Assembly (NCBI GenBank): GCA_009103225.1
Contig: RHPI01000193.1
Span: 124,001 to 188,000, forward strand
Length of the DNA stretch: 64,000 nt
Direction of reading: 5' to 3'
DNA from: Chlorokybus atmophyticus
Taxonomy: Eukaryota; Plantae; Mesostigma and Chlorokybus algae
Part shown: positions 1 through 64,000 of the stretch, one piece after another
Numbering within the stretch: the stretch's first letter is position 1
Layout of the letters: each line of letters starts with the position of its first letter
The notes under the pieces: model-generated
Seen by the model: the letters and a program-made list of their open reading frames with translations, nothing else
Database searches by the model: none
What the model was told of the DNA's origin: nothing
Position numbers and translations under genes: made by a program

Positions 1-1879
1 GACCACGCGAGTACCGCGCAAAACAAAAAGGTGCTGCAATGCAATAGCAACGCAAGGCAGATGAGGAATCGCAAAAGCGACAGGAAGAGCTACGAAACAG
101 AGAGGAAGAGCAAATGCGAATCGAGCATTCATCACAGCTGTCACATATTTATAACGCGCGACGGCGACGAAGCCTGCATGCTTAGACGCAGATAGCGTGC
201 AGAGCACAGATGCAGTTCGGCACAGATGCAAAGCGTGATGCATGAAGCTGCGCAGCTTTAGCAACGTGCGTCGCAGTTGCAAAGTGTAATAGATGCACGA
301 CAGCATTGGCACAATCTGATGCAGCGACAAAAACAGCGCATAGTTACCCAACAAGACAATGCACGTCGTAAAGTGCAATTGGAGCGTAGTCGCAAGCAGC
401 ACACAGATGCCAAACGTATGGCCCGCGCACAAATTACGCCCGGTACGCTGAACGCATGGCCGCGGGACGTGCTGATGAGACGCCAGGGAAGCGGCATGAA
501 TGTCTGTAGTCGATGGCATTTTGCACCACAGAGCAACGCGCAGACAAAACCCCGATCACGCATCAACAACGCTTAGATTTGGATGCGGTTGCTCATGCAG
601 CCGCGCGCAAACAGTAGACCTCAAAACGAGAGCCGCAGCAACAGAAGCAGATGCAATAATCCGATGAACATCGCGCTTTGATCTAGTTGTATCACGAAAT
701 TCAGCACGCCGTGCTGTATTTACGGAAGCAGACCTGCCGCCTGATGACCGCAGCAACTTGGGGGAGTGCATGACGTGTCCCAACTATCATGCTATCATCA
801 AATAAGCAAAATAGGTGAAGCAGGGCGGCGGCTTCTCAAGTTGGTGTTAGAAGGGGAAATTGGACCTGCTGTCGCATTTTCCTCCTAAACCACGATTTTC
901 AGACCTAACCCTTAATACATCACCTTTTTGTGGGTCAAGACTCTGCGGTTAAATCCTTCAAAGCGAACTCGCGGAGATTCAACAGCAATCAACCAATTGC
1001 AAGCCTATTCAACAAGGCAACTCGTAATATGCGACGTTCATCATGAAATAATTAGTGCCTATGTTATTTGCATAATTCGCATAACACACTTGTATATGTT
1101 GCTGGCATAAGAGACACGCCTGCTGGCGCGGGCAGTGTATCAGCCTTTATAGTGGAGGGGGCTTTCTACCCTCGCATGGGCCCGCTACGAGCGGATGCAG
1201 ATGCCGCAACTTGCGCAGCTGTATGTACCCAATCCAGATGATGTCGTCAACCGGCGCAGCTCACATCTTGGTTCAGCATGCTCTTGCAATGTATTGGATA
1301 AACTGCATTGTATGCTATAAAAGGAGAACAATTTCGTGTGTGAGTTTAGCAGCTGATGGACATACCTAGAAGGGGATGTCGCAAGTTACCGATTGATTAT
1401 TTGGACATACGGTGTACCTGACAAGCGGTATTGTGCGCCCACCGCCAATGAAGGGTTGGCAATGTTTATACTGGATAACCCTGATGAGCAGCAAAACCAA
1501 CACGAGCTAATTATTCGTCGATGGGTAATGAGCAGTGCATCACTGAACTATCATTGCCATAGTTGCAGTGTGCGATTTGATCTCATTATGATGCGTTTGT
1601 GATACGGGCTTTAGGGGGGGGAGCGATATAGCGTATCAGCAACCTCATTGGCGCATAAGATCCGCTGCACTTGTGCTATTCTACCCGTTCGGAGGAACGA
1701 GGTGGCATGACGACATCCCTTTGTGCTGTGGAGTTTGTTGTGAAGGCCGTCAACGGCGCACTGCACGTGAGGAGTTTACAAACAACGTTAATAAAGAAAA
1801 GCCCATGGCGCCAGCAGAGGAGCAAAGCGCAATACTGCTCGCGAGTACGCAACTTTCACAATAATGGTAAACCACACAC

Positions 1880-1887
<8 letters not shown>

Positions 1888-1956
<69 letters not shown>
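1888..1956. repeat. (TG)n microsatellite inside a Helitron intron
   Basis: Long pure TG run downstream of the GTAAAC donor at 1867. Confidence 0.95.
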
Positions 1957-1960
<4 letters not shown>

Positions 1961-4311
1961 CGTGTGTTTGCAATGGTATATTGTTTGGTTGTGCATATTT
2001 TATCGTTCTTATTCATGGTAGGATCGTGATTCCAGCGTATGGAATGGGCAATTCACGCGAGGGCGTCGATTATTCAAAGAGTACGTGGTCTCTGCATATG
2101 CAAAAGTGGAGGCGCAACGTTTTGCGTGGGTGCGAACCCATCGGAAGCAACTGAGCGCCGATCTGTACAAAGGAATATTATTCAACAATTGATCCAATAA
2201 ATGACGTCAGCACATTTCTCATGAGCAAAACTCATACCTTAAAATGTAATAGGTGTGCGTGATGCGTGGCCGCAGACGATGGTCTGCAAGGACATGGATT
2301 GGGACGATGGATTGTGTTGCCATTTACGTCCATTGTTACTCCGCGACACATAATACAATTGTATCAGGATGCCATGGCATTTGTGAGAAAGCTTGGAGTG
2401 CCAGATCTGTTCATCACGTTCGCATGCAACCCGGAGTGGACGAAGATACAAACAGCGTTGTCGATAGGGCAGACGGTCAACGATCGACTTGATATTGTGG
2501 CACGCGTATTTCACATACAGCTCATATAAATGCGAGATGACTTGGTGACACATAGGCGTCTGGGCAAAGTTGCAAGTATCATTTACACAATTAAGTGGCA
2601 GGAGAGTTGGTTGCCCAGTACATAGATCCTGGATTTAAACCCATGCATATATGTTATTGATAATGCAATACTTATTACGTGGTCACGTGCAGCCTGCGTT
2701 CTGAGGAGGCCGCCGCATGCACACATTCTTATCGTGTTGGCCGCAAGAGACAAACAAAAAACAACAAATGATTACGACAACATCGTGTGTGCGGAGCTGC
2801 CCGACAAAACAAATGAACCACAGGTGTATAACATGATTACCAGTCAAATGGTTTACGGTCCTTGCAGCGTGCGAAACCCCAAAAGCCCCTGCATGGACCA
2901 AGAGAAGAAGATTTGCACGAAGAAGTACCAAAAGCAGTTTCTATCAAGCCATCACGACAGACAGCATTAGATCATGTCCGGTGTACCCGCAACGTGAAGA
3001 CGGCCGCACCTTTATCAAGAGAGTGGGCGGGAACGAAGTTGTGCTAACGAACATCAACACAGTACCCTACGACAAATTTTTACGACGCTCAGATATAACG
3101 CCCACATCAACGTCGAGATTTGTTCTTCTATATCCTCCTTCAAGTGCCTGTACAAGTACGTTTACAAGGGACATGATCGCTATAGTAGATGTCGTACCCG
3201 CCGCGGATGCTGACAATGAGGTGCAGCCTCTCATTGACGAGATCAAGCGACATATGAACAACCGCTACTTGTCTTTGAGCGCGGCTTGGTGGCGCATATA
3301 CTGCTTTAAGATCCATCGTGAGCTTTTAAATATTTATTAATATTACTAATATTGTTAATATTAATGTTACGCGACTGGCCGTGCACTTGCCAGATGAACA
3401 GACTATGTGCTATAATGAGGACACGCCACTCGTGGACGTGGTTGAAGAGGTGCGCCGACCACACTCACAGAATGGTTTGAGCACAATTGGAAGGCTGAAG
3501 CTCAGTGGAGGACAGAGTTGGAACACGATCCTGCTGCTGGAAAGCCCATCGCACTGTCCATATTGTAACAAGACGTCCCATCCATTGCACGATGGTACAA
3601 GAAAGAATGGACCCTACGCAAGAGGAAGCGGCGGTTTCTTGCCATTTGACGCATGTAGTACATTTCTCCCAAAGACGGCAAGAAGTTTTACATACGTATG
3701 CTTCTACGTAATGTTTCATGAGCCACAAGTTTTGCGCGCTTGCGCACAATCTATGAAGGGACCGATGAGCGCGTACATGCTACGTTTCAAGAAGATTGCA
3801 TATCGCGAGGATTGCTGCAGGAGGACAACGTGTGGGAGCTAGCAATGGGCGAAGCTGCCGTCGTAAGCACAGATTGTAATAAGTCATTGACGCATAATAA
3901 TGGCCTGATAAGCGTGCTGTATCGCAGTTGAAAACAAGAAGGCACCTTCGTTTGATGATCGCGATTGTGTTGGTTTTGATAAAGGCATTAAATCCGCTTG
4001 CACTGTGGACCATTTTCTGGAGCACTTTACGGATGGTTTCTTATCGCCGAAGCGTACGCACGATATACATGCAGTTGCAAAATTGCAAAGAGTATAGGTG
4101 CACAAGTAGATTCAAAGCATAATCACTTGCTACATGTGCAGCTTGATCCCAAAGTCACGATAAACTAGCGCGACATTAATAATGCGCTGCACAATTTGAG
4201 ACACTTGCTGTGTCAGCATGGCAAAGGCTTTGAGGATTTTGAGTTGCCCCTACCTCGAGCTACGCCGACGGACTCTAACTCTCCATTAGTCAAAGAAGAG
4301 CTTAATGTTTG

Positions 4312-5490
4312 CACTACAAAGGTTGGGCCATTTTCAGACAGCTGAAACAGCGATGATAAGCATCTGCCAGGCAGGTTGCGCAATGTCTGCCTGTGACATT
4401 GTCTGAAGTGTCCGTTTTAGACAATTTAATGCTCAAACCAATTGGGTCTCACAATTCAATAGTCATACGATCAAATAATTGCAGATAGAAATGTGCATGT
4501 ACAACTTTTATTGGGCAGACATGCGCAGGTATGACATTAATAGTAATAAGCATTCTTCACACCTGTTTATTCTTTTTGTTCAAGTTGGGCACAGGCGCAT
4601 ATAATACACAATCGTGTAATCGTACTTAAGAAAAAATCTCATAAGCATGCTTGTCAACAAACTTTGCAACAATACACTACCAATCACAATGTATGTCTAA
4701 TCTTAAGCATAACTATGTGTTAGCACTGCACTAACCCTGCCTCGCCACCGCCATTGCCTGCAAATCACACAACCTTTAGACAAGCGTGCATTCAGCTTAT
4801 AATTAACAAATGCAAGGGCAAACACCGCCGTGACCAACCTACCTGTGAAGCACCCCATATAAGCACATATCCACATGCACACATGCACACGCACATGCGC
4901 ACGCACACCTAATTTGTCGGACCAAGCGAGATAATAAGGCGATAGTCCGCTCACCAACACGCCATACGCACACACACACTTGCACTTGCACTACTAGACT
5001 ATGTACACATGCATGCGCGCGCACACATGTTGTGTCATGGCCAACCACTGCGACAACAGGGAAGACCACCCGCCCACGCGCAAAGCTCGCACTCACAAAA
5101 GTGCGCACCCACCCGTCTACACGCACGCACGCGCTCACCTGCCCGCTGGCAACTGCCGCCGCTTGCTGGCAGGCAGCCTGCTGCGCCCGCTTGCCCTCCC
5201 GGAAGATCAAACTAGCCGTTGCCACCGCAGCGCTGGTGACGGCCGCGGCGCCGTGGCTGCCACCAGGCCCGCAGCTACGCCCGCCGCCGCCGCCGCCGCC
5301 GTTGCTGGCCGCCGTCGTAGCCTGCTTGGCCCGCGCAGTGCAACGGCTAAGGGGTTTGAAAGCGGCATACACCAGTGTAAGGCTTATGATTAAGCCTAAA
5401 AGAACAAGCACAAGATTCATAATGCAAACATGCATAATATACATAGTCGTCATGGAGTATGTCTTTGTTTAAAGAAATGAACACATGCAA

Positions 5491-5533
<43 letters not shown>

Positions 5534-6211
5534 AATTAACTGCTTCAATGATAATGTGTCCATAACATATATATATATATGGTTGTAAATGGTATACATA
5601 TACATATACATTAATTATGCTAGGATTATAGTATATGTTAATTCATATATCTGGTCATCTACCATTACGTAACTATATTTTAGGTATGTAAACTTATACA
5701 TAGTATGTACACATATATATGTATATATGTATATATATGCATATATGTTTATGTATGAATATACATTTACATGGCGCATGCATATATCAGTAGGGGGTCT
5801 CATTACCCCCTACATGCCTATATGATATAAGCATGTTAATGCGACACAAACTCGTTACAAGTAGCGATGTATGCACGTAAATGCACACAAAATTGTGCCC
5901 GAATGCATCCCGCACGGACTGACGCACAGCTGCTTTGGTTGTAAAATGGTTAAGCATCTACCTCACAGGTTATCGTCTACCATGTGCATATGAACGCATG
6001 TGTTGAAAAAGTTTTAAACATGGTCTCTGACCTGGTTGAGGAGGTTGTCTTCAATAAGTCAGATCTAATTTGTTTTTATCAGACCACAATTTGTTTGTTC
6101 ATCAGTCCACGCACCATTTAACAACTTCACTTGGGTGAGGAAAACCTTTAATGTTTAGGCGGTTAGCATCACTATGTCAAATTGTTTAAAAAGGGCTTAG
6201 ATTTTGTAGTG
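4312..6211. mobile_element. Non-autonomous CACTA (En/Spm) element inserted in the Helitron
   Basis: Termini CACTACAAA (4312) and TTTGTAGTG (ends 6211). 3-bp flanks TTG/TTA (one mismatch). Removing it restores the Helitron frame EELNVYDHDVMRQH. Confidence 0.85.
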
Positions 6212-8969
6212 TTACGATCATGATGTGATGAGGCAGCACGTGGAGGTTAATGTACCAAAACTGAATGCACAGCAGTGCAAAGCTTACGACATTGTCGTAT
6301 AAGCAATTGAAAGACCTTGACCGGATTTGGACGCAACTTCTTTCGTTGACGGTCTTGGAGGTGCTGGCAAGACATTCCTCTACAACACCTTGCTTGCATA
6401 TGTGCGAAGCAGACGACGTGATGCAATTGCTGTTGCGTCATCTGGCATTGCGGCATTGCTATTGGAAGGTAATCAAGGCGTATGATGTTATTGCTCTGAA
6501 CGCGACCCCACATATGCATTCAGCAAAATGAGTACAAGCAGGCTCACATAAGTTAAGGTTGTGCAGGTGGAAAAACAGCACTTGAGGTTCAACATCCCCA
6601 CCACTGGGCTGAGTGCAACATCGACTTGCAACATTTTCAGGGGCAGCTCCTTGGCGAAGCTAATGATCGCCGCGGAGCTAATTGGTTGGGACCATCATGA
6701 TGAAGCTTCAATGATGAACAAGCTCGCGCACGATGTGGAGCCGGATCAAGGTAATGAGGCTGCACGTAAACATGCGTGTGCAGACGCTGCAAGCTGCAAG
6801 AGAATCCGGAGCAGAGCAGCAAGAGTTTAGCGATTTTTTTGCAGCGCATCGATGACGATCATCATGATGAGCATGTGTTTTCTGACACAGGGGAGGAGAT
6901 GGTGCGTCAAGACGCCGACCTTAACTGAAAAGCTGGCAGTCTCGAAGGTTTAATCGAAGACATGTACGGTGAATTGCGTAATCAGCCGACACTGGAAGCT
7001 CTAGCCAAGTACGTTATCAACCGAGCAATCCACACGCCCAAAAATGTAATCATCGACGAGATCAACACGCCAATGATGGCACCTTTCAGCGATAGTACAT
7101 ACCGGTGGGCATACTAACATATCTGCAGCCGCATGTAAACATTATACATATATGTGAAACATGCCACTTACCCGCCACACTGCGCAGATGAGGAGAGGGT
7201 ATACCGCAGTGCTGATTCTGTGCCACCAGAGGAGCAAGTAAACCATTACCCCATTGAGTATCTCAACAGCATTATGGTGTCTGGCTTACCTCCACATGAA
7301 CTGCGTCTCAAGATAGGCAGCCCAATCATGTTGTTGCAAACTATGACTGATGAGCTGGCGAACGTCACGTGTCTCTGTTGCAAAGGCCTCGTGCAGCATG
7401 CGATCTATGCTGAAGTGGCTATGGGACCGGTCAGGCAGAAAAGTCTTCATCCCTCGACTAATGATCACGCCCCCAAATGTGGAGGGTATGCCGTTTACGC
7501 TGAGGTGTAGACAATGCCCGATACGCGCAGCTTTTGCCGTGACCATCAACAAGTCTCAAGGCCAGACCTTGCGCAAGGTAGAAGTTTACCTGCATGAGCA
7601 TGTTTTCACACACGGTCAGCTGTATGTCGCGCGTTGGTGGCAAAGCGCGAGTGCGCGTACTAGCGACAAGTAACGTGCAGCAAAAGAGAGGCGAGCCCGC
7701 AGTGGTGTACATTAAAAACGTTGTGTATACAGAAGTTTTGTCTTGCAATGCTTGAGTTGGATATGTGTATAGGTAACGCTAAAAAGGTGTATCTATTCTA
7801 ATGCACATTCGTGATACATGATGTACGCATGCTGACATCCAGTATTAATCTGTATTGTTGAAATGATATGTGAAACATTCATTCAAAGCAGCCAAATATA
7901 CAAATATAAAAAGCAGCCTTCACAGTAATAATCCTCGTATCGCATATTGTATCCTTGCATACGATAATGATATCATATATAATGACCCAAGAGTGCGCAA
8001 CAATTGCAAAGCATTGTTGTTATAGCTCTCGGCCACAGTGTGACGCACAATGCTGTCAGCTGCTCCAATGTCCGGATGCCGCCGACAAGTTGGAGACTTC
8101 GTCGGCGAACGCTGCATCGACTGCTATAGATACGGTCAGTACGGACAGGATAAGAGCGGCTAGTGCCGACCGTCGAGTATAACGACTGCAGTCTCGCCGG
8201 CCACTAGCAGCAGCGGCAGGCGCATTAGAGTTGGCTGATACCGGACACATTACTTCAATCGATCGTTTTGTGACAGATTGCAGATAGGACGATGTGTCGG
8301 TGTTACTTCGCTCTCACGTGATACTTATATGAGACGGTTTCGGAAACAGTCAGCATCATCTTTGACTTGTTTTAGACAAGAGCAAGGGCAAAAAGACAAA
8401 GAGGAGTAAATATGCAGTAGCAATAGGTTTGACTTGGGTTGTGTTTGGCATTAGGCTATGATGACAATGATGGCACTGAAGGGGTTGGATCCATATAACT
8501 TAAGACGGTATTGGCAGCAGTCCAGAGTTGTATTGATAGGGCCTAGAACAGGCCAGGCCAGGCCACGCCAGGCCAGGGGCAAGCCTGGTGGGAGTCAAGC
8601 TGGTGCATGCTGGCTGAGACAAGCTCCCTCTAGTCATACATTCTTTGATTCTATTCAACCCATTCTGCCTTCAGGCACAGACAGTGACACAGACAGTCTC
8701 ACCATTCAACCATTAGCCCATTCTTCACTGCAATAGCAGCATTCCTTGTGAAAACAACACAGGGACAACATTCTTGCTGAAACCACAAGCCAAAACATAC
8801 GGACTCCTCTCATCAGAGCCACACAAGCACAGGTACGCTTGCATTCAGTCAGTTGGTTTTTCTTCACTTGCCACTTGAGTGCGACGAAACATACACATCA
8901 CACACAACTTCGATGTACCCCCAACCATCTTGACTACTGTACTCTCATCCCTGTTAGCAGACACACGAC

Positions 8970-11900
8970 ATGGCGGGAACACGCGTGTACTCCCGCTCGA
9001 CATCCGCGCTGCTGGCGCTGATGCTGTTGTTGCTGTCCATTAGCACCGCCTCAGCGCAGTTGATATCCGCATCAGGCCGTATCATCTGCGACGCGTGTCG
9101 GGACGGCGGGTTCTCCCCTCAAGTGTACCCACTGTTCAACGTGTCGATGAAGATCACCTGCACGGACAACAACGGGACCGTGCTCGTGCAGAGGTGGCCC
9201 AAAACCAACGCAGACGGCGTGTGGGTGGCTTCTCTCACCTCAATCCAATCGGCGCAGGCTGTCGGAAAAGTACTCGCCGGGTGTGACGTGCAAGTGTATA
9301 AGACCGCTGTTGGACAAATTTGCAACGGATACACTGGCGTCACGGCCTGCAGCAGAGACTACTTCCTGCCGCCGGTACGTGTTTGTGACACATGTGTAAA
9401 GCTGGATGAGTGCATGTCAGTGCATCTGTTCGTGTATGTGTGCGCGCGGGCGTGTGTCTCAGTCTCTGTTTGATGTGCATACATACAGACATGTCGAGCA
9501 GACAACATACGACAAGCTCACAGTGTCAACTGGTTGTACTGAGCAAGTCACTAAGCTGCTCTTCATTATACAAAGATCTGTTACCAATTAACCAACACAC
9601 AACTACTGTCCTAAGCGTACCTCTGCCAATCAGGTCTCTGCGGTGGAGTACCCAACATGGGTTGGTCCAGACCAGTGCTACACGCCTGCGGGGACCCTCC
9701 CGTCCATTTGCAACCAACCTCCCCCGCCACCCCCTTCCCCTCCCTCTCCACCTCCCTCTCCCCCACCTCCACCCCNNNNNNNNNNNNNNNNNNNNNNNNN
9801 NNNNNNNNNNNNNNNNNNNNNNNNNNNNNNNNNNNNNNNNNNNNNNNNNNNNNNNNNNNNNNNNNNNNNNNNNNNNNNNNNNNNNNNNNNNNNNNNNNNN
9901 NNNNNNNNNNNNNNNNNNNNNNNNNNNNNNNNNNNNNNNNNNNNNNNNNNNNNNNNNNNNNNNNNNNNNNNNNNNNNNNNNNNNNNNNNNNNNNNNNNNN
10001 NNNNNNNNNNNNNNNNNNNNNNNNNNNNNNNNNNNNNNNNNNNNNNNNNNNNNNNNNNNNNNNNNNNNNNNNNNNNNNNNNNNNNNNNNNNNNNNNNNNN
10101 NNNNNNNNNNNNNNNNNNNNNNNNNNNNNNNNNNNNNNNNNNNNNNNNNNNNNNNNNNNNNNNNNNNNNNNNNNNNNNNNNNNNNNNNNNNNNNNNNNNN
10201 NNNNNNNNNNNNNNNNNNNNNNNNNNNNNNNNNNNNNNNNNNNNNNNNNNNNNNNNNNNNNNNNNNNNNNNNNNNNNNNNNNNNNNNNNNNNNNNNNNNN
10301 NNNNNNNNNNNNNNNNNNNNNNNNNNNNNNNNNNNNNNNNNNNNNNNNNNNNNNNNNNNNNNNNNNNNNNNNNNNNNNNNNNNNNNNNNNNNNNNNNNNN
10401 NNNNNNNNNNNNNNNNNNNNNNNNNNNNNNNNNNNNNNNAAGGCCACCTCCCCCTCCCCCACCTCCTCCTCCCCCACCTAAGATGGCTCACGACCCCTCA
10501 CCTCTCCCAGACACCAACTTGTTCGACACATTAAAGCCAACCCACCCGAGGATTTTAGTTACCGATGACGGCGTGCGGAACGTGAGGACGGCGTGTACGT
10601 ACAGCGGGCCAACGTTGAGTTATATTCCAGGGTGGTGTAATGTGACCTACCAGCAGGCGTATGCGGCTGCGAGTCAGAAGATGGATGTGGGAATGTTGCT
10701 GAACTCGGCGAGGGCGTTCCAGGATAGAGTAGGGATCATGGCGGGAACATATCTGGTAAGGCTGTGATGCGTGTGCGTGTGCGTGTGGATGTGGGTTTGT
10801 GTGTGTGTGGGTGGATGGATGGATGGGTGGGTTTGTGTTTGTGTTTGCACTTGTGGGTGTACGTGCACATGTGCATGCATGCGTGTCCACGCAATGCGTA
10901 GTGTGTCCGTGTGCATTTGTATGACACTCAAACCCAACTCCATTTGCAGATCAACAACGACACATCCCTCGCTGCCACCGCGCGTTCGGACGCCTTATTG
11001 GTTGCGAGTTTAGACTTAGTAACCTGGATCGGCGACCGCAACCCCGATCCCGGTTACTTGAACACGGGTCCTTACTTGGCCGCATTGTCCTTCGCCTACG
11101 ACTGGATGTATGATTACCTATCAGAGGACGATAAGAACAGTATGTGGGACGCCGTGCTGAACAAGGCGTTCTTGCCTTCGCTCCAGACGGACTATTACTT
11201 TGCGAACAACTTGGATTATATCGCGCAGCTGGATAATAATATCGCCATCAATGGACTGTTTGGGTGGGTGCTGGCATCGCTAGCCTTTGCTGAACGCGAC
11301 CCTGTACTCTGCGAGAATGTAAGCTGTGTGTTGTATGTATCCGTGCGTGTGTGCATGCACATGTGTGTGTGTGCTTGATGAACATAAGCACCCATGCGCG
11401 CGCATGTGTGTATATGTTCATCACGCATGCGTGCACACATGTGCGCGTACGTGTGCATGTACAGCACACGTGCATGCGCTTGAGAGAGGGGGGATAGTGT
11501 GTGTATGTGGCTATGAGTGCACCATGCAATACACCAACTCCTCCCCCTCCCACACAGATCCTCCGTCGTGCTTTGATGGCCGTGTGGCGCACCACGCTGA
11601 TGTACAGTCCCACCGGCGGTTGGACCGAGGGCACGACGTACCTTTCGAACACCGGCATGAACATGGCGTTCGCGGTGTCGTCGCTCGAGAGCGCGCTTGG
11701 GACCGACCTCGGAGTGATAGATGACGGAAGAGCCATGTATGCGTCGGCGTATTATAGGATATATACCATATCACCGCAAGGAGACAACGCGCCCTATTCT
11801 GGTAGGTTGGCACACCCTGTTGCTAATGGCATACAGACTGGTTGTCGTGGACACCCAAGCACATGCATGCACGTATGCACATACGTACACATACACGCAC

Positions 11901-14900
11901 ATGCATCTCTGCAATATGTTGCAAACATACGCATATGCATGAATGCACATGCAGATGTGTCCGCGTGTGTACAAGCCAACACACGCGCACATACTTTCAC
12001 ACCCACGCACACACCCAGACACCCACCTCATCACGCAGATGCGCACGAGGAGGCCATCTCCAGCCAATGGAGTATGTACGCCGCCCGTCGCTTCAACGAC
12101 ACCTTCTTAGCTTTCAACGAGCGTCGCATGGGTCTGACCGGCGGCGTGTACCGTCTCTTCTGGTTGGGTAGCATCCCCACCTGGCAGCAGTGGGTTGCCA
12201 CACCACCCCCACTATCCACATACCCACCTCTAGACAGCCGCAACCAGGGATATCGCGTCGACGCCGTGTCTTTCCGATCCGCGTGGCAAGACGGATCCGC
12301 CGGATATCTATTTATGAGGGCGGGACAAGGACCTAATAAGGGAGGTGGACACCAACATTTAGATGCTGGGAGCTTCGTTTACGAGTCCAACGGCGTGCGT
12401 TGGTTTATCGACTTAGGTGCGGATGATTATTTGATCCCTGGTTACTTCAACCCGAAGAGGTTCAAGTTTTATCGCACGCGCACGGAAGGACACAACACTT
12501 TGGCTATAGTTGGGGGTGGGATTGTTCAACAGCCACTTTACTTCAACTCTCAGCCACTGTTGACAACCACACCCATCACGTCAACGTACGCCAACGCAAC
12601 ACGCTCGCAGGCTGTTGTTGACTTGTCGCAGGCTTACCCGGACACGGTTTCTGTGCAAAGAGGAGTTATGTTGTTGAAAGATGTCCAATCTGGAGGGAGA
12701 TTGTTGATACAGGATGAGATAATTTCTGCTACACCTGTTGATGTTGTGTCGATGTTCCACACGCGGGCCGCCGTGAGCGTTGCCTTGGACGGGAGGAGTG
12801 TACAATTAACTCAGGGTGGAGTCACTTTGATAGGACAGATATTAACTCCTGCAGACGCTTCATTCTCGGTCATTACAACAGACCCAACACCACTCAACAA
12901 CTCCCCAACATTGCCGGAAGACCCCAACACAGGCGTGTCCAACTTGATCGTGCGGCCGGGTGGGTTTGTTACATCCACCCGCATAGCAGTCTTCTTCCAA
13001 CTTTCCAACAGTACTCTCTCACCCCCACAACTTGTGCCATTATCAAAGTGGGCTGTTGAGACGTGCAACGGCATCGATGACGATAAAGACGGGTATATCG
13101 ACAACGAGCCCGGCACAAAGTTGCCTCTAACAATGACGTGTCAAGCGGGTTGTCATCAAGGCGTGCAAGTGTGTGTTAATGGGAGTTACATTGAGTGCAA
13201 TGTGAAGGCTGATCCCGAAATCTGCGACGGCGTCGATAACGACTGCGACGGGAGTATTGACGTACCTGTATCAGGGAGCTCGCAGATACAACTCAACTGC
13301 AACGCCGATATCAACGAGGTGTGCTACCATTCAGCTTGCAGGGCGCTGGCCAAAGCCACCGATATCGCCCTCGTCCCGCTTCAATCAGTGTGGGCTTTCA
13401 GACACATCAACAGCGATGTCCCCAACTGGAAAGATATCTCTTTTAACCCTGCAACAACAACAGGATGGGTCTCGGGTCCCGCGCCGATATCAACATCGCC
13501 TTCTCCACCCTATCCAGCAAACACCAACATGACACAAGTGAGGTTGAATGGGCAATACTCACCCACAGGCTACTTCATCAGAGACTTCGTTACACCCAAC
13601 TACAGTGGCATTGTCACCTCTTTGGACGTGCAAAGCCTCGTGCAAATGGGAGCTGTTGTGTGGGTGAATGGAGTTGAGTTGATCAGACTCAACATGCCAC
13701 CCGGCGTGCCCGCGATGTCAACGTGGGCCACAGCCAACAACCCAACATACAACTCCAACACGGCCAAGCTCATCAACATGACGCTCCTCCCAGCGGATGT
13801 CAACAACGTCAACAACAACCTGCTCAAGCCAGCGGGACAAGTCAACCGCCTCGCTGTGGAGATGCATAAGACGAGCCAGTTCAACAACTTACAGCTGGAG
13901 GCGTCACTCACAGCAACTGTGGCTGCGACGTGTGCAGACCCGACGCGCTGCATACAAAGGTAATATGCGTGCGTGTGTATGTGCGTGTGCGTGTGCGAGA
14001 GAGAGAGTCTAATATGTGGTGTTGTGCAGTACTGGCAAGCTGAGTGTGTTCAAGACTTATAGCGCGTGGAGTTACAAGGATGACGGGCAGCCGGACCCAT
14101 CATGGACTAACCCCTCTTTCGACGACTCCACATGGCCCTCAGGCAAGTGCAGCACACTACCATCTGGTCCACGCTGTGTGCACACGCATGACATGACACA
14201 TCCTCTTCCTCCTCCAGGCAAGTCTCCGCTCGGTTTCTACAACAAGGTTCCCTGCGCGGACCAGACGACCGTCGCGCGATCGCACCAGACGACGACCTAC
14301 TTCCGAAAGACGTTCGCGCTCACCGGGACGCACTGCGCGCATACGTACTGGGCAAACATACGCACGCGCGACGGATTCGTAAGTGTTGATGTGCGTGCGC
14401 GTGCGTGCACGCGCTCGCGCAAGCGTGCGTGTACTTGTTATTGTTATGACAAAGTCTTACTCAAAGGTCGATTATGCTTATATCCAGGTCATGTGTGCGC
14501 GTGTGTGCGTGTACACACCACACACATACACATTGATGTTATGACAAAGACTTGCCATGTTACGTCTCCAGGTCATGTATGTGAATGGGTATGAGGCGTT
14601 GCGGGTCAACATGCCGAGCGGGGATCGCGTTGTGATGAACAATGGGACTTACGCGCTCGGCCCGGGCGACGGGACCAGTTTTGTGTCGTATCCCTTGGCT
14701 GCCGGGCTCATCTCTGCAGACGGACCACAAGTGAGTGTTGTGCGTGTGCACTTGTGTGTGCTTGCACGTGCACGTGCATGATACAAGTACACGCACACCT
14801 GCACATGAACGCGCGCATACACGTATGGATGCACGCGCACACAGTCGTGCACACGTGCGAGTGTTTTTGTACCAGTGTGCGTTTGCGTGCACACGCGCAC

Positions 14901-15149
14901 TGGTACAAACACACACGCGTACACGCACATGCACAGGCACATACACACACAGACACATACAAGTTATGAGAGACATACTAAACTCACATGTGTACCCCCG
15001 TACAGTTGTTGGCGGTTGAGGTGCACGAGTTCATTGGCGCCCCGCCCTTCATCACGTTCGACATGGAGTTCGGCATGCAGGCGGACGCGGCATGCTTGAA
15101 GGCCGCCGGCACAGGGGCGTTCATACCACTCGCGGGCGAAATAGTATGA
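8970..15149 (+). CDS. Secreted multidomain protein: signal peptide + PAC/Pollen Ole e 1-like domain + Pro/Ser-rich linker + heparinase II/III-like lyase + 2 MopE-like repeats + 2 beta-sandwich domains
   Basis: Exons 8970-9374, 9634-10755 (contains N gap 9776-10439), 10950-11318, 11558-11801, 12039-13959, 14030-14142, 14218-14378, 14572-14730, 15006-15149. Splice phases are compatible, the sum is 4638 nt, and there are no internal stops in sequenced parts. Motifs: hydrophobic leader ending TASA-Q; CDAC..C..C..C..C; YSPTGGWTEGTTY; GGHQHLDAGSFVYESNGVRWFIDLG; RTRTEGHNTL; ETCNGIDDDKDGYID; EICDGVDNDCDGSID; YFRKTF..DG.VMYVNG..LLAVEVHE. Confidence 0.9.
9776..10439. other. Assembly gap within the poly-Pro/Ser coding repeat
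   Basis: 664 N flanked by C-rich PPPSPP-coding sequence on both sides. Confidence 0.95.
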
Positions 15150-16699
15150 TAGATAGATAGGTACAATGTAGGAGTCGAGTAACTAACAGTATGTTGATAG
15201 AAGATATGTGGTAGTAGGATGATTGGTTGTAAGTTCGCAAGCAGGTTGTGGTTAGCATATGAAGTTGGGAATCAAATTTGTCGTTGAGACATAGTACAGT
15301 AACCGGGATGATTGTTACTTGCCCACACCGGCACATATGCTTGCGAGCTGAGACAAGTTGTACAGTGCAGTAGCTTGCATACGTATTCACAGGAAAGCGC
15401 AGAGGCGAGACGGTCACAATGCCAACACTTGCTTACTGTTACCTGTTGACAGCTGCGATGTTGATGACCGCATGCAAGCAAGAGATCAATCAAGGCTTTA
15501 AGTACCAGATGTAAGCTCCCCCATTGGCTTGCCAACAACAATCAAGGCTGTTGAAGCAACAAGTCAACTGACTAGCCAATAAGCACCCGCACATGCGCAC
15601 AGACATACACGCAAACCGACAGACAGACAAACAAGCAAACACACAGACGAACACACACAGACACACAAACACCGACAAACAGACGCACGCACGCACGCAC
15701 GCACGCACAAGCATGCAGGCATGCACACGCACGCACGCACGTGCCGGAATCCACATGTATGTTGGAATTTGATGCAAGGTGTAAGCAGCCCTTGGCATGT
15801 TATGGTGATTGTTTTACAAATAGCATACACAGCCTGGCGACGGCTGAACTGACTTCGTTCTGTGCTTCAATTGACAAGTGTTGTAAGCACTTTTGCATAT
15901 GGGTCTCGCATGTGCTGTGCGTGCGTTCACGAAAGGTTCAACTCGTCGCGCAACTTCTGGCGGCGTGATATTCCCATTAAGCTAGCAGCAGTACACGACA
16001 AGCGTGCAGGGCATCTCTCTGCTTACGAAGATAGAGTTTCAACTCAAGCCTAGCCTAAGCGTCCAAACCATAACAACGACAATATCAACATCATCACACT
16101 CAACAACAACCTCAAGCAGCACCAGTTGTGTGACGCTCACAGCACTGGCGCAAACTTTTCCGACGACCCTTGAAGAAAGCACATTCTCATGCAGGTGCAG
16201 CACCACCTTGCCGCCCGTATCGCCGGCGCCATTGCTGCTACTACCACTGCGTTAAGCGTTAAGACACTGAATGCACCTCTCTGTTCTGGACGCTTACCTG
16301 CGTTAAGCAGGCAAATGCCCTCAGTGCAAAGCTGAACTTAACGCTAAGCGCTCTGCTGCTTTCAGCTCGGAGTAGCTGAGCTCTGCTCTGGCGGCGGCGT
16401 GCAAGGCGCTGCTGAGCAGCTGGCGGACGAGGACGAGTAGGTTGAGGGTTGAACTGTGCTCTTTTTCAAGCTGCCACGAGCTGACTTTCAGGCAAGTTTT
16501 GCTGTTCTTGACTGGCCTCTCAGTGTCTCTCAGGTGAGCATGGGTGAGCCTGTGCATATAGCAGCTGGTCATCCATGGTTGAATGCGGTATACGGGTATA
16601 CGGGTGCCAAATCGGCTGTTCTGGGCTGTTTGTTCTAAGAAAACGCAATGCATGGATGCCTCTTTTCCTGCGCGTATAAGTGTGTATGCAGAGGGACGG

Positions 16700-17000
16700 N
16701 NNNNNNNNNNNNNNNNNNNNNNNNNNNNNNNNNNNNNNNNNNNNNNNNNNNNNNNNNNNNNNNNNNNNNNNNNNNNNNNNNNNNNNNNNNNNNNNNNNNN
16801 NNNNNNNNNNNNNNNNNNNNNNNNNNNNNNNNNNNNNNNNNNNNNNNNNNNNNNNNNNNNNNNNNNNNNNNNNNNNNNNNNNNNNNNNNNNNNNNNNNNN
16901 NNNNNNNNNNNNNNNNNNNNNNNNNNNNNNNNNNNNNNNNNNNNNNNNNNNNNNNNNNNNNNNNNNNNNNNNNNNNNNNNNNNNNNNNNNNNNNNNNNNN
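16700..17000. other. Assembly gap beside a poly-G tract
   Basis: N run followed by GGGGGGGG. Confidence 0.95.
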
Positions 17001-20000
17001 GGGGGGGGACTACGCTTAGTCCCCAACAAGCTTCCTAATGCATGCTTACACCTGTTTCAAGTATGCAGCTGCTGCTGTCAAGTCCAACTACTTCACTCAC
17101 AACCTAATTGAACAACACGATGAACTAACGCAGACCATGAATTGTGATACTATCATATCATCAAGCAATTATCAAGCAAACCACCACCTCATCCGCAGTC
17201 TTAGCGTCCAGCTCGTTGTTATGGCCGAGGTGGATGGCGAAGTGGCCGAGTGTCGTGAGTAGAGTGCTTGCATCGCCGTCGGCTAAAGACGAGGCAGGCT
17301 TTCTTGCGAAGGACTGGCAAGAAGCCATTTGATGGCATTGAGCCGGTGACCGCCGACCGTTGATTGTAGCCTACCGCACTGATATCCAACTAGCCATGGG
17401 ATATCACTTTGAGTTGCCCGCTGGCCCGTCGACCGCTGGCGTTCTTCAACTTTCGTCAGCGGTTGAGAACCGTAGGCGTGTTCGCGTGAGGATCGGCCCG
17501 TACGCCGTCCAGAGTTGTGGCACCAGCGGTATTGGCGGCACTAACGGCGGCGGCGGTGAAGAGCTGCGCACATTCAAAGCCGCACCATGGGTTGAACTAA
17601 GTGCGGTGCAGTGTGTGCGCCAACGACTATAGAGTGGACACAAATGGAGGAGGCGATTGATTAGGCCGCAGAGCAGGCGGCCTTAAAGGCCGTAGCGGCC
17701 AACATACGCCACAGCCACGGCATTGCTAGGCAAATCTGTACACGCACGTGCACACGCACGCCAACATAAGCAAACACTTACACGCACATACTACACCGCA
17801 CACCCGACTGACTTTATATGACACTTGCACTCACACCCGCGCACATTGCATTGCACGCGCACGCACCTGCACACGCAAATTGTCTGACCGCACGTGCACA
17901 CACGCAGAGGCCTACATGTGCACGCACACATATGCACACTGAAACGCGCTCACACATTAACCAACATACACATGCGCACATAAACGGAGACACACAAATA
18001 CACGCACACGCTGCACTGCACTCCTACATTGACTGACAAGTACATCTGCACATATTGCATCCACCCACTTGCACTCACTCACACCCGCACACTGCACTTC
18101 ATGCGCGCACGCCAAGTGCACACGCAGATGCACACATTGTTCATGTGTTTGGTTTATCAATTGCATTATGACATTAATAAATAGGTTTAACAAGTGATGT
18201 TAATGACGCAGATTTACGGATGGCCTCAAAGGTGAGGGTCCTATGCAATGTACATGGCAAAATACGAAAATATCATATTTGAATTCGAATGCTGGTTGAC
18301 AGGGTTGCGTATTTGATCGCTTTAATATTGTTTATAAGCTGAAAGAGAAGTTAATATTAAAAACTCTCCTTTAAGGTGGTTTCAATGTGAGTCAAGGAGT
18401 TTGCTGACAAGCACATTCTTTGCAATATATATGCAATGCATCGGTCCCGCAAAAACAATGAGACGAGTTTAATAGCATGCTTGCTTGTTGTACTTCATTA
18501 ATTATTCATGTGCTGCATACCAACACCCATTGTATAAGATGAGCTTGAAAATGCACGGGGGTAACGTAGATTCATCACGCTCGAGGGCTTATTACGCCTT
18601 TTTAGCAAGCCCAAAAACTTTATACTATACAATAATCACATGTTTATGTATACTTCGTATACTACCATACCATAATTGAACATCTCGTGGCTCGCTCGTA
18701 TTTATTACATGTGAGCCCACTCAGATATAGGAGGGGAGCTTTTGTCCCTCATTTTATTAGATTAACCGGTACAAATCGGCCGGCTGATACGGCGATTGTT
18801 TTCAATAGCGGTCGAGCTGTGAAACCAACCCGGTCGACCGCCAAAATGTCGCGGTCGACCATCAATAACCCAATCGATTGTTTTAATCGAACGGTGCTGC
18901 ATGGAATGACCGCGCGATGAGCTAGTCATCTAGCGGCGACGCGACTCGCGACGTGGGCGCGCCGCGTTGCAGCTCCCCCTGCTCACTCTTCGCAAGCCTT
19001 CCTAACCAAAGTCAAGAAGTTGAAAGGTTGTTGTTTTGAATCGAGTAGAAGCTGATAGCAGTGTCAATGCATGACGTGAATTCTGTATTATAAAAAAAAG
19101 GTGGACTGTGTATAGCGTGTTTCATGCAGGCGTATCATCAAGTAGAAGTTGGCACGGGTTTTTAGCCGTGCGCTAGATTGATGCGACGCGGGGCAAACAC
19201 AAGGACGCGGTTACGCGCATGCACTCTTGCCTGCACTCATTCAGACTGAGAAGGAAAATTGCAGGCAACTTCACATGTGCCAGCCTGTGAGCTACGCACG
19301 CTTGCACGCACTTATGTGCACGCGCGTGTGCACTCATGTGTACAACCATTGTGTTTAGTGCGTGTGTGCATGTCCACAGTTCCATCTAATGTACACACAC
19401 TTGTCTGCCAATTACAACGATGTACATGACATGTAGATAAAAACAACTATGCATGCAGGCGTATTTGCCGCGCGCGACTTTGGTGAAGGCGACGTGCTCG
19501 TGAGGAAACCGAAACTCGTAAGCGCTTAGCACTTTGCCAACAAGATCACGTGGGTGTCACGGTGACACCCATTCTTCTGCAGTAGTGCTCTTGTACGCAA
19601 TCACTTTTGCATGCATGTGTGCGCTTGCTTAGACAGCAGCTTTTAGCCATAAATCTATTTCTCTTCATCAGGCCGTCGCCCATGTTGGCAGCCACTGTTT
19701 TCAGTACATGGGCTCGATAGAGCAGCAGATAAGCAGGCGCATACTGGTACTCTCAACATCCACTGCGCCACATCACACCCACAACAAAACATCTTACACA
19801 AACTGCGATAAAGAAATTGAAGAACAATAAGGTGAAGACGATGACGGCAATGCTGTTGAGATCAGCCCAGAAGTCAAGCAGTTGGCTTGGCAGCTCGTCG
19901 AGGGCAACATCAAGCTTCCATTTACCAAAGTATTCTCGTTCCGTAATTCTGTGGCTTGCCCTGGCGGCTGCGAAGAAGATGAAGATGAAGCTTTCTGCAG

Positions 20001-21112
20001 GTATGTGCATTCCATGCGCGCGCGTGCGCGTGTGCGCGTACAAGTGCGTGAGTGCGTGTATTCACATTTCATGACTTTTACAAGCTGCTTCCCATACTCA
20101 AATTCTTAGTGTAATATAACAGCACTTCCTGCACGGAAGCAGTATGGGATTTCTGTCATCAGTTGTTGTGCAACGGAACCGGCTTGAAAGGTAGCGTGCG
20201 CTTTTAAGCTTCAAGGCGCATGCGAATAAAACCAATGACATCTTTCACGTAGCTGCACAGGCAAGTAAGAGTCAGTCAAGGTGTGCGGGTGTTTTGTTTG
20301 TTTTGTGTGTGTACTTCGTGAAGTTGACTCATACATTGCTTTGCAGGTTATTGCTACTACGGCCTTGCAATATCGCCATATGTCTAGATTTTGAGTCTGC
20401 AGGTGTTGATGTCGACTTGTTGAAGAACGAAGTGAAGCGATTCAGGCAACAGCTGAAGGAGGTGCGTTTATGGAATGAATTATAATGTGAATGGAGTGTA
20501 TTGTCTCATCGCTATTCAGTGATGCCATTGGAACTTATGATTCTGTCATGAAGTTTCTGCTGCATTGAGTCATGTATGAGAGCATCATTAGCAGTTTTGA
20601 GCTCAACAATCTGTGAGTTTGTCTCGTCGTTTCGATGGTAGTACCATGACTGGTTGTATTTACTATGACTGGCTTGATATAATTGACTATCACACTGTGC
20701 CCACGTTTGTTGTAGAGACATGGTGGTTGAGTCCCTACTACAACGCTATTTCCTCCATATGGATGACCAAGCGCCGGAGCTCAAGGTAATCTGTCATGAA
20801 CACTGTGCATGTGCGTGCGTGCGTGCGTGTGTGAGCGTGCGCTTTGCCAACTGGCTGTGCAAGACGTTTGTCAACCAGAGGATGCAATGCAGGCCATCAC
20901 TCAACTGCTGTTGGATGCACTCGGGCCTTACGCCGACCATTGCAAAGTAAGACGCATTGACATGTCACTGTCTACATGTTGTTGGGACCACTTTTGGTAA
21001 CGTTACAGTTGTTGTGTTGCAGGGATGTGCTTCTTCACCATACAAAGTTGTATGAACCACTCATGCAATCCCAACGCGCACGCATTGAAGCAATGAGGTG
21101 AGACACATATGC

Positions 21113-23111
21113 ACACGGATTGACGTTCGGGGACCATGCATGGTCCTTCCACGGACCCCGCGGGCCATAAATGGTCCGTCCCCACGGACCACGAGTGTCT
21201 GGTCCGCGAGGGACGGACCGTCCATGGTCCTTTTGGGGCCCCAACACCTGGCGCGCAGTCGCGCACCACATATGGTCCGTGCCGCACCTTGTATGGTGCG
21301 GCACGGACCAGTACTCTACGCTGGTTCCTGGATGCGGACCAGGAGTGGGCCCGCGGCTCAGCGGCCCGGCAGCCGCGCACCGTACATGGTCCGTGCCGCA
21401 CCATGTATGGGGCGGCATGGACCAGCAATGTTGCTGGTTGGCGGCCCTGCAGGGCGCGCTACACGTGTACCATGACTGTAGTATCGTTATTGCATGAACG
21501 AGTACATACGTACATTGTGTGTATCATCATTTAATAAATGACAGGCCGCACCGACTGTCGCCGCTTACCATAAAGTGGACAGTCGCAAATGGTCGGCTGT
21601 CAATGTATATTGACAGCCGGCTGTCCACGTACACTACGTACACTTTAACTTGACAGCCGCCGACCAGTTGCGGCTGTCCACTTGTGGCCTATATATGTAT
21701 ATATGGATATGTGTATACATATAAATATATGTGTATATATACACATATATATATATGTATACAAGCATATGTATATATATGTTGATAAATATACGTGTGT
21801 GCATGTAGGAATACGCTTAAGGTATACAAGCAAAAATTGTTGACGAATTGCGCAATTTGCAGCCGTGCAATTACTTCATATCTATTATTTCACGTACATA
21901 CATTGTTGTAAGTATATTGATGCGCGTACACATGTGCATCAAACCTTTCATATGTAAAATTATATACATCTCAAATAATGTATAAAAATATAACTGTACA
22001 AAGTGTTATGATTGCTGTACAATTACATAGTCTAAAAAATTTATTATATCAAATTTACATCCATGCGTTGCGCGTGTTAATTACATTATATATAGTTTGT
22101 TGGTTATTACATTATCATAATGTTGACAACCGTTAACATCATACCATGAATACATATGTTGATGCTGTTCGCATGTTGCATTGCTAGGCGTAGTTTATGG
22201 TATGTTTGGTTTTGATGATTTGTACGAAACGAAAGCGCAAGCAATGTCAGATGTTATGACTTGTAGCCTTACTTGTATAACCTCATAAATGGCCTATAAA
22301 AGCCTCATGCGACCACAGAATCATCGACAGCCCGATAAGGTACACTGGCTGCATTGACAGTCGCAATTTGGCTACTATCGCTAAGCATTGTCACAATGAC
22401 AGCCCCTAACAAGTCTACAAATTGTACTGGCGTATTGACAACCGCCGAGTTCGCGGCTACCGGTATGTAGTTTGCCACCGTCCATGTAACTGGTACAGCC
22501 TATGAATGCTACAGTTGCATGGGCTCAGCCTATGGGCCTATCAAAGTGACAATCTCCGACTGTCCATCGGCAATTACTGCCGCCGGCCGACAGTCGCCAA
22601 GCGGCGCATGCAATACACTATATGATATAGGTTGCCATGCAACCCTACCGGTACGTGCACTTGTAGCTTAGTGGTTAGGGCGTCGTCTTTGATATGCTAA
22701 AGGTACTGGGTTCGAATCCGGCCGATGCGTGTGTTCTTGACTAATCATTCCACTAACGCCGCGGAGCTGGCCGCGGCCTCGTGCGCCGCAGGTTGGGCGT
22801 AGCCGGTGCCGCCGGCAAAGATGTCTCAACTTTTACTGCATTTGCACTCATATTCGGTCCATGGTCCGCTAGCCGGACCAGTAATGATTGAAATATTGTA
22901 ATGATATGATTTTGTCCCTGGTCTGATGGCCGGACCATACCTGGTCCTGACGCAACAGTAATCGGCCGGACCTTCAATGGTCCGTACCAAGGGACAATGG
23001 TACCATTCACGTGAAGTTCGGACCATGCATGGTCCGACAATTTCACTTAGCAGGGGAAAATCCCGGTCCTGCGTCACGGACCATTCATGGTCCTTAAACG
23101 TCAATCCGTGT
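21113..23111. mobile_element. Non-autonomous TIR DNA transposon (CACGG...CCGTG termini, possibly CMC group) in an ATXR2 intron
   Basis: Left ACACGGATTGACGTTcgGGGACCATGCATGGTCC is the inverted match of right GGACCATTCATGGTCCttAAACGTCAATCCGTGT. Dense GGACC/GGTCC subterminal motifs at both ends, an inner tier of GACAG/CTGTC motifs and an AT-rich core. No clean TSD. Confidence 0.75.
22657..22728 (+). ncRNA. Degenerate tRNA-like sequence (Pol III A/B boxes); pseudo-tRNA or SINE head
   Basis: GCACTTG TAGCTTAGTGGTTAGGGC ... GGTTCGAATCC GGCCGATGC, 72 nt. Acceptor and anticodon stems pair poorly. Second copy at 27616-27687. Confidence 0.55.
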
Positions 23112-23379
23112 CATGCGTCCGTGTGGGCTTGCGCGTGCTAAAAGGAAACAAGCCAAAAGGACAAATTTGCAGTGTTATGTGCAAACTCGTGTAAGCCTTC
23201 TGCTGTAAACCTTTTGAATCCTTTCGTCCTGCTGGGCAGGACGTTGTTGGGAGCGCTGTTATCCTCGCCAAACGGCCTATACTAGCCGGCGAACAGGTAC
23301 ACACAATTATATATACTGCACCAATGCAGCTTGCCTCGCTGTGCTTTTGCACCCTCATATACATAAATATATATATACA

Positions 23380-23413
<34 letters not shown>

Positions 23414-26400
23414 ATATGGGATGAATGCGCAGGTTATGATCCCGTACGTTGACGAATATGAGGAGTTGGAGGAGCGACGAGCGGCGTTGGCGGACTAAGG
23501 GTTTCGCAAGTGTGATAAGTGCCGAGCAGGGAGGTGACATTGAGTGCGTGTGTGAACGGTGCTGGCGGCAAGCAGTGCTGTGTTGAGTGTTGCGACAGTG
23601 GTTGATAGGGCACGTGTGTATGGTGTAAACTTCGTAAAGTATACATACGTGTGCACTCTGCATGATACCACTATGCTTGCTATGCTCATGCCAACCACCG
23701 CACTCCAGCAACCTCAACGCTCATTTGCATAGCACAGCCAAGCCATGTGTGCGCGCGCCGGGAAGGGGGGGGGGGGTCTGCAAAACGATATTTGGCGACC
23801 NCCTGCATGCGCAATTGCATGCACATGCGCAAGGGGACACATTTGGGCTCCACATCGCTAGAGAGCAACATAAGCTCAGCACACCGGAGTGTAGAGGATA
23901 TGCGCAGTGCTGTTATGTGAGTAGCTGCTTTAACCTACATCAAAATTATGATGCATCTCTCGAAGGTAGAAAGGTATGGTGAGATCAGGTGGGACTGCAA
24001 ACTCAAACGACAACAAGTCAGTGATCACTTTGTGCGTGTGTTTACACTTGTTCGTATTGGTAAGGCAAGCAGTACTGGTGAGGTTGGTCCGATGTTGAGA
24101 CCTAGCAGAGTGAATGAAACAACACTGCCTTTAATATAAAACTCTTGCATCGTGTAGAGCGCATACCGTTATATGTACACGGGTGCAGAGTGCAGCGAGT
24201 GCATGGGTTATGTGGTGCTTAGAAGATATATGCGTGCTCGTACAAAGGGGTAGCGAGAGCACAAAGTTGTAACACATGTGTGATAGCATGCGTAACTCAG
24301 TTGCTTGTACTCACTTACGTGAAAGGAAAGCTCCGCAGGGCATTAAATGTAATCGATGTAGCAGGCGGTGGCCACAGTATCACCGATGGCGGTGGCCACA
24401 GTACCAGCGGTAGCAGTGGCACAGCCACACTGAGCCAGTCTCGCCCTAAGCCACCGTCAGGTCGCTGGCGGCTTTCTCAAGGCGGAGAGGAGGTGGTTGG
24501 CGGTTTGGTCGCCTCGCAAGTTAGGGGAGGCGGAGGCTTCGCTAGTTGGCAACCTACAGTTAGCAACTAGCACACCGTTATTGGCCTGGTGTCACGCGTA
24601 TAAGGCTGGCTAAAGTCATTCTCTGTTCCTTACTGATGTAAGTAAGATGAGACCGGGTGCGTTTTCCATATCATAAGCATGTGTAATGCTTGTGGGGTGC
24701 TTCTCACGTGATCTGCTCTTGAGCCTATGAGGCCTTGAGTGAGATAAACTACACAAGGTATTGCATATCAGCAAGCACAGAGCTGGTCGGTACCATTGAG
24801 ACATGGCCATGTGAGCCATGTGTCCGCATGTGTGTGCATATGTTTGCATGTGCATATGTCCGCATATGAGTGCATATGTGAGGATATGAGGTACGTACTA
24901 GATGTATGCATGTGTATGCATGCATGCGCATATGTGTGCATATGCGCGCATATGTATGCATAGGGATGCATAGGTATGCATGTGTGTGATGTCCTAGGCT
25001 GATATGACCAGCCAAGGACGTTCACCATGTCCGAGGCTGATGTGTGATTAGTCTTCGACATTAAACAAGAGGTCCAAGGGCTGATGTGGCAGCCCTAGAC
25101 ATGAGTTGTGGTCAACGCAGCCATGACAAGGCAAGTAGCCTTGGACTTGGATGTTCTAGGTCGGAGAGCAGCAAAGAGGGGGTATATGAACGGCCTCAAC
25201 AAGTGTTGAAGGAGCTCAGCATGTGCATACTCGACTCTTGTGTGTGGGGTGCCTAGTTTGGTTGTTCAAGGGGCTCTCCCTCTCATCCCATGTGGGGTGT
25301 GATGCTTGTGGCAGCTCTGCACATGTGTGTGGGGTGTGCTTGAGTGTGCATGTGTGTGGGAGCTGAGTAGAGAGGTTGGTGGCATCCTCTCCTTCCTTGG
25401 TGCGGTGCTGTGACTTCCCCTTCAAGGTACTTCACCGTGTGTTGCTGGTCGGGCTTCCACAAGTAAGTCCTTGTGCTTGTGCATGAGTTTGCCAAGCCGT
25501 CCAGCAAGTAAGTGAGTGGTATCGCTACACCAGGTGTGTGGCGGGAATCCCCACATTCTGCTTAATGTTGCTGAGTCTTTCCACATCACAGAGTCTTGGG
25601 ACAAAGGTAAGGTTGTGCAACTGTTGCTGGCTAGTGTTGTTAGCATGGTATGTGTAGACAGGAACGGAAATTTTTTGCGCGTGCAAGTATATGACTGCGT
25701 GCACTTGCACACCTTCAGCGCACTTATATACTGATCTTTACTGCAATGAATATAACTTACAGTAGCGATACACAATAGCAGTCTCAAGCGAAGAGGAGCC
25801 ATGCTGTGTTGCACACCATGCACAATCCATGCACAATCACGAGGCGCAAACACAAGCAAGCAATGATAAAATTAGGCAGGGGCCAAGGCAGAGCTTTACA
25901 CAATGAAGGCAACAACTAAGAAAACACCCTAGACATCTAGACCCTCTAGTAGTGGGCATTGGCAAGACAGGGTAGCATGGCAAGAGTCAACCACCTACAG
26001 AGGGCAGAGAGAGCGCACAAAGGAGAGGTGAGGCGGTGTGGGTAGCGGTGGCATCATGCAAGACGACGACGCTTGTAATGACATCGACTGCAAGGCCACC
26101 TGCGCTGGAGTGGCGGCCGCAATTTCTTGTAACCTTGGTGCGGTCTTACCAACAATGCCTGCTCGCACCCCTCAAGACCAAATAACACGCTGTCAGCTAA
26201 TGGCTGCAGCCCCCTTGTGGCTCAGCAGTCAAGTTTTAACAACTTACGCAACATAAGTCAGCAGCAGTGAGCACCGCACTTAAACCCCGCACATTGCATT
26301 AAAACAGAGTAGGAAAGTACCAAGCATGACATAACACTTGACATACATGCGGGCAGAAGTAATCTGCTCCCCGCACTCCTTACCATTCACTTACCTCACT

Positions 26401-28209
26401 TACCTGTTGGTCGGTGTCGTGGTTGCCAGCCTCTTGCACAGTAGTTGGGATAGGTGCTGTGATACACCATGCCCCTTTGCCTATGCATCCACCAGCGTAG
26501 CTTTGCCACCAGCACACTCTTAGCATAACCCTCACGTTNCGCAAATGGTCGGCTGTCAATGTATATTGACAGCCGGCTGTCCACGTACACTACGTACACT
26601 TTAACTTGACAGCCGCCGACCAGTTGCGGCTGTCCACTTGTGGCCTATATATGTATATATGGATATGTGTATACATATAAATATATGTGTATATATACAC
26701 ATATATATATATGTATACCTGCATATGTATATATATGTTGATAAATATACGTGTGTGCATGTAGGAATACACTTAAGGTATACAAGCAAAAATTATTGAC
26801 GTATTGCGGCCGCAATTTGCAGCCGTGCAATTACTTCATATCTATTATTTCATGTACATACATTGTTGTAAGTATATTGATGCGCGTACACATGTGCATT
26901 AGACCTTTCATATGCAAAATTATATACATCTTAAATAATGTATAAGAATATGATTGTACAAAGTGTTATGATTGCTGTACAATTACATAGTTTAAAAAAA
27001 TTATTATATCAAATTTACATCCATGCGTTGCGCGTGTCAATTACATATATATAGTTTGTTGGTTATTACATTATCATAATGTTGACAACCGTTAACATCA
27101 TACCATGAATACATATGTTGATGCTGTTCGCATGTTGCATTGCTAGGCGTAGTTTATGGTATGTTTGGTTTTAATGATTTGTACGAAACGAAAGCGCAAG
27201 CAATGTCAGATGTTATGACTTGTAGCCTTACTTGTATAACCTCACAAATGGCCTATAAAAGCCTCATGCGACCACAGAATCATCGACAGCCCGATAAGGT
27301 ACACTGGCTGCATTGACAGTCGCAATTTGGCTTCTATTGCTAAGCATTGTCACAATGACAGCCCCTAACAAGTCTACAAATTGTACTGGCGTATTGACAA
27401 CCGCCGAGTTCGCGGCTACCGGTATGTAGTTTGCCACCGTCCATGTAACTGGTACAGCCTATGAATGCTACAGTTGCATGGGCTCAGCCTATGGGCCTAT
27501 CAAAGTGACAATCTCCGACTGTCCATCGGCAATTACTGCCGCCGGCCGACAGTCGCCAAGCGGCGCATGCAATACACTATATGATATAGGTTGCCATGCA
27601 ACCCTACCGGTACGTGCACTTGTAGCTTAGTGGTTAGGGCGTCGTCTTTGATATGCTAAAGGTACTGGGTTCGAATCCGGCCGATGCGTGTGTTCTTGAC
27701 TAATCATTCCACTAACGCCGCGGAGCTGGCCGCGGCCTCGTGCGCCGCAGGTTGGGCGTAGCCGGTGCCGCCGGCAAAGATGTCTCAACTTTTACTGCAT
27801 TTGCACTCATATTTACATTGTTCCATAATACAATTCGGTCCATGGTCCGCTAGCCGGACCAGTTATGATTGAAATATTGTAATGATATGATTTTGTCCCT
27901 GGTCTGATGGCCGGACCATACCTGGTCCTGACGCAACAGTAATCGGCCGGACCTTCAATGCTCCGTACCAAGGGACAATGGTACCATTCACGTGAAGTTC
28001 GGACCATGCATGGTCCGACAATTTCACTTAGCAGGGGAAAATCCCGGTCCTGCGTCACGGACCATTCATGGTCCTTAAACGTCAATCCGTGTCATGCGTC
28101 CGTGTGGGCTTGCGCGTGCTAAAAGGAAACAAGCCAAAAGGACAAATTTGCAGTGTTATGTGCAAACTCGTGTAAGCCTTCTGCTGTAAACCTTTTGAAT
28201 CCTTTCGTC

Positions 28210-28360
28210 CTGCTGGGCAGGACGTTGTTGGGAGCGCTGTTATCCTCGCCAAACGGCCTATACTAGCCGGCGAACAGGTACACACAATTATATATACTGC
28301 ACCAATGCAGCTTGCCTCGCTGTGCTTTTGCACCCTCATATACATAAATATATATATACA

Positions 28361-28394
<34 letters not shown>

Positions 28395-28520
28395 ATATGG
28401 GATGAATGCGCAGGTTATGATCCCGTACGTTGACGAATATGAGGAGTTGGAGGAGCGACGAGCGGCGTTGGCGGACTAAGGGTTTCGCAAGTGTGATAAG
28501 TGCCGAGCAGGGAGGTGACA
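28210..28520 (+). pseudogene. ATXR2: Duplicated 3' exons of the ATXR2 pseudogene
   Basis: Same SAVILAKRPILAGEQ and ERRAALAD*GF exons as ~23230-23537. Confidence 0.8.
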
Positions 28521-30751
28521 TTGAGTGCGTGTGTGAACGGTGCTGGCGGCAAGCAGTGCTGTGTTGAGTGTTGCGACAGTGGTTGATAGGGCACGTGTGT
28601 ATGGTGTAAACTTCGTAAAGTATACATACGTGTGCACTCTGCATGATACCACTATGCTTGCTATGCTCATGCCAACCACCGCACTCCAGCAACCTCAACG
28701 CTCATTTGCATAGCACAGCCAAGCCATGTGTGCGCGCGCCGGGAAGGGGGGGGGGGTGTCTGCAAAACGATATTTGGCGACCGACCTTGCGTGTGAGCAT
28801 GCCTGCATGCGCAATTGCATGCACATGCGCAAGGGGACACATTTGGGCTCCACATCGCTAGAGAGCAACATAAGCTCAGCACACCGGAGTGTAGAGGATA
28901 TGCGCAGTGCTGTTATGTGAGTAGCTGCTTTAACCTACATCAAAATTATGATGCATCTCTCGAAGGTAGAAAGGTATGGTGAGATCAGGTGGGACTGCAA
29001 ACTCAAACGACAACAAGTCAGTGATCACTTTGTGCGTGTGTTTACACTTGTTCGTATTGGTAAGGCAAGCAGTACTGGTGAGGTTGGTCCGATGTTGAGA
29101 CCTAGCAGAGTGAATGAAACAACACTGCCTTTAATATAAAACTCTTGCATCGTGTAGAGCGCATACCGTTATATGTACACGGGTGCAGAGTGCAGCGAGT
29201 GCATGGGTTATGTGGTGCTTAGAAGATATATGCGTGCTCGTACAAAGGGGTAGCGAGAGCACAAAGTTGTAACACATGTGTGATAGCATGCGTAACTCAG
29301 TTGCTTGTACTCACTTACGTGAAAGGAAAGCTCCGCAGGGCATTAAATGTAATCGATGTAGCAGGCGGTGGCCACAGTATCACCGATGGCGGTGGCCACA
29401 GTACCAGCGGTAGCAGTGGCACAGCCACACTGAGCCAGTCTCGCCCTAAGCCACCGTCAGGTCGCTGGCGGCTTTCTCAAGGCGGAGAGGAGGTGGTTGG
29501 CGGTTTGGTCGCCTCGCAAGTTAGGGGAGGCGGAGGCTTCGCTAGTTGGCAACCTACAGTTAGCAACTAGCACACCGTTATTGGCCTGGTGTCACGCGTA
29601 TAAGGCTGGCTAAAGTCATTCTCTGTTCCTTACTGATGTAAGTAAGATGAGACCGGGTGCGTTTTCCATATCATAAGCATGTGTAATGCTTGTGGGGTGC
29701 TTCTCACGTGATCTGCTCTTGAGCCTATGAGGCCTTGAGTGAGATAAACTACACAAGGTATTGCATATCAGCAAGCACAGAGCTGGTCGGTACCATTGAG
29801 ACATGGCCATGTGAGCCATGTGTCCGCATGTGTGTGCATATGTTTGCATGTGCATATGTCCGCATATGAGTGCATATGTGAGGATATGAGGTACGTACTA
29901 GATGTATGCATGTGTATGCATGCATGCGCATATGTGTGCATATGCGCGCATATGTATGCATAGGGATGCATATGTATGCATGTGTGTGATGTCCTAGGCT
30001 GATATGACCAGCCAAGGACGTTCACCATGTCCGAGGCTGATGTGTGATTAGTCTTCGACATTAAACAAGAGGTCCAAGGGCTGATGTGGCAGCCCTAGAC
30101 ATGAGTTGTGGTCAACGCAGCCATGACAAGGCAAGTAGCCTTGGACTTGGATGTTCTAGGTCGGAGAGCAGCAAAGAGGGGGTATATGAACGGCCTCAAC
30201 AAGTGTTGAAGGAGCTCAGCATGTGCATACTCGACTCTTGTGTGTGGGGTGCCTAGTTTGGTTGTTCAAGGGGCTCTCCCTCTCATCCCATGTGGGGTGT
30301 GATGCTTGTGGCAGCTCTGCACATGTGTGTGGGGTGTGCTTGAGTGTGCATGTGTGTGGGAGCTGAGTAGAGAGGTTGGTGGCATCCTCTCCTTCCTTGG
30401 TGCGGTGCTGTGACTTCCCCTTCAAGGTACTTCACCGTGTGTTGCTGGTCGGGCTTCCACAAGTAAGTCCTTGTGCTTGTGCATGAGTTTGCCAAGCCGT
30501 CCAGCAAGTAAGTGAGTGGTATCGCTACACCAGGTGTGTGGCGGGAATCCCCACATTCTGCTTAATGTTGCTGAGTCTTTCCACATCACAGAGTCTTGGG
30601 ACAAAGGTAAGGTTGTGCAACTGTTGCTGGCTAGTGTTGTTAGCATGGTATGTGTAGACAGGAACGGAAATTTTTTGCGCGTGCAAGTATATGACTGCGT
30701 GCACTTGCACACCTTCAGCGCACTTATATACTGATCTTTACTGCAATGAAT

Positions 30752-33700
30752 ATAACTTACAGTAGCGATACACAATAGCAGTCTCAAGCGAAGAGGAGCC
30801 ATGCTGTGTTGCACACCATGCACAATCCATGCACAATCACGAGGCGCAAACACAAGCAAGCAATGATAAAATTAGGCAGGGGCCAAGGCAGAGCTTTACA
30901 CAATGAAGGCAACAACTAAGAAAACACCCTAGACATCTAGACCCTCTAGTAGTGGGCATTGGCAAGACAGGGTAGCATGGCAAGAGTCAACCACCTACAG
31001 AGGGCAGAGAGAGCGCACAAAGGAGAGGTGAGGCGGTGTGGGTAGCGGTGGCATCATGCAAGACGACGACGCTTGTAATGACATCGACTGCAAGGCCACC
31101 TGCGCTGGAGTGGCGGCCGCAATTTCTTGTAACCTTGGTGCGGTCTTACCAACAATGCCTGCTCGCACCCCTCAAGACCAAATAACACGCTGTCAGCTAA
31201 TGGCTGCAGCCCCCTTGTGGCTCAGCAGTCAAGTTTTAACAACTTACGCAACATAAGTCAGCAGCAGTGAGCACCGCACTTAAACCCCGCACATTGCATT
31301 AAAACAGAGTAGGAAAGTACCAAGCATGACATAACACTTGACATACATGCGGGCAGAAGTAATCTGCTCCCCGCACTCCTTACCATTCACTTACCTCACT
31401 TACCTGTTGGTCGGTGTCGTGGTTGCCAGCCTCTTGCACAGTAGTTGGGATAGGTGCTGTGATACACCATGCCCCTTTGCCTATGCATCCACCAGCGTAG
31501 CTTTGCCACCAGCACACTCTTAGCATAACCCTCACGTTGCATTGCCCACAGCAACTCCGTCATGCTTTGCACAAAGTGTGAGCGATAAGTGCTAAGACGC
31601 AGAAAGCGTATACATTGTGATACCACCACCCCAGTTTCGCTTGTTTGGCAATATCCATGCTGGGATGGGATGCTCTTCTCCGCGGAATGCCTTGGAACTG
31701 CCTGTCACTCAACTTGGAGTACACGCGTGAGCAAATGCCAATGTCCCTTGTTTGAAACAGGGTCATATCCCAAAATGCAATTGCAGTGCCTACCCCGAAT
31801 TCTGTTATTGTCAGGGTGCTGAGAGTAGATGCCCCCACCCAAAGATGCATCACCATACATATTTTTAGCAAAGTTAGGCATGTTAATGACCAACAGATCA
31901 TCAACATACCTCAGAACCGAAGTAGCCCACCTCTATAGCTGGTCGGTCAAACTTTGAGCTTCGAGCGCAGCTACAAATGTCAGTTCTTTGGATCCCAAGT
32001 ACAAGTTTGCCACGTACACCCCTGGATTATTCCAATAGGGCTACCAATTGATTGCTGATCACCCGCTGTGCTCACAGATAAGTTAGCCAGCAAATACTGC
32101 AGCAACGAGGTGACCGCCGCTGGGGTGTAGTACTTGGTTGTCCTTGTGTCACGCCGTGTGGCTGCATAGCGCACCCACGTATGCTCAACCACACCACTAG
32201 TTAGCATCAGCTTGAGCACTACATTGCCTTTGTGTTGTGATGCTGCGTGCGGAAACAACTTGTCCACCAACTGTGACATGCAAGCTAGCAAATCTGCATA
32301 GCTGATGTTGGTGTACAAGTTTGTGGAGTCATAAGTGGCCATACGCACTGGCACCAACTTATCTGTCGTAGACCTCGTTGTATTTCAATGGTGAAGAAGT
32401 CGTGTCACGCCGAGGGAGTCCTGTAGAATCCAGCTTGCATTCACCCCTGGGCTTGCCACCACACTTGCCCACAAGGTGTCAAGCACTGGCAACAGCACTT
32501 TGTAAACACGTGTCAGCTGGGTTCTCATCAAAGACAGCGTTATGTTGCACGCTGCTGCGATGAAGCGTGGCTTGGGTGGGTCTTTATACAGCTTGATGGT
32601 CATGTATAGGTGTGGCAACCGTGGTGGCTTGCTGCGGGCATCGGTATCCCAAGGATGCACTGTATTGAATATGTCTTTGCAAGACCTGACTGCGTTGCTC
32701 ATCACCAACTCATATGTGAGAGTTAGTATTTTAGCACGAAGCAATGTCAAATAGTAATGCATACAGAGGATAGTGAACACTCTGTCATGCCGGTGAAGGA
32801 CTTGAGCTATATGCTCTCATAATATGACTACAAGCAGGGGAATAACAGACTGTGGGCTGGTTGTAGGCATGAGGCAGTTAAATTTGCTTGTAGAAGCATA
32901 TCTAGACAAAAATGTCTGTTAGGTTTTGTGATGATGATGGGAAGGTAGATGAGGAAGTTATTAAGTGAGGGGAAGTGCATATGGCGAGTTACAGCTAGTG
33001 TAACCGGACATCAGCGTAACTCAGATCTGGTGGGTGTAACCGGGACTAGTATGAGAGTTGTGAGTGGGAAAGGACTGGTGGAAGGAGTGGGCAACCATCA
33101 TGGCAGTCAAGAGCTGGTTATGGAGACGGTCTACTCATTGAAGGCGTAGATCATACCTGGAGCTGGAGGAGAGCAAGTTCAAGTAGCTTTGACCATGGTC
33201 TAGTGCTTTCTTTGTTGGTTGTGCCAGATTAGGACATGTGTCATTGATTTGTTCATTGTATAAGTAGTGTGACTGAACAAATGTAGCTATTTGGTCAGCA
33301 AGTTATCATACCAAGTTGCCATACAAGTGCCATAACACTAGTGCAATACATCTTCGTGTGTTTTATGCGATTGGTGCCTTAGCTAAGATTGTTGTTGTCG
33401 TGAGTGTGTGACACAGGCACATCCCATCGTCCCTGCTCAGCAAGTACATCTACAAGGAGGAGGTCATCATCATCACCCTCGTGTAAACCGTTCACTTGCT
33501 GGTCAAATCCAGGGACTTCAGGGGTTGGTAAGACCGGTGTGTGATTGACGTGGTAGTGAGAGGTAGCATGGCTAGAGTGTTCAGTCTCGTGGAGGATGAT
33601 GCTAGCAGCACCAGCACGTTATTGTCATTCAGTGGGAGGTCAGGGACATTGTCGTTGAGGGAGTTTGTTGTGAGTTCAAGGCTGAGTGTTTGCAATGGGA

Positions 33701-36700
33701 GATACGAGACCAATCGTGGACGGAGGAGAAGGCATTCCGACTGATCCTACGATACTTAAAGCACGAGGCATACATCGTCTACGAGCAGATCGTCACCAAG
33801 AGGGAGCTTGCAGCAGCTGGCTCGGTGGAGGAACCCGCGTTGAGGTCGGGAGGAGCGCCGCCATCGACAACATCAGGTATGGAAGAGCTCTACAAGAGGT
33901 TGAAGAAAGCATTCAAGCCCATGACAGCTGCAAAGATCAAGGAGCTGACTTTATTCCAGAGGAGAGAGGGTGAGACACCAAGGATGATGTACGGGAGGAT
34001 GTACCAACTGTTGGAGGACACCGAGTACTCGATCTTGAAGGACAAAGCAGCCGCGATCATCTATGTGGAGCAGCTGGAGCAACACCTATCAAAAGGAGGT
34101 GAAGGTTGCTATGGCGGGACAAGGATTGTTGAAGGAGTACTCGTTGCAGCATGCGTTTGAGATGGCGGAAGCGGTACAGCACATGGTGGAGTATAAGAGG
34201 ACTATCCTAGCTCTAAACAGAGAGGAGAGCAGCAGCAAGGAGGCTAAGCAATCGACGACAACGACGGAGGGTGGCAACGGCGATGACAACACCGACGGGG
34301 CGGAGCTGCTACGCATGCGGTGCAGCCGACCACATTCAACGCGATTGTCCGAGGAGGGGCAGCAGCTCAAGGGAGGCTCAAGCTGATCAGTGTGGGCATT
34401 GCGGGAAGACAGGCCACATGATGGATGAGGGTTGGAGCAAGCACCCGGAGCTGAGTCCAAGTGCAGGACGAGCACGAGCGGGGCGGATGCCGACGCAGCA
34501 GGTGATGATGGCGCGAGGGAGTGCCACGGACACGACACCGACGACGGGGGCAGTCACAACCAGCAACGAGGCTTCGGCGGAAGCCGCGGCATTGCGCAAC
34601 GAAGTGAAGGAGTTGAAGGCGGCCTTGGAGCAGCTGCAGACGCGGATGCAAGGCATGCCATTTGAGTACGAAGCGTACGTGGTGTGGCGAACATGGTGTG
34701 CAGCTGACGCGGTTGGCGAGCACTTGCCCGGCAAGGGGGTGGACTGCAACGCGCGCAAGGAGCTGGTCAGGACCAGCATGGAGGTGTTTGGAGTTGAGGA
34801 GAAAGTGCAGGTGTATCATGTGGAGACCATCACGACACCGGAGCAGCAACGCAAGGTAGAGGAGAAGATGGAGGTGATGCATACAGCTGCGCGCAGCAAC
34901 GACACCTTAGTTCTCACGAGGCCGGCGGGTGCGTGTGCGCGTGTGGCCGCGAGTGGCAATGGTGGACAACAAGGCAGGACACATCAGCATCGGGAGGTAC
35001 ATTCCGTGCTCGGTGTTGCTGAACACGGCTGCGCAGCCAGTCATGTTGGGTAGGACGGCAATGGAGGCATTGCAGCTGAGCGACAACGACCTTGAGCCAT
35101 GCCCATTCACTATAGAGACATCGTTGGGGGCGAAGGAGTTTGTTTGAGGGCGTACGAAGGAGCAGCTACCTATCAAGCTGTGCGGCAACGACAAGGGGGA
35201 GAGCTGCGTTTTGTGGATGCAATGCCTTGTGACGAACTCGACATCATTTGACTTGTTGATAGGACAAGATTGCATGTATCCGGTGGGGATGTGCATTGAC
35301 GATTGGTCCGAGACAGCATGTTTTCGTCCGCGATGGAGGACTGGCAGTGGCGTGAAATCTTTCATACCCTTACGACTACACTACAGGGCACGAGGACCGC
35401 GAGGGGACGCGATGCGGCTGATGCGGAAGGAGGCAGCGAGGAGCTACGCGCACAACGATGGAGAGTGGGATTGAGACAGTGTAGTATGGAGAACTACATG
35501 TGGCGAGTACTTCGGGGACCTCAGCCTCTCCAAGGGGGGTGGGTGTAGCATGTTCACTACACATGTAGCTAGACATGCTAGTGTATGAGTAGAAGGAGGA
35601 GACATTGCATGAAGTTGGAGTGCTGTGTATGAGTAGCAGCATGATAGACATGTGCTAGTGGGTGCATCGAAGTCATATGACAGTCGAGGAGACATGGTGC
35701 GACAAATCCACTACACTTGTCCACTTCCGTGATCACAAATGCATCATGCAGCTCACGTACCAACTGTTTATCCGAAGCCATGAACACTGGCGCCACTTGT
35801 TAAGCTGCTATGGCTACTGTGTTAATGACCCCAGCAGCTGCTTTCACCCTAAGCATCACTGCAGTCGCCCAGCTCAGGAACAGATCATGGTAGCCCCATC
35901 TCTTAGCATCAGCATCAGCATAATCATATACACCGCGTGTTATGGCTGCGATGAAAGCATTGACACACAGAGCAGTTAGTGGGCGATAATTGGTTCCAGC
36001 AACCAGTAAAGAAGCCAGCGTTGTTGATTGTAACATGGCATAGTCAAATGTCACAACATGTTCCAAACTAGTTTGGACATAAGGTGCATAAGCAGCTTTC
36101 TCAAACAAGCAGACAACGTGCATGACCCCCAGCTGCTCTGCAGCACACATGTGCAAAGTAACAGCTGACCGGTTGCAGATCACTTGCCGAAGGGTGCCCT
36201 TGTACTTACAGTGAATGAGTGGAGCCTACCATGTTGGCTCCACAGCGGATGGCAGCAACAGAGCCAATGCTGAATCTGCAAGCAACTGTGGCAAATTGAT
36301 TAAATCAGCCACAGCACTAAGGAAATCATTGTGTATCACAAACTGCTTGTTTGCCCCCTATCGTGGGTACCTGGTGTAGGCTGTTTGCACCTCCAACTTT
36401 AGGACACCTTGTATAAACCGGACCTATGCCTCCCTAAGGTATAGCTTCGCTGAAGTGGACTTATGAATCAAATTGAGCATGCGGTACAAGTTACGACGTA
36501 TGTACTCTTTCAGGTGCTCTGCTTTGAACACACCCTCTTGCATGCGACGTCCCAAGTATGCGTCGTGTGTAATCCCTGTATGCATATACTCTTGACGCAC
36601 AGTCATAACATGTTGACGCATTTGCATGCGTGCTCGCCTGTGTGCAGCCCTGGGTCTCTTACAGGTCTTGGTCTCCTTGTTGTAGCCCAATGGTTGGTGC

Positions 36701-37978
36701 GAGCGCATAATATGAATCGAGTCCCACTCACGCCCTCGCGCTCATTGCTGCCATTGTTTATGCGGCGTGCACTCGGGCACCTGTTCAACAGGTAAGATTG
36801 ACCAAGCATCCAGGCCATACAACAGCATAGCTTTGTTTAACGCAGTGGCTCTTCGACCAGTGGAAGCTTTTGCGTGTGTAGTCCATCTGTCAAGTGTGGT
36901 TTTGCTAATCAGACCCACATAGCACTTGCGGCTCCCCGTTGTCAAGAACATCACATAGAATACATGCGTGATTTTAGCAAAATGCAATGCGGGAGCAGTT
37001 GATGCAAACCTCTCGGCTTTGGTTTTAATCTTCTGATGGATAGGCAAGCTCCAGTGACACCAGCAGAGGATCAACAAGGTCAATACAAGATGTATTGACC
37101 TTGTTGATGCTCTGCTGGTGTTGCAACCAATCGTCCTGGCTGGGCATGGCGCTCGACCTCAACTGTAGGCACAAGGTACGACCAAAACTACACGCTAACT
37201 CCGACCAACGCAACTTAGCCCCGCATGCAAATGCTAATGCAAATTCGCATCAAATGCACAACACACATGCACAGCAAACCAAACGGTAGCAAACAATGGC
37301 ACTGGGTGACCTGCCCCAGGCCGGCCCTGGCAAGGGGATCACCAGCGACTAGGCATGCCGTCACTGGCGGCTCAACCAGAATTCAAAGCTTAGCACATAA
37401 CTTACAATAGAGATGCTGTATAGCAGTCTCAAGCGGAGAGGGGCCATGCTGTGTTGCACACCATGCACAATCACGAGGCGCAAACACAAGCAAGCAATGA
37501 TAAAATTAGGCAGGGGCCAAGGCAGAGCTTTACACAATTAAGGCAACAACTAAGAAAACACCCTAGACACCTAGACCCTCCAATAGTGGGCATTGGTAGA
37601 ACAGGATAGCATGGCAAGAGTCAACCACCTGCAGAGAGCAGAGAGAGCGCACAAAGGAGAGGTGAGGCGGTGTGGGTAGCGGTGGCAGCATGCATGACGA
37701 CGACAACGCTTGTAACGACATCGACTGCAAGGCCACCTGCGCTGGAGTGGCGGCCGCCATCGCTTGTAACCTTGGTGCGGTCTTACCAACAATGCCTGCT
37801 CGCACCCCTCAAGACCAAAGATCACGCTGTCAGCTACATGGCTGCAGCCCCCTTGTGGCTCAGCAGTCAAGTTTGGACAACTTCCGCAACATGAGTCAGC
37901 AAGCAGCAGTGAGCACCGCACTTAAACCCCGCACATTGCATTGTGACAGAGTAGGAAAACACCAAGCATGACATAACA
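30752..37978 (-). mobile_element. Penelope-like retroelement, GIY-YIG endonuclease N-terminal to RT (Naiad/Chlamys arrangement), degenerate
   Basis: EN: VFYVMF..KCYVGLISKT.LDRW..H..ALNKAM..YG..GYN (36424-37083). RT: LHDAFVITEVDK (~35720), LPHLYMTIKLYKDPPKPRFIAAA, TYDSTNLYTNI, RYVDDLLVIN (~31900), thumb VVSQCIRFLR. ~585-bp direct terminal repeats at 37397-37978 and 30752-31336 (also 25752-26336). Confidence 0.88.
32783..35704 (+). mobile_element. Ty3/gypsy-like gag-protease remnant inserted in the PLE RT
   Basis: Gag-like WTEEKAFRLILRYLKHEA; zinc knuckles CYACGAADHIQRDC and CGHCGKTGH; protease-like VLLNTAAQPVMLG..TSFDLLIG; PPT-like AAGGGGGGTGGG (~35522). PLE frames resume on both sides. Boundaries approximate. 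Confidence 0.7.
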
Positions 37979-38599
37979 TATCTTTAGAGGTTAAGAACGT
38001 TGAAGACCTCATGACGTAACAGTCCTTCCATGCAAGCGATGCTGGCTATACACGTGAGCAGGTTCTGCGCATAGCAAGCGCTATTGCGTCAAACGAGTTT
38101 CACGCAATACATCGGCTGCATGCATGTGACCTTTTGGATGGGGATGTGGACGCCTTCAGAGCCATGATGTCCGCCAACCTGTTTAGTTGGCGTCCATTTT
38201 CCACCTAGGCACGCAACATTGACGCCCGCGCATTTGGTCCAATGCGCGAGGCTGTAATGACTGCCCCCACGCCCGTCCACCTTTATGTGATGAAGAGCAT
38301 TGCTGGACATGCTTTACGTTAATGAAGGCACCTCTACGAAGTAGGGTGCCTGCTTTGTGTGCAGCAGCTGTCACACGGACACTTTCCTCAACTCTCGCGC
38401 TTGCTTCCCCTTCTTCTCGAGCCAGTTTTCCTGTGTGAGTTGAGTCAGCAATGTCGCTGCTGCTGGTTATGTGAGCCACTGTACATCAACATGGTCAGGA
38501 TTGTGTGTGTTATCACAGCCGCACACATGTGCGTGTATGCTGTCTCATCCACTCATTTTCTGCCCTTCGCACCAAGCCGCCGACAGCCACCACTACACC

Positions 38600-41500
38600 C
38601 ACCTGTCTCACCCTCGTCTCCCCCGTCGGCGCCTTCACTAACGCGATTGTGTCGGAAGTACTTGACTTACTTTGAAGTCAACAGGCATCCTCAAGTTGCT
38701 GTTGGTGGGGACCCACAATGCACGCGGGAGGGCAGCCGCACCAATGCCATAAGCAGCACGGAGGTGCGTGCATGTGTGTGGGTATGTGCTTGTGCGCGCG
38801 CGTGACTGTGCCTAGGTATGTGTAGGTGCATGTGTGCGTGTGCGTGTGCATTGTGGGGAGAGTGCGCACATGGGTGCAGAGTGCAAGCCCATGCACGTAA
38901 CTGCGTGCGAGAAAACTTGTGTGTGTGACCGTGCACAGACTGCACACAGACAGCCGGTGGCGGAAGAGGTCGCGGCTGGCGTCTGCCGGCGAGCTCAGAG
39001 GTGACATCGTGTGCAAAAGGTGCTGTTGGCAAGCAGCGGTGTTGAGTGTTGGGTGGTGTTGACTTGCAGCATGCATGCTGTCAGCAGTGGCTGCTGGTGG
39101 CGCATACGTCGTGTGTGTGGCACAGTGTCACGAACGGTGCTTGGTATTAACATGTGATTTTCACACGTCTTGATTTCACATGCCCACTATGTTGCAGGAT
39201 GGTCACATCACACTTATGCCAACATAGCACACCAGCAATCTCACACGCTTGAATGAACAGCAACACCAGGCTGCGCGAGTGCGTGTGGGCGTGCGGGGCT
39301 GCAGGGCTGTTCTACTTACCACAAACAGAGTCAACAAGTTCATTACGATTACGACAGTTCACCACCAGGCAGCGGTGGCGATATGGCGATGCGTGCGTGG
39401 CATGTGAGGGTGTGTGGCAGACCTCTGGCTGTCTGCACCAATCCAGCAGTGGCAACATGGATGTGGCCATATAGCCATCACATACTGGGTGGGGTAGCAG
39501 TGTGCAGCATAGCCACAAGCATTGCATCTCGTGTGCTGCTTTGCAGAGCAACTGTACCTACTGCCTCTGGTAAAGTGCCCACACAGTGTGCTATCAAGTT
39601 GAACATGTGCGCCTACACGTACTAGGCACATGTGCAACTTACAGCTACCCAGACTCTGTACATACTCCACATGCTTGAGGAGCAGCCCAGGTATTTGGCC
39701 TGGAGACACACTCACGCTCACACAGCACTGACTCTGCACTGAATGACCCGCACTGACAGACTTGCTGATGGCACAAGTACACGAGTGGAAGCAGCGGACA
39801 CCACAGCCTGCGCTCTACCACATGTGCACACTACAACGCGCAAAGGAACTGTGTCACCACCCACTAGGATGCGAATTGATCAAACACTACTACATACCAA
39901 TGTACAGCTGTGCATGGTCACCACACGGTGTGGTTGACCACACGTGCGTGCAGTACGTGTGACAAGTATGCTGAGCCTGACATGAGCCTGGTAGCGAGCG
40001 ACGGCGCGATACTTGGCTCCACGTGTACACATGTGTATCTATGTAGTTCATGTCGACCTCTACCAACAATGTGGCAGCAACTGCTGGCAGAAGCTTCTGA
40101 AGCGGTCGTCGTGAGGAGTTGGGTGGCCGACATCAACATGACTTGACGGTGTGGCAGGTACAAAGACTTGACTCGATGATGCTTGAAGGCCGTGCATATG
40201 GGGTAGTGAGATGTAACAGACTGTGCATGCACAGCACTGGATGCACGACAGACCAGCACACTATACGCCATACGCACACGCGCACGCGCACGCGCACACA
40301 CACGCGCGCGCCCACTGCGAGAGAGATGGGTTGAGCATTTTATTCATTTTCACTTCATGTACTTCTGACATGTTGCGCATCCTCCTCATGTGCATGTACT
40401 AATCTCAAACCACCAGTCCAACACAACTGCGTGCATTGCGAGACACCATGCGAGTTCGTGTTGCCGGTGTTGACAATGTATCCGTGCAACAACTAGCAAC
40501 CAGCAAGAGAGACTTCTCTCACATGCCACACGTACCACAATCATACGCACGCCCGGACCATGCGCCATGGTGCGCTCATGCTTGTTGACAGTCTTCGCGC
40601 ATGTGCGTGCATGGTTGGCCTAAGAACCACCCGCACCTCCGCCCACTACACAAGCATGCACACGCACATGCACACACGGATACACACATACATTCGTCTC
40701 ACGACAACAACTCAGGTCAGGGCTACGAGTGAGTTAAGCAACACTCACCTCGACACCAAAGAAAGAACACCATCTGGGCGAGGATGCACGTGGGACATGG
40801 TGTGCCAGGAGGGTCTCCCGCTGCACAAGGTTTGCAGCTTGGTGTGCCCACTGGCCCAAAGCTGCTGTAGGTGTTGGCCGTGTTTGTTGGCTCCCGTGTT
40901 GTTGTGTCCTCCAATGGGACCACCACACCGGCGTCGGCGAGGTCCCGGGGGGTTACACAGTAGTAGCGCGAGAACACCACACAGCGCAAGCCTTCCACCA
41001 CCACGCTGCGCATGCGACCATCTGTGTATAGCGTACCTGTGTGTCTGTGCGACCTGTGTGTGCGCGAGCGTGTGCGTGTGTGGGCACACGTGCGCGCACG
41101 TATTATCACACGTGCGTTCGCTTGCGTGCATGTGTGCATTTGTGTAGGTAGCAGAAGCAGCTTGACACACACGCACACGATGATGGGTACAGGGCGAGTT
41201 GTTGAGGAGGATGTGGCAGGGTGAGTAGGAGGGCCTCCCAGACCAACTGCAGGCCCAATACTGAGTTGCCGTGTGCTAAGACACTCATTCTCAGCAAGTA
41301 CTGACTCAGAAACGTACGCGCTGGAGGAGTACCTATGCTTTTCGCTCCGGCACTATTGACCTGTGCATTGGCGCCCTCCTCCTTGCAAGGTGCTGCATCG
41401 ACAGCTGTTACTACTTCCGCAACCATGTCGGCCATGACACTGAGCTGGACGCTGAGACTGGGCACGAGGTGCTTTGGTTGATGACATGGCAAATCACTTT

Positions 41501-42219
41501 AGTTGTCGAATCAGTCCGGTGTATCCAAGTGGAATTGAAAGCTGTAGGCGTGGAATCATTGGGATTGACAGCAGCTGAATGCTGGAAACAGTACGCTTTA
41601 TTTAGCAAGCTTAGTTAAGACAGGCACCAGCATTCTAGACACATACACACAAAATCACGCACGCACGCACGCAGGTAAGCATGCGTGCCAGCTGTGCCAG
41701 CTGCTGCGCAGAGGCGCACGCATGCTTAGCTGCGAGACACTGAGAGGGAGAGGCCAGCGCAAGACTTACGTGATATATTCACCTCACAACAGCTTGAAAC
41801 AGGGGAGGACCCTCTCACCCATGACCTCGTCCTTGCCCGCCAGCTGCTCCTTACCCGCCGCCGCCGCCGCCGCCGCCACACCTAAGCCAAGCCAAGCTGG
41901 GGAGCAGCGGTAAGACACTGCATGCGCTCACTGCTGCGTTGATCAATCAATTGTGTGTTGACCTGCTTAACGCACTTATGACTCGCAAAGTGACGAGCGT
42001 TGAGCGTCAAGTGGAATCAAGTGCATTCAGTGCCCTAACGCAGTGTTCTCAGCAGCAGTGGCGTCGGCCGTTGATGATTCGTCCACCAACAAGTGCAACC
42101 TGTGCGGCAGTGAAGGTGAGTTGTGATACTGACATCACCAGCTTTGCACTGGAGAGTTTCTTTGCCACTCGCGTATGCTATGGTTGACCTCCCTCCCTCT
42201 CTCTCCCTCTCCCTCTCTC

Positions 42220-42270
<51 letters not shown>

Positions 42271-42328
42271 NNNNNNNNNNNNNNNNNNNNNNNNNNNNNN
42301 NNNNNNNNNNNNNNNNNNNNNNNNNNNN

Positions 42329-42409
<81 letters not shown>

Positions 42410-43050
42410 CCTGTGTCTGTGTATGCGTGCGCGCGCGTGTACACTCAGTCAGTTGGGCGAGTTGATGAGGAGGTGAACAGCATGAGAAGGAAGTCAGGGA
42501 GGAGCGGGCGCGGACGCGGACGCGGGCACATGAGCGAGAGCACGAGGTTATTCTCCTCCTCTCGCCCACGGACTCCGCCAACATCTTAATCGCGCACATT
42601 GCACAGCGGCACTCTCTCACCTCAACAAAGCAGCAATAGTAGGTACATGCTATGGGGGTGCGTCGCAGTGCTGCCCGAATGGTGAGTGCACGCGCGCGCG
42701 CGCGCGCGTGTGTGTCCAACCGTCTTCTCCTTCAGGCGCACGCTGCAGCAGAATGAGGGACAGCCGCGCTTGACTGCTGTCAGCCGGCAAGTGAGCTCGA
42801 GGTTGTCCTCGCCACATGGGAGTGCTCTCAGGTGCGCGAGGCTCTTGAGCACGCTCTCTCTTACATCGCTCACGCGGGGGAGGGTCTTGCCAAGAGGAAA
42901 CGTTTGCGGAGGCCGCGAGCAAAGACGGGAGACAGCGCCTCGACGAAGGGGGGACACGCGCGTGAAATGATTGCTCTACACGATGAACGTAGGTACACTG
43001 AAAGTGACTGAGATGCAAGTGAGTGAAATGGTCAACCCACATCCTGGTGC
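38600..43050 (+). pseudogene. Unidentified spliced gene remnant
   Basis: Consensus donors (GTGAGT/GTAAG/GTGCG) at about 38763, 41221, 41675, 41910, 42116, 42683, 42789 and 43020, with TG/CA-type introns and YAG acceptors, all on the + strand. No long ORF. A possible decayed PHD start (KCNLCGSEG..CYG) near 42100. Confidence 0.35.
42193..42403. repeat. (CT)n microsatellite with an internal N gap
   Basis: CT run with N at 42271-42328. Confidence 0.95.
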
Positions 43051-44026
43051 GTGTGTGTGTGCCTGTGCGTGTGCAGGAGCGTGTAGGGTGCTCGTATGTC
43101 GTGCATCATGCATCCAGTGCTGAGCATGCACAGTCTGTTAGCTGATCTCACTACCCCACATGCACGGCCCCCAACCATCAGAATGAGGTGTTGTGCCTGT
43201 CACTATGGCGTCACGCAGTGACAATGTTAGCCAGCAGCACCAACAGAATAACACAATCCCCACGCCGCTGCTCCCAAGGTTTCCGCCAGTAGTTGCTGCT
43301 GCCACACTGCCACACTTGTGGCAGATACTCGGGTCAACTACTTAAATACGCACATACATGCGGTCAAGTACTATCGCGCCAGTTATTCACCACCAGTCAC
43401 ACCAAGCTCATGCACAGCTGTCACGCATACCATGCGCCCACAAAAGACATCAATCACCATGCACACAATTGCTTTGCAAAGAGTGTAGTTTGCAGAACTT
43501 GAGTGTCCGCTGTACTCTGTGTATACGGTCAGTGCACAGGCAACGCTTGTCACCACCTATGTCAGCGCATATGCATGTACATTGCGCGAGAATGTGTGTG
43601 TCCGAGGTTTGATGTCTATGAACAACCATGAGTGCACTTGCATTCCAAATTATCAACACAGCATTTGACCAGCTTTGGCGCAACATTACCACGCGTCACG
43701 TGCAATTGTTGTATGAATGAACGTTAAATTGTGTATTGCTGCACGCATAGCTTACGCCCACAATACTGCTGGTGCAGACAGTTTTCCGTTGTGTACAAAA
43801 GAACGACAGGGGAATTGCATACTATGCATCCGATCTGCACAGTCAAGGACTAATAACTTGTTCAACTGCACCCATTCAACAAACCACTGCCACAACAGCA
43901 ACTTTTACAGAGTCAAGACGCTCAGCTGAACAGATAATGCTCACTTTATGTACAAGACAGGTGGACAAAGCACACTATATGTACAAGGCACATGGATGAT
44001 AACATCAAGCACAACTTGGCCGTGAC

Positions 44027-44966
44027 AAGCGAGCAAAACAGTACCACGCATATCATCCTAGCATCGTGCTTACGCCACGCCACACGCAGCGGTGCAATAG
44101 CCACATCACCAGCCTCGACCTCACATCACCACTGCCATGCTGCTCTTCCAGAGCTCAAATGTGCACGCCTAACAATGAACAGTGTTTCGTGAAGTCTATT
44201 TGGGAAAAGAATCATGCCAGCACATAAAAACAACATGACAAACCTGAAGAGCCTTCATCAGGTGCATCATCCGAAACCATACTCTCCACGTCAGTGCCTT
44301 CACCAGCAACATCATCAGCCCGTAAACTCTCCATGGCCAACAGATGCACTGGTGTGGGCGCCGTCAAGACGTCCAAGCTTTTGGGACCAGAAGCAAGCTT
44401 GTTAATATCATAGGCCCATGTTGAATATGGTCGATGGCCAAACAGATTGGCCTTCACCATGGCAAGCAGAGCGTCCGAATTAGGGTCCAAGCGCCGAATT
44501 GCTTGGACCCTAATTCGGACGCTCTGCTTGCCATGGTGAAGGCCAATCTGTTTGGCCATCGACCATATTCAACATGGGCCTATGATATTAACAAGCTTGC
44601 TTCTGGTCCCAAAAGCTTGGACGTCTTGACGGCGCCCACACCAGTGCATCTGTTGGCCATGGAGAGTTTACGGGCTGATGATGTTGCTGGTGAAGGCACT
44701 GACGTGGAGAGTATGGTTTCGGATGATGCACCTGATGAAGGCTCTTCAGGTTTGTCATGTTGTTTTTATGTGCTGGCATGATTCTTTTCCCAAATAGACT
44801 TCACGAAACACTGTTCATTGTTAGGCGTGCACATTTGAGCTCTGGAAGAGCAGCATGGCAGTGGTGATGTGAGGTCGAGGCTGGTGATGTGGCTATTGCA
44901 CCGCTGCGTGTGGCGTGGCGTAAGCACGATGCTAGGATGATATGCGTGGTACTGTTTTGCTCGCTT
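44027..44966. repeat. Near-perfect long inverted repeat (466-bp arms, 8-nt spacer)
   Basis: 44027-44492 is the reverse complement of 44501-44966; spacer GCCGAATT; the right arm ends at a single N (44967). Confidence 0.95.
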
Positions 44967-45172
44967 NGGTCAAGTGCCACAACTTCGGCTAAATAAGGTT
45001 TGATGTGATGTAACTTCGTGGTTATTTGTTTTTCGGCGGTGATATAAGTGGGTGTCTTATAGGTCATTTAATTGTCCATATGTAGCTATATTTTTTATTC
45101 ACTTCTGCCCAGTGACGTGGCAGTTATAGCGCGCCAAAGCAACATGTGTAAAAGGCACAGGCCAAATTGGGT

Positions 45173-48100
45173 CTGTACCTTATTTCGCTGGCACATTTGC
45201 CTGTATACTGAAAGGAATGGCGCCGGCCATTGCCTGTCAGTGGCGGGCGAAGTGTGGCGGCGGCTGTGCTGGGGTTGACAGCTGCCTGCTCCCGCCACAG
45301 TGAGGCGGCTGTCAAGCTTTCCCCCGCCTCTTTTTGGCGGGAGAAAGCTGTCAACCCCAGGCAGCATGTGCGTGGCATGCACGTTCGTGTTCATGTTCAT
45401 GTGAGCGAGGCGGCCGGCGACAGCAGTAGCATCATGCATGTAAGGGTTGCGTAGGTACATGTACAAGGGTTTGGTTCTATGCTAGCTGCCTACTCTGAGT
45501 CGTATGCCTCTGTCCTAAGGGAGGGGGGGGGGGGGGGGGGGNNNNNNNNNNGGGGGGGGGGGTGTCTAGGGTGTGTTGCTCGCCATGCCCGCCACTTGGC
45601 GCCTGCTTGCTTGCCTGCATCGCTAGACCAGCTGCGCTCCAACTTGAACCTCTGCCACGCCGCCCACTCCACAAAGGGTTCATGGCCTTCACTCACCCAG
45701 CTCATGCAGTCCGAGTCCCACCTCCCTAAGATATCGAGCGCCTCCTGCCTTGTCTTCGCCCGCTGCTCCGCAACTGTGAGTGGTCTTTGTGCCTGCATTT
45801 GCTGCCTTGCTGCTGCTTGTTGCCTTGTAGCTTGTGCTTGACTCTGTGCATCTTGTCTTGCTGCTGCCTCTGCTGCCTTAGCCGCCCTCTTAGCTTCCTT
45901 CTGTGCTTGTGCTTCTGCTGCTTTGCGTGCTAACTCCTCGTTCCTTGCAGCAGCTGCCTCGGCCTTCTCAGCAGCTTTAGCCGTGCGCTAGAGCACGGCT
46001 AAGGCGCGAGCCTCCTTCCTCGCACGCACAGCCTCTTTCTCGAGCATTCATGATAAATGATACTGCCTGTCTCTGATCGGAGGGTGTGTTAGCCATTCTG
46101 TTGTGGCTGGTCTCACCCCTACTTTGCGCTTCTTTTTAGGCGGGGGAGCAGTGGCGTTGCTGGCTGAAGGCGCGTGGTTCAGACCAGAGCTGTCCTCCTC
46201 CTCCTCCTCGTCGTCTTGCTCATTGATGTTACCCTCCAGGGCGTCTGCAAGCACATCCAGCAAGCCCTTTGGGGGCTCAGGAGGTAAGTACTTGTCAACC
46301 GATGTGTCGTCCCATGGTGAGATGCCTGCATGCACAGGTGTTAGTCTACATGCACAGCATGTTAGCAGCTTGCTCACATGCATGTAGGTGACTGCACATT
46401 TACCACAAGCATGGAAGCCTGACAGAATGTTGCATGCACGAAGCAAGGAACAAGCAATCTCAAGAAGTCTTTATTAGGTAGGCTTCTAACTTTGCGGTGC
46501 GTGCTTAACCAGGCTTGATACTCCTTCTTGTAAGTGGCCTTGAAACTGCTAAAGCATGCTACATCAAGCACCTGAAGTCGGTGGGCTGTGTGTGGAGGCA
46601 ACACCAATACCTCCAGCCCTATCTCCTTGCACATGTCAATAGTGTCAACGCTGTAACGGCTCACATGGCCATCAGTGATCAGGAGGGCGGGGTTGCTTGG
46701 GCCAATGCCACCAGGAATGTTGTCGCGCAGGTGTATGATCCAGCTGGCGAAGTGCTCAGTGGTCATTCAAGCATTCTCCTGGCAACTCAAGGAGGCACCA
46801 GCAAGATTAGAGGCATCCGACCATTCTGGGTACAAGTGTTTGCCTGATAGGATGCATGAGGGGGGGATGGCATAGCCAGCACCGGTAACTGCAATCATGA
46901 AGGTGATATGCTGAAGAGCTCTAGAAGTTGCCAACTGAGCATATCTTGAGTTTCTACGCACACACACAATGGTAAGTTCTTGCATGTTGCATGCAACATC
47001 CACACACACTACAACATGCATGTTACTCACTTCTTGACTATGACCTCTGTGTTGCGCAGGGTGTTATCAGGCTCGATGCCGATCTCGTCGCATGAAATAA
47101 TGCGGTTGGGACCAATCTTTATGATGTCGTACACCTCCTTCAGCTTGCGGAAGCAGTCCTTCTCAATCCACCTTTTGAAGCTGCAGCGCCTGCTTGCATC
47201 CACCGGCTCTGCCTGCCTCTTACTCAACTTATGCCTCTTCATAAACGAACGCACCCATCTACCACCAGGTATGCCTTCCTTAAACAGTTTGCTGCGAGGG
47301 TCATTGCACAGCTGCTTGCCCACATGCACCTATCTCATACGCAGTCATAGCACAACCAATATCATTCTGCCAAGTCAGCAGTTGTACTAACTTCTCCTCC
47401 TCAGCGTTAGTCAGAACAGTTGGCCTCCCTACCCCCCTGCAACATGCTAGGTCTCAGCACAGCCCTCAGCATGCACAGGAATGCAACATTAACTCACTTA
47501 CTCTACTCACTTGTATTGTTCCAAACGCGCAGGGTCAGCCAGGTAATCCTTCATGGTGGACTCGGGAAGGCCCACCTGCCTGGCTGCCTTACACGCATTC
47601 ATGCACCCTTGCTGCACGGCAAGGATGGCGTCCTTTACTTTGGGCAGCAGGGCTTTTCTCTCCTTCTTATTCATATACGGGCCTCTCTTGTGTTAGTTCT
47701 GGAGCTCTTTCTCTCGGAGCTGCACTTGCTTGTTTGTGATGCGTTTACGTACCTGCCAGCAGAGTGCCCTAATATGGGCACAATGACACATGCTGGCCAT
47801 GCTGACAACAACCCGGGCTATGATGAACACTGAGCCCATAATAGAACAAAGCATAGCGTAGAGGCAGCAGTGGTAGCAGAACTCACTTGCGTTGTCATCA
47901 CCACCCTTGCAATGTGACCTTCTATCTCCTCAACCCCGTGTGCCTCACCTCATTCGCATGCTACCCATCACCCAAACTCTGCGTGTGTATGCTACCTAGG
48001 CAGCCAACACACAACACAACAATAACACAACACCAACAAACTCAGCTTGAAGCGCTAGACAGTGCAGCCCACAACACTAGTCAAGCCAACTTTGACTCTC

Positions 48101-48614
48101 ATGCCCCAACGGAGGGGTGGCAAACTCAGTTTCTGATAGCTTAACCAATAGGGCTGTAACTTTGCAGCAAGCATCCTCTATTCCTAAATAGCACATAGCA
48201 ACAAACCGCTTCCCAAATGCTTGCCCCAGCAAAAAGTTATGCTGGTCACTAAATTGTAAACCATTACGGCGCAACGCATAGGGGGTGCCATGCTAACTTG
48301 TTCAAAGCTCAATCTAATGAGTTGAAACTTTGATAGAAGTTGCATCATAACATTACAATAGCACTGCACCAAACCGCATGTTAAATCTCGTTCACAGTCA
48401 AAAGTTATAACCGCTAAGGTTTATGTGGCAGCATTTTACATAAACTCATTAATTGTAAAATTCAAATCTCCCGCTATACTGCTCCAAACGGGCTCATGTT
48501 TGAATTGGTAGACGCGTCTCGGCCTGAGCTCACAGTTCGCAAAAGCCCACCGCGATCTACGGCCTACAGCGCATGCAAAAGGCCAAACACCCCTGCAGCC
48601 GAAATAAGGTACAG
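45173..48614 (-). mobile_element. pogo/Tc5-like DNA transposon with a spliced, degenerate transposase
   Basis: TIR CTGTACCTTATTTCG(G)CTG at 45173 and inverted, ending 48614. HTH_psq-like DAILAVQQGCMNACKAARQVGLPESTMKDYL; CENP-B-like PGGRWVRSFMKRH..IISCDEIG; DDE_1 ALLITDGHVSRY..LVLPPHTAHRLQVLDVACFSSFK; acidic and coiled-coil tail. In-frame stops present. Confidence 0.88.
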
Positions 48615-48749
48615 CGCCGAAGTTAGGGCACTTGACCCTAGTGCTGCACAAAATTACAAACGGCAAAAATATCACGTTGTGGCAAAGTGAGTTGACATGT
48701 CTGTGAAACACTTGCTAGCTACGACAACAACCGCACACTCATACCTTGA

Positions 48750-50250
48750 TCCAAGGATCCCGTGAGGAGGAACAACTCAGCGACACTAACCAAAATTCCA
48801 GCAACCACGCCACATACCTGCCATTAAGGTGGACTGTGACAACTATCCGAGAAAACACGGCACACAACCCAATTGTACCTACCACAAACAGAACACAAAC
48901 CATACCCGAAACACCTCATGCTAGGCACCATCCGAGATAACGTCCAAGCGCCTTTCAACAAGCAGCTGGTTGAAAAACCTTCGCACTCTAGACTTGGGAG
49001 AACCACCTATCACTTCAAGCATGTTATAGCCAGCACCGATTTCTGCAAGCACATACTTTTACTCACAATTGGAAACAAGTCATCTAAACAACAACAAAGC
49101 TAACATACCATCTCTGGCCCAATACCGGAAGGCATAATCAGATGTTGCCAGGATAACATGAGCGCGCAAGGCATTTTGTTTTGTAATCGCTGTAAAAAAC
49201 CGCAACAAAGCATTGCGACTGTTGACATCAGTCCACTGACTCAGGACGTTGGCCTCGTCAATAACAATAGTGAGGAACTTGTTTCCACATCCGTCTCGTT
49301 TGCGCGCAGCAAACCACTGATCCAGCATCACCTGCGTTCAAACCAACACAATGATCACTACCACATCACACAAGCCTGCCATATGCACTCATAGACTCTA
49401 TTTTCAACATCACCTCGTAAGCATTCAATAATGGGCTGAACTCTGAACCACCCGTTTTGCGTTCATCAAATAGCATAGAAAGCAGTAACGCCAGCTCCTT
49501 ACCACCAATGGTTAGATCGCCAAATTGTGCTATTTTCTCCCGCAGACCAAGAGAGGAAAGGGATTGCTTAAAAACTTCAAAAATCTTTTGCCATGCATCT
49601 GGCGAGAGGGTGGAAGATAGCACAGGGAGGCTTTGCGTGATCAATGCTTTGACCATATCACCAGGGGTGATGACCGATGTCCTGCGACAGTCAATATAGC
49701 AACGAGTTTTGTAAGTACCCTTCGCCTCCATGAACTGTTGTAGAAGCCTGGTCTTGCCGCCGCTTCGGGGGCCGAGGAGAACTGTGATGTCTGTCGGCAA
49801 CCTCTGAGTGAGTTTATTCCGGTCCTCAAGCTCACTCTCACGATAGAAAAACGCAGGCTCTTTAGGCCAGTCTGCGGCAGCAAAGCAAGTCAGCAACAGA
49901 ACTTGCATCGCAATAGCGTGCCTATGCATACATCAGTCCAACCAGCTACAAGACTCAGCCTCTATAAACATCCTTACTTGTGGAAGTAATGGCACGAGTC
50001 AGCATCCAAGCACGCTATGGACAAACCAAAACAACATCATACACGCCTACACGCAGAATAAGGCTCGGACATGTCCAGCTTTCGCCGGTATCTTGAGAGG
50101 CGGGAGGAGGGTCGTCACCGCCGCCGCTGCTGAAGCGACGGTGAGGATGTGTAGTGGTATCGGGCGCCATCTTGCTGCGCCCAGGGAGAAGCATTGGCGG
50201 CGCCGTTGGCTTTCGCCGTGAAGGATGGTGGTTCCAGGGTAGTGGGGAAT
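48750..50250 (-). pseudogene. Spliced P-loop NTPase (archaeal-ATPase/AAA_16-like), probable pseudogene
   Basis: Exons about 49871-49414, 49331-49109 and 49040-48905. Motifs FFYRESEL; Walker A LLGPRSGGKTRLL; Walker B IVIDEAN; HVILATSD; EVIGGSPK. A TAG at 48921-48923 replaces an expected Trp. The 5' exon is uncertain. Confidence 0.75.
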
Positions 50251-51189
50251 CCATGCCGATCTCTCCTTCTTCTCGCGCTGTGCTCTAGTCTGCTGCTGCA
50301 CAACGCCGCACGCGCATGCTAGCGTCGACGTTAGCAAGGCCAGTCAAAAAGCCATGGTAGCCAACCCCGTCGTCCCTCGGTCAGCCTACGAGGTAGTAGC
50401 GGAGTGTTAGAGAGCGAGCAAGGATGACATGACAGGCGGGCGCAAGGACCTTTCCTTACTTGCTTACGAGAATGCTCTTCGAGCGTAGGCGGGCTAAAGG
50501 CGACAGGCAGCGGCAGCAGGGAAGAGAGGCTATTGCACAAGAAGCATTAGCGCAAAATCTCACACCTAGCAAATGGTCAAAGCAAGTTGCTTTAAGCAAC
50601 GACTCACATACAAGCACGCTGATACACTCTGTGCTCATGCAAGCAAGCGCGCCAGTACATCACGATACATGGACCATGCACAACACAATGTATGCGGCAA
50701 CATGCACAAGCAACAATAAAAGTTGTGACCTACACACCTGCACGTGCGCCGCCGTAGCGCAGCCAATCAGCGATGCTAATGCGCCACCGCCGGTACAACT
50801 TTACATCCGCTGCGCTGAGCCCTGTGCAAGCCTCAACCGCCAATGTGAGGCACAATGGGCGCCGAAACAGCCCCACCGCTGGTGGCCACCAGCTTTACAC
50901 ATTGCAGATGATATCCAGCCGTCCGCAGCTGGCAACACGCTTGAATTGGCTGCATCCAGAGCTGGTCTTAACGATTGGGTGTGAACGCAACTATCAGCTA
51001 TTAGCTATCAGCTGAGCTTTCAGCAACATTTCACAGCAAGTTGTTGAGTGAACGTTGCTGTGATTCACAATAGGGAACGGCGGTTTCTGATTGAATGATG
51101 GCCCACATCGATGGCCCATTTACTACAGCTGGGCTAGCTCAGCTAGCACGTTACAATTACACCCCTTACACATGACAGATTAAAGCAGT

Positions 51190-52700
51190 ACACAGGTGCA
51201 TGTGTCGGTAAATACACCCCCCATCTACATTATACTCTTACATATAGATGTTTCCTATAGGATTTATGATGCAACTCACGCGATATTTACATGTTTTGCA
51301 GCCAACAACTGACGCACCTTATACATGTTGCATTTCGTTCTTCCATCGCAGGTGTGTTCAATAAGTCACAATATGTGCATTAATTTGAGGTGCAACATGC
51401 ATAAGGTGCGTCAGATGTTGGTTGCAAAACATGTACCGCGTGAGCTGCATCATGAACTTTTGACGAACACTGTATATTTAATTCAAGTGTATTGGTCTTG
51501 ATATGCATCATTATTAACACTTTTCACATCGCATGTGTGTATGTAATAAATTACAATACGTACATCAACTTGAGGTGCAACATGTATAAGGTGCGTCAGA
51601 CGTTGGCTACACAACCGGTAAGTACCTCGTGAGTTTCGCCATGGACTTTTCATGAGCAATGTACGCGTAATTGTCAACAAGTATTACATCGCATGTGTGT
51701 ATGTAGTAAGAAACCATACATACATTAAGTTTGATGTGCACGTGTAGGTAAATACAACCCACATCTAGATGATACTCTTACGCATCAAAACCGACACATG
51801 AATTGCACGTGGATGTTTAGATTTGATTTAATGTGCGCTATCATCAACAATTCTTACATCGCATGTGTATGTAGTAAGAAACAATCTGTACACCAATTTG
51901 AGGTGCACGTGTAGGTAAATACAACCCACATCTAGATTATACTCTTACACATCAAGACCAACACATAAATTGCACGTGGATGTTGAACATCCACGTGCAT
52001 GTTGTTTCTTGCTACATCTCTAAACATCCATGTGCAATTCATGTGTCGGTCTTGATGTGTAAGAGTATAATTTGGATGTGGGATGTATTTGCCTATACGT
52101 GCACCTCACATTAATGTACATATTGTTCCTTACTACATACACATGCGATGTAAGAATTGTTAATAATTACGCACATCAAGATCGACACACATGAATTACA
52201 TGTACATTGCTTGTGAAAAATCCATGACGCAACTTACGCGAGATGCTTAAACATCCATGTGCAATTCATGTGTCGGTCTTGATGTGTAAGAGTTTCATCT
52301 AGATGTGGGTTGTATTTACCTACACGTGCACCTGTACATATTGTTTCTTACTACATCCACACATGCGACGTAAGAGTTGTTAATAATTACGCACATCAAC
52401 ATCGACACACATGAACATGTACAGTGCTCGTGCGAAGTCTATGATGCAACTCACGCGATACTTATCGGTCTTGTAGCCAATGTCTAACGCACCTTATACA
52501 CGTTGCACCTCAAGTTGATGTGTATATTGTACTTTATTACATACACACATGCGATGTGAAAGGTGTCAGTAATGACGCACATCAAGACCGACACACACAA
52601 ATTACATGTACATTGTTCGTTAAAAGTTTATGATGCAACTCACGCAATACTTACGGGTTTTGCAACCAACATCTGATGCACCTTATAAATGTTGCACCTG
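51190..52700. repeat. Foldback-like array of ~165-190 bp AT-rich units in direct and inverted orientation
   Basis: Unit TACATCGCATGTGTGTATGTAGTAAG..GAGGTGCACGTGTAGGTAAATACAACCCACATCTAG..CATCAAGACCGACAC is repeated left of 51985 and inverted right of it. Centre hairpin TGCACGTGGATGTT-G-AACATCCACGTGCA. Confidence 0.85.
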
Positions 52701-53732
52701 AAATGTACATATGTAATTTATTACATACATCATGTAAGAATTGGTAATGATTATGCAATATATTATGCTATTCACAGCAGAGTTGCGTGAAGCACACTCC
52801 AAGGGAGGTTGTGCAAACACATGGTTCATGAGTTGTAACGCCACCCTAGGCTTGAGCACGTAGCTCTTACCTAAGAGGGTCATTCACTCTACTTAGTGCA
52901 TGTATTCACATACAAGTGCAAGCACTCTCACACTGTGTGTCACCGTGACAACCACCTCTCCACTCAGTGCGAAGAGAGTGCACTGATACAATAGGTGTCA
53001 CAATCACCTCCTCAATGTGCTGCTAGCAACTCAGTGCCAATTCGATGCAACTGCACACCGAAGCGCCGTCGCTTATGCCAGAGACCGCGGGGACGTAAAA
53101 TCCACTCGTAGCGCACAACCAGCACAGCCATCTACAAGTGGCAGCACACACATGCACACCTTGTGTGCAACAATGTTGTGCATGCACTCAGGCCATATGG
53201 TGCATATACACGCCCTTCACATGCAAGGGGCATGCACACATGCAACAATACTGTGTAAGGCTATCGCATGCACACACACATGCATGCACACATAGCAATA
53301 CAATACACAAGGGCAAACCAGTTAAGCAGGGGTTGTCCACAACAACAGATAGTCAAGGAAGGCCACTGTAACAATGCACTAGGCCACAAAAGCACGAAGT
53401 GTGTTATGCGGCCATTGTGGCGTTATTATTTACTAGTCGTCCGTGACATCCCCCCACTTAGGTGTCTAACGTTTTCATTAATTGTGAGTTTCTTACAGGG
53501 CATCGCGTCACTAAGCAGTGAAAGCGATTTTGCAATCATCACTGAGCAGTCGCAGCGCGCATTGCGCGTATGGGATCGACTGTCAGTCGCCGTTAGGCAA
53601 AGTCGTTGCGTGGTGTCAAGCGCGACGCGTCGGAATGACCGATTGCCGTCCGGCAAGTCGCGCGTTATTGCCCTAAGCAGGCGCGCGCGACCCCTTGAAT
53701 CGAACAACGACCGCAAAAAACAATCTTGATCT

Positions 53733-53814
53733 GCCGCAAGGTGGTTTCGACCTCAGGATCTTTTGGGTCTTAAGCTCCGATGACCAATGTAACGATCCAC
53801 TAGGCCACAAAAGC
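53733..53814 (-). ncRNA. Degenerate tRNA-like/SINE-head sequence
   Basis: Minus strand TGTGGCCTAGTGG (A box) ... GAGGTCGAAACC (B-box-like). The A-box half plus flank is duplicated at ~53365-53447. Confidence 0.4.
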
Positions 53815-54049
53815 ACGAAGTGTACGTCGCGGCCATCGTGGCGTTATTATTTATGGATCGTCCGTGAAAGCCACCAACAATACCACAAGCACTAGCAGGA
53901 AATGGGAGGCGCCTGTTCTTCAGTACAGGCGTCAACTACAGAAAACACACCTCAAACCATAAGTAGACCACCCAATAACGCCCCACACATGAGGGTAAGG
54001 AAGGCCCCTTGAACAGCTAAGCCAAGCACCCTATACACAGCAAGTGAGC

Positions 54050-55050
54050 ACCAAGCCGAGTGCAACTGAACCCCCAACACCATGCTAGCCTAGCCTGTTA
54101 CTCCTCCCTATTGCCTTCTCACTTGGCCACAGGCGGACTGAAAAGCTATCAACGCCCTTTCGCCCACACCGTGCTGCACATCAAATTCTCTTGGCCACAC
54201 AGGGTACCAAGAGGTACTAGCATTACGCCATTGGCATTTGCCAACATGGTGTGACACATGTCACCTGAGCTGATATGTTTATCAATAGCTGCTGTATCAC
54301 ACACGTACACATACATTGATGCGACACATGTCTCATCAACCTCACATGTCTCATCAGCAATCAGCTTATGGCATGTACACCGATCAACTCTTTGCAAGCT
54401 GCGTATCAGTGCCGTATACAGTTCATCTTGCCCAAGGCTCATGAGCACAAGGACTGTATGAGCGAACCACTTGAGTGCTGCACACACCTAAGCAGTTGAA
54501 CTCTCATACAATCATGATGTAAGCGTAGCACTGCTATGACAGCTGAGAGTAATCGTGCCTTGCCTGTTAGGCGTGATACCGTGCATACACTCGCACATGC
54601 AAGTGTAAGCACGTCCAATCAAGGTACACACTCACACACAAGTGCTACACAAGGACAAGCGTCCACATCTTGAGGTTGAAAAGCTTTGGCACTTCCTTGA
54701 ACGGCCTCTCACCCGAACACCCCACGTGAAGTCCCATACAAGCAAGCACGCCAAGGCAAGGTAGACCCAAGTCTCCAATGCCTTGCCTACTGAGCATGCT
54801 CATTGATATACCCTTAGTGCCTTATCCAGTCACTTAAAAGTGGTGGGTGTCTCCACAAATGGTGCCTCTTTTTGACCCTAGTGTAATCAAAGGCGGCCAA
54901 CCATCTTGCGACAAGCACTCTTGCACGTGTCCTTACTAGGCTCAAACCAATCATCTTGAAGAGTATCTTACCCATAGGTATGAGCAACCAATGAGGTCGC
55001 ATTAGATCCTCATGGCTTTGTCTCTATTGGCCACACATTCACTTGGCCAC
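54050..55050 (-). mobile_element. Heavily degraded Ty3 RNaseH/integrase remnant
   Basis: Weak motifs ARWLAAFDYT and LQRVDR; many frameshifts. Confidence 0.3.
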
Positions 55051-55327
55051 AAATTGTAGATACCAGTATCCGTAATATCAATATGGCAGTCTATATTGTC
55101 AATATGCTTCGCTGCGATATCACCATATGCATTAACTGGTTCTTTCTAGATAAGTGCACATGGAAAATCCACATTTTACTCCGCATATCCATCTTCTTCT
55201 TTATTTACGATATCAGCATCGCCATAAATCTCAAAAATGTCAACGTTGAAGCTGCGATATCAACATTTATATGGAAGATACCCACATCCATGTGTAAGAT
55301 ACCAACATATGTATCTTTGTAACACGA

Positions 55328-58300
55328 CACTAACAAGTTTCCTAGTAACTTACTAGCCGGGGTCTGGCCTGCCAGAGTCAGCTAGAGTGGACTATCCATA
55401 AACACAGAGAAGAGCAAGTGATGACCAGGTGGTAAGACTGAGTATATCTGGTTGTTGGACTAGGGTCCACCCTGGTCCCTACCTACCCGAGGTCTAGCAG
55501 AAAATAGCATAACAGGTATCATCCAGATTGGACCAGAATGTCTGGCAATGAGAGCTTGCCAGGTGCTGAGCAGATAATGACTGGGCTAGAACCAGGGTCT
55601 ATCTAGTCCAACATTGAGGCATTTTGCAGAGTGTGCAGGTAAAGGTTAGGCTTTGCAGGGTAAGCAGGTCCGGAGCAAAGGTATCTGGTAACTTTCAACA
55701 GATGTGAGCCAGAGTGGTTAAAGTCTCTGGTTTCGTTGTGACCAGACATTGACTAGGCTGTGTCTAGTCCAACATAGGCATATTACAGAGTGGGGTAGGT
55801 AAAGATTAGGCATTGCGGGGTGCCTAGAATTGGCTGTTTACCGTCAATTCCAGGTGGTCTGGTGCGGGGTCTAGGTGGTGAGCAGGTCCGGAGCAGAGGT
55901 ATCCGATAACTTTCAACATATGTGAGCCAAAGTGGGTAGAGGCTTTGGTTTCGTTGTGACCAGACATTGACCAGGCTGTGTCTAGTTCAACAGTGAGGCA
56001 TATTGCAAAGTGGGGTAGGTAAAGACTAGATTTCGCAGAGTGGCTAGACTTTGAGATCTACTGCCGATATCAGGTGGTCTATTATGCTGATTTGGTGGCG
56101 AGCAGGTAAGTAACAGACCTGTTTGGCAGCAAGGACCAGACATGGCTAGAGTTGGCAAAGTGGCTGTCATGCATGTCATCCGACATTGAACAGATAGTGG
56201 CTGGTCTATGTGTTCAGGTATACTACAGGCCTGGCAGCTGATCATCAGATGCAACAATGACAACTGCAGTGTGACACCAACAAATAGAGAGTCTGGAGCA
56301 GCAAAGCACTGCTGTCTACTTAAAGTAGACATTGCATACATATGGAAACGAGTTATAGAGAGCCTATACTACTCTATCCAGAAGGCTAGGGTAGGCCACT
56401 TGCCATATGTTTTCTGGCATGTATAGGCTCATGATAGGAGGCGGTTGTCTGGACCATCTTGAAGGCTGTTGGCAAACGTGGTCACTTGATGCTGCATGCA
56501 TATCTGACTCGCAGTCCGATGGTGAGGAGGGGTACCTGCACAGCATTGTCATCATCAACACCATGTTCTATAGCTGTAATTATGTTTACTGCACTTGTAC
56601 CTTGCTGTCGTGGCTCTGCGGTTAATTTGCATGCGAGCACTCGTGGTTCATGCAGAACACATTAATGTCAGACTCTTGTGACTTGGCGAAGATGACAATC
56701 TTGATGACGGACACGACATCCACTATCAGCCCCTTCGATTAGGTTTTCTTGGGGTTGCTTGTGTACAAGCCATTTGCAGCAATGTGTCTATGCATTCAGT
56801 GTGAGCATTGCAACACGCAACTTTGCCGAACCTGATGTAACAAGCGGGTAGTATTCTACAACCCCGTAGTAGTCCTTTGGCCGTCCGCGCGCATCCACGC
56901 ATCGCACGCTGACATTTTATAACACTCTGGTGCGTGCCCTTGTGTGCATCTTGCTGTAGATGTGCTGGTTGTTCATGTCAGCACCAGCCAAACGGTGGTA
57001 TTGCAGCGCTGCCTGCCCAACGAGGCCAAGACTAGTTACTTACACAATACCAAGTCATATCCACCAAGCATTAACCACAAAATAGTGGCTAAGAATGCTA
57101 GCTCACAGCGTTCAACAATAGCCCGCAGCCGGGGTTGTTGGCAATGAACTCCAGCAATGCTTTGGCGTCTCCCTTGTTCCAATTGAGGTTGTGAGGCTCT
57201 CCTACAAACAGCAGTTGGAAGTCACCCCCATCTTCCAATGCATTAGTGAAGCCGATAGTCGCATGCTCTGGGAACAGCTCCTCCTTCTTCGGCATCTTAG
57301 GCTCAAGCAGCATCATCTCCTGGTCCATGACCATATCACCTGCAATGATCTTCTCCGGGTATGCACAACATCGGGAGAGTTAACCCGGTACTTGCAGCTC
57401 CGCTTATCGCGCCCGATGTAACGCTCTACCCCACCCGTTTGTGTGGAAGAATTCGGCCCCCTTGCCTGCTCCTGTTTCTGGGCATTTTGGCTGACCATAT
57501 GCAGTTTAAATGTGCAAGCATGCATCCCCAACTCCCGCTCAGCGATTTTCGCATATGCCGTCCACTCACTATGCACTGAGTTGCACTGACTTGCAGTGCT
57601 TGTATCATCATATTTGGGGGACCTGACATGGTGCAGCATAGCAACTTGCAGACGCTGCCAGGCGTTTCAGATCTCAGGTGTCGTGCAGCCATCCACCACA
57701 AACAGCGAGTAGGTCTCCGTACAATGCACGAGCTCTTGGTGTATGACACTAAGTACTTGATCACATACATGTATGACCTGTCAAACTCGTGGGTGACCAG
57801 CAGCTTCTGCCATGGCTTCCATCACCTTGCGTGCCTAATTGCGGATAACGTAGGGTGGCGGCACTTCACCTTTTTTCGGTTTGGCGAGCTGCATCCTCCA
57901 GAACCCATCGATGACACCACGGTTGGCAGCATGAACTATAAGTATCGCAAAGTACATGGTGTAGTCGATGTGCTTCAGATGCTCGGCAAACACATGCACC
58001 CAGTGATTTCCCACCAAAGCAGCGTCTGCGGCGTGTGTCTTGCGCACGGCATTGCGGGCGAGTATGCGGGTTGTCTCGTTGCGTCCATGCGGGTTGGTGC
58101 AATGTAGCCTTTGAAGCAGGTACCTGACCCTCCGCACTGTACGATGAACCTTGAAAGTAACATAGGTGGCATGCACAGAAGCCAGCAACGCCGATGAAGC
58201 CACCCACTTTTTGCCGCCTGAAGTGTTGCAGTGCATGTGGGGGTTAAAGGCATAATGCTTGACAATGCGTCCCATCTAGGCATCGTGGACTTGCAGGATT

Positions 58301-59350
58301 GTGCGGCTATGCTCTTTGAATGAGTGCCGTTCTCCTCAAATACGGTTGCATGTCGTGGGGAACCTTTTGCCATGAGATGAGCGCAAGTGGACGGATGAAG
58401 CGGCTGTCAACATGGGTGGCTGTCGGCAGGTCTTTGTCGCGCATATGCAAGAACCAGCACGAGTAGGTGCGGAAGTTGTACACCTCGACCTTATTGCATC
58501 CTAACGTGTATGCGCCGTTGTCGAGATTGAACACTTTCCACCCACCTTGGCGTTAATCTCGGCAGCGTACCTGCAGCATGCCACTGTCAAAGCATGCTCA
58601 ATTACCGCATGACTTGACAAGTCAAGTTGGTGCGCAACTTACTTGCCATTCGAGAAGCCACCGGCTCGTAACCCGGGAGCACGACGTAATTCAAAAGTTT
58701 TAGCTGATATAGGGACCACATGACTCTCTCCACGCCAAAGTTGTAGTACAGCTTGCGAGGGCTCAGTTTCACCCCTGCTTGCTTTTGTACGTGGTGAAGC
58801 GCAGCTGTCCGCATTTGGCACACGTATCGTGTTTCGTTCACGCTGTCCTGTACCCCATCTCCCATCCAGTGTTGATGCATTCTTTTACGCACATATGGAC
58901 CTCAAAGTCACTTATGTCGGGCACACTCAGCACTTCTCTGCAAGCGCACATGGTGTTTGGAAGTAAGTTGCCCACAGGCAGCAGGTGTTGACCCACGACG
59001 CGTAGAATCTGGACCAGGGCCTCGTCACGCATGTTGTTGTCGTGCTTGCACTGCATAAGGAGGAACACAACTTCATGGACTGACCACTTGCAGCCTTCAT
59101 ACAGCGGCAGCGGACCTCTAGACGCCCATGTGGATCTGGAGTCACTGTCATCAATTGGGCTATGCATGAAATTCTGCCACTGAAAGAGTGCAGACGGAGT
59201 TGGTGTTCGTGTTGCTCAGAGCAATGACAACTTGCGGATGAACAAAGATGCATTGCTAACATTACCTCGTTGTCTTCCATATCGTACTCCCACTCCGGCA
59301 TATCACGATACCCACCATTACCGTGCAGCTGCCACGCACCATGCATGACA
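55328..59350 (-). mobile_element. CACTA/EnSpm element with degenerate transposase; one terminus visible
   Basis: CACTAACAAG at 55328. Transposase motifs PLYEGCKWS..LLMQCKHDNNMRDEA..LLPVGNLLPNT..FEVHMCVKEC; KLYYNFGVE; HAANRGVIDGFW; TFKLHMVSQ..GP..GGVERYIG. The other end is lost under the Ty3 insertions or lies outside the window. Confidence 0.7.
55590..56110. repeat. Tandem repeat, ~218-bp unit, about 2.5 copies, subterminal in the CACTA element
   Basis: GACTAGGCTGTGTCTAGT..GTAGGTAAAG..TTTCGTTGTGACCAGACATT recurs at 55751 and 55969, with a shorter copy at ~55590. Confidence 0.8.
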
Positions 59351-59390
59351 TGATATGTCAGTGAGACGCGCAGTTAAGCAAGCATGTTAA

Positions 59391-60194
59391 ATGGACAGTG
59401 TCTGCATTGCTAACAACCTCCGTCAGGCTGCGCACACAATGCCCGCCGGACATGCAATAACCCTAACGTTACTTGGAAGCTGCAATATCGAGTTCAGTGT
59501 GCGCAAAGGCAAAGGAGTTATCCTTCAGGCCGAGAGGCCTCATGTATATGGTGATGATACGGCCCGCTCTGCAGATGTCTTACCACTTTTGTTAAATGCA
59601 ATGCAGGTGAAGAGAGAGGTGAAGAAAGGAGCTAAGCCCCTATTGGTCCTAGCGCATGAGAGTTCACCCACTGTAGACTCAGACACCTCTTCATTAACAA
59701 GTAAGACTGTTAGTACAGACGAGTTGGCATTGCAGCCAATCTCAGATGAGTACGCTGATGTGTTCAAAGGCCTGCCTGATTTGCCACCTTAGAGAAGTGT
59801 ATGACACACTATCCCTCTTGTGCAAGATGCACAACCTCCATGGAAATCGGTTTCCACGCTGAAAATCGCTGAATATGAGGACATGAAAAGGCAACTTTAG
59901 GAGTTGCTGGCAAAGTTTTGAGCCAAGCAGCTCTCCCTTTGGCGCTCCTATTCTCTTTGTTCCAAAGACGAATGGCAAACCACGCATGTGCATAGATTAT
60001 CGCGCTCTGAACAAGCTGACCATCAAGAACCGGTACCCACTGCCTTAAATAGTAATGACTTGTTGGATCAGCTGCAAGGTGCAACTCTGTTCAGCTCATT
60101 AGACTTGACTGTAGGGTACCACTACATCTGTTTAACACCTAAGGATGTGCCTAACACAGCGTTTCAATCGCCTGTGGGCCACTTTCAGTACAAG
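59391..60194 (+). mobile_element. Old degenerate Ty3/gypsy RT fragment
   Basis: EYADVFKGLPDLPP*; [23 protein letters not shown]; DLLDQLQGATLFSSLDL..GY..AFQSPVGHFQYK. Truncated exactly where the young LTR begins. Confidence 0.9.
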
Positions 60195-60865
60195 TGTAAC
60201 AGTCAAGGCCAAATTTTGTAATTTTCATGGCCGTTTTAGGCCTTGTTGTAAGGTACATGTTTTTAATGACATGTGGCGGATATCGGCGAGTTATGAGTCT
60301 GCCGCGGATATCGACCGGGGCCCCAAGACCAGTCCGGAAGGTGCCAGAAAACGGAGGGCCAGTCGAGAAGGGCTCGACTAAATTTCTGGAAGGGCCTGGC
60401 GCCAAGTAGTATAACTTGACCATATGAGCAGCAAATTAGGAGATCTATGGTGCGTTGGAAAGGTCTAGAAGTGTACTACAAGATTCTGCAATTATATCTT
60501 AGCTTCTAGTTCCGTCTAGCGCTAAAATCGTCTAGACAGTAGCATGTGCAGACTGGTAGGTATAAAAGTGACATTCTACAATTTGCAATACAACCTTTAG
60601 CTCCCTAGTTTCTTGTGTGCAAGCTTGGTGGTGGCTAGCAGGGGTTGCTAGCGTGTGTCCACCGGTGTGTGCTTGCTTGTGTGACGATCCAAGGCGCTAC
60701 ACAAGTCGGTGTGTAGCTTCGAGCGCATGCGCGTGCGTACGCGAGTGGCGGGGCGCGCGTGTGTGCTTGGCAGAGGGGGCAAGGTTCCGGTGTGAATACC
60801 GTGTCTTGGTGAGAGGGTTGTGGATTGGACCAACTCACAGGTGACAAGGCACGAGCACCGTCACA
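60195..60865 (+). mobile_element. 5' LTR of a young Ty3/gypsy element
   Basis: Begins TGTAACAG and ends CGTCACA, followed by AC and a PBS. Confidence 0.75.
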
Positions 60866-60867
60866 AC

Positions 60868-60879
60868 TGGTATCGGAGC
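60868..60879 (+). promoter_or_regulatory. Primer binding site (tRNA-iMet-like)
   Basis: TGGTATCGGAGC versus canonical TGGTATCAGAGC. Confidence 0.85.
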
Positions 60880-60959
60880 ACGGTTTACGAAGGTGAGAGA
60901 GGAAGTGTGTGGGCGTTTACACTTTTCATTCGGAAGCGGAGTGTAGTGTGTTAGTGGAG

Positions 60960-61988
60960 ATGGAGGATGCTCGCATGGAAGAGCTTCAAGCTGCCATCTT
61001 AGCATTAAGAAAAGAGCTTCATCACACGCAAGCGGCGGCACAAGCACAACGCGAGGCGTATGAGCATGCGATGGCGCGTGTACAAATTCCCATGGCATCA
61101 AGCTCGCGCGTGCATGTGAAGGTGCCAAAGCCCAAGCCATTCAGGGGTCAACGTGATGGAGATGCAGTGGATGAATGGATTTTTCAAGTATCGTCTTGGT
61201 TGAAGCTCACGGAGGTGCCCACGCATCTGCACGTGGAGGTTGCAGCGACATTGCTTGAAGGTGCAGCACTTGTGTGGTGGAGGCATCGATGTACGCGTGT
61301 TGCAAACGGGTTGGCGCTACCATTGACCACCATGGAAGAGTTGGCACTGGAGGTCAGGCATCAATTTGTTCCCGTTGAGAGCGTGAAGGCCGCACGCGAC
61401 AAACTTGCAGCCCTTGTGCAAATGGGGTCGGTGATGGCGTACACGGCCGCGTTTCAGCGATTGGTGATGTCCATACCCAATATGACCGAGGAGGAGCAGT
61501 TGGACAGGTATACACGTGGTTTAAAACCTTTGGGGCGTAAAGAAGTGGAGCTACGGGACCCGAAGACACTCGCGGAGGCTATACGCATCGCGGAGCGTCT
61601 CGACGCGTTGTACTTCAAGTCCACCACAAGAAACACTGACTGGAGGCAAAGGCATGGTGATCAGCCCCGGGGAGGCTTTCAACATGCATGGAGACGAGGA
61701 GAACCAAGTTCAGCACTTGCCAATGGAGGTGGAGCTGACTCTGGGCCTGCACCAATGGAGGTGGGTGCCATACACACGCATGGAAGTGAGGCGAAGCACG
61801 GCGGACGTGGTGAAAGAGGTAAAGGTGTGCGCAAGTGTTATGCGTGTGGGTCGACGGAGCATTTGGCGTACGGATGCCCCAAACGAAGCACGCAAAGGCC
61901 AACACCGGATGGCAACCCTCGCCGTGATCGTCGCGTCAACACCATGGAGCAAAATGGCGTGGAGCAGGAAAACGACTTCCCCCAGTAG
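60960..61988 (+). CDS. gag: Ty3/gypsy Gag (capsid + CCHC knuckle), intact ORF
   Basis: KVPKPKPFRGQRDGDAVDEWIFQV; AATLLEGAALVWW; ARDKLAALVQ..YTRGLK; CYACGSTEHLAYGCP. Confidence 0.95.
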   Translation: MEDARMEELQAAILALRKELHHTQAAAQAQREAYEHAMARVQIPMASSSRVHVKVPKPKPFRGQRDGDAVDEWIFQVSSWLKLTEVPTHLHVEVAATLLEGAALVWWRHRCTRVANGLALPLTTMEELALEVRHQFVPVESVKAARDKLAALVQMGSVMAYTAAFQRLVMSIPNMTEEEQLDRYTRGLKPLGRKEVELRDPKTLAEAIRIAERLDALYFKSTTRNTDWRQRHGDQPRGGFQHAWRRGEPSSALANGGGADSGPAPMEVGAIHTHGSEAKHGGRGERGKGVRKCYACGSTEHLAYGCPKRSTQRPTPDGNPRRDRRVNTMEQNGVEQENDFPQ

Positions 61989-61992
61989 GTGA

Positions 61993-64000
61993 GGAGGCTA
62001 CTGCTGGGGATAGGAAGGAGCCTCATGCACGGACGGATGCTGTGACATTTCCATTAAAGAAGCAAGAAGAGATGGCTTTGAACGCGCCAATGGTGGTGAG
62101 TTATGCAAACGAGGAGACAACAAAGTACTTCGGGCTTCGAGCACACATTTGCGATGACCAAGGACGATGGAGAGAGTGTAAGCTCATGATTGATAGCGGT
62201 GCCAACAGCAACTTCATGAGTATTGATATCGCGCGGCGTTACGGTTGGCTTTCGTCATTACGAGGAGGTGAAGTGAAGCTCGCTGATGGAGAGCCACCCT
62301 CTGGAGGTGATGGCGCTGCGTTTATGACCAAAGAGTTGTGCGTTCGCATTGGGAAGATGAAGGAGAGCATGCGATTTTGCTGCATCACCCTACGGAACGG
62401 GTTTGATGGGATTTTGGGACTACCGTGGCTATGGCAACATAATCCAGCCATCAATTGGAGGAAGCGCGTGCTCACCATCGAGCGAAACGGTGGAGAGTCC
62501 ATTCAAGCTGCATCGGACGTCATCGAGGCGCGGCACGCACAATTAGGTGGTACGACAATTGCCCAGATCTCTTATGTGCAATTGAGGAAGTTATTGTCTC
62601 CACGGAAGGCAAAGGCTGCATGGTTGTGCGTGGTGCGCGAAAACACTGCAAAGTCAGCACCGGAGCTGAGTGACGATGTTCAGACGGCTACTATGGACCC
62701 CGAGGTGTGTAAACTTGTTAAAGAATACCAAGATATCATGGTGGACGGACTTCCATCTGGTCTACCACCTCCACGGAGCGTAGACCACCGTGTGGAGCTG
62801 ATTGAGGGCGTGCACAAGCCACCGTATCGACCCGTATACAAGTTGTCACCTTTGGAACTGGAAGAGGCCGAGAGGCAGGTGGCGGACTTGCTGAAAAGAG
62901 GCTACATCAGGCCTAGTAAGTCCCCCTATGGTGCACCTATTTTGTTTGTACGAAAGAAGAACGGGAGCTTGCGCATGTGCGTCGACTACCGAGCTCTCAA
63001 CAACATCACGAAGAGGAATTGCTTTCCACTCCCACGTATCGACGAGTTGCTGGAGCAATTGCAAGGTGCGCAGTACTTCACAACACTTGATCTTGCTGGA
63101 GGTTATCACCAAATTCGCATCGCGCCCGAGGATGTGGAGAAAACAGCTTTTAACACACGTTATGGGCACTACGAGTGGTTGGTCATGTCCTTCGGACTTA
63201 CGAACGCACCGGCAACATTTCAAACGCTTATGAACAGCGTTTTTGCTGACTTGATTGGTAAGGGAGTCCTCGTGTACCTCGACGACATTTTGGTGTACGC
63301 GACAACCAAGGAGGAGCACGTGGCACTTCTACGGCGCGTGTTGCAGCGTTTGCGCGAACACAAGTTGTACGCCCAGCTACAGAAGTGCAAATTCTTGCTT
63401 CGAGAGGTGGAGTACCTAGGCCACATTGTGTCGCATGAAGGCATCAAGCCGGACCCCAACAAAGTGCAGGTGGTGCGCGAGTGGGCTGCCCCGACCAATG
63501 TAAAGGAGGTGATGTCCTTTTTAGGCCTTGCGGGGTATTATCGCAAGTTTATTATGGGGTTTTCGCGCATAGCTGCTCCCTTGACTACCCTACTGAAGAA
63601 GGGAAAGCATTGGAGCTGGTCAGCAACAGAGGAACATGCATTTGCTGCGTTGAAGAAGGCGCTGACGGAGGCACCAGTCCTGGCTCACCCCAACATGGAA
63701 AAGACATTTATTTTGGCTTGCGACGCGTCCGACACAGCCGTAGGAGCTGTTTTGCAGCAAGACCATGGCAACGGCCTTCAACCAGTAGCATTCTTCAGCA
63801 AGAAGATGAGTGGTGCGGAGCTGAATTACCCCGTGCACGAGAAGGAACTTTTAGCGCAAGTCATGGCGCTACGACAATGGCGTTGTTTTCTGGAAGGCAA
63901 AAAGTTCGTGCTTGAGACGGATCACTCTCCACTGAGGTACTTACAAACACAACCTCATCTGAGTCGCAGACAAGCTCGATGGCTTGAGTTCTTTCAACTT
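61993..64000 (+). CDS. pol: Ty3/gypsy Pol (protease, RT, RNase H), open to the window end
   Basis: Manually translated stop-free frame: IDSGANSNF (62192); GFDGILGLPWL; SPYGAPILFVRKKNGSLRMCVDYR; YLDD (63275); CDASDTAVGAVL; HEKELLA; ETDHSPL..RQARWLEF. Confidence 0.97.

Follow-up and report, generated by a model that had tools for sequence, protein, structure and literature searches.

In the 64-kb window analysed here, the segment from 8970 to 15149 appears, on balance, to be a single gene in the nuclear genome of a streptophyte alga of the Chlorokybus lineage, encoding a secreted modular enzyme of the PL35 type that would act on the alga's own matrix. The predicted order of modules runs from a signal peptide through an Ole e 1-like domain and a Pro/Ser rod to a PL35 lyase, a MopE unit and two jelly rolls. 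A preceding sequence-only reading had proposed a plant-type domain fused to a bacterial-type lyase, and this proposal is supported: an Ole e 1-type domain is combined with an (alpha/alpha)-toroid/beta-sheet lyase, and the same architecture, minus the Pro-rich linker, recurs in the Chlorokybus paralogue P0045 (Chrsp6S07482).

The gene model comprises ten coding segments that yield 182 residues before an assembly gap and 1141 residues after it (Table 1). The predicted protein is no shorter than 1,323 residues, and a coding gap would bring it to roughly 1,500. Of the eight splice pairs seen, seven are GT-AG and one is GC-AG (intron 14143-14217). All exon joins, including that of the GC-AG intron, lie within an uninterrupted alignment to P0045, and the joins in sandwich domain 2 restore family motifs shared with bacterial copies without insertion. 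Retention of the GC-AG intron, 75 nt long and in frame, was rejected, since neither P0045 nor the bacterial sandwiches carry an insertion at that point. The "9-exon ORF" described earlier stands as a single gene model without internal stops in the parts that are read, although the number nine is reached only by counting the gap-containing segment as one exon. GC3 is alike in the "plant-type" and "bacterial-type" exons (0.57-0.83), and the gene is flanked by eukaryotic mobile-element ORFs. No further copies were found in the window by tblastn with 11342-11378 masked, and the window's own protein was not found among database proteins of 351-1118 aa and 674-2144 aa. The sequencing runs listed for 10440-15149 included none of RNA. 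Five runs contain at most 12% of the exon-6 words, and two runs guessed to be RNA contain 6-8% of them.

Table 1. Features of the PL35-type gene, in positions of the 64-kb window.
Feature	Positions	Strand	Basis or remark
Gene model	8970-15149	+	ATG 8970 to TGA 15147-15149; no internal stops
Start codon and predicted signal peptide, 29 aa	8970-9056	+	Basic n-region, Leu-rich core, A-S-A/Q site
Ole e 1-like six-Cys domain, rest of exon 1	9057-9374	+	P0045 homology, Atlas clusters, fold matches
Intron between exons 1 and 2	9375-9633	+	Phase 0, GT-AG
Exon 2, first part: N-domain extension, two further Cys	9634-9717	+	Cys conserved in P0045
Pro/Ser-rich rod, left part (SPP/SPPP motifs), entering gap	9718-9775	+	Missing from P0045
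Assembly gap, 664 N, length only estimated	9776-10439		Inside Pro-rich linker
Pro-rich rod, right part, 12 consecutive Pro	10440-10482	+	Same frame as lyase
PL35-type lyase module, about 620 aa	10516-13051	+	N-terminal alpha/alpha toroid and C-terminal beta-sheet domain
Introns of the lyase module	10756-10949, 11319-11557, 11802-12038	+	All three inside the module
Asn-Asn, equivalents of neutraliser Asn191/Asn192 of GAGase II	11235-11240	+	Alignment, conservation
Catalytic Tyr, equivalent of Tyr246 of GAGase II	11639-11641	+	Present in 84/84 homologues
H-Q-H-L-D: catalytic His (His401) and Mn2+ ligands (His403, Asp405 equivalents)	12350-12364	+	8KHV alignment
Asp, Mn2+ ligand, Asp421 equivalent	12410-12412	+	8KHV alignment, conservation
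His, Mn2+ ligand, His457 equivalent	12491-12493	+	8KHV alignment, conservation
One MopE-type Cys-rich unit with two flanking CxGxDxD(C/K)DG motifs, then short Cys-rich linker	13052-13360	+	
Beta-sandwich domain 1	13361-13959	+	Jelly roll resembling GH2 N-terminal sugar-binding domain
Beta-sandwich domain 2, in four exons	14030-15146	+	Homologous to domain 1
Introns of sandwich domain 2	14143-14217 (GC-AG), 14379-14571, 14731-15005	+	All inside the domain
Stop codon TGA	15147-15149	+	C-terminus aligned to last residue of P0045

The enzyme module is assigned to family PL35 on the strength of sequence similarity that extends across toroid and beta-sheet domain alike. In Pfam, the window lyase matches PF07940 (Hepar_II_III_C) at E 2e-16 and, weakly, PF16332 (DUF4962). 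Exon 6 retrieves the PDB entries 9O3Q (E 2e-19) and 8KHV (E 1.8e-15), and the whole lyase module of a paralogue can be aligned to 9O3Q, 8KHV and 8KHW across about 500-555 residues, with E values from 7e-29 to 1e-23. The heparinase II/III fold suggested beforehand agrees with both the Pfam match and the PL35 structures. Membership of PL12, PL15, PL17 or PL21, the families put forward for comparison, was rejected, since the solved structures matched are all of PL35. The module spans about 620 rather than some 750 residues. The residues aligned with the catalytic centre of GAGase II are preserved. The second Asn (11238-11240, Asn192 equivalent) occurs in 83 of 84 homologues and lies 54 residues upstream of the catalytic Tyr, a spacing identical to that in 8KHV; the catalytic His (12350-12352) is, like the Tyr, present in all 84. 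Tyr, His, Asn and the four Mn2+ ligands all occur in the window protein, as they do in each of the seven members of the algal clade used for comparison. The catalytic and Mn2+-binding roles of these residues in GAGase II are taken from mutagenesis (PMC12088678).

At the N-terminus, the signal peptide noted earlier is upheld by a hydrophobic core (residues 12-22, with a hydropathy maximum of 3.09 at residues 14-24), by the cleavage-type site and by alignment with the signal peptide of P0045; the protein is predicted to be secreted. The six-Cys domain that follows was likewise correctly recognised: exon 1 holds six Cys, invariant across three algal copies of the domain, and exon 2 adds two more. 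The window domain is 53% identical to its counterpart in P0045 (E 4e-41). Two paralogues score above the PF01190 cut-off of 23 bits (P0045, 33.7; P0050, 27.1), whereas the window's own N-domain gives no Pfam match at E <= 10. In the Atlas, the domain falls nearest to Streptophyta clusters of "Pollen Ole e 1/extensin" proteins (score 0.92). The AF2 model is all-beta, with a pLDDT of 60, which denotes low confidence; with this pLDDT-60 model as query, Lig v 1 and Pla l 1 account for the three best PDB fold matches (E 1e-3 to 4e-3, TMq 0.55-0.59), and the next match, at E 0.13, is about 30-100 times weaker. The earlier PAC/Ole e 1 call stands on paralogue Pfam matches, the Atlas search and, at low model confidence, fold matches, but fails the PF01190 check on the window sequence itself; taken together, these comparisons mostly uphold an Ole e 1-like assignment. 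Wall binding is known for some plant Ole e 1/PAC members only, and PAC-domain and HRGP modules are typical of proteins retained in a plant-type wall.

Downstream of the N-domain, SPP/SPPP motifs and a 12-Pro run flank the assembly gap, and most of the putative extensin-like rod would lie within the N stretch. Such a rod would be Pro/Ser-rich and probably hydroxyproline-glycosylated. The putative stalk envisaged in the sequence-only reading corresponds to Pro/Ser-rich runs on both edges of the gap, in a linker that the gap interrupts.

The C-terminal modules also have bacterial affinities. The MopE unit scores 24.4 and 22.8 bits against PF11617, below the cut-off of 27. Over 70 aa it shares 57% identity (E 3e-23) with one bona fide repeat unit of P0046, a metagenomic VWA/MopE protein that itself scores 252 bits on PF11617. 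The CDGxDNDCDG repeats reported before are retained as a MopE-type unit of bacterial affinity, but not as a Pfam hit. The two sandwich domains, of about 190 aa each, are homologous to one another, and further copies occur in the Bacteroidales protein P0104, the bacterial-type protein P0084 and the Closterium protein P0158. No Pfam family was found for either domain, apart from a weak match to BetaGal_ABD2 (E 0.013). An AF2 model of sandwich domain 1 (pLDDT 78) has 118 PDB matches at E <= 1e-3, headed by GH2 beta-glucuronidases and galactosidases (best Foldseek matches E about 2e-5, TMq about 0.5). In the Atlas, this domain scores 0.96 to unnamed bacterial clusters. The bacterial affinity suggested for the YFRK..DG..YVNG..LAVEVH sandwich agrees with these clusters and with the copies in P0104 and P0084. 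The two jelly rolls probably bind carbohydrate.

The window gene belongs to a Chlorokybus multigene family with at least seven public proteins (P0045, P0050, P0052, P0054, P0056, P0099 and P0201). P0045 is 57% identical to exon 6 by phmmer and 65% identical over the lyase module in the tree alignment; it shares the domain order of the window protein from the signal peptide to the last residue, but the Pro-rich rod is missing from it, as is most of the MopE unit. P0050 combines Ole e 1 and lyase as the window protein does, whereas P0099 and P0118, the latter placed in the algal clade by the tree with its source not verified, consist of a signal peptide and a lyase only. The window gene is not unique: the layout of P0045 and P0050 is already in the public proteome without a functional name, and we found neither a functional name nor a published description for the paralogues.

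In an unrooted tree, built with a quick search from the nearest roughly 80 homologues, most of them of unknown organism, the algal lyases group together as a single clade with SH-aLRT 100, lying within bacterial diversity. The set around this clade includes Hymenobacter and a T9SS-tailed protein, and the nearest non-algal relatives with a checked source are bacteria. The tree agrees with the earlier proposal of a horizontally acquired lyase as regards bacterial ancestry, and the data fit one old bacterial transfer followed by duplication. The three introns in the lyase module and the similar GC3 across exon types argue for long residence in the alga.

Inferring from sequence, the lyase most likely works like its bacterial relatives. 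In such a mechanism, Asn would neutralise the carboxylate of a 4-linked uronic acid, as in the bacterial enzymes; His and Tyr would remove the proton at C5 and donate one to the leaving oxygen; the Mn2+ site would shape the substrate loop; and the product would carry a 4,5-unsaturated uronate end. The non-catalytic modules may hold the enzyme in the extracellular matrix or target it there, with cleavage perhaps taking place during growth or daughter-cell release. The most likely substrate would be the "pseudo-pectin", an acidic, sulphated, GlcA-containing polymer that the alga lays down in its wall or mucilage. This "pectin" of Chlorokybus carries negative charge and sulphate, is rich in GlcA, includes beta-D-GlcA-(1->4)-L-Gal and resists the land-plant pectinases tried (PMC10953000). 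The Chlorokybus genome paper reports almost no classical pectin lyases. Cleavage by beta-elimination would require the GlcA of pseudo-pectin to be substituted at O-4. We tentatively raise the possibility that Chlorokybus remodels its GlcA/L-Gal pseudo-pectin with an expanded, bacterial-derived PL35 family, some members of which are fused to native wall modules. Alternatively, the lyase might target foreign acidic polysaccharides, such as bacterial EPS or biofilm or other matrices met in the subaerial habitat, and serve in defence or nutrition. The closest characterised relatives are indeed catabolic bacterial GAG/alginate lyases, and family expansion is typical also of enzymes that meet varied external substrates. 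We nevertheless consider a foreign target rather unlikely, given that an Ole e 1 domain and a Pro-rich rod are typical of plant-wall-resident proteins and that no endogenous enzyme is known to degrade the GlcA-rich sulphated polymer made by the alga itself.

The reading frames left and right of the gap were set independently, the left by the splice between exons 1 and 2 together with its conservation in P0045, and the right by the downstream lyase. Both flanks encode poly-Pro and are stop-free between the gap and the conserved domains, and in P0045 the two flanks adjoin in one polypeptide. Coding continuity across the gap is likely, as the window model is collinear with P0045 from the signal peptide to the C-terminus, but it is unproven, as is the frame. 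Since 9776-10439 has not been read and is followed, 14 codons on, by an in-frame Met, an Ole e 1/extensin-like gene could in principle end in the gap and a separate lyase gene begin at ATG 10483. Such an arrangement is improbable: P0045 and P0050 both carry the two modules in one polypeptide, and the P0045 alignment crosses the join. Moreover, the post-gap Met is preceded in frame by the 12 Pro, stop-free, and no signal peptide follows it, whereas the lyase-only paralogues P0099 and P0118 do begin with one.

Epimerases and lyases of the heparinase-type fold have a common first step, the abstraction of the C5 proton, and related C5-epimerases use the same catalytic residue set; Pfam, in addition, now calls PF16332 "DSE-like_N". 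The module could therefore be a uronosyl C5-epimerase or another non-cleaving modifier, comparable with animal dermatan-sulphate epimerase (DSE), a distant member of the same fold superfamily that shares the His/Tyr chemistry but is an epimerase and not a lyase. We regard this as very unlikely, since sequence searches recover PL35 lyases with E values between 1e-19 and 1e-29 and the PL35 residue set is complete, whereas the PDB search returned no epimerase structure, DSE included, as a direct sequence match of the lyase module at E <= 1. An artefact, whether bacterial contamination or a chimeric assembly of unrelated DNA, might be suspected from the gap between the "plant" and "bacterial" parts but is largely refuted and scarcely credible: spliceosomal introns lie inside the lyase and sandwich modules, on which ground bacterial contamination was rejected, composition is uniform, eukaryotic mobile-element ORFs lie on the flanks, and the architecture recurs in the independent public gene model P0045.

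In the literature searched, no paper links heparinase to Chlorokybus, none links Ole e 1 to either heparinase or lyase, and the Chlorokybus genome paper and the supplements searched make no mention of PL35, heparinase or Ole e 1; the earlier remark that no description of this architecture was known agrees with this search. The PL35 enzymes characterised so far are all bacterial and serve as catabolic glycosaminoglycan/alginate lyases. In the present case, the catalytic residues are intact in a resident, intron-bearing and duplicated family of an alga at the earliest split of the plant lineage. If these enzymes cut pseudo-pectin, they would explain matrix turnover in the alga and provide an independent, GAG-lyase-like counterpart to the land-plant pectate-lyase system. 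They would also represent a concrete instance in which genes acquired from bacteria shaped the cell-wall biology of early plants, and a reagent for dissecting the Chlorokybus polymer and solving its structure.

With the Ole e 1/PAC proteins of land plants (PF01190; Lig v 1, 6YOA; Pla l 1, 4Z8W; AGP31-type), the algal N-domain shares its small size, predicted secretion, beta structure, six Cys and G-R-I/V-x-C-D-x-C start; domains of this type often stand beside Pro-rich HRGP regions. The algal domain differs in being fused to an enzyme, and the window copy is too divergent for Pfam. Bacterial MopE repeat proteins (PF11617) share the Cys-rich unit, but the window protein has one such unit as against tens in the repeat-rich matches. 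The sandwich domain is common to the Bacteroidales protein P0104 and to P0084, which also carries a PL35 module, and the window sandwiches resemble unnamed bacterial jelly-roll domains that occur with CotH/LTD/PL35 proteins. The MopE-linker-sandwich cassette is also present in the Closterium protein P0158 (31% identity over 316 aa) and is therefore not confined to bacteria. With the PL35 GAG lyases (GAGase II, 8KHV; GAGase VII, 8KHW; chondroitinase, 9O3Q), the algal module shares the toroid and beta-sheet layout, alignable over the whole module, and identical positions of Tyr/His, the Asn neutraliser and the Mn2+ ligands; as in GAGase II, the neutraliser is preceded by Asn and not His. The algal module differs from these bacterial enzymes in being eukaryotic, with three introns inside it and an identity of only about 30-40%, and animal-type GAGs are not expected in Chlorokybus. 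It also sits in a far larger protein, alongside the Ole e 1 domain, the Pro-rich rod, the MopE unit and the jelly rolls.

By translation of the window sequence, the Ole e 1-PL35 lyase fusion gene reads as a spliced eukaryotic gene on the + strand at 8970-15149, giving 182 aa to the left of an assembly gap (664 N at 9776-10439) and 1141 aa to its right, with no in-frame stop in the coding segments, the gap itself being N. Seven introns are GT-AG, and that at 14143-14217 is GC-AG with a G/GCAAGT donor. Excision of the latter agrees with the bacterial domains and with P0045, a Chlorokybus atmophyticus paralogue of the same architecture without the Pro-rich linker; its retention, which would be in frame, was rejected, adding 25 residues absent from P0045 and all bacterial domains. 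The P0045 alignment is unbroken across every exon join, and the joins in the last domain rebuild motifs common to bacterial copies (...DG/F-V-M-Y-V-N-G... and ...G-P-Q/L-L-A-V-E-V-H...) in the alignment of jelly-roll copies. Introns 9375-9633, 10756-10949, 11802-12038, 13960-14029, 14143-14217, 14379-14571 and 14731-15005 are largely imperfect TG/CA-rich (GTGTGCGTG-like) microsatellite; TG, CA, GT and AC dinucleotides make up 42-54% of positions in seven of the eight introns (intron 4 excluded).

Coding segments of the fusion gene and lyase residues aligned with those of GAGase II
Feature	Position	Strand	Basis
Coding segment	8970-9374	+	
Coding segment broken by gap	9634-9775, gap, 10440-10755	+	
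Coding segment	10950-11318	+	
Coding segment	11558-11801	+	
Coding segment	12039-13959	+	
Coding segment	14030-14142	+	
Coding segment	14218-14378	+	
Coding segment	14572-14730	+	
Coding segment, ends in TGA	15006-15149	+	
Asn-Asn = Asn191/192	11235-11240	+	alignment
Tyr = Tyr246	11639-11641	+	alignment
H-Q-H-L-D = His401/His403/Asp405	12350-12364	+	alignment
Asp = Asp421	12410-12412	+	alignment
His = His457	12491-12493	+	alignment

The protein begins with a predicted signal peptide, in which two Arg precede a Leu-rich core (hydropathy maximum 3.09) and A-S-A/Q, a layout shared by P0045. For the N-domain, a Pfam search returned no match; it shares 53% identity (E 4e-41) with that of P0045, and the N-domains of P0045 and P0050, a further C. 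atmophyticus relative, score 33.7 and 27.1 bits against PF01190 (Pollen_Ole_e_1; cut-off 23 bits). Six Cys are invariant in the three copies, and in the Atlas the closest clusters belong to Streptophyta Ole e 1/extensin families (score 0.92). The best three PDB matches of its low-confidence AF2 model (pLDDT 60) are Lig v 1 and Pla l 1, the fourth being ~30-100-fold weaker by E-value.

The lyase module spans ~620 aa. Pfam returns a Hepar_II_III_C match (E 2e-16), accompanied by a weak one to DUF4962/DSE-like_N. The bacterial type proposed by the sequence-only reading is supported; membership of PL12/15/17/21, the families it named for structural comparison, was rejected, as the only solved relatives are three PL35 entries (9O3Q, 8KHV and 8KHW). 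Residue roles in GAGase II, the PL35 lyase of 8KHV, were assigned by mutagenesis (PMC12088678, whose residue numbers differ by 22 from those of the crystal chain). The Asn-to-Tyr distance is 54 residues in both proteins. Across 84 aligned sequences neither the Tyr nor the catalytic His varies, and 83 of them have the Asn. By homology, the enzyme would cleave next to a 4-linked uronic acid through Mn2+-assisted beta-elimination. The Ole e 1 domain, rod and jelly rolls would position or hold it in the matrix.

A specific substrate candidate is Chlorokybus 'pectin', an anionic, sulphated material that gives GlcA, GalA and L-Gal, including beta-D-GlcA-(1->4)-L-Gal; land-plant pectinases and Driselase leave it intact (PMC10953000). 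Classical pectin lyases are nearly absent according to the genome paper (PMC7027972). Elimination on this candidate would need GlcA substituted at O-4. Action on a foreign substrate instead is unlikely in our estimate, though it is the strongest of the alternatives.

At the gap, the left frame follows from the phase-0 splice between exons 1 and 2 and from conservation with the homologue, the right frame from the downstream lyase. In these separately fixed frames both edges are Pro-rich (left P6-SPP-SPPP-SPPPP..., right R-P12-K), and no stop interrupts the sequence from either edge to the conserved domains. P0045 is collinear with the gene model from signal peptide to final residue, and in it the residues that correspond to the two flanks directly adjoin each other. 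Relative to P0045, the Pro-rich stretch together with the gap is therefore an insertion. Two genes split at the gap would be a quite improbable arrangement; given the collinearity of P0045 across both flanks, a single gene is the likeliest reading of the sequence.

An IQ-TREE quick search on 84 lyase modules (unrooted, nearest homologues only, a minority of tips of identified origin) places the window protein with P0045, P0050, P0052, P0054, P0099 and P0118 in an algal clade (SH-aLRT 100), nested in a 97%-supported set of this unrooted tree with Hymenobacter and a Por_Secre_tail protein. The full set of tabulated residues is retained in each of the seven algal-clade members compared, and that the lyase-like module is an epimerase appears very improbable. 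The closest checkable non-algal relatives are bacterial: P0003, by its bacterial gene neighbourhood, Paenibacillus, Hymenobacter and Cohnella. One old bacterium-to-alga transfer of the lyase, followed by duplication and domain shuffling, would fit these data, the age being suggested by three introns interrupting the module and by GC3 uniform over all exons. An artefact is a negligible prospect.

P0045 (1225 aa; EukProt, JGI Chlat1 Chrsp6S07482) was already public without a name, and the source-checked eukaryotic relatives (P0045, P0050, P0052, P0054, P0056, P0099 and P0201) all come from C. atmophyticus. No identical public protein was returned for the window gene in the size ranges searched (351-1118 and 674-2144 aa), and the public set may contain the gene in split form or leave it unannotated. 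P0099 and P0118 comprise a signal peptide and lyase without the Ole e 1 domain, so the fusion is confined to some paralogues. The two are a sister pair inside the algal clade, the domain being present in other paralogues, which implies that it would have been gained or lost after the family arose, or that gene models are truncated.

The MopE unit scores below the Pfam threshold and is 57% identical over 70 aa (E 3e-23) to one repeat of P0046, a metagenomic VWA/MopE protein. Two mutually homologous C-terminal beta-sandwich domains follow, ~190 aa each, neither matching a Pfam family. Copies occur in P0104 (a Bacteroidales T9SS protein), P0084 (a bacterial-type PL35 protein) and P0158 (Closterium). 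In the AF2 model (pLDDT 78) the fold is similar to the N-terminal sugar-binding jelly roll that GH2 beta-glucuronidases and galactosidases carry, and Atlas scores the domain 0.96 to unnamed bacterial clusters neighbouring CotH/LTD proteins.

Residues 196-496 of P0158 (GJP57087.1, from the zygnematophyte Closterium sp. NIES-68) match window 13052-13957: over 316 aa (31% identity, E 3e-33) both hold a MopE unit, a Cys-rich linker and a jelly roll in collinear order. P0158 has two additional jelly rolls. The 'bacterial' cassette is thus common to distant streptophyte algae, and its history may differ from that of the lyase. P0084 (1801 aa, NCBI metagenome-assembled contig), with PA14, Big and LamG domains, joins a PL35-like module to two copies of the jelly roll, so the pairing exists outside the alga too; within the tree it does not rank as the closest lyase relative.

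Elsewhere in the window, the ORF at 7154-7510 (+), ~1.5 kb upstream of the gene, encodes a helicase 2B domain of Pif1 type (E 8e-11) and may belong to a Pif1/Helitron-like element. ORFs at 60909-61988 (+) and 34271-35053 (+) carry retrotransposon gag/Ty3 capsid and zinc-knuckle domains, a sign of LTR-retroelement remnants. The ORF at 49366-49929 (-) has a weak ATPase_2/AAA_16-type NTPase match under the Pfam cut-off (E 3e-7) and may represent an exon of a STAND/NLR-like gene. Further assembly gaps lie at 16700-17000, 42271-42328 and 45542-45551, with single Ns at 23801, 26539 and 44967.

Our literature search turned up neither a PL35 lyase described from a green alga nor an Ole e 1-lyase fusion, in keeping with the earlier view that the architecture was undescribed. 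All parts are of known kinds; the novelty lies in host lineage, architecture and family expansion.
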